Assembly (NCBI GenBank): GCA_963677595.1
Contig: OY782041.1
Span: forward strand, 832,001 to 896,000
Reading direction: 5' to 3'
Length of the DNA: 64,000 bases
From: Spirochaetia bacterium
GTDB lineage: Bacteria; Spirochaetota; Spirochaetia; CAKZLE01
Under the pieces are notes generated by a model. It was not told where the DNA came from. It worked only from the letters and a program-made list of their open reading frames with translations, and made no database searches. Position numbers and translations under genes: made by a program. Positions 1-64,000 of the stretch are shown piece by piece (position 1 is the first letter of the stretch; each line of letters begins with the position of its first letter).

Positions 1-1162
1 CCCTTCTGAGCAAAGCGGTAGCCTCGAGATGGGTAGTCTGCGGGTAGAAGTCGTAGCCGTGGAACAGCCTGAGGGAATACCCCCGCTTCGTGATCGTCTT
101 CAGGTCCCTGGCCAGGGTCACGGGATTACAGGAGACATAGAGCAGCCATTCCGCACCCCAGGAGAGCATGAGATCGATCACACTGCCAGGCAGCCCGGTT
201 CTCGGGGGATCAACGACTAGCAGGTCCAGGCCAAGGCCGCCCCGGCCTTGTACCCAGTTCTCGACTGAATCGGTATGGAACGTCGTCTTCGTAAGGTTCC
301 GCTGTGCGAACTGGAGGCATCGTTCCTCCCGTTCCACTGCTATGACCTCACGGTACTGGTCCTCGAGGAATGCGGCGAAGGTCCCTACCCCGCTGAACAG
401 ATCCAAGGCCCTCGCACCCCAGAGATGGGGAAGGATATCACCGAGGAGCTTCTCGAACATGACCTTGTTGGACTGGAAGAAGACGATCCCGTCCAGGGCA
501 AAGGAGTGCGACTTGCAGTCGGGAGGGGAGATCGTCTGGATGACCTGGTCCTGCTCCACGGCAGCACCATCATCCCCAACGACGCTGTGGATCTCACGAT
601 CCGGCAGGTCGGCCTTCCTGACCCAGTTCTTCCAGCCGAAGTCCAGGATCTCAGCCAGCCTGGGATCAAGGATCGGACAGAACTCCAGACCCACCACATC
701 GTTCGAGTTTTTCCCGAGGAAGCCCATCCTGCCGTTCTGGAAATCGAGATGGAACTTGGCACGGGTCCGGTACTCCCACATCGGGCCTCCGGTGAGCGTG
801 AACCTGCTGCCGAACTCGTCGAGATCGATCCCGCCGATCCGTTTCATGGTATCGAAGAGAATCTGGCGCTTTATCTCAAGCTGGCTCTCCTGCCTGATAT
901 GCTGGAGGTTGCATCCCCCGCAGAGGTAGAAGTAGGGGCATTTCGGTTCTGCCCGCAGGGGAGACTCGGTGATGACCTGGTCGATCTCTGCGCGGGCAAA
1001 ATCCTTCTGGTTCCTGGTAAGGCGGATCTTCACCTCCTCCCCGGGCAAGCCCCCGGGGACGAAGAGCACCCGCCCGTCCGGCAGGCGGGCCAGGCCGTCG
1101 CCGCCTGATACTACCTTCTCGATGTGAACTTTCAGTTTCTTTCCCACGTCATATATACCCAT
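1..1162 (-). CDS. rlmD: 23S rRNA (uracil-5-)-methyltransferase, RlmD/RumA family (3' end runs off the window)
   Basis: Not in the ORF track; segments translated by hand from ATG 1162: TRAM-like N-terminus (IEKVVSGGDGLARLPDGRVLFVPGGLPGEEV), CPYFYLCGGCNLQH Fe-S motif, VVDPPRTGL, YVSCNPVTLARDL, DFYPQTTHLE. Confidence 0.9.
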   Translation of the reverse strand, partial: MGIYDVGKKLKVHIEKVVSGGDGLARLPDGRVLFVPGGLPGEEVKIRLTRNQKDFARAEIDQVITESPLRAEPKCPYFYLCGGCNLQHIRQESQLEIKRQILFDTMKRIGGIDLDEFGSRFTLTGGPMWEYRTRAKFHLDFQNGRMGFLGKNSNDVVGLEFCPILDPRLAEILDFGWKNWVRKADLPDREIHSVVGDDGAAVEQDQVIQTISPPDCKSHSFALDGIVFFQSNKVMFEKLLGDILPHLWGARALDLFSGVGTFAAFLEDQYREVIAVEREERCLQFAQRNLTKTTFHTDSVENWVQGRGGLGLDLLVVDPPRTGLPGSVIDLMLSWGAEWLLYVSCNPVTLARDLKTITKRGYSLRLFHGYDFYPQTTHLEATALLRR

Positions 1163-1265
1163 ATCGTGAATCCCTGTTATTCCCCTCTCGTCCAGCCTTG
1201 CCTGGAGTCGACTATCATCAACCCGGGCAAGTATATATGACTTCTTGAACTTTTACTACCGTAGT

Positions 1266-2447
1266 TCAAAGCAGTTTGACTTTGACCAGATACCCAAATC
1301 CGATCCCGATATAATTACCCAGCACCCATCCCGCGATCCCTGCGACCATCCCCGCCATGATCACCGACCGGTTCCGCAAGGAAGCGGCGACTACCGGCAC
1401 GAAGGGGGGAGAGAAGATGAGAGAAGTGGCCGTGATCAGCTGGGTGTCCCCATCGACACGAAGGATCTTCGAGAAGATCACATGGAGGATGAAGGTGAGC
1501 ACGATCAGCACCGCGACATACGCCATCATCACCGGTGCCGTCTCTGAGAGCTCCCGTATATTAGCCATAGAGCTCACCACCAGCGAGAAGACCAGCAGGA
1601 AGTAGTACCCGAGCTGGAAGGTGAAAGCCGTCTCCTTCAGGTGCCTGTTGAATGACCCGATCACCCCGAGGGTGGTGATCACGATGATGGCAACCACCGG
1701 TCCGATCCAGTCCGGCACGAAGAGGCTCAACCCTCCACCGATGGCGAAGATGACCAGGGAGAAGAGGAACGCCCGTACCAGCGGCGGGATGTTCTGCCGG
1801 TTGAAGCCGGAGAAATAGGGGGTGAACTCCTTCTGCCCATAGACTGCATTCGGATCATGCTCTTTCCGCCTCCCGGTCTCGAGCGACCCGGCACTGACGG
1901 GGAGTATGATCCTGAGCAGCTTCGGCAGCACGGAGATCATGAGGAGGAAGAGCACCCCGCAGACGACCACATCGGAGGCATGCACCGCGATATAGGTCGT
2001 GGTATCGACCGAAAGGGCCGTACCGATCGCCGCCATGTTCGGAGTCCCCCCGGTATAGCAGCCAACGAGCATGCCGGCGACCTTCCAGGCATCGGGACCA
2101 ATACGGTCCGAGAAGATCAAGAAGGTGACAAGCGAGCTGATGACCACGGCGGCCAGGGCCCCGAGGAAGGCCCTGATCACCAGCGATGACTGGTTCCTCC
2201 AGTTCGCTATATGCATGGAGAAGAAGATGAGCGGCAAAGCTATGGGTACTGTCAGGGTGGACATATAATCCTGGATCGTCAGGATGTTCTCAGGGAACAC
2301 CCCGATGTTCCCCAGTACCAGACCGATAGCATAGCAGATGACGACTCCCCCGATCGCATCGAGGACCGAGGACTTCGAACAGGCATAGAGGACACCGATG
2401 GGGATGACCATGAACACCACAACCCAGATGATCGTAACTCCAGTCAT
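1266..2447 (-). CDS. DUF819-family multi-pass membrane protein
   Basis: 393 aa, about 10 hydrophobic segments, GCYTGGTPNMAAI and G(N)YIG motifs typical of DUF819. Confidence 0.75.
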   Translation of the reverse strand: MTGVTIIWVVVFMVIPIGVLYACSKSSVLDAIGGVVICYAIGLVLGNIGVFPENILTIQDYMSTLTVPIALPLIFFSMHIANWRNQSSLVIRAFLGALAAVVISSLVTFLIFSDRIGPDAWKVAGMLVGCYTGGTPNMAAIGTALSVDTTTYIAVHASDVVVCGVLFLLMISVLPKLLRIILPVSAGSLETGRRKEHDPNAVYGQKEFTPYFSGFNRQNIPPLVRAFLFSLVIFAIGGGLSLFVPDWIGPVVAIIVITTLGVIGSFNRHLKETAFTFQLGYYFLLVFSLVVSSMANIRELSETAPVMMAYVAVLIVLTFILHVIFSKILRVDGDTQLITATSLIFSPPFVPVVAASLRNRSVIMAGMVAGIAGWVLGNYIGIGFGYLVKVKLL

Positions 2448-2459
2448 GGGAACCTGCCT

Positions 2460-4250
2460 CTATCTCAGTTCAGCATCTGCGAGTCTGCAGAACTCATCGA
2501 CGTATCCCTCAAGGATCGTGATCCCTGACCTCCAGAACTCCTCACTCTCGATGTCGAAGCCGGCCGAAGCGGTAACGGTCTCCGACGATTCCTGGCCCGT
2601 GAGCTGGAGCATCTGCACATACTGCTCACAGAAGGGGGCTCCCTTCTGCTGGTACTGCGCATAGAGCGCCATCCCGAAGAGCTGGCCGAACGCATAGGGG
2701 TAGTTGTAGAAGGCAAGGTCCGTGCTGTAGTAGTGGCCCTTCACGGCCCACATGTAGGGGTGCAGTTCCTCTTCATCCAGGGCATCCCCGTAAGTCCGCT
2801 TCTGGGCAGAGGTCATCATGGAGCAGAGCTCTTCCGGCGCTACCTCCTTCCCGGCCCTCCGGGCGAAGAGGTCGGTCTCGAAGTAGTACCTGCTCAGGAT
2901 ATCGACGACCGGTTGTGCGGCCTCCGCCAGGTACGACTCGATCATCGACAGCCTCTCCCCATCTGCAGCCTGCTTCAGGGCGCCCTGGAAGATGACGGTC
3001 TCGGAGAAGATCGATGCCGTCTCAGCCAGGGTCATCGGGTAGTCGCGGAGCATAGCCGGCTTCCCGTTGAGGACATGGCTGTGGAAGGCATGCCCGAGCT
3101 CATGTGCGACCGTGGAGACGCTTGAGAAGGAACCGTCGAAGTTACAGAGGACCCGGCTCTCCCCGACAAGCGGGAACCCGATACAGTAGGCTCCCCCGAC
3201 CTTGCCGTCATCGGGCTGGGCATCGATCCACTGCTTCTCGAACGCCTCGCTCGCGAACGCTCCCATCGGGGGATAGAACTCGCCGAACTGCCTGATGATG
3301 AAATCCCTCGCCTCGCTGAACTCCCAGGACCTCTCGTCCGATCGGATCGGGGCGAAGATGTCGTAGAAGGAGAGCTTCCCCAGGCCGAGGAGCTCAGCCT
3401 TCTTCCTGAAGTACCTCCTCAACAGCGGCTGGGCCTCCTCGAGTACGGAGATGAGGCTCCCCAGGGTCTTCATGGTGATCCTCGAGAGCTGTGCGGAATG
3501 CGCGACATTCGAGGGATACCCTCTCCGTGTATCGAGAGCGACCGTCGCCCCCTTCACGCCGTTGATCGCGTAGCTTAGCGGGATCTCATGAGCCTTCCAG
3601 GTCTCCAGCTCCTTCCTGAACGCCTTCTGTCGTATCTCCCGGTCTGGGTGGAATGCCAGGGCACGCAGCTCGATGACACTCTTGCGTTCCCCGGTCTCCT
3701 CATCCCAAAGGGCCGATGCGGTCGAGGAGACGGCCTCCTGGAGTCGGCCCCAGGCATCGCCCCCGCAGCGCTGGAGCTCGGAAGCGAGCGCCTCGAGCTC
3801 AGGAGCCATCTGGCGGGCAGATTCCTCTGCCAGGCGGCTGATCGTATAGGCATAGTGGGAGAACTCCCCATCACTGCCGCAGAGGGCGGTGAGTTCACCA
3901 GCCCTACTGCCCACGGCATTCTTGAAGGCGACACCGGCTGCCTTCACCTGCATGGAGATCGACTCGATCTCATGGAGGGTCTCCTGAGCCTGGGTATCCC
4001 TCGTGTTCACGGAAAAGCGGGTATAGGCATAGGACTCCAGGTTCTCATAGAGATCTGACATCATGTTCACATGGCTGATGGTATCCTTGAACCAGTAGGG
4101 CAAGTCAATCGCCTCAACGGAAGGGAGTTCCTCCGCCTGGATGATCACGGCCTCGCAGGTCTTGTAGAGGAGGTTCTTGTTATCCTGGAACGCATCGCTT
4201 TCCGGGCCTGTATAGATTGTGTCCAATGTCCATCGTGGAAGAGTCGGCAT
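2460..4250 (-). CDS. pepF: M3B-family oligoendopeptidase F
   Basis: HELGHAFH zinc motif, GKVGGAYC, LAETASIFSE, HYY...FYNYPYAFG. Confidence 0.92.
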   Translation of the reverse strand: MPTLPRWTLDTIYTGPESDAFQDNKNLLYKTCEAVIIQAEELPSVEAIDLPYWFKDTISHVNMMSDLYENLESYAYTRFSVNTRDTQAQETLHEIESISMQVKAAGVAFKNAVGSRAGELTALCGSDGEFSHYAYTISRLAEESARQMAPELEALASELQRCGGDAWGRLQEAVSSTASALWDEETGERKSVIELRALAFHPDREIRQKAFRKELETWKAHEIPLSYAINGVKGATVALDTRRGYPSNVAHSAQLSRITMKTLGSLISVLEEAQPLLRRYFRKKAELLGLGKLSFYDIFAPIRSDERSWEFSEARDFIIRQFGEFYPPMGAFASEAFEKQWIDAQPDDGKVGGAYCIGFPLVGESRVLCNFDGSFSSVSTVAHELGHAFHSHVLNGKPAMLRDYPMTLAETASIFSETVIFQGALKQAADGERLSMIESYLAEAAQPVVDILSRYYFETDLFARRAGKEVAPEELCSMMTSAQKRTYGDALDEEELHPYMWAVKGHYYSTDLAFYNYPYAFGQLFGMALYAQYQQKGAPFCEQYVQMLQLTGQESSETVTASAGFDIESEEFWRSGITILEGYVDEFCRLADAELR

Positions 4251-4344
4251 GAAAGCTCCTTTATGTACGGGTTATGCAGGAACACAGATATCCTGCTCAT
4301 CCCATTATCATAGGAGAGTCCGACTGCGTCAAGGTGTCACGTTT

Positions 4345-5718
4345 CTAGATGTCTTCCCCGTATTCGGCGATCTTGTTGATCAAGGTCCTCCGGGAGATCC
4401 CCAGCTCCTCGGCAGCGTGGGTACGGTTGCCTTCCCACCGGTGCAGGGCCTTGATGATCGCCCGCATCTCGATATCCTTGAGGGTCTGGGGTTCATCGGT
4501 CTCGATGGGGGAATCTATGATACCCTGCGTATCACGTTCCGGCATCTCATGGAGCACCACCCCGCGGAGCTCGAGGTCCGCCGAACAGATCTCGTCTGTT
4601 TCAGCGAAGATCACTGCGCGTTCGAGGATGTTCTCGAGCTCCCGGACGTTCCCGGGATACTGGTAGGCTTTCAATGCATCGAAGGCATCTTCCGAGACGC
4701 CGATGATCGAGACTCCCATCTCGCGGTTGAGCTTGGCTATGATCTTCGCCGTGAGCACCGTGATATCCTCGAGCCGTTCCCTTAAGGGGGGTATCTCGAT
4801 CCTGACGACGTTCAGCCGGTAGAAGAGGTCCTCCCGGAAGGCTCCCTCCCGTACCTGGTCCTCGATCTGCCTGTTGGTCGCCGCTATGATCCGCACGTCG
4901 ATCGGCAGCGGAGAGGTTCCGCCGAGGCGGGTGATCTTACGGTCCTGCAGGACCCGCAGGAGCTTAACCTGGAGGGCAAGCGGCATGTCACCGATCTCAT
5001 CGAGGAAGAGGGTCCCGCCGGAGGCCACCTCGAAGAGTCCGATCTTCCGCTGGACGGCACCGGTGAAGGCACCCTTCTCATAGCCGAAGAGTTCACTCTC
5101 GAGCAGCTGTTCAGGCACCCCCCCGATATTGATCGCCACGAACGGGCCGGAATTCCGCACCGAGGTACGGTGGATCTCGCGGGCCACGACCTCCTTGCCG
5201 GTCCCGCTCTCGCCGGTGATCAGGACGGTAGCAGGAGTCTTCCCGATTCGGCTGATGATCTCCTTGATCCTGACCATCGCTTCCGAGGAACCGATGAGCC
5301 GCTCCCCTTCATCCGCACCCTTCCCGAGCTGTTCGGATTCCACGAGGTTCCGCATCCGCTGGTTCTCGATCAGCTTGGAGAGCCTGATGCTGATCTCCTC
5401 TGGGTCGAAGGGCTTCTCGATATAGTCCTGGGCACCCTCCTTCAAGGCGGTCACCGCATCACGGATCTCCCCATGGGCTGACATCATGATGATCGGCATG
5501 CGGAATCCCTCATCCCTGATCCACCGGATCAGGCTGAGTCCGTCCATGCCCGGCATCCTGAGATCCACGAGACAGGCATCATAGGTCTTCTCCCGCAGCA
5601 TCCGCTGGGCCGAAAGCCCGTTCTCGGCACTGTCGCTCTCCATGCCCTCGAGCTGGAGGTAGGTTCCCATCAGCTTCCTGATATTCTTCTCATCGTCAAC
5701 AATCAGTACATGCATCAC
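4345..5718 (-). CDS. Sigma-54-dependent response regulator (NtrC family)
   Basis: Receiver (LIVDDE, DLRMPGMDG), AAA+ (GESGTGKE, GAFTGA, LFLDEIGD, PGNVREL), Fis-type HTH. Confidence 0.95.
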   Translation of the reverse strand: MMHVLIVDDEKNIRKLMGTYLQLEGMESDSAENGLSAQRMLREKTYDACLVDLRMPGMDGLSLIRWIRDEGFRMPIIMMSAHGEIRDAVTALKEGAQDYIEKPFDPEEISIRLSKLIENQRMRNLVESEQLGKGADEGERLIGSSEAMVRIKEIISRIGKTPATVLITGESGTGKEVVAREIHRTSVRNSGPFVAINIGGVPEQLLESELFGYEKGAFTGAVQRKIGLFEVASGGTLFLDEIGDMPLALQVKLLRVLQDRKITRLGGTSPLPIDVRIIAATNRQIEDQVREGAFREDLFYRLNVVRIEIPPLRERLEDITVLTAKIIAKLNREMGVSIIGVSEDAFDALKAYQYPGNVRELENILERAVIFAETDEICSADLELRGVVLHEMPERDTQGIIDSPIETDEPQTLKDIEMRAIIKALHRWEGNRTHAAEELGISRRTLINKIAEYGEDI

Positions 5719-6974
5719 ATACTCCTGGGGATCATGACATCCACGACGGTTCCCCCGCCTTCGCGCTTCTGGTAGGCGATCGTCCCGCCGGCGGCCATGA
5801 TGAATCTCCTGGTGATCGCCAGCCCGATACCCGACCCATTTATCTTCGTCGTGAAGAAGGGATCGAACAGCTGTTCCGTCCCTCCCTCAGGGAGTCCTCT
5901 TCCCCGGTCTGCCACCATGATATGGACCTCATGCCGTGAGGTCTTCACCGTGACTGAGACCTCCTCGGCACCCGCCTCGCAGCTCTCGATCCCGTTCTTT
6001 ACGAGGTTCTCGAAGATCGACCTGGCCCGGTCCCGGTCGATCCTGACGGCAGCATCATGATGGCCTTCCTTCGTCAGGGGTATCGATATGGAGAACAAGC
6101 CCGTGATCTCCTCGAGGAACTCCATCAGCTCGATATCCTCGGGATCGCCGACCGGGTTGCGTAGGAAGTCCCCGACCCGGTCAGAGAGGTTCTTCAGCCT
6201 GAGGATCTCGGTATCGATGACATCGAGCCCCTCGTGGTAGTCATCGGGGATCGTCTTCCTCAGGACCGCGGACTGGATGGAGAGGGCACTGAGAGGGTTC
6301 TTGATCTCATGGGCAAGAGTACGGGCAGCCTGCCCCATCCGGACCAGGCTCTCCTGCTGGGCAAGCTTCTGCCGGTACTCCCGGTTGCGCTTGAAGAAAC
6401 GCAGGAGCGAATAGAAGATGAAGATGAGCAGGCCGATGACGACCACAGTCAGGCCGTTCCAGAGCAGCATCTTCTGGCGATAGACTTTTCCGTCGAAGGC
6501 TATATAGAGGTATTCAGCTACCGGGATCTCGATCTGGTCGAAAAGGAACTGTTCGTTATCGGGGATTCGGGAGGCCGTGAAGGTAAGCTTCGCCTTACGG
6601 ACGTACTCAATCAGCCCGGTAGATTTGTCATAATCGGCGAAGTTCCCTTCGGAGAAATCATAGGTTTCTTTGTTCAGGGATGAGGGGACCTCCCCGAGAC
6701 CGGCCATACGGCGGCCGTCCTGGAGGTAGACACCGATTCCCTTGATCTTCGAGTCGCCTGCAAGAATATCTTCTGCCGTCAGGGTGTTCGTCTGCACCCG
6801 AAACAGGTAATCTGCAAGGATCTGCTCCGCATCATACCGCAGCAGTACATCCTCCCGCTCGATCATGGAGGACATCAGAAGCGAAAACAACAATGCTATG
6901 AGGATCAGGAGCACTCCTGACACCACGATCAATGAGATCTCTTCTTTATCCATTCTGGAGAAACGTTTGAACAT
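5715..6974 (-). CDS. Membrane sensor histidine kinase
   Basis: Two TM helices, AHEIKNPL H-box, NLVKNG, DRGRG, FFTTK, GSGIGL. Start moved to ATG 6974 (SD GAGGAG); overlaps the regulator start. Confidence 0.92.
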   Translation of the reverse strand: MFKRFSRMDKEEISLIVVSGVLLILIALLFSLLMSSMIEREDVLLRYDAEQILADYLFRVQTNTLTAEDILAGDSKIKGIGVYLQDGRRMAGLGEVPSSLNKETYDFSEGNFADYDKSTGLIEYVRKAKLTFTASRIPDNEQFLFDQIEIPVAEYLYIAFDGKVYRQKMLLWNGLTVVVIGLLIFIFYSLLRFFKRNREYRQKLAQQESLVRMGQAARTLAHEIKNPLSALSIQSAVLRKTIPDDYHEGLDVIDTEILRLKNLSDRVGDFLRNPVGDPEDIELMEFLEEITGLFSISIPLTKEGHHDAAVRIDRDRARSIFENLVKNGIESCEAGAEEVSVTVKTSRHEVHIMVADRGRGLPEGGTEQLFDPFFTTKINGSGIGLAITRRFIMAAGGTIAYQKREGGGTVVDVMIPRSM

Positions 6975-7005
6975 GCATGCTCCTCTTCCACACCGATAAT
7001 CCCAT

Positions 7006-7021
7006 TGCATGAATCATGCCA
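7006..7021 (-). promoter_or_regulatory. Putative sigma-54 (-24/-12) promoter
   Basis: TGGCATGATTCATGCA on the minus strand, with exact GG-N10-GC spacing, about 30 nt upstream of the kinase start. Confidence 0.65.
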
Positions 7022-7116
7022 CACCATTCCCCAGCATAAACAGCCTTCCGGGGTACTGTGAATCGTATACAATGAGAATCTTTAACCTAGTATGACACAA
7101 GTGTGAATTTTTTGCA

Positions 7117-7156
7117 CAATAAAGGGGTTGAAAACTTGAAAAAGTTATCAACCCCT
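7117..7156 (-). terminator. Probable intrinsic terminator of the XRE gene
   Basis: AGGGGTTGATAACTT/AAGTTTTCAACCCCT inverted repeat followed by TTATT on the minus strand. Confidence 0.6.
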
Positions 7157-7209
7157 GGTTGATTCAATGGGTATTGAATCATTCCGGCCTGTTACCAGTC
7201 CTTCTGCGA

Positions 7210-7509
7210 CTAAGTCAAACGAATATAGTCTTTCACGCGGTCAAGCAGATATAACACCTCTTCCTGGCTTGACGGCTTCCTGTCATCAGGATCGACGAAG
7301 AACTCGAACGGCTTCACTTCCAGGATCTGTGAGAACTTTTCTAGTGTCTTCACAGACGGGAAGCTTCTGCCTACTTCGATCTCTCCAACGAACCCTGCTG
7401 AGATTGAGCAGAACTCAGCGAGTTTTGCTTGTGAAAGGCCCTTTGACTTTCTGAATCGCTTCAGGTTGCTGATAAAAACCTTCTGTAGATCCGGTACATA
7501 TTTACTCAT
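7210..7509 (-). CDS. XRE-family helix-turn-helix regulator
   Basis: NLKRFRKSKGLSQAKLAE...IEVGRSFPSVKTLEKFSQILEV is a classic HTH_3 pattern. Confidence 0.9.
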   Translation of the reverse strand: MSKYVPDLQKVFISNLKRFRKSKGLSQAKLAEFCSISAGFVGEIEVGRSFPSVKTLEKFSQILEVKPFEFFVDPDDRKPSSQEEVLYLLDRVKDYIRLT

Positions 7510-7702
7510 ATATATACAATACTATATAAATCAAATAATGTGTACCCTTTTTGGTGATTATTTTTGAATTTTACTCATTAATAGCACAATTTCATGTTTA
7601 ACAAGGATTTAACCGTTTATATCTTATTCTTTTCTGTATCAGTATTTAAATACTTGACTTTTTAAGTCGATTATTCAATAACGTAAACAATGACTCGGTC
7701 AG

Positions 7703-8434
7703 CTAGAGCAGATGACCGCCCCCGTCCACCCGCAGGACCTCCCCGGTCACGAATTCAGAGGTGATGAGGAAGCTAACGGCACGAACGAGGTCGTCTGTCG
7801 AACCGGTCCTCCCGACAGGAAGGGTCTCGGACATCCGCCTGAAATATGCCTCATCGCGTCCGTCCTTTGGGAGGATCGCTCCCGGGGCGATCCCGTTCAC
7901 CCGTATCTGCGGGGCCAGGTCGACTGCCAGGGAGCGGGTCATGGTGCTCAATGCTCCTTTGGAGATGTAGTAGGGGCTGAACCCCGCTGCCGGGTTCCCG
8001 ATCCGGGAATCGATCATGTTGATGATGCAGCCGGTCTCTGAAGCTTCATGGGTCTCCCGGAAGGATGCAGCGAACTCCCGAGACAGGATATACGGGGCTG
8101 TTACATGGACGGCAAGATGCTCTTCGAGCAAATCATAGCCGGATCCTTTCTGGAAGACTGACGCAGAATTGACCAGCCCATCGATCGGTCCCATGATATC
8201 TGCAGCACGCGCGATCAGGGAGGCTACCCCATCAGGGTCCCTGAGGTCCTGCTTGAGCAGGCAGTACTCACCCCCGAGCGCCTCGATCATTGAGGCAGTC
8301 TCTTGCGCCTCAGCCTCTGAGGTATGGTAATGGATGATGATGCGTGCACCTTCCCTGGCAAGCCCGAGGGCGATTGCCCCGCCAACCCGTTTAGCGGCTC
8401 CCGTGATCATGAATGTCGCGTTCTCTATTCTCAT
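7703..8434 (-). CDS. SDR-family oxidoreductase (pteridine reductase/FolM-like)
   Basis: ITGAAKRVG, VNSAS, YYISK (YxxxK), VNGIAPG, VDGG. Confidence 0.88.
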   Translation of the reverse strand: MRIENATFMITGAAKRVGGAIALGLAREGARIIIHYHTSEAEAQETASMIEALGGEYCLLKQDLRDPDGVASLIARAADIMGPIDGLVNSASVFQKGSGYDLLEEHLAVHVTAPYILSREFAASFRETHEASETGCIINMIDSRIGNPAAGFSPYYISKGALSTMTRSLAVDLAPQIRVNGIAPGAILPKDGRDEAYFRRMSETLPVGRTGSTDDLVRAVSFLITSEFVTGEVLRVDGGGHLL

Positions 8435-8532
8435 TGCCCATACTATACCGTGAACGGATCACCGGGTAAATAGTACGGGAATTATTTCATTCAGAACTGG
8501 ACAGATCAAGGATTATAGGGTAAAGTGGTATA

Positions 8533-8648
8533 AGATAATTGTCATATGACAGTTATCGCAGAATCCCGTATCATCGGACCTTTCCTGTTTCGATGCTACA
8601 ACATAACTCTCTCTCATATAGCCGCCTGTGTTACAGGCGGCTTTTTAT
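8533..8648 (+). ncRNA. Candidate small non-coding RNA (~115 nt)
   Basis: TGGACA-17-TAAAGT promoter (8498-8526), two hairpins containing G-U pairs, and a strong terminator; no upstream + strand gene needs terminating here. Confidence 0.55.
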
Positions 8649-8650
8649 TT
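8620..8650 (+). terminator. Intrinsic terminator
   Basis: AGCCGCCTGT-GTT-ACAGGCGGCT followed by TTTTATTT. Confidence 0.85.
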
Positions 8651-8759
8651 GACTTTTGCTCTTCATCATCCCTATATTCTTAACTACTGATATATGAGAT
8701 CCAGTGAACATGAATACTACCGGCAGGCCCTGACTGCCGTGAATACAAGGAGTTCAGCA

Positions 8760-10751
8760 ATGAACCGTTCGAATATGAACATACAGAATGACCAGGATAA
8801 CCCTAACTGGAATGAAGCCCGAGGACAGAATGACAAGAAGGAACCGGGGATCCACAGTGAAGAAGGTACCTGGTATGACAGGCTCAAGAACAACAAACAC
8901 CGTTTCACGTTCTTCTATATCCTGCTGATCATCATCGGCATCATGGTCGTGAACTCCTTCCTCACTGCTGACCGCAGCAGCACGGAGATCGAGTACAATG
9001 TCTTCAAGGAGTATATCATATCCGGGGAGATCAAGCGTGTAGAGATCACCGATAAACAATACATCGGATACTCGGTGACCAGAGACCTCGTCCTGCAGGC
9101 ACAGGAATCACAGAACCTGCAGTCCATGATGGGGATCACGACCTACAAGACCTACCAGGTCGATGACCCCAACTTCATCCCACTCCTGGACGAGTACGGG
9201 ATCGAGTACTACGCCGCTGCCCCGGTTGAGCCGAGTCTCCTCTCAACGATCATCAGCTGGGTACTTCCCCTGGCGATCATGCTGCTCATCTGGCGATTCG
9301 CCTTCTCCAGGATGAACAAGGGGATGGGTCAGGGAGTCATGTCTTTCAACCAGAACAAGTCCAAGATCGTCGCTGAGAGCGACACGAACACCAGGTTCTC
9401 CGATGTCGCCGGTGCCGACGAGAGCAAGCAGGAGCTTGAGGAGGTCGTGGACTTTCTCAAGAACTCGGAGAAGTACACGGCAGTCGGCGGCAAGGTCCCG
9501 AAGGGCGTCCTCTTAGTTGGCCCTCCGGGAACCGGCAAGACCCTGCTGGCAAAGGCTGTCGCAGGGGAAGCCGGCGTTCCCTTCTTCAAGATGAGCGGGG
9601 CGGACTTCGTGGAGATGTTCGTCGGTGTCGGTGCGGCACGTGTCCGTGACCTCTTCCGCCAGGCACGGGAGAAAGCTCCCTGCATCATCTTCATCGATGA
9701 GATCGATGCTATCGGGAAATCGAGGACGGGAAGCATCTCCGGCAATGACGAACGAGAGCAGACACTGAACCAGCTCCTCGTGGAGATGGACGGATTCGAC
9801 TCACGCTCGAGCGTCATCATCCTCGGGGCGACGAACCGTCCGGAGATCCTCGATCCTGCCCTCCTGAGGCCGGGCCGGTTTGACCGGCAGGTCCTCGTGG
9901 ACAAGCCGGACCTTGAGGGACGACATGCCATCCTCAAGATCCATTCCAGGGATGTGAAGCTGTCGAAGCAGGTCAACCTCAAGGCAATAGCCCAGGCGAC
10001 TGCAGGTCTCTCTGGAGCCGACCTTGCCAACATTGTCAATGAGTCTGCACTCCTGGCTGTCAGGAACAAGCGTACTGCTGTCGAGCAGGAGGACCTGATG
10101 GAGGCTATTGAGAAATCGATTGCCGGCCTCCAGCGTAAAGGCAGGGTCATGAACGAGAAGGAGCGGGAGCGGGTCGCCTACCATGAGGTCGGCCATGCGT
10201 TATCGGCTCATTACACCGAAGGTGCTGACCCGGTCATCAAGATCTCGATCATCCCGAGGGGCCTTGGGGCACTGGGGTATACCCTGCAGCAGCCCACAGA
10301 GGACCGGTTCCTCATGTCGGAGCACGAACTGCTCAACAGCGTCGATATCCTGATGGGAGGACGGGCTGCTGAGGAGGTACGGTACGGTGAGATCTCCACC
10401 GGTGCAGGCAATGACATCAGCAGGGCAAGCGACCTGGTGCGAAAGATGATCACCGAGTACGGGATGAGCGAGAAGTTCAGGAATATCACCCTGCCAAGCG
10501 GCCAGTCACGGACCATGCTCGGGACCGGTATCGGCGGGCAGAAGGAATACTCGGAAGAGACCCAGGAGTATATCGACTCAGAGACCGCCCGGATCGTGAA
10601 CAGCCGGTATGAGAAGATCATAGAACTCCTCAAAGACAAGGGAGCCCTCTTGGAGAAGATCACGAGGAGGCTCCTCGAGATCGAGTCCCTGACCGGGGAC
10701 GAGTTCAAGGGCCTGATCGATGAGTATGAGGAAGCCTTGGCGCTGACCTGA
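8760..10751 (+). CDS. ftsH: ATP-dependent zinc metalloprotease FtsH
   Basis: Two TM helices, [39 protein letters not shown]. Start ATG 8760 follows AAGGAG (the ORF is open from 8694). Confidence 0.96.
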
Positions 10752-10961
10752 TACCAACAGGTTCGTATGATCCAGAGAATACAGGGAGGCAATTCGCCTC
10801 CCTTTTCTGGATGAAAATACCACTTTCATCGATTTCCACGGTATAATACCTCTAGCATCGTTGCGTTTATTTCTATATGGTATGAGGAAATTCGGTCGAA
10901 TAGACGGCGTACCCTCCACAGGGGTACCTCAACATACATAGCGAGGGTAGGAGAAAGCATC

Positions 10962-13202
10962 ATGAGGTTCTTTGCACAGACTGCTGCAAATATCAATGAC
11001 ATAACGGCTTCCGAGATCAGGGATCTCGGCGGTGACAAGATCAAGCTGGTCCCGGGCGGGGTACAGTTCCAGGGGGATACCGAACTCGGGTATCGCGTCT
11101 GCATGTTCTCACGGACGGCTTCAAGGATGCTGGTCGAGCTCGACCCGGCAGTCGAAGGCCGTGCAAAGGTCAAGGTCACGGACAAGGACTCCCTCTATGA
11201 TGCTGCCTATGCGATCGGCTGGGATGAGCACTTCACCTCTGACATGACCTTCGCTGTCACCTTGACGGCAACCAGGGCCAAATGGCTGAACAACACACAA
11301 TTCGGGGCCCTCAGGGTCAAGGATGCTATCGTCGACTACATGCGCCACAAGCACCAGACACGTCCCGATGTCGATGCGAAGAACCCGGATGTGACCTTCC
11401 ACGTTCATATCTCCGGGACGCAGGCGATCTTCTACCTGGACTTCTCAGGTCAGGGCCTCCATAAGCGGGGGTACCGTATCCACACGAATGAGGCGATGCT
11501 CAAGGAGCACCTTGCTGCATCCCTCCTTCACCGTTCAGGCTTCAAGACCTTCCATGAGGAACTCCCTACCCTGCTTGACCCCTTCTGCGGCATGGGAACC
11601 ATCCCCATCGAGGCTGCTCTCGTTGCGACCAACACCGCCCCGGGACTGATCACCGACGGGCGATTCGGCTTCCTCAAGTGGCTCGGGCACATCCCGGCTG
11701 TCTGGGATGCGGTCAAGGCAGAAGCTGAAGCACAACGGCGTCCTGCGAATGCCAGGATCCTTGCCTGGGATATCGACCCGAAGGCGATCGAGTATGCTAA
11801 AGAGCATGCCGAGCGTGCAGGTGTCGCAGAAGTGATAGACTTCGAGGTGAAGGACTTCACAAGACTCAAAGAGACGCTTCCAGCCGGTATCATCGTTACC
11901 GATCCTCCCTATGGGATCAGGATGGGAACCTTGAAGGAGGTCACCCTCCTCTACCACCAGATGGGCAAGATCCTCCCGGACCATTTCCCCGGCTGGAAGG
12001 TGAACATTCTCTGCGGAGAACCTGAGATGCTCGAGGAGATACGCTTAAGGCCCTCCTCAACGAACGCTATCTACAACGGATCGATCCAGTGTGTCTTCGC
12101 ACGCTATGACATCTTCGATGCGGAGAAGCGAAGGGAACTTGAGGAGAAAGCGGAGGAACGAAAGCGCGCCAGGCTTGAAGCTCCCCTCGGGGAACGTGCC
12201 GAAATGTGCATGAACCGGATCAAGAAGAACAAGCGGATGATCAAGAACTTCCTGAAGAAGAACGAAGTCACCAGCTACCGCATCTATGATGCAGATATTC
12301 CGGAGTTCGCAGCTGCTGTCGACATCTATGAGAACAGATGGGCTCATATACAGGAGTATGCCCCGCCGAAGACCATCGACCCGAGGAAGGCTGAGGACAA
12401 CTTCAGCCAGCTCATCGATGCGGTCCAGCGAGCGACCGAGATCCCCTATGAGAACATCTACACCAAGCAGAGGAAGAAGCAGAAGGGGTCTGAACAGTAC
12501 ACCAAACTGAACACGAAGGGGCAGATGTACATCATGCGTGAGCATGGACTGAAGTTCCTCGTAAACTTCACTGACTACCTCGATACCGGCATCTTCCTCG
12601 ACCACCGCCCGATAAGGGGCAAGATCCAGGAACTCGCAAAGGGCGGCAGGTTCCTCAACCTCTTCGCCTACACCGGGACAGCTACCGTACATGCCGCAGC
12701 AGGCGGGGCCCTGAGCACGGTAACCGTCGATGCATCACAGACCTACCTCAAGTGGGCTGAGGAGAACATGGCACTCAACGGGTTCACCACCATGAACCAT
12801 ATCTACTACAAGGATGACTGCATCCATTGGTTGAAAGCCAACAAGGACAAGTTCGACCTGATCTTTCTCGATCCCCCGACCTTCTCCAACTCCAAGTCCA
12901 GGAAGGATGCCTTTGATATCCAGAAGGACCACAGGGGTCTGATCATGCTCGTCATGAAGCACCTCACCCCCAACGGTACCCTCATCTTCTCAAACAACTT
13001 CAGGCGCTTCTACATGGACCCGAAGCTGAAAGAGCAGTACCTTGTAGAAGAGATCACCGATGAGTCCATCCCCGATGACTTCAAGAGGAATCTGAAGATT
13101 CATCGCTGCTGGACCTTCAGGCCAAAGCGGGTCGTCACCAAACCGACTGCACCGAAGGCTAAACCTGCTAAGAAGATCGTATTGAAGAAGCCGATCGAGT
13201 AA
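10962..13202 (+). CDS. rlmKL: Bifunctional 23S rRNA methyltransferase RlmKL
   Basis: THUMP region, LHKRGYR, DPFCGMGT, DPPYG; second methyltransferase domain with YDADIPE, YLDTGIFLDHR, NLFAYTG, DPPTFSNSK. Confidence 0.95.
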   Translation: MRFFAQTAANINDITASEIRDLGGDKIKLVPGGVQFQGDTELGYRVCMFSRTASRMLVELDPAVEGRAKVKVTDKDSLYDAAYAIGWDEHFTSDMTFAVTLTATRAKWLNNTQFGALRVKDAIVDYMRHKHQTRPDVDAKNPDVTFHVHISGTQAIFYLDFSGQGLHKRGYRIHTNEAMLKEHLAASLLHRSGFKTFHEELPTLLDPFCGMGTIPIEAALVATNTAPGLITDGRFGFLKWLGHIPAVWDAVKAEAEAQRRPANARILAWDIDPKAIEYAKEHAERAGVAEVIDFEVKDFTRLKETLPAGIIVTDPPYGIRMGTLKEVTLLYHQMGKILPDHFPGWKVNILCGEPEMLEEIRLRPSSTNAIYNGSIQCVFARYDIFDAEKRRELEEKAEERKRARLEAPLGERAEMCMNRIKKNKRMIKNFLKKNEVTSYRIYDADIPEFAAAVDIYENRWAHIQEYAPPKTIDPRKAEDNFSQLIDAVQRATEIPYENIYTKQRKKQKGSEQYTKLNTKGQMYIMREHGLKFLVNFTDYLDTGIFLDHRPIRGKIQELAKGGRFLNLFAYTGTATVHAAAGGALSTVTVDASQTYLKWAEENMALNGFTTMNHIYYKDDCIHWLKANKDKFDLIFLDPPTFSNSKSRKDAFDIQKDHRGLIMLVMKHLTPNGTLIFSNNFRRFYMDPKLKEQYLVEEITDESIPDDFKRNLKIHRCWTFRPKRVVTKPTAPKAKPAKKIVLKKPIE

Positions 13203-13221
13203 CCGTACACGCAATATAGTT

Positions 13222-13267
13222 AAGGCTCTGAACTGGGAAATACGGTCCTGTTCAGAGCCTTTTTATT
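13222..13267 (+). terminator. Intrinsic terminator of rlmKL
   Basis: AAGGCTCTGAAC/GTTCAGAGCCTT stem plus T tract. Confidence 0.8.
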
Positions 13268-13275
13268 CGGTCATA

Positions 13276-13305
13276 ATAAAAGCCGCTCTCGCGAGCGGCT
13301 TTTAT
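13276..13305 (-). terminator. Intrinsic (bidirectional) terminator of the outer membrane protein gene
   Basis: ATAAAAGCCGCTC-TCGC-GAGCGGCTTTTAT. Confidence 0.85.
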
Positions 13306-13327
13306 ATATCAGATTTCTATCAGAATC

Positions 13328-14551
13328 TTAGAGAGTAATTGAAACCTTAGCAGCTACGACACCCTTGTCAGCGCCAGCAACGTCAGTTGATTCCCAACCG
13401 AGGTATACTGTTGCACCATCAATAAGTGTTGTACTTTCAACGTATGCAGCAAGGTCAATAGCACCAGCGCCAGCAGCAACAGTGTATCCACCTGCGAGAG
13501 TTACATCAAAGTCTTCCATTGCGTAAACAGCTTCAACACCAGCGTCCCAGTCACCTGCAGTGGTTCCATCAGTAGCATTAGTTGTCAGTGTATAACCACC
13601 ATCGACAGTAAGAGCAAGCTCATCAGTTGCGTCCATCTCTACAGTTGCCCCAATAACCTGTGAGGTAAGGAGCAGATCACCGTTAAGAGTGATTGTAGCA
13701 GGATCAAGAGCTGCAACAAGCTGAGCATAGAGGTTGTCACCATAGTATGCATCAAGTGAGAATGCATCTACAGAAGCAGAAAGTGAAGCGTCAAGATCTG
13801 TGAAGTTATCAACTGTATCAACAGCGACAGCAACAGCAGTTCCATCCATTTCGTAAGCAAGCTTGAGACCTGCATCGAAAGCACCATCAAATGCAGCTGC
13901 AACATCTACAGTCACGCCATCAGCAACTTCCATTGAAGTAGCAGCGTAAACAGCATAATCTAAATCGCCATCATCAGTTGCATCAAGAGGATCGCCATCT
14001 TCATCACCGTTGTAGAAATCTACACCAAGAGTGTAGTCTTCATATGTAACTGCGATACCGCCGCCGTCACCAAAGTCTCCAGCTACGTCATCTTCGTTGT
14101 CATCATCCTCATCATAGTCCTGGTAAGATGCAGCATAGCTGAAATCATCAGCCATTCCAAGGATTGAAACTTCCCAGTTCTCACCAACGATCTTTGCTGT
14201 GTCAAATGAGAAATCAGATACGATCTCATCACCAAGCTCATCAAGCAGACCACCATCATCACCAACAGTGTCTGAATCATCAGCATCAGTACCACCGATG
14301 TTCACATCGATAGAACCGCTCATCTCGATCACAGCGTATACGTCTGCATCGCCCATTGCACTAGCATCACCTGATTCAAGTGTGAAGCTGAAAGCAACGT
14401 CATCACCATCCTGATTGTCTACAAAGCCAAATTCATTTGTGTCAAGGTCATACTGAAGAGCGAGGTCTGCAGTACCAGTTAAAGTGATGTCAGCGAAAGC
14501 CATACCGCCGATAAGAAGCAGTGCCAAAAGTACGATAGAAATTTTTTTCAT
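13328..14551 (-). CDS. Acidic beta-barrel outer membrane protein, major outer sheath protein (Msp)-like
   Basis: Signal peptide (MKKISIVLLALLLIGGMAFA), alternating beta-strand pattern, terminal strand VAAKVSITL, high-expression codon usage, GGAGG SD. Confidence 0.65.
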   Translation of the reverse strand: MKKISIVLLALLLIGGMAFADITLTGTADLALQYDLDTNEFGFVDNQDGDDVAFSFTLESGDASAMGDADVYAVIEMSGSIDVNIGGTDADDSDTVGDDGGLLDELGDEIVSDFSFDTAKIVGENWEVSILGMADDFSYAASYQDYDEDDDNEDDVAGDFGDGGGIAVTYEDYTLGVDFYNGDEDGDPLDATDDGDLDYAVYAATSMEVADGVTVDVAAAFDGAFDAGLKLAYEMDGTAVAVAVDTVDNFTDLDASLSASVDAFSLDAYYGDNLYAQLVAALDPATITLNGDLLLTSQVIGATVEMDATDELALTVDGGYTLTTNATDGTTAGDWDAGVEAVYAMEDFDVTLAGGYTVAAGAGAIDLAAYVESTTLIDGATVYLGWESTDVAGADKGVVAAKVSITL

Positions 14552-14622
14552 ACTTCCTCCTAAAAAGTTCGGGGCAGGCCAAAGACCCGCGTAATTCCCT
14601 TTTATTTAGCTATACTTCGACA

Positions 14623-14651
14623 ATTATAACAATCGAGTCTATTACTGTCAA
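14623..14651 (-). promoter_or_regulatory. Consensus sigma-70 promoter of the outer membrane protein gene
   Basis: TTGACA-17 bp-TATAAT with an extended -10 TG. Confidence 0.85.
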
Positions 14652-14865
14652 GAAATTATCATAATAGTAAGTTTTATCTACTATACAATGATTTCCGACC
14701 GTTTTTAGGCTTTTTTTGTTATGCTTGTCTCCATTTTTTTTGCGTACTATCCTCTTTAGTACGACTACAAACTATAACACATAAAACTTATAATAGTTAA
14801 ATAAAATATGAATTTATCATGAATAAATTCAGATAATACTATGTAAATCTTCTCCTACCAATGAA

Positions 14866-15837
14866 TTATATCTCGATCTTCTGATTATCCCGCCAGGTTT
14901 CCACATCCAGGGAGTATCGCTGGCTCAATAATGTGAATCCCCTTCGGTCCAGGGACGGGGCCAATGATTTCGACCTGCCGCTCATCTCGATCATGACTTT
15001 GTCTGCATGTTCCTCTGATGCTTTCCTGCATAAGGTGTCTATCAATAACTTGAAGATTCCCAAGCCCCGGTACTGCGGCTCAACATAGAGCACCCTGACA
15101 TTATATATAAGGGATGCATTGTCGACCCTGATCGGGGCAGCCCCGATGAACCCGGCGAACTCCCCTGCCGGGGACTCGATGCAGACGGTGAGCCACGACT
15201 TATCGAAGTTGTTCCAGGTAGCCGTATACTCCCCGAGCAGCAGCTGCTCCAATGGGTACCCGATACCTGAGAACTCCGCAGCGAGGCGCTCCTCGCTGAT
15301 CAGTCGTATATGGTCCTTCCAAGGGGAGAGGTCATAGGAAACGATGAAGTCGGAGAGGATCAGGTCCGAGACGTTCTCCTCGGGTTCCCCGAGGCTCTTC
15401 AGGTAGAGCAGTTCCGTCTGCTGCTCGTACCAGGAGTAGATCTTCTGCTTGATCTCCCGTTCCTTGTAGTAGAACCAGAGCCGTTCGACTGCAGGTTCCT
15501 GCTTGAGCACGTTCTTGAACTCCCGGAAGACCCCCTTCCCCCGTGCGAGGGCTGACCGCAGTTTGTCGCGGTAGATCGGGTTGCGCAGGGAGGAGACGAA
15601 CTTCTCCATGGTCCGGAACCCGTCCGAGGGTTTCCATTCAGGCAGTTCGATGAACCGGCCCTCATCCTCGAGGTCTCCCTCGCCCAGGAGTTCCGGGCCA
15701 GAGGGGACCCCTGTCTTCAGGTCCAGGATGTACTCTGAGGACTGGTCCTCCATGCAGAAGATGATCTGGTAGACCAGTTCATCGGTAAGGGGCGGTATCA
15801 CATGATTTCCGGGTTTTGTCTGTGTCTTCGTATCCAT
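14866..15837 (-). CDS. UPF0158-domain / GNAT acetyltransferase fusion protein
   Basis: N-terminus YILDLKTG...GFRTMEKFV...ALARGKGVFREFKNVL...LWF (UPF0158-like); C-terminus LYVEPQYRGLGIF (GNAT motif A). Confidence 0.75.
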   Translation of the reverse strand: MDTKTQTKPGNHVIPPLTDELVYQIIFCMEDQSSEYILDLKTGVPSGPELLGEGDLEDEGRFIELPEWKPSDGFRTMEKFVSSLRNPIYRDKLRSALARGKGVFREFKNVLKQEPAVERLWFYYKEREIKQKIYSWYEQQTELLYLKSLGEPEENVSDLILSDFIVSYDLSPWKDHIRLISEERLAAEFSGIGYPLEQLLLGEYTATWNNFDKSWLTVCIESPAGEFAGFIGAAPIRVDNASLIYNVRVLYVEPQYRGLGIFKLLIDTLCRKASEEHADKVMIEMSGRSKSLAPSLDRRGFTLLSQRYSLDVETWRDNQKIEI

Positions 15838-15983
15838 CGGTGATTATTGTACCCTTAAGTGAGGCGGAAGTAAATAACAGATTCCAATCATGTGAATACC
15901 GCCGGGATAAGGGCTTACCCCTTGACTTAGCGGTAAATAAATACGATATTCAAGGGGTGAATAACTTATTCAGGAGAGTATAA

Positions 15984-17285
<1,302 letters not shown>

Positions 17286-17311
17286 TTGACACCCGTCTAA
17301 CGGAACTTCAC

Positions 17312-17344
17312 AGGAGTGCTTCATAACGAAGCACTCCTTTTTTT
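17312..17344 (+). terminator. Intrinsic terminator of eno
   Basis: AGGAGTGCTTC-ATAAC-GAAGCACTCCT followed by TTTTTT. Confidence 0.9.
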
Positions 17345-17399
17345 AAAGCTTCTCCTACTTGTTGAATCAAACCACACGTTTTCCTGTTTATATATAGGT

Positions 17400-18314
17400 A
17401 TGAGAAGAAAAACAAGAATCATATACCACAGCTTCATGTACCGGGGGATAGAGCTCCTCCCGATCACCAGGGATGTCGTATTCAAGGCAGTCTTCACCGA
17501 CCCGGAGAACAAGCCAGTCCTGTTCTCCCTGCTGCAAGGCTTCCTTGATATCACGGCGGCATCTCCCGAGGACATCGAGATCGTCTCCGGCGAGAAACAC
17601 CGCCAGTTCTACGATGACAAGCTCTTCCGTCTCGACCTGAGAGTGAAGACCACCTCAAATGAGCATATCGACGTGGAAGTCCAGATACAGGACAAGAAGG
17701 ATATCGTCAAGCGGAGTATCTACTACACGGCTTCCCTGTTTGCGGAACAGATGAAGAAGGGATTGAAGTATTCTAAGCTTGGCAGGACTGTAGCTTTGAA
17801 TATTCTGTGCTATACTATCCCTGAAGGGGAGAACAAGCCGTATATAACGAGCTATACCCTTCACGACAAGGAGAGCCTTGAGGAACTCACAGACGCTTTT
17901 GAACTGGTTTTCGTGGAATTACCCAAAGCCCCGCAGCTGAATGGATTACGAGACCTGCAGGAGCAATGGACAGCGTTCTTCACTGCTCAGGATGAGGAGA
18001 CACTGAACAGGCTCTGTGAAACGAACAGCCTGTTCGAGAAGGCGGTGGACAAGATGGTATATGTAAGCCTGGAAGAGAGACAGCGGTATGACCGTGATAT
18101 GGAGAGAAAGACCGAATTCGATGCGGCAGCCGAGGAGCAGTATCGCCTGGAAGCCTTGGAAGAGGCAAGAGAAGAAGGTCTTGCGACAGGTGCTCGGGAA
18201 AGGCAGATAGAGAGTGCCAGACGGCTCATCATGGAACATGCTGAGAACATGTTCATATCCAAGATCACGGACCTCACTGAAGCAGAGATCGAAGCTTTGA
18301 GAGCAGAGATGTAA
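17400..18314 (+). CDS. Rpn-family PD-(D/E)XK nuclease (recombination-promoting nuclease / putative transposase)
   Basis: DVVFKAVF, RLDLRVK, IDVEVQ, RSIYY, FVELPK, EEGLATG coil and ISKITDLTEAEIEAL tail. Start is 17400 or 17436. Confidence 0.9.
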   Translation: MRRKTRIIYHSFMYRGIELLPITRDVVFKAVFTDPENKPVLFSLLQGFLDITAASPEDIEIVSGEKHRQFYDDKLFRLDLRVKTTSNEHIDVEVQIQDKKDIVKRSIYYTASLFAEQMKKGLKYSKLGRTVALNILCYTIPEGENKPYITSYTLHDKESLEELTDAFELVFVELPKAPQLNGLRDLQEQWTAFFTAQDEETLNRLCETNSLFEKAVDKMVYVSLEERQRYDRDMERKTEFDAAAEEQYRLEALEEAREEGLATGARERQIESARRLIMEHAENMFISKITDLTEAEIEALRAEM

Positions 18315-18496
18315 GACTGTTTCGTTAGAATCATCCCGGTTCTATGAAGTTCTGACTGGACAGGCTCTGTGAAACGAACAGCCTGTTCGAGAAGGCGGTG
18401 GACAAGATGGTATATGTAAGTCTGGAAGAGAGACAGCGGTATGACCGTGATATGGAGAGAAAGACTGAGTTCGATGCTGCAGCCGAGGAACAGTAT
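18007..18496 (+). repeat. 137-bp direct repeat (18007-18143 / 18360-18496)
   Basis: Aligned by eye at offset 353: 5 mismatches, all at synonymous third positions. A second 31-bp arm lies at 18273-18303 / 18569-18599 with 1 synonymous mismatch. Confidence 0.95.
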
Positions 18497-18610
18497 TACA
18501 AGGAAGAGGTTGCTATGAGACTCTTTGCAGAAGGAGTCGACACGCCCTTCATCTCCCGGGTAACAGGACTCACTGAAGCAGAGATCGAGGCTTTGAGAGA
18601 GGGATCCTGA
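18398..18610 (+). CDS. Stand-alone Rpn C-terminal module (RpnS-like small protein)
   Basis: 67-70 aa; MVYVSLEERQRYDRDMERKTEFDAAAEEQY and LTEAEIEALR are identical to the upstream Rpn tail; in-frame TGA just upstream at 18353. Confidence 0.75.
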   Translation: MDKMVYVSLEERQRYDRDMERKTEFDAAAEEQYYKEEVAMRLFAEGVDTPFISRVTGLTEAEIEALREGS

Positions 18611-19216
18611 TTATTCTTCCATTTCACTGAAGAGCTCATCTACCCAGTGCTTCACCGGGCCGTAGGAGAATCCTTTTCGTGCCAGCCGCTGCATAAGTTT
18701 CTCAGGGGTATCCCCCCGCTTATAATACCTGCCTACGGCCTCTTTCGTGATCTGTGATTCATCGAGCTCCGCGGCATCAAGCGCTTCTTGTGCCAGGCTG
18801 CTGTCCACACCCTTCTGCATAAGCCCTGCCAGGAGCATCTTCCGACTCTCCGGCTTCTTCCTGAGCCGTGAGCGTATCCAGATCTCGGCGAATCGCGCAT
18901 CATCGAGGTACCGTTTCCCTATAAGATAGTCAATGGTCTCAGCGATGATGGGTTCCGGGTACTCACGCTGCAGGAGCTTCATCCGCATCTCCTGGATACT
19001 GTGGTCCCGCATGGCAAGCAGGTCGAGGGCCTTGGCCTTGACCGTGACCCGTACCGATTCTTCCTCGAGGGAGAGGTACTCCTCCTCCGTCAGCTCCTGC
19101 CCTGTTGCCAGGCCATAGGATTCCGATACTGCCTTGGGAATAAAAAAAGAGGAGCCATCCCCTGTGACAGCGGTAAGACCCCTGCCGGATGCTCCTCTCC
19201 TGATACGAGCGTACAT
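18611..19216 (-). CDS. recX: RecX-family regulatory protein
   Basis: ALDLLAMRDHSIQEMRMKL, YLDDARFAE, LMQKGV, LARKGFSY repeats. Confidence 0.9.
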   Translation of the reverse strand: MYARIRRGASGRGLTAVTGDGSSFFIPKAVSESYGLATGQELTEEEYLSLEEESVRVTVKAKALDLLAMRDHSIQEMRMKLLQREYPEPIIAETIDYLIGKRYLDDARFAEIWIRSRLRKKPESRKMLLAGLMQKGVDSSLAQEALDAAELDESQITKEAVGRYYKRGDTPEKLMQRLARKGFSYGPVKHWVDELFSEMEE

Positions 19217-19228
19217 ATGTACGGATAC

Positions 19229-19627
19229 TTATCGTTTTGAGAACTGGAACTTTCTTCGTGCTCCCTTCTGCCCGTATTTCTTTCTCTCGACCATTCTCGG
19301 GTCTCGAGTAAGGAATCCGTTAGCACGGAGGGTGCTGATGTTCGACTCATCGTAATGTGCCAGGGCCCGTGCGATGCCGTGTCGGCAGGCACCAGCCTGT
19401 CCTGACGGTCCGCCGCCCTTGACGTTGATGACGACGTCGAACTTCGCGAGTGTGTCGGTAACATCCAGAGGCTGCTTCACGACATAGACGAAACTCGGGT
19501 TCCCGAAGAACTCATCCACAGTCCTGTCGTTCACTTTGATCTGACCGCTTCCCTCTCGGAGGTAGACACGTGCCACAGCAGTCTTTCTTCTTCCTGTTCC
19601 CAGTGCAAGGTTTACATTATTTGCCAT
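19229..19627 (-). CDS. rpsI: 30S ribosomal protein S9
   Basis: [27 protein letters not shown]...QFSKR. Confidence 0.99.
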
Positions 19628-19644
19628 TCTTTCGCTCCTAACTC

Positions 19645-20073
19645 TTACAGTTCAACCTTGATAGGTTTCTGAGCCGCATGCGGATGATCCGGACCGGCAT
19701 AGACTTTAAGATTCGTGAAGAGGGTCCTTCCCAATCGTCCTTTCGGCAGCATGCCTCGTACAGCGTTCTCCATCGGGAACACAGGCTTTCGGGCGATCAT
19801 GTGCTTGTAGGTCTCTGCTGTCAGCCCGCCGGGGTAACCTGAGTGTCGGTAGTAGACCTTCTTGGTCTCCTTCCCGCCGGTAACTTCTGCCTTCTCAGCG
19901 TTCACGATGATGACAAAATCACCGAGATCCTGGTGAGGAGCGAATTCAGGTTTGTTCTTCCCTCGAAGAATCTTTGCTGCCTCTACGGCAACACGACCAA
20001 GACGTTTCCCTTCGGCATCAATGATGTACCACTTCTTCACTACGTCTTTTGGTTTTACAAATATCGTTTTCAT
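19645..20073 (-). CDS. rplM: 50S ribosomal protein L13
   Basis: [38 protein letters not shown]. Confidence 0.99.
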
Positions 20074-20252
20074 ATCTTCTACCCTATTATAGAAATAGCT
20101 TTAACTGCGTAATAGCGGTGTATCTTTTCACATATACCGCGTATTGTCAAGAAGTCTACGGCATAGAACGTCAAAAAATGACGCAACTATCCCTATAGAC
20201 CCTGCTGCCCGTTCTGCTTGATTTATCCCTACCGTATCAGTATCTTCTTCCT

Positions 20253-20492
20253 ATGAAGATAACGATAGACACAACCAGGTGCGCCGGGTGCAGCATCTGC
20301 CACCATATGGCTCCCACACTCTTCAGGATGAACGGCTACCATGCAGAGATCCCCCAGGATATGGTGGACCGACTGCAGACCGACGAGATCCTTCAGCATA
20401 AGCTCCAGGAGATCCTGGAGACCTGCCCTGCAGGCGCTATCTCGGTCACATATGAGGAAGGTAACGGTCCTTCCCCAACAGACAAGGAATAG
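20253..20492 (+). CDS. Single-cluster ferredoxin
   Basis: CAGCSIC...CPAGAI. Confidence 0.85.
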   Translation: MKITIDTTRCAGCSICHHMAPTLFRMNGYHAEIPQDMVDRLQTDEILQHKLQEILETCPAGAISVTYEEGNGPSPTDKE

Positions 20493-20571
20493 GGCTTAGT
20501 TCCGACGCCCTGCTCCCGTATCCTGTGGTAATCGTTCACGACAGGCAGAGGTGTGCTCTCCCTGTCTTCCC

Positions 20572-21402
20572 CTAGCTCCCGTTGACCGACCTGACGAACC
20601 TGAGAACCCCCTGGATCTCACCCTCGGAGAATTCCCTCGGGATGATGATCGGATAGTTCTCGCCGGGAGGCAGAAGCACTCCCTGCTCCAAGGCCTTCTT
20701 GAAGACCTCGATATAGGCCGCCGAATCAAGTCCGGTATGTATATACGGTCCACGCCGGTCCCACTCTAGCAGGTCCAGCATCCTCTGGAACTCCGACCCG
20801 TACCCGACCGAACTGTGCATCGTCCTGATCAAGGCGGATATCGTCTTGATCAAGACATCGATCAGGAAAGGCGAGAGCATGTCAGACGGGGGCAGCTTCT
20901 CAAGCAGTTCCGTATTGCCGACACATACCACGTACGGAGCAAAACTCCCTGGGAAAGGGAAGATTGGCAGGAGTAAGTCTGGCTTGACTTGCTGCTCCGG
21001 TATGAATGGCCTCCAATACATGATCTGCCCGCTGGTGCTCGAGGTTATCGCGGGGTCGAGGGTCTGGGATCCCCGTATCCGTTTCCCGAGCGCCAGGGAG
21101 ACAGCCTCCATGGCCCGTTCTCTATTCGCATACAAACGAAATACTGGATAATCAGTGAACATGAGTTTTAATATTTTTTCAAGCCTTCCATCGTAGATTG
21201 AAGGATATTCTGCAAATAATCCTCGTGCTATGGTCGACTTGACCGCCTGGGATAATCCCGGGGGCCGGTGACCGAGGATAGCCCTCCCGTTGTTCTGGTA
21301 GAGATCGATATACCTCCGGCCTTTCCGGTCATATAATCGGTATCCCCTCGAACGGACGATGATGGGCATGGTATATGCATCTGAGTTCACTGATCTTCCC
21401 AT
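20572..21402 (-). CDS. Hypothetical protein resembling a shortened class-III aminotransferase
   Basis: RSRGYRLYDRKGRRYIDL...ILGH matches the class-III N-terminus; only ~276 aa and no DE/K PLP motifs seen. Confidence 0.6.
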   Translation of the reverse strand: MGRSVNSDAYTMPIIVRSRGYRLYDRKGRRYIDLYQNNGRAILGHRPPGLSQAVKSTIARGLFAEYPSIYDGRLEKILKLMFTDYPVFRLYANRERAMEAVSLALGKRIRGSQTLDPAITSSTSGQIMYWRPFIPEQQVKPDLLLPIFPFPGSFAPYVVCVGNTELLEKLPPSDMLSPFLIDVLIKTISALIRTMHSSVGYGSEFQRMLDLLEWDRRGPYIHTGLDSAAYIEVFKKALEQGVLLPPGENYPIIIPREFSEGEIQGVLRFVRSVNGS

Positions 21403-21412
21403 GGTGTGTATC

Positions 21413-23611
21413 CTACCAGTCCTTCGCGATTTTCTCAAGCGGTGCATACTTCGGGAGGAACGTCTTTTCCCCTCCCGACTCGAACCTCACGACGACCATC
21501 TCCCGGCCGCTCTGCATTCTCGAACTCATGACATAGCCGGTACCATACTCATTATGGTAGACCTTGTCCCCCCGGGCATACTCGCCTTCCTGTGCAGCGG
21601 CCTGCTGGGTCCTGTCGGCATTCAGCCTCCTGGCGAAAGATGACGGTTCGCGGTGGCCGGTATCCCGGTAGCCGTGACTGTAGCCGGCATCCTGTCCGGG
21701 GAATCCTCCCTGAGCGCGTCCCGAGCGCTGCACATGCTCATCAGGCAGTTCGGAGAGGAACCTCGAGGGCATCTGGTACTGCGTGCGGCCCCACATCGAG
21801 CGTCGATGGCAGGCGGTGAAGTAGAGCTCGTCCCGTGCCCGGGTGATGCTGACATAGAAGATCCGCCGCTCCTCCTCGATATCCTCGTCACTCTCGTTCG
21901 CCCGTCCGGGGAAGAGGCCTTCCTCCATCCCGGATATGACCACCCGGTCGAACTCGAGACCCTTGGTGTTATGCATCGTGATCAGAGTGACTCCCGGCTG
22001 GTCTATGGGGTTTCGGTCCCCCACCGTTGAGGGGTCGAGCTGGAGGGTCTCGAGGAATGAGACGAGCCCGGCCCGGCCCTGCGGGTAGAGTGCCACGGCA
22101 TTGACGAACTCCTCGAGGTTGAGCAGCTTCTGCGTGGATGCGATCTTGTCCTGCTGCCGGTAATGCTCGATCACCCCGAAGTCATCGAGGGCTCCCTTGG
22201 TGAACTCGGCGAGATCTGCGCTCTCGAGTCTCCCCGTCATCCGCCCATACGCATCGAGGAACTCAGCAGCCCCGCTCTTAGCTTTCCCCTTGAGCGTATG
22301 CTCAAGGGCAGAAGAGAGTCCTGCGATGCAGTCTCCCTGCTGCATGGCTCCAGCGGCAATGATCTTCTCGAGGGAGGTCGCACCGATCCCGCGGGGCGGC
22401 TTGTTGACCACCCGCCTGAAGGCGACCTCGTCTGCCGGGTTGAGGCAGAGCGAGAGCAGGGCCAGGGCATCCTTGACCTCTTCCCGCTCGTAGAACTTCA
22501 GAGCCCCGATGATCTTGTAGGGGATCTTCCGCTTCATGAAGATCGTCTCGAAGGGTGCTGACTGTGCATTGGTCCGGTAGAGGATCGCGGTATCATCATA
22601 GCGGTGGTCCCGCGAGACCAGGTCGGCACAGTACTGCGCCTCGGCGAACTGGTCCTCGAAGAAGGTGAGAGCCGCCTTCTTCCCGTCCTCCCGGTCGGTC
22701 CTCAGGACCTTGCCGTGCCGGCCGGTATTGTTCTTCACCACCTCCGAGGCGATCGCGAGGATCGTCCCGGTAGAGCGGTAGTTCTGTTCGAGCTTGATGA
22801 TCCGGGTATCGGGAAAGTGGTCGGGGAAGGTCAGGATGTTCCTGAGCTCCGCCCCCCTGAACCGGTAGATCGACTGGTCGTCGTCACCGACGACACAGAG
22901 AAAAGATTTCGGGCTGTAGAGCTGCTGCAGCAGCATGAACTGGGCAGCATTGGAGTCCTGGTACTCATCGACGAGGATGACCCTGAACCGCATGCAGACC
23001 CGCCTGCGGATCTCAGGGTTATGCTTGAGGAGCTCCACGCTCTTCTTGATCAAGTCCCCGAAATCAGCATTGCCCACCGAACGCATCTTCTTCTCATAGG
23101 CTGCATACATGGCCGGAAAGCGCGGATCGAAGGTGACACTGGTGAGGTCATCCTCAGGAGTGAGGCAGTAGTCCTTTGCCCGGCTGATCCACTTCGCATA
23201 GGGTTTGAGCTCCTTGCGCTTGAAGTCCGGGTGGAGGCTGTGCAGCAGGGTCACCGCATCCTCATCGTCATAGATCGTGAAGTGGTCCGAGAGTCCCGCC
23301 TCGACAGAGAAACTGCGCAGGAGCCATGCCCCAAAGGCATGGAAGGTACGGACCATGGTATGCTCCGCACCCTCGGTCATGGTACTGAGGCGCTCCTTCA
23401 TCTCGAGGGCAGCCTTGTTGGTGAAGGTCACGGCAAGGATGGAACGCGGATCGCAGCCGAGTTCCTCGATGAAGTAGGCGATCTTGGTCGTGATCACCCT
23501 GGTCTTGCCTGACCCGGCACCGGCCAGCACCAGCAGGGGATGGGTATGTTCGAGCACAGCTTCCCGCTGCTGCTCGTTGAGCATCGCGAGATACTCTTCG
23601 GTATGTTTCAT
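21413..23611 (-). CDS. pcrA: UvrD/PcrA ATP-dependent DNA helicase
   Basis: AGAGSGKT, TFTNKAA, VDEYQD, GDDDQSIYRFRGA, NYRST, KGLEF, EEERRIFYVSITRA, C-terminal GDKVYH Tudor-like domain. Confidence 0.93.
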   Translation of the reverse strand: MKHTEEYLAMLNEQQREAVLEHTHPLLVLAGAGSGKTRVITTKIAYFIEELGCDPRSILAVTFTNKAALEMKERLSTMTEGAEHTMVRTFHAFGAWLLRSFSVEAGLSDHFTIYDDEDAVTLLHSLHPDFKRKELKPYAKWISRAKDYCLTPEDDLTSVTFDPRFPAMYAAYEKKMRSVGNADFGDLIKKSVELLKHNPEIRRRVCMRFRVILVDEYQDSNAAQFMLLQQLYSPKSFLCVVGDDDQSIYRFRGAELRNILTFPDHFPDTRIIKLEQNYRSTGTILAIASEVVKNNTGRHGKVLRTDREDGKKAALTFFEDQFAEAQYCADLVSRDHRYDDTAILYRTNAQSAPFETIFMKRKIPYKIIGALKFYEREEVKDALALLSLCLNPADEVAFRRVVNKPPRGIGATSLEKIIAAGAMQQGDCIAGLSSALEHTLKGKAKSGAAEFLDAYGRMTGRLESADLAEFTKGALDDFGVIEHYRQQDKIASTQKLLNLEEFVNAVALYPQGRAGLVSFLETLQLDPSTVGDRNPIDQPGVTLITMHNTKGLEFDRVVISGMEEGLFPGRANESDEDIEEERRIFYVSITRARDELYFTACHRRSMWGRTQYQMPSRFLSELPDEHVQRSGRAQGGFPGQDAGYSHGYRDTGHREPSSFARRLNADRTQQAAAQEGEYARGDKVYHNEYGTGYVMSSRMQSGREMVVVRFESGGEKTFLPKYAPLEKIAKDW

Positions 23612-23612
23612 A

Positions 23613-24953
23613 TCAGGCCCCCTGCACCGGCACGGCTTCCAGGTCGATCCCGACGGTGCGGGTGATCCTGCACCTGATGAGATCCCCCGGTTCTCCCGTC
23701 TCGGAGAGCACGACGGTGAGACCGTCGACCTCTGGTGCCTGCATGGGGATGCGCCCGATCAGGAGGTCCTCATGGGGGATGACCTCCTCGATAAGGACGT
23801 CGAACTCCCGCCCTACCCAGCGCTCTAGCCGTTCGTTAGTGATCCGTTCCTGCAGCTCCTCAAGCCTTGGCTTGAAGGCTTCAGCCTCGGCAATGACTTC
23901 CTCATGGGTCGACTCATCCCGATCGGTGAAGGCAGGGGTCCCCTCCTCCAGCGAGTAGATGAAGCTCCCGACCCAGTCGAGCTGTGCGGATGCTATGAAG
24001 TCGAGGAGCTCCTGCCGTGCTTGTTCATCTTCGTTCACGAACCCGAGCAGGAAGGTCGAGCGGATGACTGCGTCAGGCAGTTCCTGCCTGATGGATTCGA
24101 GGAGCTTCAGGTAGGACTCGGCACTCCCGGTCCTCCCCATCTTCCGCAGCACGGGAACAGCCGCATGCTGGAAGGGGATATCGAAATAGGGGATGATCCG
24201 CTCCCGCTCCTTCACCAGGGCTGGGAGTTCAGCCGGGAAGTCATCGGGGTGGATATAGAGCATCCTGATGATGAATTTTCCTGGCAGCAGGGACATCTCA
24301 TCGAGCAGCTCCATGAACTCAGGGGCTCCCCGGTCCTTCCCGAAGGCTGCGAGGTCCTGGGCGATGAGGTTGATCTCATAGACGCCCTTGTCAACGAGCT
24401 CTTTGACTTCATCAAGCACCTGTTCCCTGGTCCTCGAGCGCAGGCCGCCCCTGATCAGGGGGATGGCGCAGTACCGGCACCGATGGTCACAGCCCTCGGA
24501 GAGTTTGACATAAGCAGAGCCTGCGAAGTTGAGCAGTTTATCGCGATGCATGTACTCACGTCCTGAGATGTCCGGGTAGTCAGGGAGGGAGACGACATGC
24601 TCGCCCGCCTCGATCCTGTCGGCGACCTCCGTGATCTTCCCGAGGTCCCGGTTGCCGAAGAAACCGTCTACCTCGGAGAACTCCTCAGAGATCTCTGTCG
24701 CATACCGCTCGGAGAGGCAGCCGGTCATGACGATCTTCTTCTCCGGGTAGGCCTCCCTCAGCTCGAAGATCGTGTCGATCGACTCGATCCTCGCAGGTTC
24801 TATGAACCCGCAGGTATTGACGAGGATGAGGTCGGCTTCCTCAGCCGTCTCGGAATATATCCAGTGCCCGCTCTCGGTCAGGCTCTCGAGCATGACCTCC
24901 GCATCGACCTGGTTCTTGGCGCAGCCAAGGTTTTCGATATAGAATTTTTTCAT
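23613..24953 (-). CDS. rimO: Ribosomal protein S12 methylthiotransferase
   Basis: LGCAKNQVD, NTCGFIEPA, SEGCDHRCRYCAIP (radical SAM), QAPEVDG (TRAM). Confidence 0.95.
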   Translation of the reverse strand: MKKFYIENLGCAKNQVDAEVMLESLTESGHWIYSETAEEADLILVNTCGFIEPARIESIDTIFELREAYPEKKIVMTGCLSERYATEISEEFSEVDGFFGNRDLGKITEVADRIEAGEHVVSLPDYPDISGREYMHRDKLLNFAGSAYVKLSEGCDHRCRYCAIPLIRGGLRSRTREQVLDEVKELVDKGVYEINLIAQDLAAFGKDRGAPEFMELLDEMSLLPGKFIIRMLYIHPDDFPAELPALVKERERIIPYFDIPFQHAAVPVLRKMGRTGSAESYLKLLESIRQELPDAVIRSTFLLGFVNEDEQARQELLDFIASAQLDWVGSFIYSLEEGTPAFTDRDESTHEEVIAEAEAFKPRLEELQERITNERLERWVGREFDVLIEEVIPHEDLLIGRIPMQAPEVDGLTVVLSETGEPGDLIRCRITRTVGIDLEAVPVQGA

Positions 24954-25212
24954 GCTGCTATCTTCCTCTATTGTCCGGGCTTGGTCAATAGAGGCCAGGA
25001 TGCCAATCTATTACCTGCCGTCAAAGAGATTACACCTGATTGAAAGTTGAGGATCGCCTTTCGATTCAGCGAGAACGAGTCTTCACCCTTTTCTATGGGG
25101 TTCTGTCAGCATCAGTGGTATAATGTTGAAATAAATCATGTTTTGTATTAGGATCGACAGGTTACCTGTAATGCTACGCATGGCATGCAAAATCTTACAA
25201 CGAGGAAAGTCT

Positions 25213-26142
25213 ATGACTAAATACATCATCAGACGCTTGCTCGGAATGATACCAACGCTTTTGATCATCATTACCATCAGCTTTTTTATCATCCGAATTG
25301 CCCCCGGCGGTCCCTTTGACTCCGAGAAGGTACTTCCCGAGCAAGTTATGCAGAATATCGAGGCCAAATACCACCTCGATGAACCACTGGTCGTCCAGTA
25401 CGGACGATACCTGTTCGATATTCTCAGAGGCGATCTGGGGCCATCCTACCGGTACCAGGACCATGACGTGAACTTCTATATCTTTTCCAGCCTGCCTAAC
25501 TCGATACTTCTCGGGCTCATCGCCCTTACCATCGCCATCATCTTCGGCATCAGTGCCGGCATGCTCTCGGCGGTGAGACAGAACACCTGGGTGGACTACA
25601 CGTCCATGTCGATCGCTATCGTGGGGATATCGGTCCCGCTCTTCGTCATCGGGCCGGTCCTGCAATGGATCTTCGCCATGAAGCTCGGCTGGCTGCCGAC
25701 CTCCGGCTGGATCGACACCGACTTCGGTGCGAAGACGCTCATCCTCCCGGCGATCACCCTCTCGCTCGGGTACTTCGCCAACATCGCGCGGCTCATGCGC
25801 TCGAGTATGCTCGAGACCTTGAGGAGCGACTATATCAGGACTGCGAAGGCAAAGGGACTGAAGAACTCAGTCATCCTCTTCAAGCATACCCTCAAAGGGG
25901 CACTGCTCCCCGTCGTCAGCTACCTCGGGCCGGCCTTTGCCGGTATCATAACCGGGTCTGTCGTCGTCGAGCAGATCTTCCGTATACCGGGGCTGGGGAA
26001 GTTCTTCGTCCAGTCATCGTTCAACCGTGATTATACCCTGATCATGGGAGTAGTTATCGTCTATTCGGCGATCCTCATCGTCATGAACTTCATCGTCGAT
26101 ATCATCTACTCCTTCCTCGATCCGAGAATCTCATATAAATAG
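25213..26142 (+). CDS. oppB: Oligopeptide ABC transporter permease OppB
   Basis: MTKYIIRRL, APGGPF, GDLGPS, YIRTAKAKGL, LDPRI; start 25213 follows GAGGA. Confidence 0.93.
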   Translation: MTKYIIRRLLGMIPTLLIIITISFFIIRIAPGGPFDSEKVLPEQVMQNIEAKYHLDEPLVVQYGRYLFDILRGDLGPSYRYQDHDVNFYIFSSLPNSILLGLIALTIAIIFGISAGMLSAVRQNTWVDYTSMSIAIVGISVPLFVIGPVLQWIFAMKLGWLPTSGWIDTDFGAKTLILPAITLSLGYFANIARLMRSSMLETLRSDYIRTAKAKGLKNSVILFKHTLKGALLPVVSYLGPAFAGIITGSVVVEQIFRIPGLGKFFVQSSFNRDYTLIMGVVIVYSAILIVMNFIVDIIYSFLDPRISYK

Positions 26143-26152
26143 GAGTCAGACA

Positions 26153-27730
26153 TTGGCAATGTTTAAAAGAACAAAAACAACTGCGGTCAATGAATTTGAC
26201 CAGGAGATTCAGGGGAACAGTCTCAGCAAGGACGCCTGGAAGAGACTGAAGAAGAACAAGATGGCAGTCGCCAGTATCGTGGTCGTCATCATCTATGCCT
26301 TCCTCGCCATCTTCGCATCGGTACTGCCGATCTACTCCTACAAGGAGATCATCCTCGACCACCAGCACCTGAGGCCTTCACTCACAAAGACAGCCGGCGA
26401 GCTGATGCTCGAGAAGACCAAGAAGGATATTTACTTCAAAGCCTATAAAGCCGGCAGGGTCGAGATCCCCGCCGAGGACAAGGAAGCATTGAAGGAGATG
26501 TCCCCGAACCAGATCTGGGACTACTTCTATGAGATCGGCGAATCCGGCGGGATCGAATTGAATGCCGCTGAGACCAGGAAGCTCGAGAAGATGGTAGAGG
26601 ACATAGCCACCGAGCTCATGTTCGACATCAAGCGGGTCAACTTCCTCACCGATGCAGGCAAGACCGTGAACATCACCAAGCTCTCCGTCGATGAGCTCGT
26701 GACCATCTATGCCGACCTCCTCGGAGTCGATGAAGCTCCAGTACTTGCCCAGAGCGAGAAGGAGGTGAACCTCCAGGTCACCAACCAGACCAAGGTCATC
26801 AATGACGGTGTCTCAGACGAGGAGATGGAGGTGCTCATCGCAGAGAGGTTGGAGAATCTCTCCGAGAAGGAGCGCAATGCCCTGCTCGTCACGACCCTCG
26901 CCAGCAAGATCGAGTACTCGGTCGAGATGGTAGCTGAGGAGGACCTTGATGCTATCGTCCAGGAAGGAACTGCTAAGTTCCCGCTCAAGAAGGACGTCCA
27001 GGTCACCGACAGGCTCTCCGCGACGGTCAAGGCTACCAAGATGCATGACCGGCGATACTACTTCGGGACCGACTACTCCGGACGTGACATGCTATCCCGT
27101 ATCATCTACGGCGGGCAGGTCTCCATCGCCATCGGCTTCATCGGGACCATCACCTCGGTGCTCATCGGTATCGTGGTCGGGGCATTCGCCGGCTACATGG
27201 GCGGCAAGGTCGACTACATCCTCATGCGTATCGTTGACATCATCTACGGCCTGCCCTACATGCTGCTGGTCATCATCATGATGGCGATCTTCGGACGAAA
27301 CATCCTCAACCTCTTCCTGGCACTTGCGGTCGTCAGCTGGCTGACCGTTGCCCGAATGGTACGTGGACAGATCATCTCCCTGAAGAACTCGGAATTCATC
27401 GAGGCAGCACGATCCATGGGAGCTTCCACTCCGAGGATCATCTTCCGACACCTGGTCCCCAACTCATTGAGTGTCATCATCGTCTTCTCCACGTTGAGAA
27501 TACCGGCGTTCATCATGATGGAATCATTCCTCTCGTTCCTCGGGCTCGGTGTCTCGGCACCTTATGCTTCCTGGGGATCTCTGGTCGGTGACGCGGTCGA
27601 GGGCATGACCCTCTACCCCTGGCGTCTCTTCTTCCCCGCTGCCGCGATGACGATCTTCCTCTTCGCCATGAACTTCCTCGGTGACGGGCTCAGGGACGCA
27701 TTCGACCCGCAGAGCAAGAACCAGTTATAA
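26153..27730 (+). CDS. oppC: Oligopeptide ABC transporter permease OppC with a large insertion
   Basis: DAWKRLKKNKMA, FGTDYSGRD, EFIEAARSMGA, GDGLRDAFDP; 525 aa. Confidence 0.9.
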   Translation: MAMFKRTKTTAVNEFDQEIQGNSLSKDAWKRLKKNKMAVASIVVVIIYAFLAIFASVLPIYSYKEIILDHQHLRPSLTKTAGELMLEKTKKDIYFKAYKAGRVEIPAEDKEALKEMSPNQIWDYFYEIGESGGIELNAAETRKLEKMVEDIATELMFDIKRVNFLTDAGKTVNITKLSVDELVTIYADLLGVDEAPVLAQSEKEVNLQVTNQTKVINDGVSDEEMEVLIAERLENLSEKERNALLVTTLASKIEYSVEMVAEEDLDAIVQEGTAKFPLKKDVQVTDRLSATVKATKMHDRRYYFGTDYSGRDMLSRIIYGGQVSIAIGFIGTITSVLIGIVVGAFAGYMGGKVDYILMRIVDIIYGLPYMLLVIIMMAIFGRNILNLFLALAVVSWLTVARMVRGQIISLKNSEFIEAARSMGASTPRIIFRHLVPNSLSVIIVFSTLRIPAFIMMESFLSFLGLGVSAPYASWGSLVGDAVEGMTLYPWRLFFPAAAMTIFLFAMNFLGDGLRDAFDPQSKNQL

Positions 27731-27742
27731 GGAGAGCCGAAC

Positions 27743-28741
27743 GTGGAAAACAACAAAGAGAAGATTTTAGAGGTCAAAGGCCTCCAGACATATTTCAAGA
27801 CAGACAGCGGGGTGGTGAAAGCCGTGGACGGCGTCTCCTTCGACCTCTACCGGGGAGAGACCCTCGGTATCGTTGGTGAGTCGGGCTGCGGAAAATCAGT
27901 CACCAACCTCTCGATCATGAAGCTGATCCCCTCACCTCCTGGAAAGATCGTGGGCGGGGAGGTCATCTTCCAAGGAAAGGACATCATCAAGCTGCCTGAG
28001 GACAAGCTGCGCAAGATCCGGGGGAACAGTATCTCGATGATCTTCCAGGACCCGATGACGAGCCTCAACCCCTTCCTCAAGATCTCGACCCAGATGATCG
28101 AGACCATCATCCTGCACCAGGACATGAGCAAGGCAGAGGCAAAGAAGAAAGCCATCGAGATGCTCAAGCTCGTAGGCATACCTGCCGCTGAGAAGCGGAT
28201 AGACAACTATCCACACCAGTTCTCCGGCGGTATGAGGCAGCGTGTCATGATCGCCATGGCCCTCAGCTGCAATGCTGACATCCTCATCGCCGATGAGCCT
28301 ACGACGGCTCTCGACGTGACCATCCAGGCGCAGATCCTCGAGCTCATCGACGAGCTCTCCAAGAAGCTCAACACGGCGGTCATCATGATCACCCACGACC
28401 TTGGCGTCGTGGCCGGCATGTGCGAGAAGGTCTGCGTCATGTATGCAGGCAGGATCGTGGAGAAGGGAGCTACCGATGCCCTCTTCGCCAACCCGCTTCA
28501 CCCCTACACCTCTGGGCTGATCCAGTCAGTCCCGCGTCTCGACAAGGCAAATCAGGGCAAGCTCTTCTCGATCGAAGGACAGCCGCCGAACCTGATTGAC
28601 CTCCCGGACTGCTGTCCCTTCCATCCGAGATGCGACAAGGCCATGGACATCTGCAGGAACAAGTACCCGACCCTGGAGGCGGCTGAACCGGGCAGGGAAG
28701 TAGCCTGCTGGCTCTACAAGAACAAGGGGGAAGCAAAATGA
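27743..28741 (+). CDS. oppD: Oligopeptide ABC transporter ATPase OppD
   Basis: [28 protein letters not shown], Cys-rich tail. Confidence 0.95.
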
Positions 28742-29757
28742 GCACGAACACACCGATCCTTGAAGTGAAGGATCTCAAACAGCACTTCCCTATCGAAGAG
28801 GGAGCCATCATCAGGCGACAGGTAGGCGCGATCCGTGCGGTCGACGGAATCTCCTTCACGGTGAACGCCGGGGAGACCCTTGGGATCGTCGGAGAGTCCG
28901 GCTGCGGCAAGTCAACGACAGCCCGTGCCATCGCACAGCTCTATAAGCCAACTGCAGGGGAGGTCCTCTATGAGGGTCAGGACCTGGTAAAGCTCTCCAA
29001 CAAGGAGATGCTGCACATCAGGAAGAACATCCAGATGATCTTCCAGGACCCCTATGCATCCCTCGACTCACGTATGACCGTCCGCAAGATCATTGCTGAA
29101 CCGCTTGAGATCTACAACAGCCGGGGCATCATGAAGATGACTCCTGAGAAGATCGAGCATCGTGTCGAGGAGTTGATGGAACGCGTGGGACTTTCACGCT
29201 TCTACAAGAACCGGTACCCGCATGAGTTCTCGGGAGGCCAGCGGCAGAGGATCGGGATCGCCCGCGCCCTCGCCCTCAACCCCAAGATCATCCTGGCCGA
29301 CGAGCCGGTCAGTGCACTGGATGTTTCCATCCAGTCACAGATTCTCAACCTGCTGACAGAACTCCAGAAAGAGCTCGGGCTGACCTACATCTTCATCGCG
29401 CATGACCTGGCTGTCATCGAGTACATCAGCACGCGGGTGGCCGTCATGTACCTCGGGAAGATCGTCGAGATCTCCGAGTCCAAGGCACTCTACAAGAAGC
29501 CGCTGCACCCTTACACCCAGGCACTGCTCTCCGCGGCACCGATCCCAGATCCGGCGATCGAGAAGAAACGCCAGAGGATCATCCTCACTGGTGATGTACC
29601 GTCTCCCGACCAGGAGCGGTTCGGCTGCTACTTCTATGACCGATGCCCGAAGCGGATGGATCACTGCAAGACGCACATCCCGCCGATGAAGGAGATCGAG
29701 GCGAACCACCAGGTCGCCTGCTGGCTCCATATCGAGGAGAGCGAGTGGCCGGAGTAG
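28738..29757 (+). CDS. oppF: Oligopeptide ABC transporter ATPase OppF
   Basis: [28 protein letters not shown]. Confidence 0.95.
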
Positions 29758-29780
29758 CCATACCATAGTCAAGAGTAATC

Positions 29781-29820
29781 AAGGGAGCTGCCTTCTTAAT
29801 CGGAGGCAGCTTTCTTATTT
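29781..29820. terminator. Terminator between convergent genes
   Basis: AAGGGAGCTGCCTTC/GGAGGCAGCTTTCTT stem followed by ATTT. Confidence 0.75.
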
Positions 29821-30351
29821 CTCGATGTCTTCTGTGATCTCCATGTCCTGCGAGAGGGGTTTGCCGCAGTAGGAGGCGATCGTCACGGCGGCCTGTTCGG
29901 TCCGGCCTGCAGACTTCTTGTGCCGTATGATCTCGATGTCGTGGATCTCCCCGGACAGCAGGGTCACGGCATAGGTGGTGTAGAGACGGTTCGCACGGGA
30001 CTTGATCTTCGAGGTCACCTCTTTCTGCCCCTTCTTGAAATGGTTCAACTCGAAAGCCTCGATCTCATTGAAGCTGAATTCCCGCCTCCGAGACAGGAAC
30101 ACCAGTCCGATCCGGTAGGATACCAGCTGCCGTTCACGGTCAAAGACCCACTGTTCCCGGTACCCGGCTGCAAGCAGCATGATCACCACGAAGACCATGG
30201 GCAGCACCATGTTCGAAGTGTCGTTCTCAGAAAGATAGGTGCCGGCACCGATGATGATGACGACCGCGAAGAAGAGGTAGACCGCCCGGAAGAGTCTCCC
30301 GATCCCGTAATAGAGGACCCCGTCTTTTTCTGTCAGGTGGAGTTTGAGCAT
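29815..30351 (-). CDS. Hypothetical membrane protein (2 TM helices plus soluble domain)
   Basis: 178 aa, two hydrophobic helices, genome-typical codon usage. Confidence 0.75.
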   Translation of the reverse strand: MLKLHLTEKDGVLYYGIGRLFRAVYLFFAVVIIIGAGTYLSENDTSNMVLPMVFVVIMLLAAGYREQWVFDRERQLVSYRIGLVFLSRRREFSFNEIEAFELNHFKKGQKEVTSKIKSRANRLYTTYAVTLLSGEIHDIEIIRHKKSAGRTEQAAVTIASYCGKPLSQDMEITEDIEK

Positions 30352-30595
30352 AGAACAGACCTTTTACCCTTAACCTTAATAGAAGTAAACATATGATACC
30401 ATGAAAAGATACAACAATTTACCATTACCGTGCAGGATTTTTGAAAAAAGTGCCGTCACTCACCCAATGAAGATTTTCCCTGCATACAAATGAGTAAGAA
30501 TTTATATCGGAGGCGTTAAAAAATCAATTTTCACTTGCTTATTTGCGTATTTTGTCTTAACCTTAACTCTGAGGAAAAAAATTTATTAAGGAGAC

Positions 30596-32317
30596 ATGAG
30601 CATGAAAAAGCTATTGACTGTTCTATTATGTCTTTCCCTTGTACTAGGAGTCTTCATCTCCTGTTCAGGTGAAAAAGAAGAAGCTGCACCTGCAGCAACA
30701 CCTGCAGCTGAACCTGCAGCTACTCCGGCACCCGCTCCTACCCCAGCAGCCCCGGCAGCTGAGGAACCCAAGGCTGAGGAACCGGCACCGGCTCCTGCAC
30801 CAGCTCCCGAGCCAGTCGCTGCTGAACCTGCAGTATTCAAACTGGTTAACGGCGCTGAACCAGAGTCACTTGATCCGCATATGATTCAGGGTGTACCTGA
30901 GCACAGAATCTACGAATCGATCTTCGAAGGTCTCTATGCTTACGATCCTGAAACAGCAGATGCAGTTCCCGGACTCGCAGAGAGCTATGACGTAAGTGCT
31001 GACGGCACTGTATATACATTCCACCTGAGAGATGCAGTCTGGAGTGACGGCGTTGCCATCACCGCTCAGACCGTCGTTGACTCATGGCTGAGAGAACTCA
31101 ATCCTGAGACCGCTGCACCCTATGCATGGTTCCCGTCAATGTTCGTTGCCGGTGCCGCTGAGTACAACGGTGGTTCAGCAGGTCCTGAAGCTGTCAAGAT
31201 CAAGGCCCTCGATGACATGACCTTCCAGATGGAACTCATCGGACCTCTCCCCTACGTCCTCGGTGCACTCCCCCACTACTCATTCGCAGTAGTTCCGCTG
31301 CATGCGATCGAGAAGTACGGCGATGCATGGACATCACCTGAGAACTTCGTAGGTAACGGTCCTTTCACTCTCAACGAATGGAAGCCCCAGCAGTATATCT
31401 CAGTCGTTCCTAACGAGACTTACTGGGATGCTGATGCAGTACAGCTCGACGAAGTCATCTACTACGCAATCGACGACAACAACACCGGGTACAACATGTA
31501 CCTCAACGGTGAGGTTGACTGGATGACCACTGTTCCTAACGACCAGATCGAAGCTGCCCAGATGAGGGATGACTACAAGGCTAACCCACAGCTGGCTACA
31601 TACTACTATGTATTCCAGGTTGAGAAGGCTCCCTTCGATGACGTGAACGTCCGAAAGGCATTCTCACTTGCTATCGACCGAGAAGCCCTGGTAGACCAGG
31701 TCCTCCGATCAGGCCAGATCCCTGCAGTAGGTATCGTTCCTCCGATGACTGGTTATGACGGTCTCGGCTACCCGGAACAGGATATCAAGGCTGCTCGAGA
31801 ACTCCTTGCAGATGCAGGCTATCCTAACGGTGTCGGCTTCCCCAAGACTGTTCTTCTGTACAACACTTCAGAAGGTCATAAGAAGATCGGTGAGTTCCTC
31901 CAGCAGGAATGGGAGAAGAACCTCAACGTAACCATCGAACTCGAAAACCAGGAATGGGGTACCTACCTCACCAACAGGAACGAGGGTAACTTCCAGTTCT
32001 CAAGGGCTGGATGGGTCGGTGACTACCAGGATCCGAACACCTTCCTCGATATGTTCATCACCGGCGCAGGCATGAACGGTGGTCAGTACTCCAACGATGA
32101 TTACGACACACTGATCAGCCAGGCTGCACGAATGGATCCGGGTGCTGCACGATTCGCAACCCTCCTTTCTGCAGAGAACATCATCATCAACGAAGACATG
32201 GCTATCATGCCACTCTACTACTACGTTACTCTCAACATGATCGACACTGACAAGTGGGGCGGCTGGTTTACAAACACCATGGACTACCACCCAACCAAGG
32301 ACATCTACCTGAAATAG
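30596..32317 (+). CDS. oppA: Oligopeptide ABC transporter substrate-binding lipoprotein OppA
   Basis: Lipobox FISC, Pro/Ala/Glu linker, EPESLDP, WSDG, GNGPF, RAGWVGDYQDP. Confidence 0.93.
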   Translation: MSMKKLLTVLLCLSLVLGVFISCSGEKEEAAPAATPAAEPAATPAPAPTPAAPAAEEPKAEEPAPAPAPAPEPVAAEPAVFKLVNGAEPESLDPHMIQGVPEHRIYESIFEGLYAYDPETADAVPGLAESYDVSADGTVYTFHLRDAVWSDGVAITAQTVVDSWLRELNPETAAPYAWFPSMFVAGAAEYNGGSAGPEAVKIKALDDMTFQMELIGPLPYVLGALPHYSFAVVPLHAIEKYGDAWTSPENFVGNGPFTLNEWKPQQYISVVPNETYWDADAVQLDEVIYYAIDDNNTGYNMYLNGEVDWMTTVPNDQIEAAQMRDDYKANPQLATYYYVFQVEKAPFDDVNVRKAFSLAIDREALVDQVLRSGQIPAVGIVPPMTGYDGLGYPEQDIKAARELLADAGYPNGVGFPKTVLLYNTSEGHKKIGEFLQQEWEKNLNVTIELENQEWGTYLTNRNEGNFQFSRAGWVGDYQDPNTFLDMFITGAGMNGGQYSNDDYDTLISQAARMDPGAARFATLLSAENIIINEDMAIMPLYYYVTLNMIDTDKWGGWFTNTMDYHPTKDIYLK

Positions 32318-32348
32318 TCAGTAGATAGTTAAGTTAGATTGATTATCG

Positions 32349-32376
32349 GCGGATCACTTCGGTGGTCCGCTTTTTT
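32349..32376 (+). terminator. Intrinsic terminator of oppA
   Basis: GCGGATCAC-TTCG-GTGGTCCGC followed by TTTTTT. Confidence 0.9.
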
Positions 32377-32439
32377 GTGCTCTTAGAACAAGGTTTACTG
32401 TTTTGGCTAGACTTGTTATTACTAGATGAAACTTGGGCT

Positions 32440-33780
32440 TTATCGACTGATCCGCTCCAAAGCGATCCGAATCAGGCGGTCTGTCTGGTCTGCAAGGAAC
32501 AGCGGGATGTTCAGAACTGTCCCGTCGAGATGAAGGTTCTTAAGAGAATAGCGGATACGCAGTCTTGTGGTATCAGCAAAGAGCTTCCCATAGGTATTCA
32601 AACTTGGGCTTGCGACCTGCACCCCGGCTTTCACTTCCACCGGGAAGATATCATTGTCCCTCTGGAGGATGAAATCAACCTCGGCACGCGATCTCCCATC
32701 GTTCCAATAGCGCAGCGGGACTTCATAGATGTGGCTGAGAGCCTGCAGGATATAGTTCTCGGTCAAGGCCCCCTTGAACTCAGTGAACAGCCTGTTCCCT
32801 TCCCCGAAAGCTGCAGGAGAAAGCAGTGAAAGCTTCCTGAGGAGGCCGGTATCAACCAGATACAGTTTGAATGCTGACAGGTCATCATAGGCCGTCAGCG
32901 GTAATCGGGGAGTTGATGACCGATACACCCGTTTGACCAGGCCTGCTGCGTTCAACCACTGCAGTGCATCCTCATATTCCCGTGCCCGTGCCCCCTGCTT
33001 GATCAGCTGGTATACGAACTTCTTGTTCTCCTTAGCCAACTGCGAAGGTATTGACCGCCAAGCCAGCGAGATCTTCGGGAACTCCCTGCGGTCCGGGTAT
33101 TTCATGAAGTCCCGTTCATACATCTCGAGTATATTGCTTAAGCCCGATTGGATGAGTGCTATATCCTTCTCCGTTGCCCACCGGTACACAGCTTCAGGCA
33201 TCCCGCCTATGATGAAGTATGCTTTCAACTGATCATATAGCCGGCTGAACAGCACTTCAGGAACAGGATCGAATTCCTGTATCGACTCGCAATACTCCCT
33301 GAGGCTGTCCTCCCCGCATGCGGAAAGGAATTCTGAAAATGTCATGGGGTCCATGTGCAGGATATCGACCTTCCCGACGGGGAATGAAGTCGGTTGTGAA
33401 AGGTAGACTCCCAGCAGGGAACCGGCACAGACGACATGATACCCCGGGGCCTGCTCACAAAAATATTTTAACGATGTTACGGCCTCAGGGCATGCCTGGA
33501 TCTCATCAAGGATGATCAGGCTGCTCTGTTCCTTGATGACTACCCCTAACGTGAATCTCAAGGTATTCAGGATACGCTCAGGCTCCCTTGTCGCTGAGAA
33601 TACCTGCTTCAGGTCCGGGTTCTCCTCAAAATTGACATAGGCGACCTGTTCATACCAGCGTGCCCCGAACTCTCTCAACAACCAGGTCTTACCGACCTGA
33701 CGTACCCCCTGAAGGATCAGGGGCTTCCTGAATCTTGAGTCCTTCCACTGTACCAGCTTTTGCAGGATATCGCGTTCCAT
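32440..33780 (-). CDS. AAA_14 ATPase with DUF4143 domain
   Basis: KPLILQGVRQVGKT, ILDEIQ, AGSLLG, GGMPE, KLYLVDTGLL, ENY, EVDF...PVEVK nuclease-like tail; start ATG 33780. Confidence 0.92.
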   Translation of the reverse strand: MERDILQKLVQWKDSRFRKPLILQGVRQVGKTWLLREFGARWYEQVAYVNFEENPDLKQVFSATREPERILNTLRFTLGVVIKEQSSLIILDEIQACPEAVTSLKYFCEQAPGYHVVCAGSLLGVYLSQPTSFPVGKVDILHMDPMTFSEFLSACGEDSLREYCESIQEFDPVPEVLFSRLYDQLKAYFIIGGMPEAVYRWATEKDIALIQSGLSNILEMYERDFMKYPDRREFPKISLAWRSIPSQLAKENKKFVYQLIKQGARAREYEDALQWLNAAGLVKRVYRSSTPRLPLTAYDDLSAFKLYLVDTGLLRKLSLLSPAAFGEGNRLFTEFKGALTENYILQALSHIYEVPLRYWNDGRSRAEVDFILQRDNDIFPVEVKAGVQVASPSLNTYGKLFADTTRLRIRYSLKNLHLDGTVLNIPLFLADQTDRLIRIALERISR

Positions 33781-33787
33781 ACTGCTG

Positions 33788-33816
33788 ATTATAGGCTCAT
33801 TCTGACCTTCTGTCAA
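33788..33816 (-). promoter_or_regulatory. Consensus sigma-70 promoter (leaderless) of the AAA-DUF4143 gene
   Basis: TTGACA-17-TATAAT, 7 nt before the ATG. Confidence 0.85.
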
Positions 33817-33821
33817 AAGTT

Positions 33822-33879
33822 ATCACATTATTCGCCACGATTATGTGGAAATAATCACACTTTTTCCGATAATTATGTG
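33822..33879. repeat. Two 26-bp units at 32-bp period (left block)
   Basis: ATCACATTATTCGCCACGATTATGTG and ATCACACTTTTTCCGATAATTATGTG. Confidence 0.85.
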
Positions 33880-33953
33880 TTTGTTTCAGAACCCTAGAAA
33901 TATTGTTCTCCAAAGACAAATTCGTTTGCTGCTCTATTGCATTTACGTACGTA

Positions 33954-33988
33954 TTGCTTTAAATCTATTTCAGTTGTACAATGTACAT
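33954..33988 (+). promoter_or_regulatory. Toxin-antitoxin promoter/operator
   Basis: TTGCTT-17-TACAAT, overlapped by two TGTACA hexamers (33975-80, 33982-87). Confidence 0.7.
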
Positions 33989-34381
33989 ATGTTGGTTTTA
34001 GTTGATGCAAACATATATTTAGCGGTAATCCTTGATGAACCAGAAAAGGGCAGAATCATTGAGGCAACACAAGAAGATGACCTGATATCACCGGTTGTTT
34101 TACCTTTCGAAATTGGGAATGCTCTTTCTGCTATGTTCAAGCGGAATAGATTACATAGAAAACAGATAATCGAATGCTATTCAATCTTTCAAAAAATTCC
34201 GGTCCGACTGATTGATGTTAATATTCAAGCATCATTGAAGATTGCAGTAGATTATGGAATTTATGCTTATGATGCTTACTATTTAGAAATTGCAAAGCGG
34301 TTTACATGCAGCTTATTGAGTTTAGATAAACGTATGCAGGAAGTGGCTGCCGATCTTGGTATTCACGTATTGGAGGTTTAA
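33989..34381 (+). CDS. vapC: PIN-domain (VapC-family) toxin
   Basis: MLVLVDAN, FEIGNAL, YAYDAYYL, LLSLDKRM acidic PIN residues; 130 aa. Confidence 0.88.
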   Translation: MLVLVDANIYLAVILDEPEKGRIIEATQEDDLISPVVLPFEIGNALSAMFKRNRLHRKQIIECYSIFQKIPVRLIDVNIQASLKIAVDYGIYAYDAYYLEIAKRFTCSLLSLDKRMQEVAADLGIHVLEV

Positions 34382-34609
34382 TTGAGAGTTTTCAATTATT
34401 CAGAAGCAAGACAGAATTTCGCCTCAATTTTAAATTTGTCATTAGAAGAAGATGTGATCATTGCAAAGAAAGATGGAAGTAGGTACAAGATTGTCCCGCT
34501 CAGAGAAAAAGAACGTAAATCCCCATTTGATATAGCTGGAATTTCTAGTACGATAACTACTGAAGAGATTCTTGATATCATACGTGAGACACGTGAGAGC
34601 AACGGATAA
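34382..34609 (+). CDS. Phd/YefM-family antitoxin
   Basis: FNYSEARQNFASILN...DVIIAKKDG; TTG start with a GGAGG SD in the end of the toxin gene. Confidence 0.85.
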   Translation: MRVFNYSEARQNFASILNLSLEEDVIIAKKDGSRYKIVPLREKERKSPFDIAGISSTITTEEILDIIRETRESNG

Positions 34610-34650
34610 GATTCCGCTGGAGAACTGTCTTAAGAAGCTATGCTTCTCCA

Positions 34651-34708
34651 TAACAATTTTTTGCTACGATAATATGGTGTTTATCACACTTTTCCCAATA
34701 ATTATGTG
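34651..34708. repeat. Two 26-bp units at 32-bp period (right block)
   Basis: TAACAATTTTTTGCTACGATAATATG and ATCACACTTTTCCCAATAATTATGTG; the latter is 24/26 identical to 33854-33879. Confidence 0.8.
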
Positions 34709-34742
34709 ATCACTTTATTCTGTCAACAGTGTCCGGGCATAG

Positions 34743-34768
34743 TGAAGCCGCCCTCTCGGGCGGCTTCA
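34743..34768 (-). terminator. Terminator-like hairpin after ilvB
   Basis: TGAAGCCGCCC-N4-GGGCGGCTTCA; weak U tract. Confidence 0.65.
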
Positions 34769-34793
34769 TCGTGTGATTGATCTCTCTTACTCC

Positions 34794-36488
34794 CTAGTTC
34801 CCGATATCATCCATGATGGGGTCCACGGAGAGTATCACATCCTCTATAGGAGCCCCAGGAGCGACCATGGGGAACGCTTTATCATCGATCGGTATCTCGC
34901 AGTCGATAAGGACCGGTCCGTTCGCTGAGAGCGCTTCTCGCAGTGCTGGCTCGATCTCTTCGGTGGCACTCAGGCGCATGCCCTTCACCCCGAAGGCCTC
35001 TGCGAGCTTGACCCAGTCGATCGGGTGATCGAGGGTGGTTGCCGCATACCGCTTCTCATAGAAGAGCGTCTGCCACTGCCGAACCATACCCAGGGTGTGG
35101 TTGTTCAGCAGGACGATGACCACCGGTATGTTGTATTTCGCGAGGGTCCCGAGCTCGTTGCAGTTCATCTGGAACGAACCGTCTCCCGCTATGCTCACGA
35201 CCTTCTTGTCAGGCATCCCCATCTGGGCACCCATCGCCGCACCGGTGCCGAAGCCCATGGTCCCCAGCCCACCGGAGGTGACGAAGGTTCCCGGCTTGGA
35301 GAACTTGTAGAACTGGGCGACCCACATCTGGTGCTGCCCTACCTCGGTCACGATGATGTCATCCTCGGCGAGCAGTTCATGGAGCTTCACGATGATGTCC
35401 CGAGGCCGCTTGTTCTCGGTGGTAACCCTGATCGGGTACTTCACCTTCCAGGCCTGGATCTGGTCCATCCACTCCTTGTGGTCATAGGTCCCTTCCATGA
35501 GACTGTTCATCCTCTCGAGGACGACCTTGACATCACCGATCACGTGGTGATAGGTCTTGATGTTCTTGTTGATCTCAGCCGGGTCGATGTCGATGTGCAG
35601 GATCTTCGCGTTCATCGCGAACCGGTCAGCACGGCTGACGACACGGTCGCTGAAACGAGCACCGATAACGATCAGCAGGTCCGACCGTGATACCGACATG
35701 TTCGAGACCTTCGACCCGTGCATACCGATCATACCGGTATACTGGTCATGAGCAGCAGGGAACGCGCCCTTGCCCATGAGCGATACCCCGACCGGTGCCT
35801 GGACCTTCTCAGCAAACTCGAAGAGTTCCTCTGATGCCTTGGAACAGATGACCCCGCCGCCGACGAAGATGAACGGCTTCTTCGCTTCCTTGATCAGTTT
35901 GAGGGCTTCTTCGATCTCATCATCCTGCACGAGTTCGGCATGACGCTCGATCTCCTTCGGCTCCTGGTACTCATAGTCAGCTTCGAGGGCCGTGACATCC
36001 TTCGGGATATCGATGAGGACAGGACCGGGTCGTCCTTCCTGTGCAATGTAGAAGGCCTCACGGATCGTGTCAGCAAGCTGTGAGACATCCTTGACGATGT
36101 AGTTGTGTTTGGTGATCGGCATCGTCACCCCCGCGATATCGACCTCCTGGAAGCTGTCCTTGCCCAGCAGCGGGACCGGGACGTTACCGGTGATCGCCAC
36201 CATCGGGGACGAGTCCATATACGCTGTCGCGATGCCTGTCACCAGGTTTGTGGCCCCCGGGCCTGAGGTGGCGATACAGACGCCGACCTTCCCGGTCGCC
36301 CTCGCATAGCCATCAGCGGCATGGGCTGCCCCCTGCTCGTGGGCTGTCAGGATATGCTTGATCCTGTCGCTGTTCTTGTAGAGTTCATCATAGATGTTCA
36401 GGACCGCACCACCCGGAAAACCGAAGACGGTATCGACACCCTGCTCCTTCAGACATTCTATAAGGATTCTCGCTCCTCTCATTCTCAT
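34794..36488 (-). CDS. ilvB: Acetolactate synthase large subunit
   Basis: FGFPGGA, HEQGAAHAADGYAR, TSGPGATN, TSGGLGTMG, GDGSFQMN, LGMVRQWQ. Confidence 0.97.
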   Translation of the reverse strand: MRMRGARILIECLKEQGVDTVFGFPGGAVLNIYDELYKNSDRIKHILTAHEQGAAHAADGYARATGKVGVCIATSGPGATNLVTGIATAYMDSSPMVAITGNVPVPLLGKDSFQEVDIAGVTMPITKHNYIVKDVSQLADTIREAFYIAQEGRPGPVLIDIPKDVTALEADYEYQEPKEIERHAELVQDDEIEEALKLIKEAKKPFIFVGGGVICSKASEELFEFAEKVQAPVGVSLMGKGAFPAAHDQYTGMIGMHGSKVSNMSVSRSDLLIVIGARFSDRVVSRADRFAMNAKILHIDIDPAEINKNIKTYHHVIGDVKVVLERMNSLMEGTYDHKEWMDQIQAWKVKYPIRVTTENKRPRDIIVKLHELLAEDDIIVTEVGQHQMWVAQFYKFSKPGTFVTSGGLGTMGFGTGAAMGAQMGMPDKKVVSIAGDGSFQMNCNELGTLAKYNIPVVIVLLNNHTLGMVRQWQTLFYEKRYAATTLDHPIDWVKLAEAFGVKGMRLSATEEIEPALREALSANGPVLIDCEIPIDDKAFPMVAPGAPIEDVILSVDPIMDDIGN

Positions 36489-36671
36489 ACATCACTCCTT
36501 TGGGCAGATCGTCAGGATCGCGATCCATCCGATTCGCCATGGAAGTTTTTCATTCATACTCACACCATCAATATAGTCAGTAATCACGAAAAAACAAAAA
36601 ACTTCTTCTCAGTGGAAAGGAATCCCTTGTGGAGTTCCTCCCTCTTACATACCTAGGACGATGACAGCTTC

Positions 36672-38336
36672 CTAAAACTTGAAAACTGCCCCAGTACTTG
36701 CAGATGTCACCATCTTCGCATATCGGGCAAGGTAGCCTTCGACCTTTCTCGGTTCAGGCTGTACCCAGGCCTCTTTACGTGCCTGCAGCTCAGCATCTGT
36801 AATATCGAGCTGGATCAGGCCGTTCGGGATGTCGATGTTGATCGTGTCCCCCTCCTGTACGAGTCCGATCGGTCCGCCCTCTGCCGCTTCCGGCGAGATG
36901 TGGCCGATGGATGCCCCGCGGGTAGCGCCGCTGAACCGTCCGTCGGTGATGAGCGCGACATCCTTGTCGAGGCCCATCCCCGCGATAGCGGAGGTCGGGG
37001 AGAGCATCTCCCTCATCCCGGGACCGCCCTTTGGTCCCTCGTAGCGGATGACGACGACATCACCCTTGTTGATCTTCCCGCCGAGGATCGCCTCATTGAC
37101 AGCCTCCTCAGACTCGAAGACCCGGGCAGGGCCGCTGTGCTTGAGCATCTCCTTCGCCACGGCTGACTGCTTCACGACACAGCCGTCCGGCGCGATATTC
37201 CCCTTGAGGACCGCGATACCGCCGGTCACGCTCCAGGGAGCGTCGATCGGCTTGATGACGTTCGTGTTGCGGTTCACGGCACTGCTGATGTTTTCAGCCA
37301 CGGTCTTACCCGTTACCGTGATGCAGTCGAGGTTGAGAAGGTCCTTCTTCGAGAGCTCCTTCATGACTGCCTGCACACCGCCGGCAGCATAGAGGTCCTC
37401 GATATGGTCATCGCCCGCGGGGGAGAGATGGCAGAGGTTCGGGGTCTTCGCCGACACTGCGTTCGCGATATCGATGTTCAGGGTGACCCCTGCCTCATGT
37501 GCGATCGCGGGGAGGTGCAGCATGCTGTTGGTACTGCAGCCGAGGGCCATGTCCACTGCGAGTGCGTTCATGAACGCCTTCTCGGTCATGATGTCCCTCG
37601 GCCTGATGTCCGCTTTCAGCACTTCCATCACCTGGTGTCCCGCCTCCTTGGCAAGCCTGTCGCGTTCAGAGTAGACTGCGGGGATCGTCCCGTTCCCGGG
37701 AAGCCCGAGTCCAAGTACCTCAGTAAGGCAGTTCATGCTGTTCGCCGTGAACATTCCTGAACAGGACCCGCAGGTCGGGCAGGCATTATTCTCATAGGAT
37801 TTGAGTTCTTCCTCAGTCATCTTTCCGGCTGAATACGCCCCTACAGCCTCGAAGGTCGTGGAGAGGCTGAACGCCCCCCGTTTATCGTGGTGACCTGCCA
37901 GCATGGCACCGCCACTGACGACGACGGTCGGTATGTTCAATCGTGCGGCAGCCATCAGCATGCCCGGCACGACCTTGTCGCAGTTCGGGATCATGACCAG
38001 TGCATCGAAGGCATGGGCCATTGCCACAGCCTCGATGGAGTCGGCGATCAGCTCCCTGGTACAGAGGGAATAGCGCATCCCCTCATGCCCCATGGCGATG
38101 CCGTCGCAGACACCGATCGCGGGGAACTCCATGGGAGTCCCCCCATTGGCACGGACGCCAGCCTTGACGGCATCAACGATCCTCTGCAGGTGGATATGGC
38201 CAGGTATGATCTCATTCTTCGAGTTCACGATCCCGATGAATGGTTTCTCTATCTCACGGTCAGTAAGACCGAGGGCCTTCAGCAGTGACCTGTGCGGTGC
38301 ACGGGTCACCCCTTTCTTTGCTCTGTCACTTCTCAT
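36672..38336 (-). CDS. ilvD: Dihydroxy-acid dehydratase
   Basis: [45 protein letters not shown]. Confidence 0.98.
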
Positions 38337-38348
38337 ATCATGCTTCTC

Positions 38349-39419
38349 CTATAACGCTTCGCGTATCAGACGGCCCATCTCGGCAGTCCCGATGAGCTTC
38401 ATCCCGTCACTCATGATGTCCCCGGTCCGGTATCCGTTCTCCAGGGCATTGTCTACAGCCTTCTCGATATCGGCAGCCTCCTCGAGGAGCCCGAAGGTAT
38501 AGCGGAGCATCATAGCCACGGACAGGATCGTCGCGATCGGGTTGGCCTTATCCATCCCGGCGATGTCGGGGGCTGAGCCGTGTACCGGCTCGTAGAGCCC
38601 GAAGCTTCCCTCCCCGAGGCTGGCCGATGGGAGCATCCCGATCGAGCCGGTGATCATGCTCGCCTCGTCGGAGAGGATATCCCCGAACATGTTGGTCGTG
38701 ACGATCACGTCGAACTGGTGCGGGTTGCGAACCAGCTGCATGGAGGCGTTGTCCACATACATGTGGTTGAGCGTCACTTCGGGGTAATCCTTAGCGACCT
38801 CTTCCACGACTGCCCTCCATAACCTCGAACTCTCGAGGATGTTCGCCTTATCGACGCTGGTCACCCGCTTGTCGCGCTTCATCGCGATCTCGAATGCCAG
38901 CTTCGCTATCCTTCTGATCTCAGGTTCAGTATAGGCGAGGGTATCATAGGCCTTGGTGCCGGAGGGGAGTTCCTCCCTACCCTTCTCGCCGAAGTAGATA
39001 CCGCCGGTCAGCTCACGGACGACGCAGATGTCGAGTCCGTCACCGATGATGTCGGGACGAAGAGGGCAGGCATCGATGAGCTGCTTGTAGAGGATGGCAG
39101 GTCTCAGGTTGGCATAGAGCCCAAGTCCGGCGCGGAGCCCGAGCAGGGCCTGTTCCGGCCGCTTGCTCCCCTCGAGGTCATCCCACTTCGGTCCGCCCAC
39201 GGCACCGAGGAGGACTGCATCACTTGCCTTGCAGGTATCAAGGGTCTCCTGCGGCAAGGGGATGCCGTGCACATCGAGGGCTGCACCCCCGGCAAGCACT
39301 TCGGTGTAGCTGAAGGAGTGGCCGAACTTCTCCCCGATCATGTCGAGGACGAGCTTGGCCTCCTTCACGATATCGGGGCCGATCCCGTCTCCGGGTACTA
39401 CTGCAATCTGTATGTCCAT
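38349..39419 (-). CDS. leuB: 3-isopropylmalate dehydrogenase
   Basis: [39 protein letters not shown]. Confidence 0.97.
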
Positions 39420-39460
39420 ATCTCTTTTCTCCTTATCAAGAATATCTATTCGTCAGCCGC

Positions 39461-41029
39461 TCAGGCATGCAGCAGGCGGTACTCCAGGGAGTCCACCAGC
39501 GCAAGCCAGCTGGCCTGTATGATGTCCGTCGAGACCCCGACCGTAGTCCAGGTCCTCATGCCGTCCGTCGATTCGATCAGGACCCGTACCCGTGCAGCCG
39601 ATGCCTGCTTGGAATCGAGCACCCGCACCTTGAAGTCTGTGAGGCTCACATGCTTGAGCACGGGGTAGAAGACCTCGAGTGCCTTGCGGAGCGCCCTGTC
39701 CAGGGCGTTGACCGGTCCGTCACCCTCAGCTGCCGTGATCTCCTCTGCCCCGTCAACAGAGATCTTGATCATGGCTGAGCTGCTCATCTCCTTCTTGTCG
39801 CTCGGCTGCTCCCCAATGATCTTGAAGTGGTCGAGCTCGAAGAACGGCCGGTACTTCCCGAGGTGCTTCCTGATCACCAGCTCGAAGGAGCTCTCTGCTG
39901 CCTCGAACTGGTAGCCTTCCATCTCGAGCTCCTTGAGCCGCTTGATGATGGCTTTCGTCTCAGGGGAGTCCTTGTCGAGGTCAGGGGAGATCTTCTGGAT
40001 CTTCTTGAGGATCATCGACCTCCCTGAGACCTCGCTCATCAGCAGCCGCCGCTCGTTGCCGACCAGGTCGGGCTGGATATGCTCAAAGGAGAGCGGGTTC
40101 TTGTTGATCCCGTCGATATGCATCCCGCCCTTGTGGGCGAAAGAACTCTTCCCGACATAGGGCATACCGTGCGGTATCCTGATGTTGGCGATCTCGGCGA
40201 TGATCGTCGCCGTGCTCGTGAGCATCTCCAGGTTGCCTTCCGGCAGGCAGGGGATGCCCATCTTCTGCTCGAAGGCAGGGATCAGGGAGGAGAGGTTGGC
40301 GTTCCCGCACCGTTCCCCGAAGCCGACGAATGTCCCCTGCACATGGCAGGCTCCTGCTTCTACGGCCTGTACCGAGTTCGCGACCGCCATCCCCCCGTCA
40401 TTATGGGCATGGATGCCGATCCTGGACCCGGGGCAGTGCTCGAGGGCAACCCTCGTTGCCTTATGGACCTGGGAAGGGAGCGCCCCGCCGTTCGTCTCAC
40501 AGAGGACGAGCGTCTTCGCCCCTCCTTCGATCGCGGCATCGAGTGTCCGGAGGGCATACTCGGGGTTGCTCTTGTACCCGTCGAAGTAGTGCTCGGCATC
40601 GAAGATGACCTCCTTCCCCTTCTCCTTGAAGAAGGCGATGGTCTCCCTGATCATCGCAAGGTTCTCCTCGAGGGTAGTCCTGATGATGTCAGTGACATGG
40701 AAGTCCCAGCTCTTGCCGAAGATCACCACGACCGGGGTGTTCGCCACGAGCAGGGACTGCACGTTCGCATCATCCTCCACCTTGATGTCCCGCCGCCGGG
40801 TACTCCCGAAGGCCGCGAGTCTCGCATGCTTCAGGTCCATCTTCTCGGCATAGCTGAAGAACTCGAGGTCCTTGGGGTTGGAGCCGGGGTTCCCGGCCTC
40901 GACATAGGAGACCCCGATCGCATCGAGTGCCTCGAGGATCTGTATCTTGTCATGGACGCTGAAGGAGATCCCCTCTCCCTGTGCACCGTCCCTCAGTGTC
41001 GAATCGAAAATCTCTACTGTTCTACTCAT
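39461..41029 (-). CDS. cimA: Citramalate synthase
   Basis: DSTLRDGAQGEG, PGSNPKD, GKSWDFHV, DAEHYFDG, AHKGGMH are typical of bacterial CimA. Confidence 0.88.
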   Translation of the reverse strand: MSRTVEIFDSTLRDGAQGEGISFSVHDKIQILEALDAIGVSYVEAGNPGSNPKDLEFFSYAEKMDLKHARLAAFGSTRRRDIKVEDDANVQSLLVANTPVVVIFGKSWDFHVTDIIRTTLEENLAMIRETIAFFKEKGKEVIFDAEHYFDGYKSNPEYALRTLDAAIEGGAKTLVLCETNGGALPSQVHKATRVALEHCPGSRIGIHAHNDGGMAVANSVQAVEAGACHVQGTFVGFGERCGNANLSSLIPAFEQKMGIPCLPEGNLEMLTSTATIIAEIANIRIPHGMPYVGKSSFAHKGGMHIDGINKNPLSFEHIQPDLVGNERRLLMSEVSGRSMILKKIQKISPDLDKDSPETKAIIKRLKELEMEGYQFEAAESSFELVIRKHLGKYRPFFELDHFKIIGEQPSDKKEMSSSAMIKISVDGAEEITAAEGDGPVNALDRALRKALEVFYPVLKHVSLTDFKVRVLDSKQASAARVRVLIESTDGMRTWTTVGVSTDIIQASWLALVDSLEYRLLHA

Positions 41030-42543
41030 CTGTTCATCTCACCTGCCAATCTGTTCACGGCATAGAGACATGCCTTGATGCTGGCCTCCACGACATCAGT
41101 ACTGACACCGCGGCCCTTGTATACCCGCTCATCCGACCGGATCCGTACCGAGACCTCGCCCTGGGCATCCTTCCCGCCGGTGACGGCATGGATGTTGTAC
41201 TCCTCGAGGGTGAAGGGGATGCCGGTGATACGTTCGATCGCCTTGAAGGAGGCATCGACAGGCCCGTCACCGGTAGCCACATCCTGGAACTTCTTCCCGT
41301 CCCTGCTCAAGGTCATGCAGGAGGTCGCCGTCATCATGTTGCCTGAGTTGATGACGAACCGCACGAGCTTGTAGGTCTCCCTGGTGTCAGTGGAGCGGTT
41401 CTCGATCAGCGCCTCGATGTCACGGTCGGAGACGACCTTCTTCTTGTCCGCAAGCACCTTGAACTGCTTGAAGACCTCATCCATCTCGGCCTTGTCGTCA
41501 GTCGGGAACCCGAGTGACTGCACCCGGTCGATGAAGGCATGGCGGCCGGAGTGCTTGCCGAGCACCATCTTGTTCTCATGGAGCCCGATCGATCCCGGGG
41601 TCATGATCTCATAGGTCTCGGTGTGTGCAAGGACACCGTGCTGGTGGATCCCTGACTCATGGGCGAAGGCGTTCGCCCCCACGATCGCTTTGTTGGGCTG
41701 GACCGACACACCGGTGATCGTCGAGAGCAGCCGGCTCGTCCGGTAGATCTCTGTGGTCTTGATGTTCGTCTCAAGATCATAGAAATCCTTCCTCGTATTG
41801 AGGATCATGGCGATCTCCTCGAGAGCCGCGTTCCCTGCCCGCTCCCCGATGCCGTTGATCGTGCATTCGAGCTGGGTCGCACCGGCCTTTGCCGCTGCGA
41901 GGGTGTTCGCCACCCCGAGCCCGAGGTCGTTATGGCAGTGGACCGAGATGATCGCCTTGTCGATGTTCGGGACATTGTTCCTGATCGCCGAGATGAGGGC
42001 GCCGTACTCGTCCGGGGTCGTGTACCCGACGGTATCGGGGACATTGATGACAGAAGCCCCTGCATCGATGACCGCCTCGAAGACCCGGTAGAGGAACTCC
42101 CAGTCACTCCGGGAGGCATCCTCGGCTGAGAACTCGATGTTGCCGCAGAGGTTGCGGGCATAGGCGACCATGTCGCGGGCCTGGGAGAGGACATCCTCCG
42201 GGTCCATCTTCAGCTTGTACTGCATATGGATCGGGGAGGTCGCGATGAAGGTATGGATCCGCGGGCTCACTGCCTTCTGCACAGCACCCCAGGATGCATC
42301 TATATCCTTCTTGAGCGCCCGTGAGAGCGATGCTACCGTACTGTTCTTCACGGCTGCGGAGACAGCCTCGATGGCTGCGAAGTCACCGGGGGAAGCGATA
42401 GCGAAACCGGCTTCCATGACATCGACCTGCAGGGCTTCCAGCTGTTTTGCCAACCGCACCTTCTCATCGAGGTTCATGCTGTAGCCCGGTGCCTGTTCTC
42501 CATCCCGTAATGTCGTATCAAAAATATAAACTCGTCCTGCCAT
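41026..42543 (-). CDS. leuA: 2-isopropylmalate synthase
   Basis: DTTLRDGEQAPG, HCHNDLG, GERAGN, HESGIHQHG, GKHSGR. Confidence 0.96.
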   Translation of the reverse strand: MAGRVYIFDTTLRDGEQAPGYSMNLDEKVRLAKQLEALQVDVMEAGFAIASPGDFAAIEAVSAAVKNSTVASLSRALKKDIDASWGAVQKAVSPRIHTFIATSPIHMQYKLKMDPEDVLSQARDMVAYARNLCGNIEFSAEDASRSDWEFLYRVFEAVIDAGASVINVPDTVGYTTPDEYGALISAIRNNVPNIDKAIISVHCHNDLGLGVANTLAAAKAGATQLECTINGIGERAGNAALEEIAMILNTRKDFYDLETNIKTTEIYRTSRLLSTITGVSVQPNKAIVGANAFAHESGIHQHGVLAHTETYEIMTPGSIGLHENKMVLGKHSGRHAFIDRVQSLGFPTDDKAEMDEVFKQFKVLADKKKVVSDRDIEALIENRSTDTRETYKLVRFVINSGNMMTATSCMTLSRDGKKFQDVATGDGPVDASFKAIERITGIPFTLEEYNIHAVTGGKDAQGEVSVRIRSDERVYKGRGVSTDVVEASIKACLYAVNRLAGEMNR

Positions 42544-42619
42544 CTCCTGTTCGCTCCTTACAATTCGACTTCACATCTGTCCGGCAGGCGAACCTGCCGG
42601 GCAGACTACTCATGGTATG

Positions 42620-44135
<1,516 letters not shown>

Positions 44136-44291
44136 ACTCAACTCCTTTACGCATTGTCTCTCATGCTTTAAACATTCATGAACAGGGAGTGCCATGCCCT
44201 CACCACCCATGATATACGATTCCTAGGAGAGATGCATCAACAGACACCACTCCCTAGGCCTTTTATCACTGACCTTTGGCTACGGTAAGCA

Positions 44292-44543
44292 CTATAGGCT
44301 GATAATTACGAGGTTAATAAGGGTAATAAGAATTACTAGAACGGGCAGAAGTACAATCACGGGAGTGACTGCAGATAGTATCAGGGAGATACTCACGACA
44401 GAGAGGAGGAGAAGAAGGGATACGATTAAGAACGCCTTGAAAGATTCGGGTTGTTGTCCTGTTTGCTCAGACCGCTTCGCCATCCAGTCACTGTATGAGG
44501 GACGACGACTCGTGCGGGAGCAATTCTCCATACACATTGTCAT
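44292..44543 (-). CDS. Putative ilv-leu leader peptide (83 aa)
   Basis: SD AGAGG plus ATG 44543; 33 of the last 46 codons are Leu/Ile/Val; first ORF after the operon promoter. Confidence 0.7.
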   Translation of the reverse strand: MTMCMENCSRTSRRPSYSDWMAKRSEQTGQQPESFKAFLIVSLLLLLSVVSISLILSAVTPVIVLLPVLVILITLINLVIISL

Positions 44544-44573
44544 AATATACCTCTGTATATACGTATTTGTCTT

Positions 44574-44602
44574 AATGTATAACCCTGCGGTGAGATAGTC
44601 AA
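44574..44602 (-). promoter_or_regulatory. Sigma-70 promoter of the ilv-leu operon
   Basis: TTGACT-17-TACATT. Confidence 0.75.
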
Positions 44603-44702
44603 GAAGCATCATGAATTTTATCAGTATATTTCCTGCATAAATATTACCCTTTTTGCATAATTCATATTGCTAATCTTAATCCCGTGCTTTATGCTCCTGA
44701 CT

Positions 44703-46001
44703 ATGAACAAGACTATCGCACGACACAGCATCGGAGGAACGGTGCTCGTCCCCTCCTCGAAGTCCCAGACGATCCGGGCGCTGCTCATAGCGACTATGGC
44801 AGACGGGAAGAGCACGATTCTCAACCCACTCCGCTCGCAGGACACGCTCTCCTGCCTGGAGGCCTGCAGAGCCTTCGGGGCCGGGATTACCGAGATCTCC
44901 GACGGCTGGGAGGTCACCGGGATCTCCGCATCCCTCCCCTCTGCTGAACCGCTCGTGATAGATACCGGGAACTCCGGCACGACTCTCTACCTCGGGGCAG
45001 GGATCGCCGCTTCGCTCGGCAGGCCGGTGATCTTCACCGGGGACGAGCAGATCAGGAGCCGGCCGGTAGCTCCGCTGCTGAAAGCCTTCGAGGACCTCGG
45101 GGCACAGATCAGCTTCGAGATCGACCAGTCCCTCGGACTGGAGGAATCACTGAAGGAGGGCTGCCCCCCCTTCATGATCACCGGGCCGCTCAAGGGAGGG
45201 TTCACCTCCATCGAGTGCCCGACGAGCCAGTACCTCTCATCGCTGCTCCTTGCCGCCCCGCTTGCGGAGGACCAGTCGATCATAGAGGTGCCGCTGCTCA
45301 ACGAGCGGCCCTACGTGGGGATGACCGAGGCATGGCTTGCCGAGCAGGGCATCCGCTACTCATCCTCCCCGGACGATGTCTTCATCGTCGAACCGGGCCA
45401 GCACTATACCCCCTACAGCAGGGCGGTCTCCGGTGACTTCTCCTCCGCCTCGTTCTTCTTCTGTGCGGCGGCTATCACCGGATGCACCCTCACCCTCGAA
45501 GGACTCGACCCTGATGACACCCAGGGTGATAAAGATATCCTCCATGCTCTCGAACAGATGGGCTGCTCTATCTCATGGGAAGGCCACAGCGTGACGGTCA
45601 CCGGGCCGGAAGACGGGCTGAAGGGAGGTATCTCCCTCGATCTCAACCCGATCCCCGACACCCTGCCGGTCCTGGCAGCGACTGCCTGCTTCGCCGACGG
45701 TGAGGTTCGCCTGGAGAACGTGCCGCAGGCACGGATCAAGGAGACGGACAGGATCGCCGTCATGTGCAGCGAACTGGCGAGACTCGGTGCCGATATCTCC
45801 GAACTGCCCGACGGGCTCGTGATCAGGGGGACCGGTTCCCTCACCGGCGGGACCGTCTCAGGCCATGGGGACCACCGGGTGATCATGGCCTGTGCGACAG
45901 CCGCCCTTGCCTGTGATGAGGAGATCACCATCGAGGGAACAGATGCTGTCGATATCACTTGTCCCGACTTCTTTACTCTGTTAGACTCTATCATGAAATA
46001 A
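44703..46001 (+). CDS. aroA: 3-phosphoshikimate 1-carboxyvinyltransferase (EPSP synthase)
   Basis: PSSKSQTIR, GNSGT, RSRP, SQYLSSLL, RIKETDRI, DHR. Confidence 0.93.
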   Translation: MNKTIARHSIGGTVLVPSSKSQTIRALLIATMADGKSTILNPLRSQDTLSCLEACRAFGAGITEISDGWEVTGISASLPSAEPLVIDTGNSGTTLYLGAGIAASLGRPVIFTGDEQIRSRPVAPLLKAFEDLGAQISFEIDQSLGLEESLKEGCPPFMITGPLKGGFTSIECPTSQYLSSLLLAAPLAEDQSIIEVPLLNERPYVGMTEAWLAEQGIRYSSSPDDVFIVEPGQHYTPYSRAVSGDFSSASFFFCAAAITGCTLTLEGLDPDDTQGDKDILHALEQMGCSISWEGHSVTVTGPEDGLKGGISLDLNPIPDTLPVLAATACFADGEVRLENVPQARIKETDRIAVMCSELARLGADISELPDGLVIRGTGSLTGGTVSGHGDHRVIMACATAALACDEEITIEGTDAVDITCPDFFTLLDSIMK

Positions 46002-46019
46002 GAGCAACAGGAGTCTTAC

Positions 46020-47027
46020 ATGACAGATCTCAGAAGTGACACGACCACAAGACCCTCAAAAGCTATGAGGGAAGCCATGATGCATGCCGAGGTAGGCGAC
46101 GACGTCTACCGGGAGGATCCGACGATGAACCGCCTCGAGGAGACGGCCGCACGGATCACCGGCAAGGAGGCTGCCCTCTTCGTCTCGTCAGGTTCCATGG
46201 GGAACCTGATCTCGCTCTACATCAACGGCGGCCGGGGCAACGAGGTGCTGACCAGTCGCGACAGCCATATCCTCCTCCACGAGGTGGGTTCCCCCGCAGC
46301 CGTGGCAGGCGTCCTGCCGATCGGGCTTGATGCCGACCGGGGCATCCTCGATGCACGGACGATCGCGGCCCATCTCCATCCCAGCGATTATGCGGTCTCG
46401 CCTGTCACCCTCATCGAGGTCGAGAACACCATGAACGGTACCTGCTACCCGCAGGAGAACCTTCATGCGATACGGTCCCTGGCTGATACCCACGGGTTGA
46501 AGGTCCACATGGACGGGGCACGCCTCTTCAATGCCGTGGTCGCCCAGAAGACCTCTGCACAGTCCATCTGCCGCTATGCAGACACGGTGAGCTTCTGCCT
46601 CTCCAAGGGCCTCGGGGCACCGGTGGGCAGCATGCTCTGCGGCTCTCAGGAGTTCATCGACCGGGCCCTTGCCGTGAGGAAACTCCTCGGGGGCGGCATG
46701 CGCCAGGTCGGGATCCTCGCCGCTGCCGGTCTCTACGCCCTCGAGCACAATGTCGAGCGGTTGGCCGATGACCACCGGCGGGCACAGCAGATCGCAGAAG
46801 CACTTTCCGCATCCAGCTGGGCAGAGGTTGACCCGGCAACCGTCGAGACGAACATCATCTTCTTCCACACCCCGGACGTGGATGCCGCTGAGGCAGTGAG
46901 GCGGCTTGCCGAGAAGGGTATCCTCTGCTTCGCCATGAACGGTGAGGAGATCAGGATGGTGACCCATCTCGACATCACCGATGAGGATGTGGAGAAGACA
47001 GCCAGGGCCGTGAAGAGCCTCTTCTGA
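46020..47027 (+). CDS. ltaE: Low-specificity L-threonine aldolase
   Basis: DLRSDTTTRP, VGDDVY, HMDGARLFNA, CLSKGLGAPVG, GGGMRQ. Confidence 0.93.
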   Translation: MTDLRSDTTTRPSKAMREAMMHAEVGDDVYREDPTMNRLEETAARITGKEAALFVSSGSMGNLISLYINGGRGNEVLTSRDSHILLHEVGSPAAVAGVLPIGLDADRGILDARTIAAHLHPSDYAVSPVTLIEVENTMNGTCYPQENLHAIRSLADTHGLKVHMDGARLFNAVVAQKTSAQSICRYADTVSFCLSKGLGAPVGSMLCGSQEFIDRALAVRKLLGGGMRQVGILAAAGLYALEHNVERLADDHRRAQQIAEALSASSWAEVDPATVETNIIFFHTPDVDAAEAVRRLAEKGILCFAMNGEEIRMVTHLDITDEDVEKTARAVKSLF

Positions 47028-47168
47028 ACCTACCGAAACCCTATCTTGACACCACTCTATCAGACTGTATCAATATACTGTTTTTATACCGAAAACTGCA
47101 TATTGTGTGGACAAAACAGGTCTTCTACCGTATAGTGAAGTTTTAAGATTCATGGAGGTACTAAACGT

Positions 47169-48164
47169 ATGAAAAAGATTCTATCATTACTCATCCTGAT
47201 CACACTCATCGCCGCTCCAGTGTTTGCCCAGGGGGGCATGGAAGACGAAGGCAAGATCAAAGTCGGTTTCTCGAAGATCATCCAGCACCCGGCACTCGAC
47301 GCAGTCGAGCAGGGCGTCATGGACGTCCTCACTGAAGAGGGTGTCAATGTCTCATTCGATCTTCAGAACGCTAACGGCGATATGACCACCGCGAACTCCA
47401 TCGCCCAGAAGTTCAAGGCAGACAAGGTGGACTTCGCAGTCGGTATCGCGACCCCGACCGCACAGGCCCTTGCCAACGTCATCACTGACGGGGTGGTCAT
47501 CTACTCGGCAGTCACCGACCCGGTAGCTGCAGGACTCGTAGAATCATACGATAAAGGATATATGAACATCACCGGTGTCTCTGACATGACCCCGGTAGAT
47601 GCACAGGTCAAGATGCTCAAGGACCTTGCGGGCGTCACCAAGCTCGGCCACGTCTACACCAGCGGTGAGGCGAATGCAGTACTGCTCGCAGACATGACCA
47701 AGGCTGCCTGTGAGAAATACGGGATCAAGTTCGTTCCCGCAGCAGTCACCAACACCTCAGAGGTGAAGCAGGCTATTCAGTCCATCGCTGACAAGATCGA
47801 CGGTCTCTATGTCTCTACCGACAACACCGTCGTCTCAGCTATGCCTTCACTCGTGGATGTTGCGAACACCAAGGGTATCCCGGTACTTACCGCTGACCCG
47901 ACCTCCTCTACGGGTATCGGACTCGAAGTCCTGATCGCCTGGGGCTTCGACTACTACAAGGTCGGACGAGCTACCGGGTTCCTCATCAAGGACATCATCG
48001 ACGGTGCTAAGCCTGCTGACATCGGGACAGTCTTCATGACCGAGGCTTCTGACATCGAACTCTGGATCAACCTCGACAATGCCAAGAAACTCGGGATCGA
48101 GATCCCTGAGGAGATGATCAGGAATGCGACTGCCGTCATCGAGAATGGAGAGACCAAGTATTAA
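47169..48164 (+). CDS. ABC transporter substrate-binding protein (putative aromatic amino acid type)
   Basis: Signal peptide, QHPALD, NANGD, IATPTAQA, AVTDPV, TGVSD, TDNTV. Confidence 0.85.
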   Translation: MKKILSLLILITLIAAPVFAQGGMEDEGKIKVGFSKIIQHPALDAVEQGVMDVLTEEGVNVSFDLQNANGDMTTANSIAQKFKADKVDFAVGIATPTAQALANVITDGVVIYSAVTDPVAAGLVESYDKGYMNITGVSDMTPVDAQVKMLKDLAGVTKLGHVYTSGEANAVLLADMTKAACEKYGIKFVPAAVTNTSEVKQAIQSIADKIDGLYVSTDNTVVSAMPSLVDVANTKGIPVLTADPTSSTGIGLEVLIAWGFDYYKVGRATGFLIKDIIDGAKPADIGTVFMTEASDIELWINLDNAKKLGIEIPEEMIRNATAVIENGETKY

Positions 48165-48166
48165 TC

Positions 48167-49063
48167 ATGATTGAAGGAATTATTGTCGACGGCCTGATCT
48201 TCTCATTACTGGCACTGGGAGTGTTCATCAGCTTCAGGATCCTGGACTTCCCGGACCTGACGGTTGACGGATCGTTTGCTACTGGTGCCGCGATTGCGGC
48301 TATATGCATCATCAACGGTCTCGGCATCCTCGTTGCCACGCTCCTCGCCTTCATCGGCGGGGCGCTGGCCGGGGTACTTACCGCTGCCATTCACACGAAA
48401 CTCAAGATCCCGAACCTCCTGTCCGGGATCCTGGTCATGACCATGCTCTACTCGATCAACATCAGGATCCTCGGGGGACGGGCGAATGTCCCGCTGCTCA
48501 GGATCGATACGCTGTTCACCAAGGTGATCAGTCTCGGCGGGGCCATGCCGAGGGAGTACAGCCTGCTGATCTTCATGGTCCTCTTCGTGGGGATCATCAA
48601 GGTGCTCACCGATACCTTCTTCCGTACGGACCTCGGCATCACGCTCGGTGCGCTCGGGAACAATGAGCAGATGATCAAGACCAACGGGGTCAACCCCGAC
48701 ACCATCAAGGTCATCGGCCTTGCCCTCTCGAACGGCCTGGTCGCCCTCTCCGGGGCACTCCTCGGCCAGTACCAGGGGTTCGCTGATGCGAAACTCGGGC
48801 AGGGGATGATCGTTGAGGGACTCGCGGCAGTCATGCTCGGGGAGTTCCTCCTCAGGTCCAACAAGATCTTCTACATCACGTTGAGGATCGTGCTCGGGGC
48901 TATCCTCTACAAGGGCATCATGTTCTTCGGGCGGTACTACGGGTACTACATCCACATGACACCAAGCGACCTGAAGATGATCACCAGTATCCTGGTCATC
49001 CTCTCCCTGGTCATCGCCAAGAGTCAGGAAGCCGCTGGACAGAGGAGGAAAGAACGAAAATGA
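48167..49063 (+). CDS. ABC transporter permease
   Basis: FRILDFPDLTVDGSF, LYSINIRI, QYQGFAD. Confidence 0.9.
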   Translation: MIEGIIVDGLIFSLLALGVFISFRILDFPDLTVDGSFATGAAIAAICIINGLGILVATLLAFIGGALAGVLTAAIHTKLKIPNLLSGILVMTMLYSINIRILGGRANVPLLRIDTLFTKVISLGGAMPREYSLLIFMVLFVGIIKVLTDTFFRTDLGITLGALGNNEQMIKTNGVNPDTIKVIGLALSNGLVALSGALLGQYQGFADAKLGQGMIVEGLAAVMLGEFLLRSNKIFYITLRIVLGAILYKGIMFFGRYYGYYIHMTPSDLKMITSILVILSLVIAKSQEAAGQRRKERK

Positions 49064-49854
49064 TCAGACTCGAATCAATCTCAAAAGTCTTTCATCCCGG
49101 TACGGTGAATGAGAACCTGGCAATGAACAAGGTCTCCCTGAACGTGAACCCGGGGGACTTCATCACGATCGTCGGAAGCAACGGGGCGGGAAAGACCACC
49201 CTGTTCAACCTCATCTCAGGATCGATCTTCCCCAGCGGGGGAACGATCCACATCCACGATGAGGAGATGACGAAGGTGCCTGAGTACAGGCGTGCGAAAT
49301 ACATCGGGAGGATCTTCCAGGACCCTACCCTCGGTACGGCTGCGAACATGTCTCTCGAAGACAATATGGTCATCTGCAGCAAGAAGGGGTTCAAGGGTAT
49401 CAGGATGAGCCTCAACCATGCACTTCGCAGGAAGTTCTCTGAAGAGCTCAAGCCGCTCGACATGGGGCTCGAGAACCGGCTGAAGGACAATGTCGGCCTG
49501 CTCTCGGGAGGCCAGAGGCAGGCCCTCACCCTCCTGATGACCGTCCTCTCCCGTCCTGACCTGCTGCTGCTCGATGAGCATACCGCAGCCCTGGACCCGA
49601 GGAACGCCCAGATCGTCCTGGACCTGACCCAGCAGTTCATCACTGATTACAACCTCACGGCTATGATGATCACCCACAACATGAAGCACGCCATCGACTA
49701 CGGCAACCGGCTGCTCATGATGGACAAGGGGGAGATCATCCTCGATGTCGCCGGCGAGGAGAAGGAACGGCTCACCGTCGATGCCCTCGTGAAGAAGTTC
49801 CACGAGATCAGGCGGGTCGAGTACGCGACCGACGAGGACCTCCTGGTGACCTGA
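49060..49854 (+). CDS. ABC transporter ATP-binding protein
   Basis: GSNGAGKT, LSGGQRQ, LLLDEHTAALDP. Confidence 0.93.
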   Translation: MIRLESISKVFHPGTVNENLAMNKVSLNVNPGDFITIVGSNGAGKTTLFNLISGSIFPSGGTIHIHDEEMTKVPEYRRAKYIGRIFQDPTLGTAANMSLEDNMVICSKKGFKGIRMSLNHALRRKFSEELKPLDMGLENRLKDNVGLLSGGQRQALTLLMTVLSRPDLLLLDEHTAALDPRNAQIVLDLTQQFITDYNLTAMMITHNMKHAIDYGNRLLMMDKGEIILDVAGEEKERLTVDALVKKFHEIRRVEYATDEDLLVT

Positions 49855-49882
49855 AGAAACCGGGATTAATTTTGGAACTATC

Positions 49883-49916
49883 GAAGCAGCAGGTTTGAAT
49901 CCTGCTGCTTCTTTTT
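49883..49916 (+). terminator. Intrinsic terminator
   Basis: GAAGCAGCAGG/CCTGCTGCTTC followed by TTTTT. Confidence 0.88.
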
Positions 49917-49951
49917 ATATACTGACGGTAACGAGCAGCAGGAGTGATTAG

Positions 49952-50860
49952 ATGGATGTATTGAGGATCAGCGAAGAGATAGCGGAGGCCTTAAGAACCG
50001 GGAAGCCGGTCGTGGCCCTGGAGACGACGATCGTCTCCCATGGGATGCCCTACCCGGAGAACGTCGAGACAGCACGGCTGCTCGAGCGGACGGTCAGGGA
50101 GAATGGTGCAGTCCCGGCGACGATCGCCATCCTGGGGGGCAAGGTCCATGTAGGGATCACGGAGGATGAACTCGAGTTCCTCGCCACCAGCGATGCTATC
50201 ATAAAGGCCAGCAGGCGGGACTTGCCCGTTGTCTTCGCCAAGGGACTCCATGCAGCCACCACGGTCGCCACCACCATGATCTGTGCCAATATGGCCGGGA
50301 TCAGGATCTTCGCCACCGGCGGGGTCGGGGGCGTCCACCGCGGGGCCCAGCGGACCTTCGACATCTCGGCAGACCTCCAGGAACTCGGCAGGACGAATGT
50401 CGCCGTCATCTCGGCAGGCTCGAAGTCGATCCTCGACCTCCCCCTCACCCGCGAGTACCTCGAGACCCTCGGGGTCCCAGTCCTCGGTTACGGGACCGAC
50501 GAGCTGCCAGCCTTCTACACCCGGGAGAGCGGGCTTTCCGTCGACTTCCGGGTAGACTCCCCTGAAGAGGCCGCTGCCGTCCTCCATGCGAAATGGGACA
50601 ATAGCCTCGACGGCGGCGTCATGATCACCAACCCGATCCCAAAGGAGTACGCCCTCGACAAGGCCTATATAGATGCCATGATCGAGGAAGCCGTCTCGAA
50701 CGCCCGGGAGCAGGGGATCGAGGGCAAGGAGGTGACCCCCTTCCTGCTGGACCGGGTCAAGGAGCTGTCCGGGGGAAGGAGCCTGAAGGCGAACATCGAG
50801 CTGGTCAGGAACAATGCAGCCGTCGCGGCACGGATCGCTGAAGCATACTGGAGGGACTGA
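49952..50860 (+). CDS. psuG: Pseudouridine-5'-phosphate glycosidase
   Basis: PVVALETTIVSHGMPYP, ATTVATTM, TGGVGGVHRG, DISADL, KSILD. Confidence 0.93.
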   Translation: MDVLRISEEIAEALRTGKPVVALETTIVSHGMPYPENVETARLLERTVRENGAVPATIAILGGKVHVGITEDELEFLATSDAIIKASRRDLPVVFAKGLHAATTVATTMICANMAGIRIFATGGVGGVHRGAQRTFDISADLQELGRTNVAVISAGSKSILDLPLTREYLETLGVPVLGYGTDELPAFYTRESGLSVDFRVDSPEEAAAVLHAKWDNSLDGGVMITNPIPKEYALDKAYIDAMIEEAVSNAREQGIEGKEVTPFLLDRVKELSGGRSLKANIELVRNNAAVAARIAEAYWRD

Positions 50861-52053
50861 TGGGACGATTTGACTTTGACCTGCCGATACACAGGGGCGG
50901 GACCGACTCGGTCAAGTGGGACCCGAGAACGCTCGAGCTGCTCACCGGGTCTGCGACTGCACTGCCCATGTGGGTTGCGGACATGGACTTCACCGCACCT
51001 GCGGAGGTGATCGATACCCTGAAAGAACGATCGCTACACGGCGTGTTCGGGTACCCGAGCGAGACTGCCGTCGAGGGGACCCTTGCATCCTTCCACAGGT
51101 GGGCAGAGACCCGTCACCAGTGGACTATCCCCTCAGGGGAAGCCCTCTACTCACCGGGATTGCTGACCTCGATCGCCATCCTCATGAACCAGCTGACCGA
51201 ACCGGGAGACGGGATCCTCATCCAGACCCCGGACTACAAGCCATTCTTCGACATGGTACACCGCAATGGGCGGATCTTCGTGGAGAATCCTCTCTCCTAC
51301 GACCGGGAGGGCCGACGGTTCACCCTCGATCTCGAGGATCTCGAAAGGAAACTCTCTTCGGGGAAGGTCAAACTCATGGTCTTCTGTTCCCCCCACAACC
51401 CGGCAGGCCGGGTCTGGACCGGGGAGGAGATCAGTGAGGTTCTGCTCCTCTGCGACCGGTACGGTGTGCAGGTCATCTCTGATGAGATCCATGCCGACAT
51501 GGTCCTTGATGCGCATACCCACATACCACTGGCAATGGCAGGGAGGGAGATGAGCCTCCCGCCCATCACCTGCATGGCTCCGTCGAAGACCTTCAACATC
51601 GCCGGGGAACATTTCTCCCTGACGATCATCCCGGACCCGAACGTCAGGGAAGGGTTCAGGAAGAACCTGCAGCGGCTGAACCTCTCGCATCCGGGAGTCC
51701 TCATCCTCAATGCAGCGCGGGCTGCATACGACCATGGGGGACCCTGGCTTGATGAGCTGCTAGGATACCTGCAGGGGAATATAGCGGTGATGGAGAAGAG
51801 ATTCAAAGGACTTCGGACGCTGAGGCTGATCAGGCCGGAAGCGAGCTTCATCGCCTTCATCGATGCTGAAGGCTTGCTGCAGGAGGCAGGGGACAGGAGC
51901 CTCGCCACCTATATCGCGGGGAGGTGTGACGTGGCCCTCCATGACGGGCTCTGGTTCGGGGAGAGGGGCCGGGGATTCGTCCGTATCAACTACGGGACCC
52001 AGCGGGACCGTCTCAAGGATGCCCTTGACCGGTTCTCGGCAGCCGGGCTATGA
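50860..52053 (+). CDS. MalY/PatB-family PLP-dependent C-S lyase
   Basis: PMWVADMDF, CSPHNPAGRVW, SDEIH, APSKTFNIAG. Confidence 0.92.
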   Translation: MGRFDFDLPIHRGGTDSVKWDPRTLELLTGSATALPMWVADMDFTAPAEVIDTLKERSLHGVFGYPSETAVEGTLASFHRWAETRHQWTIPSGEALYSPGLLTSIAILMNQLTEPGDGILIQTPDYKPFFDMVHRNGRIFVENPLSYDREGRRFTLDLEDLERKLSSGKVKLMVFCSPHNPAGRVWTGEEISEVLLLCDRYGVQVISDEIHADMVLDAHTHIPLAMAGREMSLPPITCMAPSKTFNIAGEHFSLTIIPDPNVREGFRKNLQRLNLSHPGVLILNAARAAYDHGGPWLDELLGYLQGNIAVMEKRFKGLRTLRLIRPEASFIAFIDAEGLLQEAGDRSLATYIAGRCDVALHDGLWFGERGRGFVRINYGTQRDRLKDALDRFSAAGL

Positions 52054-52296
52054 CCTGAAGAACCCCATCCCCTTCGGCGGGGTATACTCCCCGAGCACGG
52101 AGAGAGCCTCCTCCGCTGCCTCCACATCCTCCTCGAGGACGAGGATCCGGTAGCCGGAGGTGAAGGTCACCCCCGGGTAACTCCCGCCGGCATCGTCACT
52201 GGAGAGGAAACAGGTGATCTGTGCATCCTCCAGGAGCCCTTTTGCCGCATCAGCCTCGAACCGCTGTTTGTATTCCCGTATGACTACAGATCCCAT
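52048..52296 (-). CDS. DUF2007-like small putative signal-transducing protein
   Basis: FEADAAKGLLEDAQI...RILVLEEDVEAAEEAL pattern. Confidence 0.7.
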   Translation of the reverse strand: MGSVVIREYKQRFEADAAKGLLEDAQITCFLSSDDAGGSYPGVTFTSGYRILVLEEDVEAAEEALSVLGEYTPPKGMGFFRS

Positions 52297-55200
52297 CGTT
52301 CATCCTCCTCTTCACGCAGGTACCATATCCTGCCGCGGGCCGGTTTTCCCGTATAGCGCGAATACGCAGCTGCATACTGCTGCAGCTGGTACTGGTGGGC
52401 CTGGGGATACCGCACCGAATCTGTCTTGAAATCTATGATGGAGACCTCCCGCGGGGTCTCGATCACCAGGTCTATGACACCCCGGAGCAGTTCTCCCTCA
52501 TCTCCCTGCATCATGAAGGGGACTTCGGACTCGATCACGGCATCCCCTTCTGACCTGCAGGCAGTGAGGAACCTGGATGCGAGAAATCGTCCGGTCAGCA
52601 GGCGGGCATCCTCCTTGAGGGTCGCCTGCTGGGCAGGTGAGAGTTCCCCCAGCTCCCCGGGAAGGGATACCTCTTCATCCACTCCTGTCATGGCAGCCTC
52701 GATCAGGGCATGGCAGTAGGTGCCGAAGGCAGGGACTGCATCCCCGGAAAGGAACCGGTCAGAGGCAATTCTCTGCAGCCGTACCCCGTCACCACTGGTG
52801 TGCTCCAGCTCCCGGGCCTTCTCGGTGATCCCGAAGGTCCTCTGGTGTTCTGTATAGATGATCTGCCCAGCCTCGGTGTAGAGGCCTGCTGTCCGGCCCG
52901 ACTCATAGGCAGAAGCCCTCCCGCTTCGCATCTGCAGGACCTCACGCTCGGTCAGGCTGTCGAGGGACCTCAACTCGACCTCGACGTGCGAACTACTCTG
53001 CGGCAGTTCAAGGGTGGCCTGCCCTGCTGTCGGGTCACCCCGATCGAGGGAGAACCCGTCAAGGGCCAGGTCCAGGAGGTTGCGGGGTACCGATGGGTCA
53101 GCCTGCTTCCCCGGAGCCTTCCAGCAGCCCGAGAGATAGAGGTGGCCCTCCGCCCTCGTCATGGCCACATAGAGCAGCCGCTTCAGCTCGGCTGCGGCGA
53201 CCTGTTTCCTCAGCTCCTTGTCACGAAGGAAGAAGTAATCACCCCCCTTCGGGGTCTTCTCCGCACAGGTGATCACCGGAGCGGAGAATTCCGAAACCAG
53301 GGAGAGGACCTCCTCGGTATCACTCATGCCCTTGTTCCCCATATTGACCACGAAGACCACCGGGAACTCCAGCCCCTTGGACTTGTGGATGGTCAGGAGC
53401 TTCACGCCGCTGTTGTCGGTTTTGAGCAGTTCGATATCGGGGACCTTATCGCTGCTGCCGAGGTGGACCCTGATGCCGTCAAGGAACTCGGCAAGGGACT
53501 CTCCCTTACGATCTGACTGCAGGGCGAGCTCACGGGCGTACTCGAAGTACTCCAGGTACCGGTGGTTCTGGGTATGGTTCATGAGGAAATACCGGTAACC
53601 GCCCTCATACCAGAGGTACTCGACGAGCTCAGCCTTGCCCGCGGTACCGGCAAGGGCAAGCAGCCCTTCATAGAGCTCCCTGGCACTGCAGTACCGCTCC
53701 CAGGCAGGGTCCCCATCCCCAAAGAGATCGTCGAAGGAGGGGGCGAAGGAATGGAAGTCTTTCGCCCCGGAGAGCATCCTGAAGAGCAGGTCATCATCAA
53801 GGTGCACGAAGGGTGAGCGCATCAGGGCAGCGAAGGCATGCCGGTCGGTCGGGTAGACGATGAGCTGCAGCAGCTGGTAGATATCATTCAGCGGGGCTTC
53901 GAGGAAGAGTGCCCGCACAGTCTGTGCATTGAACGGGATGTTCAACCCCCTGAGTGCCTTCTCGAACCGCATCTGGTTCGAGAGACTCCTCATGAGGATC
54001 GCTATGTCATCATAGCGCACCGGGCGGACCTCACCGGAGGCCCCGTCGAAGACCGTTTTCGTCCCGTCAGACACGATCCGCCTGATCTCCCTCGCGACAT
54101 GCCAGGCCTCTATATCGGTATCGTGGAGAGGTGCGTCCTCTGAGATGAGGGAGTCATCGATCAGCCCGTCCTCACCGTCGCTCTTCTCTTTATCAGTCCC
54201 TTCCCTGATGAGCAGGGAGATCCCGGGATGGATCCCCTCCCTCGGTCCCCGGTAGGAGAGCGGCTCGAACTCTGCTTCGAAATCTGCCTGGGCATCTCCC
54301 ATGATGTTCTCGAAGATGAGGTTGAAACTCTCGATGAGTCCCGGTTCGCTCCGGTAGTTGGTATCGAGGGAGAGGGAGCTGCCGCCCATGCGGGAGATCT
54401 CTGAGGAGAGATGCTTGAAGACGCTGACATCCGCCCCGCGGAACCGGTAGATCGACTGCTTCTCGTCCCCGACGAAGAAGAGCTTCCCCTCAGAGAGCTC
54501 CTCTGCTGCCGGGATGCCCTCTGCATGGCAATCCTCCCGCTCCGAGAGCAGGTAAAGCAGCTGCCGCTGCAGGTCGTTGTTATCCTGGAACTCATCGATC
54601 ATGATGTGTGAGAATCGCTTCTTGTAGTAGTCCCTCAGCGGGAGGTTGACCGTCAGGATGTCCACTGCCATCTGTGCGATGTCGGCGAAGGAGAGCAGTC
54701 CTGCTGAGCGTTTCCTCGCCATGAATTCATCCTGGAACCGCCCGATGAGTGTATAGCAGGCTGCTGCCTGCTCCTCGTGGATGAGGAGGTTCAGCAGCAC
54801 CAGGTACGTTGGCAGGATGGTCTCCTTCACCTCGCCGATGAGCTCGTTGAGCATCGGCAGGTCCGGGTTCTTTGCCGAAGGCTTCGCCCCGGACTTGCGG
54901 GGCAGCGGCAGGGAACTGACGGCCTCATACAGCAAAGGAAAGTCATCGGTCTCATCGATGAGCCTCCTCACCTCAGTGGAGAATGCCCAGGCCTTTTCGA
55001 AGGTCGCACCCTTGCCGTTCAGCTCTGAGATCATACTGCAGCGCGAGATGAGGGTATCTTCGAGGATCCGGTACTCCCTGTGGTAGAACCCGTACTGTTC
55101 AGCACAGGCAGCCGGGTAGTCATGGGTCCTCGATGGGCACATGTGGTAGAGGGCAATCGGGACGAGGAGGTGCTCATAGACCCCGGTGAAGGAGTGGAGT

Positions 55201-55670
55201 GCGAGCAGGTGCTGCATGGCAGGGTCCTGCAGCTCCGCATGGATGAAGGAGAGGGCTGATGCCCCTGCCATCTCCCGGAGCGCCTCCTCATCCTGGAGGA
55301 AGGAGGCAGCATAACCGTATCGCCGGCAGTCGCTCCGGACGACCTGGGTGCAGAAACTGTCGAGTGTCGAGATCTGCGCCCGTTCGAGCAGGGGCAGGTT
55401 CTTCGCCACCACGGGGTCATCCCGGTGGGAGATGAGCATGCTGTGGATCCGCTCATACATCTCGGCAGCAGCCTTCCTCGTGAAGGTCAGCGTCAGGATC
55501 GAGTCCACCGTCGCCTTCTCCTCCATGACAAGGCGGAGGAAGCGGTAGGAGAGCACGGTGGTCTTGCCCGACCCGGCCCCCGCTGAGACGACGGTATTCC
55601 GGTCACTGAAGACAGCCTCCCGCTGGCGGGAGTCGAGTCCTTTCTGCTCTAGTATCTCGGCTATGTTCAT
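52284..55670 (-). CDS. addA: AddA-like UvrD helicase / PD-(D/E)XK nuclease
   Basis: AGAGSGKT, TFTRKAAAEM, IDEFQD, VGDEKQSIYRFRGA, TIHKSKGLEF, YVAMTRA, GVIDL...IIDFKT. Start 55670 overlaps the stop of the upstream gene. Confidence 0.88.
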   Translation of the reverse strand: MNIAEILEQKGLDSRQREAVFSDRNTVVSAGAGSGKTTVLSYRFLRLVMEEKATVDSILTLTFTRKAAAEMYERIHSMLISHRDDPVVAKNLPLLERAQISTLDSFCTQVVRSDCRRYGYAASFLQDEEALREMAGASALSFIHAELQDPAMQHLLALHSFTGVYEHLLVPIALYHMCPSRTHDYPAACAEQYGFYHREYRILEDTLISRCSMISELNGKGATFEKAWAFSTEVRRLIDETDDFPLLYEAVSSLPLPRKSGAKPSAKNPDLPMLNELIGEVKETILPTYLVLLNLLIHEEQAAACYTLIGRFQDEFMARKRSAGLLSFADIAQMAVDILTVNLPLRDYYKKRFSHIMIDEFQDNNDLQRQLLYLLSEREDCHAEGIPAAEELSEGKLFFVGDEKQSIYRFRGADVSVFKHLSSEISRMGGSSLSLDTNYRSEPGLIESFNLIFENIMGDAQADFEAEFEPLSYRGPREGIHPGISLLIREGTDKEKSDGEDGLIDDSLISEDAPLHDTDIEAWHVAREIRRIVSDGTKTVFDGASGEVRPVRYDDIAILMRSLSNQMRFEKALRGLNIPFNAQTVRALFLEAPLNDIYQLLQLIVYPTDRHAFAALMRSPFVHLDDDLLFRMLSGAKDFHSFAPSFDDLFGDGDPAWERYCSARELYEGLLALAGTAGKAELVEYLWYEGGYRYFLMNHTQNHRYLEYFEYARELALQSDRKGESLAEFLDGIRVHLGSSDKVPDIELLKTDNSGVKLLTIHKSKGLEFPVVFVVNMGNKGMSDTEEVLSLVSEFSAPVITCAEKTPKGGDYFFLRDKELRKQVAAAELKRLLYVAMTRAEGHLYLSGCWKAPGKQADPSVPRNLLDLALDGFSLDRGDPTAGQATLELPQSSSHVEVELRSLDSLTEREVLQMRSGRASAYESGRTAGLYTEAGQIIYTEHQRTFGITEKARELEHTSGDGVRLQRIASDRFLSGDAVPAFGTYCHALIEAAMTGVDEEVSLPGELGELSPAQQATLKEDARLLTGRFLASRFLTACRSEGDAVIESEVPFMMQGDEGELLRGVIDLVIETPREVSIIDFKTDSVRYPQAHQYQLQQYAAAYSRYTGKPARGRIWYLREEEDERWDL

Positions 55671-58381
55671 CGTATGGAGAACCTTCCTCTGCAGATATCG
55701 CGGAAACGGCATTGCTGGCAGTGTTTCGGGGGAATCGAATCGATCCGGTAGTCGGCTGAGCCGATCCGGTCCACCATCACGCCTATCTCCTCGAGCATCT
55801 GGTCGATCACCTGCTCGAACCGCTCCCGGTCAATGAGGACATCCCTCCACGCATAGGGGAGGATGCTCACGTACTTCTCTTTCGTCACATCATAGTAGAG
55901 CGCGTTCACCACCTCTGTCGTTCCCGGGTCCTCCTGCTCGGCAAGGTAGGTGTAGAACGGCAGCTGGTAGGAATTCGGCGGGCCTGCGCCCTCAGCGAAG
56001 CTATTCGGCTTCACCCGGCAGTTCTTCTTGTAATCGATGATGGCAGTCTCCCGTCCCGGGAGCCTCCTGCTGACCCGGTCCTCCTGCCCCTCAAGGGTGT
56101 AGTCCCCCTCGTCAGGGGTGTAGGAGAGGCGGGTCTCGAGCTGATGCAGCGAGAAACCAGGGAGCGTCTCGAGTTCCCACTGAAGGAGGGATGGGAGCTT
56201 TTCATGGAGCAGACGAGCGATCTCCGGCACGACGGCAGGAGAGACCGCCTCACGCGTCTTCATATAGGCTGAGATCACCTCCTCGATGATCCCGTGGAGA
56301 CGTTCCTCAGCTTCATCAAGGGATCCTTCGGTCAGCAGCCCATCCCGCTCTTCGGAGAGCCACCGGAAGAACTGCTCACAACAGGAATGTATCAGGTTCC
56401 CGACCGCCATGGGGTCGGTGTATGCAGCCTCATAATCTACGTCCTGAATCTTGAGCCCGTAGTGCAGGTACCAGCTGAACGGACACTTCACGAACTTATC
56501 GAGGGATGTCGGGGAGACACTCACCCTCCCCCCCTCGGTATGGAATACCCTTCGGAGCGTCTCATACTGCGGTTCCACACTGCCAGCCCTGTTGGTGAGA
56601 TCCCTCCAGCTTCTAGCGAAGACCGTCTTCTCAGCACGCCGGAACCCATTGGCCTGGACCGGATAGAACCGGTGGAATGGTGATGGCTCCCCATCACCGG
56701 CCCAGAGTTCCAGTTCCCGGGTATAGGGATCATTCCCGTAGGCCGGGCCGCTGAAGGACTCGATCATGGAGGAGGCCATGAAGTAGTGGGGGGCGAGCTG
56801 GTCCCCGTCACGGGTCCTCCTGCTGTAGGAGAGGGCGGCAAAGCGGCCTGAACGCTGGTAGACGGTGAGGAAGTCCTCCGTCAGGTCGACCTGCACCGGC
56901 CCGAGGCTCTCACGGTCCCGCTCGGGGAGCATGGAGAAGGGGTCCACGGTCACGACGGCATGGTTCTGGTCCAGGCCGAGTATGAAGTGGTATTCAGGGG
57001 CGATACCCGCTGCTGCACCGTAGGGATAGACTGAGATCCCCCCTGATGAACCCTGCTGGACATACCGCGTATTCTCCATGAGGGTGAGCCAGGAGGCGTA
57101 GACCGGGAACCCCTTCGGCAGGTCGATACGCTCCGTGGCATCCGCGAAATCCTGCAGGGTCCCGATGCAGTAGGAGAGCACGGCACCTCGTTCATCCTCC
57201 GGGGAGAAGGGGTCGAGGAACTCCTTCTGGAACCCCCTCAGTCGTGCGAGGAGCTCTGCGGGGTCTACCGCAGAGGTGATCGAAGTGATCCAGTCCCGCA
57301 GTGAGAGATAGCGGGAGAGCTGCCCGCCCTGCCGGGGGAGCTTCTGCTCCCACACATCGACCGGCCTGCCTGAGGGCCCGGTATAATTCCTGATGCAGGA
57401 CCCCTCGATACCGGCAGCGACCAGCTGCCCGTTAAGCTCCCGGTCCCTCCAGGCATACCCCTGCTCGAGCAGGAGACGCTTCATTGAGACCAGGGAGAAG
57501 GAGTCCTGGACAACATAGCTGATATCGCGGAAGAGGCGGGAGACCGGGTAGTCCGAGAGCCGCTTCCCGCTCCGGAAGTGGATCGGCAGGCCCCGAAGGC
57601 GGGCCTCTGCGGCAAGGTCCTGAGCCATCCCCTCGTAGTCGCAGAGCGTGACCACGATATCTTCGGCAGGAATTCCTTCAGCAAGCAGCGCCTCGATCCT
57701 CCCGACGGTATTGACCACCTCCACCCGCGAGTTCTCGAACCCCATCAGGGGAAGTCCCGGATTCTCGTCATGGACTGAGATCATGGTGATCCGACCTGAT
57801 TCGGAGAGCTGCTCCCCGACCCGGTACATCTCGGTCATGATCTCGGGGAAGACGAGCACGAAGCGGCGGTCGGCCGAGCGGAGATACTCCTCATCAAGGA
57901 TCTCCGGCTCATAGAGCGGCTCGAACAGGTCATGTTCAGCGAGGAATGCATGGTATCGCTGCAGCAGCAGGCTTATATCATGCTGGAAGGCTGGATCGAG
58001 GGTCTCCATGCAGCCCTGCAGGGTCTGCAGGTGCGGGCACAATGCCGTGATGTCACGGGCGAAATGCTGTGAGTCCTCACTGCAGGAGGGCGGGACCAGA
58101 AAGGAGAGGAAGGGGACAGCTGCGTTATCGAGCAGGATGTTCACGGCGAAGACCAGCCGGTAGACACTGTTGGAGGGGGTCCGTTCGTCCTTCCTGGGGA
58201 AGAGGCGTGAGCGGCAGGTGTCCCACGATATGAACCGGTCCTCCCGCATGACGGGGAAGGGGGTACCCTCCATGCTGACGATCCGCTCCAGCCAGGAGCG
58301 TGCCACGGTCTCTGTCGGGAATACGCAGATCGTTCGGGGGTCCCTGAGGGCTTCGATCAGTCTTCGAGATAGTTCTTCCAT
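55667..58381 (-). CDS. addB: AddB-like PD-(D/E)XK nuclease with Fe-S staple
   Basis: SPTSLDKFVKCPF, DRV...IIDYK, QLPFY, CQQCRFRDICR; start 58381. Confidence 0.82.
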   Translation of the reverse strand: MEELSRRLIEALRDPRTICVFPTETVARSWLERIVSMEGTPFPVMREDRFISWDTCRSRLFPRKDERTPSNSVYRLVFAVNILLDNAAVPFLSFLVPPSCSEDSQHFARDITALCPHLQTLQGCMETLDPAFQHDISLLLQRYHAFLAEHDLFEPLYEPEILDEEYLRSADRRFVLVFPEIMTEMYRVGEQLSESGRITMISVHDENPGLPLMGFENSRVEVVNTVGRIEALLAEGIPAEDIVVTLCDYEGMAQDLAAEARLRGLPIHFRSGKRLSDYPVSRLFRDISYVVQDSFSLVSMKRLLLEQGYAWRDRELNGQLVAAGIEGSCIRNYTGPSGRPVDVWEQKLPRQGGQLSRYLSLRDWITSITSAVDPAELLARLRGFQKEFLDPFSPEDERGAVLSYCIGTLQDFADATERIDLPKGFPVYASWLTLMENTRYVQQGSSGGISVYPYGAAAGIAPEYHFILGLDQNHAVVTVDPFSMLPERDRESLGPVQVDLTEDFLTVYQRSGRFAALSYSRRTRDGDQLAPHYFMASSMIESFSGPAYGNDPYTRELELWAGDGEPSPFHRFYPVQANGFRRAEKTVFARSWRDLTNRAGSVEPQYETLRRVFHTEGGRVSVSPTSLDKFVKCPFSWYLHYGLKIQDVDYEAAYTDPMAVGNLIHSCCEQFFRWLSEERDGLLTEGSLDEAEERLHGIIEEVISAYMKTREAVSPAVVPEIARLLHEKLPSLLQWELETLPGFSLHQLETRLSYTPDEGDYTLEGQEDRVSRRLPGRETAIIDYKKNCRVKPNSFAEGAGPPNSYQLPFYTYLAEQEDPGTTEVVNALYYDVTKEKYVSILPYAWRDVLIDRERFEQVIDQMLEEIGVMVDRIGSADYRIDSIPPKHCQQCRFRDICRGRFSIR

Positions 58382-59352
58382 ACACCTTTCGTGAGACTGA
58401 GATAGTACCGGTAGTACCGGTTCGCGGCGTCGATATCCTGCTCGATGAACCGGCAGTAGTCTCCGACGAGCTTGAATATCACATAGCACTTCGGGGAGTA
58501 GTGCTTGGGGTTTCCCCTGACTTTCTTCACCTGCTTCTGCAGCAGGGTGAAGGCCGCGTTGTTGTTCCCCGTCTGGAACCAGAGTTTCACCAGCTCGATG
58601 GAGCAGAGCACCTCATTGTTGTCCAGGCCATGGTTCTGGTCATACTGCAGCAGGGCCTTCATCAGCTTCTCGGCCTGGGAGCCCCTGTTCATCTTCAATT
58701 CCAGGGTCGCAAGCGTCAGGGTGGCAGTCGCGTACATTTCGTAGTTGTTCTCTTTCTCCGCATACCTGATCGCCTCGATGCAGCTGACCCTCGACTGCAC
58801 GATATCCTTCTGCTCCTCGTAGAGCAGTGCCGCGATATGGTAGATCCGACTCCTCGGTTCCTCGAGGTTCCAGCGCTCCACGACGGTGATCGCCTGCTTG
58901 ATGTAGTTGAGGGCAGTCTCGAAGGTCCCGTTCGACTGGTAGATCAGTGCCAGGTTGTAGAGCGGTTTATAGGCAATGGCACTGTTCTTTGATTTCCTCG
59001 CTTCCTGGACCGAGGCGAAGTAGTACGAGATCGCTTTCTTCTTATCCTTGCGCATCTGCCAGACAGCCCCGCGGGCATTGAGCACGGAGGACATCTGTTC
59101 ATGGTTCTCACGGAACTTGAACACTTTATAGGACTCATCGAACATGCGGTCTGCCAGGTCGAGCTGCTTCAGCCCAAGATATGCCTTCCCCATATATTCA
59201 AGCGCTGCACCGTAGAGTTCACGGTCGCCTGACGCCTGGGCCTGAGAAAGAAGATCCTTGCTCCCGGCTAAAGCCATCTCAGGGTTCTCTTTCAGGTCTC
59301 GTTCTATATGGAAGCGCAGCATGCGCTCCTGCGACATATCTAAGTCCTGCAT
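58357..59352 (-). CDS. Tetratricopeptide-repeat protein
   Basis: Repeated TPR-like helices (LYNLALIYQSNGTFETALNY etc.). Confidence 0.8.
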   Translation of the reverse strand: MQDLDMSQERMLRFHIERDLKENPEMALAGSKDLLSQAQASGDRELYGAALEYMGKAYLGLKQLDLADRMFDESYKVFKFRENHEQMSSVLNARGAVWQMRKDKKKAISYYFASVQEARKSKNSAIAYKPLYNLALIYQSNGTFETALNYIKQAITVVERWNLEEPRSRIYHIAALLYEEQKDIVQSRVSCIEAIRYAEKENNYEMYATATLTLATLELKMNRGSQAEKLMKALLQYDQNHGLDNNEVLCSIELVKLWFQTGNNNAAFTLLQKQVKKVRGNPKHYSPKCYVIFKLVGDYCRFIEQDIDAANRYYRYYLSLTKGVWKNYLED

Positions 59353-59473
59353 GGGTAAAGTATACAATCAATGCAGGATTAACACAATAAGAACAGGACA
59401 AATGCCCAATACCCCCATTCTCCACAGCTGTTCCCTGTGGACTAACGGGCAGGATCATATCATAATGGTTGGT

Positions 59474-60292
59474 ATGCAGCAGCGACAGCCGTTTCTTATG
59501 GGAGCCCTCATCATCATCGCAGCCTGGTGGGTCGGGGGTGCAGCCTGTGTACGACTCTTCTCACAGCTCCTCCCTGACACCCTCACAGGCAGGTACCTCA
59601 GCCTGAACAGCTCGTTCATCCCCTTCATCATCGCCCTGGTCCTAGTCATCAGGAAGCTCCTCTCCATGGACTGGGGAGAGTTCGTCGCAGATGGGAAACG
59701 GATGACTATAGGATGGCCCCTGCTCATCTTCCTCCTCTGGCTGCTGGTCTTCTCCCTGTCGACCTTCCTCGAGTACCGTCTGGACCCGGGCCGCTTCACC
59801 AGGGGGGCAGCCCTCCCCGACTGGGCACGGTTCCTCCCGATCCTCCTCTTAGTCACCCCGCTCCAGACCGCCGCAGAGGAGCTCCTCTTCAGGGCCTACC
59901 TCGCACGGTGGATGCAGCAGGCGAGGATCCACCGGGCACTGATCATCCTCTTCTCAGGGCTGCTCTTCCTCTCAGTACACCTGCTCAACCCCGAGATCTC
60001 CCGGTATGGGGATACCCTCTGGATCTATCTCTACTACCTGCTCTTCGGCTCATCGATGATGGCGATCGCCCTCGCAGAGGGGAGCTTCCTCCTCCCGATA
60101 GTCATCCATACGGCAAACAACCTCTTCTCCATAGCGATCGTCAACTATGAGGGGACCGTCCTTGCCGCCCCCTCCCTCTTCATCGACACAGTTCCCGACC
60201 CGATGGTCTCCTGCATCACCTTGAGTATCGGGGTCCTTGCGACCTTCGGCATCCTGAAACTCAGGATTGACAGAAGCGCCTCTTTACCGTAG
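59474..60292 (+). CDS. CPBP (CAAX/Abi) intramembrane metalloprotease
   Basis: AEELLFRAY, FLSVHLLNP, IHTANN; multi-TM. Confidence 0.88.
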   Translation: MQQRQPFLMGALIIIAAWWVGGAACVRLFSQLLPDTLTGRYLSLNSSFIPFIIALVLVIRKLLSMDWGEFVADGKRMTIGWPLLIFLLWLLVFSLSTFLEYRLDPGRFTRGAALPDWARFLPILLLVTPLQTAAEELLFRAYLARWMQQARIHRALIILFSGLLFLSVHLLNPEISRYGDTLWIYLYYLLFGSSMMAIALAEGSFLLPIVIHTANNLFSIAIVNYEGTVLAAPSLFIDTVPDPMVSCITLSIGVLATFGILKLRIDRSASLP

Positions 60293-60315
60293 ATTTGCTC
60301 TTGTACGAGGTGTAT

Positions 60316-61008
60316 ATGTCCAGAAAGAATGATCTCTTAGAGGGTATGAGGGCAGGCCTGCCCATCTGCATAGGGTATTTCCCGGCAGCTATCGCCTTCG
60401 GCCTGGTGGCCAAGGACGCAGGGCTCCTCTTCGGGGAGGCTGCCTTATTCTCCATCACCAACTTCGCCGGTGCAAGCCAGTTCTTCGCGGTGAACCTCAT
60501 CGCGACCGGTGCCCTGATCTCTGAGGTAGCGATCGGTGTCCTGCTCGTCAACCTGCGATACCTGCTCATGAGCGCATCCCTCGCACCCAAGATACCAGAG
60601 AAGAACCCGGCCATCCGTGCCATGATCGCCTTCGGCAATACCGACGAGGTGTTCTCGGTGGCCTCCACCCGTAAGGGGCTGGTATCCAATGCCTATATGT
60701 ACGGGATCGAGACGATCTCCTGGGCTGGCTGGGTCAGCGGCACGATCACCGGCTACCTGGTGGGATCGGTCCTGCCTGCATCCATCCAGAACAGTGTCGC
60801 GATCACCCTCTACGCAATGTTCACCGCCCTGCTCACCGCTGAGGTGAAGCGGGAATACCGCTACCTGCTCATTGCAGGGCTGGCTGCCGTGCTCAACTCG
60901 CTAGCTGTCATCTATCTTGGACTCTCCACGGGCTGGGCATTCGCCTGCTCCATGACCATAGCGGCCCTCTTCGGAAGTCTTTTCATTAAGGAGGAAGCCC
61001 ATGAGTAA
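60316..61008 (+). CDS. azlC: AzlC-family branched-chain amino acid exporter
   Basis: GLPICIGY, FAGASQF, VNLRYLLMS, TDEVF. Confidence 0.92.
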   Translation: MSRKNDLLEGMRAGLPICIGYFPAAIAFGLVAKDAGLLFGEAALFSITNFAGASQFFAVNLIATGALISEVAIGVLLVNLRYLLMSASLAPKIPEKNPAIRAMIAFGNTDEVFSVASTRKGLVSNAYMYGIETISWAGWVSGTITGYLVGSVLPASIQNSVAITLYAMFTALLTAEVKREYRYLLIAGLAAVLNSLAVIYLGLSTGWAFACSMTIAALFGSLFIKEEAHE

Positions 61009-61309
61009 GGAGATGCTTCCCTATATCCTGGTATCGGCTGTGGTGACCTTCACCCCGAGGCTCATCCCCTTCCTCATGAAGGGGCTCGACAGGCTCCCCT
61101 CCCCTGTGGCAAGGTTCCTCAAGCTGCTGCCGATCGCAGCCCTCGGGGCACTGATCTTCCCGGGAGTCCTGCTCGACTTCCAGCCGACGGTGATCGCCGG
61201 GATCTGCGGGATCGCAGCAGCGGCCCTGATCGCCTGGTTCAGGGGCGGCATGATCCTGCCGATCCTCATCAGCATCGCGGCGACCTTCACGGTGATGCAG
61301 CTCTTCTAA
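61001..61309 (+). CDS. azlD: AzlD-family membrane protein
   Basis: VTFTPRLIPF, LPIAALGALIFP; overlaps azlC. Confidence 0.9.
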   Translation: MSKEMLPYILVSAVVTFTPRLIPFLMKGLDRLPSPVARFLKLLPIAALGALIFPGVLLDFQPTVIAGICGIAAAALIAWFRGGMILPILISIAATFTVMQLF

Positions 61310-62136
61310 AAGATACCGAGCTTGAAGAAGTCATCAAGGAATCGCGCGACCCCATCCTCGGCATTGGAAGGCGCAGCGTAACGGGTCTTTGCCCTGACCT
61401 CATCCTCGGCGTTCGCCATGGCCACCCCAACCTCGGTCAACAGCAGCATCGGGAGGTCGTTATGGCCGTCCCCGAAGGACATCGCCTCTGCAGGGGAGAC
61501 CCCGAGGTCATCGAGCAGCATCGAGAGGGCTGTGCCCTTGCTGATGCTTCCATTCATCATCTCATAATAGAAGGGCAGCGAGTAGCACTGCTGCAGCCGG
61601 TCCCCGAATTCCTCGGCGAGCTTCCCTGCAGCAAGGCTGATCGTCTCCTTGTCATGTGAGATGTACATGAGCTTCGTCAGTTCGAGTGAGTCATAGGTGT
61701 CGAAGTCCACGACCTTCCCCTCGAACCCGATATGGTTCTGGTAGTTCTCGATCTCCGGCGTCGTCCGCTCATAGAGCAGCCCCTCATGGCGGAACCCGTG
61801 GAGTGCGAGCTCATAGGCTCTGCCGTACTCGATGATCCGCCGTGCGACATCCTCATCGAGGAGAACCTCATGGGTAGCCTTGCCCGTCATGCCGTCAAAG
61901 ACTGCTGCACCGTTATAGTTGATCGAGGGAGAATGGATCCCAAGCTGCACCTGGAGCGGGCGCATCGCCCGATAGCTCCTCCCCGTGGCGAGGACCAGCG
62001 CGATGTCTCGTGCCTTCAGGGCCTCGATGGCCTCGATCGTCTTCGGGGTGATCTGCTTCTTGGGGTCAAGCAGGGTTCCGTCGAAATCGAAGGCGATCGC
62101 CTTGATGTCGATGGTGGAGCAGTCGGTATGTATCAT
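61306..62136 (-). CDS. Cof-type HAD-IIB hydrolase
   Basis: FDFDGTLL, ATGR, NGA, SKG, FGDGHNDLPM, AMANA, EDGV; start 62136 follows GGAGG. Confidence 0.92.
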   Translation of the reverse strand: MIHTDCSTIDIKAIAFDFDGTLLDPKKQITPKTIEAIEALKARDIALVLATGRSYRAMRPLQVQLGIHSPSINYNGAAVFDGMTGKATHEVLLDEDVARRIIEYGRAYELALHGFRHEGLLYERTTPEIENYQNHIGFEGKVVDFDTYDSLELTKLMYISHDKETISLAAGKLAEEFGDRLQQCYSLPFYYEMMNGSISKGTALSMLLDDLGVSPAEAMSFGDGHNDLPMLLLTEVGVAMANAEDEVRAKTRYAAPSNAEDGVARFLDDFFKLGIF

Positions 62137-62187
62137 GGTATAGCCTCCCGGGAAGGTTCCTTCCCGGGAGAACTCTACCACTAATCC

Positions 62188-63732
62188 TTAGTGTGCTTCA
62201 ACCAGGCCCAGGACTTCAGCCTTGAAATCGGAGAACTCGATCCCGTTCTCCTCACAGAAGTCCCTGAGGATCACGGTCTTCGAGGGGACCTCCAAGCCGA
62301 GAGCCTCCTCGATGGTCTCGAGCGAGACCCCCATATCGATCACGTCAGCGACCGTGCTCTTACCCTTGATGTCAATAACCCCGGCAGCCGTAACGGTCTC
62401 TTCCTCATGCTCTTCTTCAGGCAGGTCCGTGACGGTCGTCCCCGGCAGTTCGAAGACGAAAGCCCCGCTGAGTTCTGCATACTGTGCATCGGTGATCTTC
62501 CCGGCTTCTTTGAGCATAGCAAGCCCCCGGTCAGTGAGGATCGACTCTTCACCGATGGTGAACGGCAGTCCTGCCCACAGGGCTGTCAGGTACCTGATGC
62601 TGTCAGTCCCTATCGCGACATAGAGCTCCTCGACATCCTTGGCCAGCACGGAATCTGCGATCGCGGTATCGTAGCCGTAGGCTTCTGCCAGGAACTCCGC
62701 GGGAATACCGAAGGCTGCCTCGACGTCAGCGAAGCTGTAGGAGCCCCTGATGTCGGCGGGATCGGAAGCTCCGGCGAACTCGCCTTCCGTGATCAGTTTC
62801 GGGATCTTCCCTCCTTCAGTCTGCCACCAGCCGATTGCCATGGTCAGGAAGATGCCTCCGAACATGATCACCAGGAGTACAGGGGCGATGACCTTCCGCG
62901 AGATGGCGAGGGTACTGCCGCTCTTCGGCCCGGTCACGTCCACGGTCTTCACCACGGGACAGGCAGCCTCGGAGGTACACTCCATACAGGAGATGCACTG
63001 GTGGTCACGTACCCGCTCCCCGGTCGAGACGGAGATGCCCATCGGGCAGGCACGGTCGCAGGCTCCGCAGTCGATGCAGGTGGCAGCCTTCCTCCTGACG
63101 GGGAAGATCCTGAACCAGTTCGTCATCCCGATCAAGGCTCCCATGGGGCAGGCATACCGGCAGAACGGCCGGGGGACGATGAGCGATAAGAGTATCACCA
63201 GTCCCAGGGTAACATAGCCGGTGATCGCGACCTCACCGGTCCAGAAGTTGAATAATGCATAGTAGGGGTCATAATCGGCGAAGATGAGGGTAGCTGACTT
63301 GGCGGTCATCACCACGACCCAGATGAGGACCACATACCTGAGGTATCGAAGGACCTGGTCCAGGGTGTTGGGGATGATCTTCCCGTACCGTTTCTTGAAG
63401 AGCTTCTTCCCGAGCTTCCCTATCCAGTCCTGGAAGGTCCCGAAAGGACAGACCCAGCCGCAGAAGAGCGGCCCGAAGAGGACGGCGCTGATTAGGACGA
63501 TCCCGGCAAGCACCAGTGATGATGCATGGATCTTACTGATGAAGGACCCTGCTGCGATCAGGTTATAGAGGGTGACGACCCCGCCGAAGGGGCATATGGC
63601 ATGCAGGGAAGCCCCTGCTATGAACGGGATGGTGATCCCGGACTCTGCCAGCGTATGTGCGACCGCGGTCAGTGCGATCAGTAGAAAGAAGAAGAGTTGG
63701 ATGCCCTTTCTCAAGCGGTTTCTCTTTTTCAT
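62188..63732 (-). CDS. 4Fe-4S-binding membrane protein (NapH/YccM-like) with C-terminal extension
   Basis: CPFG, FCGWVCPFG, FCRYACPMG, CIDCGACDRACP, CISCMECTSEAACP; start 63732 follows GGGGAG. Confidence 0.87.
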   Translation of the reverse strand: MKKRNRLRKGIQLFFFLLIALTAVAHTLAESGITIPFIAGASLHAICPFGGVVTLYNLIAAGSFISKIHASSLVLAGIVLISAVLFGPLFCGWVCPFGTFQDWIGKLGKKLFKKRYGKIIPNTLDQVLRYLRYVVLIWVVVMTAKSATLIFADYDPYYALFNFWTGEVAITGYVTLGLVILLSLIVPRPFCRYACPMGALIGMTNWFRIFPVRRKAATCIDCGACDRACPMGISVSTGERVRDHQCISCMECTSEAACPVVKTVDVTGPKSGSTLAISRKVIAPVLLVIMFGGIFLTMAIGWWQTEGGKIPKLITEGEFAGASDPADIRGSYSFADVEAAFGIPAEFLAEAYGYDTAIADSVLAKDVEELYVAIGTDSIRYLTALWAGLPFTIGEESILTDRGLAMLKEAGKITDAQYAELSGAFVFELPGTTVTDLPEEEHEEETVTAAGVIDIKGKSTVADVIDMGVSLETIEEALGLEVPSKTVILRDFCEENGIEFSDFKAEVLGLVEAH

Positions 63733-64000
63733 CGTGATTCTCCCCTGTATTACGTAGTGGGGTAAGTATACCACCAAACCAGCATATTCCTCAAATTAAG
63801 TTTTCTCCATCTCACCTTAGCCTGAGGATAACACTGGTATCTGGAGGCGAATTTTCTTGAGGCTCACCGGATACATACAATCGATGAATCGTTGTTTTTT
63901 TCCAACAATTCAATACTGTCTCACTCATCATGTGATTTTTTCACAAATAGAATGTTGAGTTTTCAATCTTAGTATAGTACGCTTAGAACAGGAGAACTAC

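What the first reader, a model, noticed from the sequence alone, without database searches (positions are those of the whole stretch)
8498..8650. Orphan three-hairpin small RNA candidate upstream of ftsH
Seen: a complete mini transcription unit between the divergent SDR and ftsH genes. The promoter TGGACA-17-TAAAGT puts +1 near 8533. Hairpin 1 is GAUAAUUGUC-AUAU-GACAGUUAUC (8534-8557). Hairpin 2 (8568-8599) has the loop CUUUCCU. A CUCUCUCUC single-stranded stretch and a strong intrinsic terminator follow. The stems contain G-U pairs on this strand, which favours RNA-level function. ftsH has its own TTGACT/TATATT promoter after the terminator. Inference: a trans-acting sRNA with anti-Shine-Dalgarno-like pyrimidine seeds. 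I do not recognise the family.
Basis: partly seen in the sequence, partly recalled or inferred. Interest (0 to 1): 0.7.

Follow-up and report, generated by a model that had tools for sequence, protein, structure and literature searches.

The report
Genus-specific spirochaete small RNA before ftsH
A short DNA unit with its own promoter-like site, three hairpins and a terminator-like end is conserved in three related uncultured spirochaetes and is likely a new small regulatory RNA predicted to block translation of other genes, an ordinary kind of regulator whose targets could not be pinned down.

Summary
Positions 8498-8650 carry a sigma70-type promoter, two hairpins, an unpaired CU tract and a 10-bp terminator (fold z -6.5). 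A separate ftsH promoter follows. The whole unit is syntenic in 2 of 2 other genomes of the genus. Its -35/-10 boxes persist while the spacer diverges (4/17 identical), five stem pairs change on both sides, and the unpaired ACAUAACUCUCUCUCAU is invariant. No Rfam family matches, and no full-length homologue was found in the other genera searched. SRP and 6S RNAs lie elsewhere, and Hfq was not found. Best reading (0.55): an independent, about 115-nt, Hfq-independent trans-acting sRNA. Its CU tract, complementary to GAGAGAG-NN-AUG, would pair over ribosome-binding sites, as LhrC/RsaE-type RNAs do. Limits: expression is untested, covariation from three sequences is not significant, and a two-genome target scan did no better than shuffled seeds. 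An ftsH attenuator is disfavoured: no antiterminator fold was found, and ftsH keeps its own promoter in relatives lacking the RNA. A sister genus has a similar terminator there closing a radical-SAM gene, a weak hint of origin by terminator capture. New member of a known kind; modest interest.

The parts
8498..8526 (+). P1, sigma70-type promoter (-35 TGGACA, 17 nt, -10 TAAAGT), predicted to drive the RNA
   Evidence: TAGACA-17-TATCGT at the same place in G001 and G002 while the spacer is only 4/17 identical to G000. A strain variant in runs X2/X3 reads TACAGT and keeps the T, A and T consensus positions.
8533..8648 (+). Predicted small RNA, about 115 nt (ends inferred from promoter and terminator)
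   Evidence: Fold z -6.5; full-length covariance-model hits in G000, G001 and G002 only; no Rfam match.
8534..8557 (+). Hairpin 1 (10 bp, loop AUAU); also a near-perfect DNA palindrome with invariant core TCATATGA
   Evidence: Loop-anchored comparison: 3 pairs changed on both sides, 2 on one side, 2 of 30 cells broken. T8556C in X2/X3 breaks one pair.
8568..8599 (+). Hairpin 2 with exposed loop UUUCCU (8581-8586); UUCCUG invariant; possible second anti-SD seed
   Evidence: 1 pair changed on both sides, 2 on one side; loop unpaired probability 1.0.
8601..8617 (+). Unpaired CU tract ACAUAACUCUCUCUCAU, invariant in three species; predicted seed
   Evidence: mean unpaired probability 0.95; its reverse complement reads AUGAGAGAGAG-UU-AUG-U (from the sequence).
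8620..8651 (+). Intrinsic terminator (stem 8620-8642, U tract after it)
   Evidence: one pair C-G/U-G/U-A across species; C8625T in X2 keeps a U-G pair; a similar terminator lies at the same place in G005.
8649..8678 (+). P2, ftsH's own promoter TTGACT-18-TATATT
   Evidence: the same boxes and spacing in G001, G002, G003 and G005.
8760..10751 (+). ftsH (neighbour)
   Evidence: TIGR01241 at 771 bits, cut-off 600; start at 8760 behind AAGGAG.
7703..8434 (-). Divergent SDR-family gene, pteridine-reductase-like (neighbour), with its own promoter 8470-8442
   Evidence: best family PRK09134, E 4e-70, below its curated cut-off.

Best explanation
The element is a genus-conserved unit of promoter-like site, two hairpins, an unpaired CU tract and a terminator-like stem, and it likely encodes an independent small RNA of about 115 nt that would repress other genes by pairing its CU tract over their ribosome-binding site and start codon. 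Shown: anatomy, fold, synteny and pattern of conservation in three species, no Rfam match, no Hfq found. Inferred: transcription from P1 at 8533 to the U tract near 8648; hairpin 1 as 5' protection and possibly also a repressor site on the DNA; ACAUAACUCUCUCUCAU (and secondarily the UUCCUG loop) as seeds for A/G-rich sites of the form GAGAGAG-NN-AUG; action without Hfq. The terminator also keeps P1 from running into ftsH, which has its own promoter. No target is established.
For: Found in 2 of 2 other genomes of the genus, between the same SDR and ftsH genes. Promoter boxes kept with a diverged spacer, 4/17. Five pairs changed on both sides in a loop-anchored comparison: 3 in hairpin 1, 1 in hairpin 2, 1 in the terminator. 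95.5% of cells pair against 29-54% when partners are slid. The invariant stretches are the unpaired ones, while linker 1 varies in length and sequence. Of the 60 best duplexes on 1200 sampled genes, 35 span SD to AUG; 2 of 60 shuffled seeds reached 35. Most stable body among the promoter-plus-terminator units of the genome. No conserved ORF: the 45-codon frame from ATG 8546 has no SD and is in another frame in G002 (read). Hfq PF17209 not found in 4 of 4 genomes, while found in 5 of 14 controls. The anatomy matches LhrC as described in PMC13350326 (passages).
Against: Covariation on the MAFFT alignment is not above shuffles (3 pairs, 155/500; score 97/500), and G001/G002 are close kin, so there are few independent events. 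Raw conservation is unexceptional: this intergenic region ranks 35 of 150, and 57 of 150 share an exact word of 17 nt or more between G000 and G001. Over 1243 orthologue pairs the best conserved target (z -2.62) was matched or beaten by 19 of 25 shuffled seeds. Top single-genome targets were not conserved. The only near-perfect complements lie in non-equivalent places. Three changes break hairpin 1 pairs, two of them A.C.
Confidence: 0.55

Rival explanations
1. A cis element for ftsH: P1 is an upstream ftsH promoter and the three hairpins form an attenuator or leader whose read-through adds to ftsH expression.
For: P1 points into ftsH and the synteny is fixed in three species; any read-through would reach ftsH.
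Against: Forbidding the terminator costs 20 kcal/mol and no antiterminator fold appears. P2 is kept in G003 and G005, which lack P1 and hairpin 1. No riboswitch or thermometer family matches.
Confidence: 0.13
2. A real small RNA that works by binding a protein (decoy or scaffold) or by sponging another RNA, rather than by pairing with mRNAs.
For: Invariant unpaired motifs, yet no conserved mRNA target above shuffles; self-complementary hairpin 1 loop CAUAUG.
Against: Not CsrB-like: 1, 0 and 0 GGA in the three RNAs. SRP RNA lies elsewhere in 3 of 3 genomes and 6S elsewhere in 2 of 3. The one sponge partner considered fell in a promoter and was not conserved. The seed's bias for SD-to-AUG windows fits mRNA pairing better.
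Confidence: 0.17
3. No functional RNA: a DNA operator palindrome next to a promoter-like site, plus an old insulating terminator in front of ftsH, conserved at the ordinary level of an intergenic region.
For: Hairpin 1 is a full DNA palindrome lying at +2 to +25, where operators often lie (own knowledge). Region conservation is unexceptional (35 of 150). The terminator also serves at this place in G005 behind another gene.
Against: TRTCATATGAYA occurs once in G000 and forms no regulon; 6 of the 11 other exact hits in G001-G005 lie inside coding matches. Hairpin 2 and the CU tract are not explained, and G-U pairs favour the + strand RNA. A conserved promoter 115 nt before a terminator has no gene to drive.
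Confidence: 0.15

Closest known systems
Listeria LhrC1-5 sRNAs
   Same: Stem-loop, single-stranded stretch and terminator, with CU-rich motifs in unpaired parts that pair with AG-rich ribosome-binding sites, mostly without Hfq (PMC13350326, passages; PMC8383071, passages).
   Different: No sequence match in Rfam; single copy; an extra 5' hairpin; CUCUCUCUC-AU and UUCCUG instead of UCCC; terminator loop GUU carries no CU motif; spirochaete host.
Staphylococcus RsaE and other UCCC-motif sRNAs
   Same: About 100-110 nt, intergenic, unpaired C/U-rich seed that represses at the RBS (PMC8383071, passages).
   Different: No conserved UCCC motif; the RsaOG hit is 21 bits against a cut-off of 50, E 1.6.
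Young sRNAs born in rearranged intergenic regions (Salmonella-specific sRNA of Raghavan et al. 2015)
   Same: Lineage-restricted sRNA with a sigma70 promoter in a region whose upstream neighbour differs between sister genera (PMC4350180, abstract only).
   Different: Here the order of events is unknown and expression untested; the shared part with the sister genus is chiefly the terminator and P2.
Borrelia sRNAs such as SR0440 (DsrA_Bb)
   Same: Spirochaete intergenic sRNA in a host without Hfq (PMC11607428, passages).
   Different: No homology: no Rfam match and no full-length model hit outside the genus among 151 genomes of the class.

Membership tests
Trans-acting base-pairing sRNA (class) | Own promoter and intrinsic terminator in an intergenic region | tested here: met
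   (consensus matches conserved in three species; activity not measured).
Trans-acting base-pairing sRNA (class) | No conserved reading frame | tested here: met
   Read; no ORF of 60 aa or more overlaps it.
Trans-acting base-pairing sRNA (class) | Conserved secondary structure with covariation | tested here: inconclusive
   5 two-sided changes by loop-anchored comparison; not above shuffles on the MAFFT alignment.
Trans-acting base-pairing sRNA (class) | Conserved unpaired seed | tested here: met
   17-nt invariant tract, unpaired probability 0.95.
Trans-acting base-pairing sRNA (class) | Conserved complementary target site in trans | tested here: inconclusive
   No target above shuffled seeds in 1243 orthologue pairs; short seeds with many targets would also give this result.
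Trans-acting base-pairing sRNA (class) | Discrete transcript and regulation in vivo | not testable with these tools
   Only DNA contigs were available to lay.
LhrC / RsaE / any Rfam family | Match at the family's gathering score | tested here: not met
   Best hits RsaOG 21.1/50 and suhB 17.6/41 bits; none over the homologues in L002 and L003.
CsrB/RsmZ-type decoy | Several GGA motifs in loops | tested here: not met
   GGA count 1, 0, 0.
SRP or 6S RNA (divergent housekeeping RNA) | Family match, or absence of the normal copy | tested here: not met
   SRP elsewhere in 3 of 3 genomes; 6S elsewhere in G000 and G001, not found in G002, 86% complete.
Attenuator or riboswitch leader | Alternative antiterminator fold | tested here: not met
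   20 kcal/mol penalty with no rival helix; a protein-driven switch is not excluded.
Transcription-factor operator | Recurrence of the palindrome at several promoters | tested here: not met
   One exact copy in G000; 1 of 7 one-mismatch copies intergenic, this one. A single-site operator is not excluded.

The most novel reading that the evidence does not exclude
A snapshot of sRNA birth by terminator capture. The 3' UTR and terminator that close a radical-SAM gene in front of ftsH in the sister genus were left behind by a rearrangement, gained a promoter and a 5' hairpin, and became an Hfq-independent repressor whose seed reads both the SD and the AUG. It may be one of a small set of sibling RNAs, since a second conserved unit in this genus also has AACUCU..AU just before its terminator.
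Probability: 0.15. Interest if true: 0.55.

Novelty: new member of a known kind. Interest (0 to 1): 0.33.

Why it matters
Base-pairing sRNAs in spirochaetes are known mainly from Borrelia and Leptospira (search listing), and B. burgdorferi lacks Hfq (PMC11607428, passages). A clean, conserved example from an uncultured free-living lineage would show that LhrC/RsaE-style CU-seed repression without Hfq arose there too, and it is a ready new RNA family seed. If the link to the sister-genus 3' UTR holds, it would document how a terminator becomes an sRNA. It does not open a new class of system, and the host is uncultured, so the practical reach is small.

Tried and rejected
Expression: no RNA holder listed; the runs laid were contigs only. 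More homologues: exact seed pattern, 0 in metagenome contigs and 0 in viral contigs; the 16-mer gave 107 loci in genome contigs, of which only 2 (L024, L051) carry the terminator context; 71 metagenome loci of SDR relatives (best hits 47% identity or less) had no model hit; no match in plasmids or phages. Weak model hits outside the genus (E 0.002-1) that were inspected are generic terminators behind other genes or tRNAs; a shared GUGUUAC loop in three of them was considered and dropped. Targets: single-genome top hits (an MFS-like transporter, a NifI1-like PII protein, a binding protein; labels recalled from the N-termini) were absent from the complete GGAGAGAG-N2-6-ATG lists of G001 (29 matches) and G002 (18). 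The one gene with that site in all three genomes overlaps the end of the upstream reading frame, so coding constraint explains it. The DAG-kinase-like gene's site is G000-only. ftsH's own start ranks 2901 of 3628. Best positional candidate, not significant: G000:C1:302617 (GGAGAGAGGUAUG; AAAGAGAGUUAUG in G001). A sponge pairing with a second sRNA candidate was rejected. Earlier findings of the scan: nothing returned. Paper searches for spirochaete sRNA with ftsH, or Spirochaetia with small RNA, listed nothing on this element. Structure prediction of proteins was not relevant and not run.

Full report
Observation. The promoter TGGACA-17-TAAAGT (8498-8526) puts +1 near A8533. Hairpin 1 is 8534-8557, hairpin 2 is 8568-8599 with loop UUUCCU (8581-8586), the CU tract is 8601-8617, the terminator stem is 8620-8642 with a U tract, and a second promoter TTGACT-18-TATATT lies at 8649-8678. 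The predicted RNA folds at -40.2 kcal/mol, z -6.5 to -6.9, with 0 of 200 shuffles as good. The minus strand folds almost as well (-38.3), so G-U pairs in this genome alone (two) do not fix the strand; the promoter and the U tract do. I called 3629 genes with my own script and searched the 905 intergenic regions of 150 nt or more for a promoter followed by a terminator. That gave 18 rows (16 distinct places, several of them tRNA genes), and this unit had the most stable body with the terminator left out (z -4.9).

Neighbours and host. Downstream is ftsH (TIGR01241 above cut-off). Upstream and divergent is an SDR-family gene, followed by a small XRE-type regulator and a sigma54-type two-component pair. 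Two named public records that carry the same element are labelled Spirochaetales and Spirochaetia (L024, L051), so the host is most likely an uncultured spirochaete.

Homologues. A DNA search of 41 genomes found the element in G000 and in 2 of 2 other genomes of the genus, and in none of the other 38. It lies between the same SDR and ftsH genes. A covariance model from the three sequences gave full-length hits only in these three, among 61 and then 151 genomes of the class (strict filters; the model was built from them). The pattern of conservation is the main evidence. The -35 and -10 boxes and the 17-nt spacing are kept while the spacer is 4/17 identical between G000 and either relative. Linker 1 varies in length and sequence. 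The invariant stretches are the unpaired ACAUAACUCUCUCUCAU, the loop UUCCUG and the core of hairpin 1. With hairpins aligned on their loops, five pairs change on both sides: three in hairpin 1, one in hairpin 2, one in the terminator. A strain variant in runs X2/X3 (one sample) keeps the -10 consensus positions, turns a terminator C-G into U-G, changes an unpaired base in hairpin 2, and breaks one hairpin 1 pair. Against over-reading: on the MAFFT alignment covariation is not above shuffles (3 pairs, 155 of 500); G001 and G002 are close kin; and this region ranks only 35 of 150 syntenic intergenic regions by similarity, with 57 of 150 sharing an exact word of 17 nt or more.

What it is not. 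No Rfam family matches the window or the homologues. SRP RNA lies elsewhere in 3 of 3 genomes and 6S in 2 of 3. It has 1, 0 and 0 GGA motifs, so it is not CsrB-like. No reading frame is conserved. As an ftsH attenuator it lacks a rival fold: forbidding the terminator costs 20 kcal/mol. ftsH's own promoter is kept with the same 18-nt spacing in G003 and G005, which lack P1 and hairpin 1. Hairpin 1 is also a DNA palindrome just behind +1, but its core occurs once in G000 and marks no regulon; a single-site operator for the RNA's own promoter remains possible.

How it most likely works. The reverse complement of the invariant tract reads AUGAGAGAGAG-UU-AUG-U, the shape of an A/G-rich ribosome-binding site followed by a start codon. 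The tract is unpaired (probability 0.95). On 1200 genes sampled from G000, 35 of the 60 best duplexes span SD to AUG; 2 of 60 shuffled seeds reached that number, and 3 of 60 reached the 41 that cover the SD. This is modest support. Hfq was not found in 4 of 4 genomes tested, as in B. burgdorferi (PMC11607428, passages). The anatomy of stem-loop, single strand and terminator with CU motifs in the unpaired parts is that of Listeria LhrC, which represses AG-rich ribosome-binding sites mostly without Hfq (PMC13350326, passages; PMC8383071, passages). I therefore read it as an Hfq-independent trans-acting repressor (0.55). That it is a real transcribed RNA of some function is more likely (about 0.8, my estimate).

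Targets were not found. The best G000 start regions did not keep their sites in G001 or G002. I fetched 2.30 of about 3.4 Mb of G001, called 2035 genes and kept 1243 orthologue pairs with at least 50% identity and matching starts. The best conserved duplex (z -2.62) was matched or beaten by 19 of 25 shuffled seeds. One gene pairs over SD and AUG in both genomes (G000:C1:302617; the label 'uroporphyrinogen-decarboxylase/methyltransferase-like' is recalled, not from a call), but it is only a lead. Hybrid energies in that scan had no accessibility term, and gene starts are from my own caller.

Origin. In G005, of the sister genus, the model's weak hit (E 0.005) lies directly before ftsH. There a radical-SAM gene ends, and 75 nt later comes a similar terminator (CCGC..CAGGCGG, U tract, TTGAC) preceded by AUAUCUCUCC and a G-U-rich hairpin. 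G003, of the same sister genus, has the radical-SAM gene and P2 but no terminator. G000 holds only a distant relative of that gene (27-29%). Similarity 5' of the terminator is weak: 34, 167 and 651 of 1000 shuffles score as high for G001, G002 and G000. So the terminator and P2 are probably old, and the RNA may have grown from a captured 3' UTR, as rearranged intergenic regions have produced sRNAs in Salmonella (PMC4350180, abstract). The direction of the change is untested. The ftsH orthologue of G004 was not found with this query.

Novelty and verdict. Searches of the paper library (listings) and of earlier findings showed nothing on this element; supplements were not read, and sRNA lists there could bear on spirochaete homologues. 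It is an undescribed, genus-restricted RNA family of a well-known kind. Interest 0.33.

Noticed in passing
G000:C1:about 2769425-2769505 (minus strand); L434:3560-3640: A second orphan sRNA candidate, about 75 nt: TTGACA-17-TATTTT promoter, one hairpin, a nearly invariant unpaired AAGCACUCAACCAACUCUA(C/U)AU and a terminator. Conserved in G001, no Rfam match. It shares AACUCU..AU before the terminator with the RNA studied here.
   Followed up: partly
G000:C1:1620860-1621013; L346, L347, L348: A conserved leader of about 150 nt before a diacylglycerol-kinase-like gene (label recalled), with a 35-nt exact word shared with G001 and recognisable in G002 and G003; no common fold was evident.
   Followed up: partly
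window 8434-8470 (minus strand): The SDR gene looks leaderless: -10 box TATAGT at 8447-8442 puts +1 at or next to the ATG at 8434; the boxes are also seen in G002.
   Followed up: no
window 7210-7700: A 99-aa XRE-type regulator nearly identical in three species, with a conserved palindrome T(T/A/C)GACT-N5-AGTCAA about 155 nt upstream of its start, a possible operator.
   Followed up: no
L345 (G001:C14, upstream of 144319, minus strand): A cobalamin-riboswitch-like leader (recognised by eye, not scanned) before a binding-protein gene whose first codons match the seed complement at 16 of 17 positions in G001 but not in G000.
   Followed up: partly
G000:C1:42484-46475: A NifI1-like PII gene and a homocitrate-synthase-like gene suggest a nitrogen-fixation cluster (labels recalled from N-termini). 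The PII gene's start GAGAGAGAGAAUAUG is among the best single-genome seed matches.
   Followed up: no
L133, L136, L137: Terminators with the same GUGUUAC apex occur behind unrelated genes in other families of the class; in G000 this apex occurs in one terminator only.
   Followed up: partly
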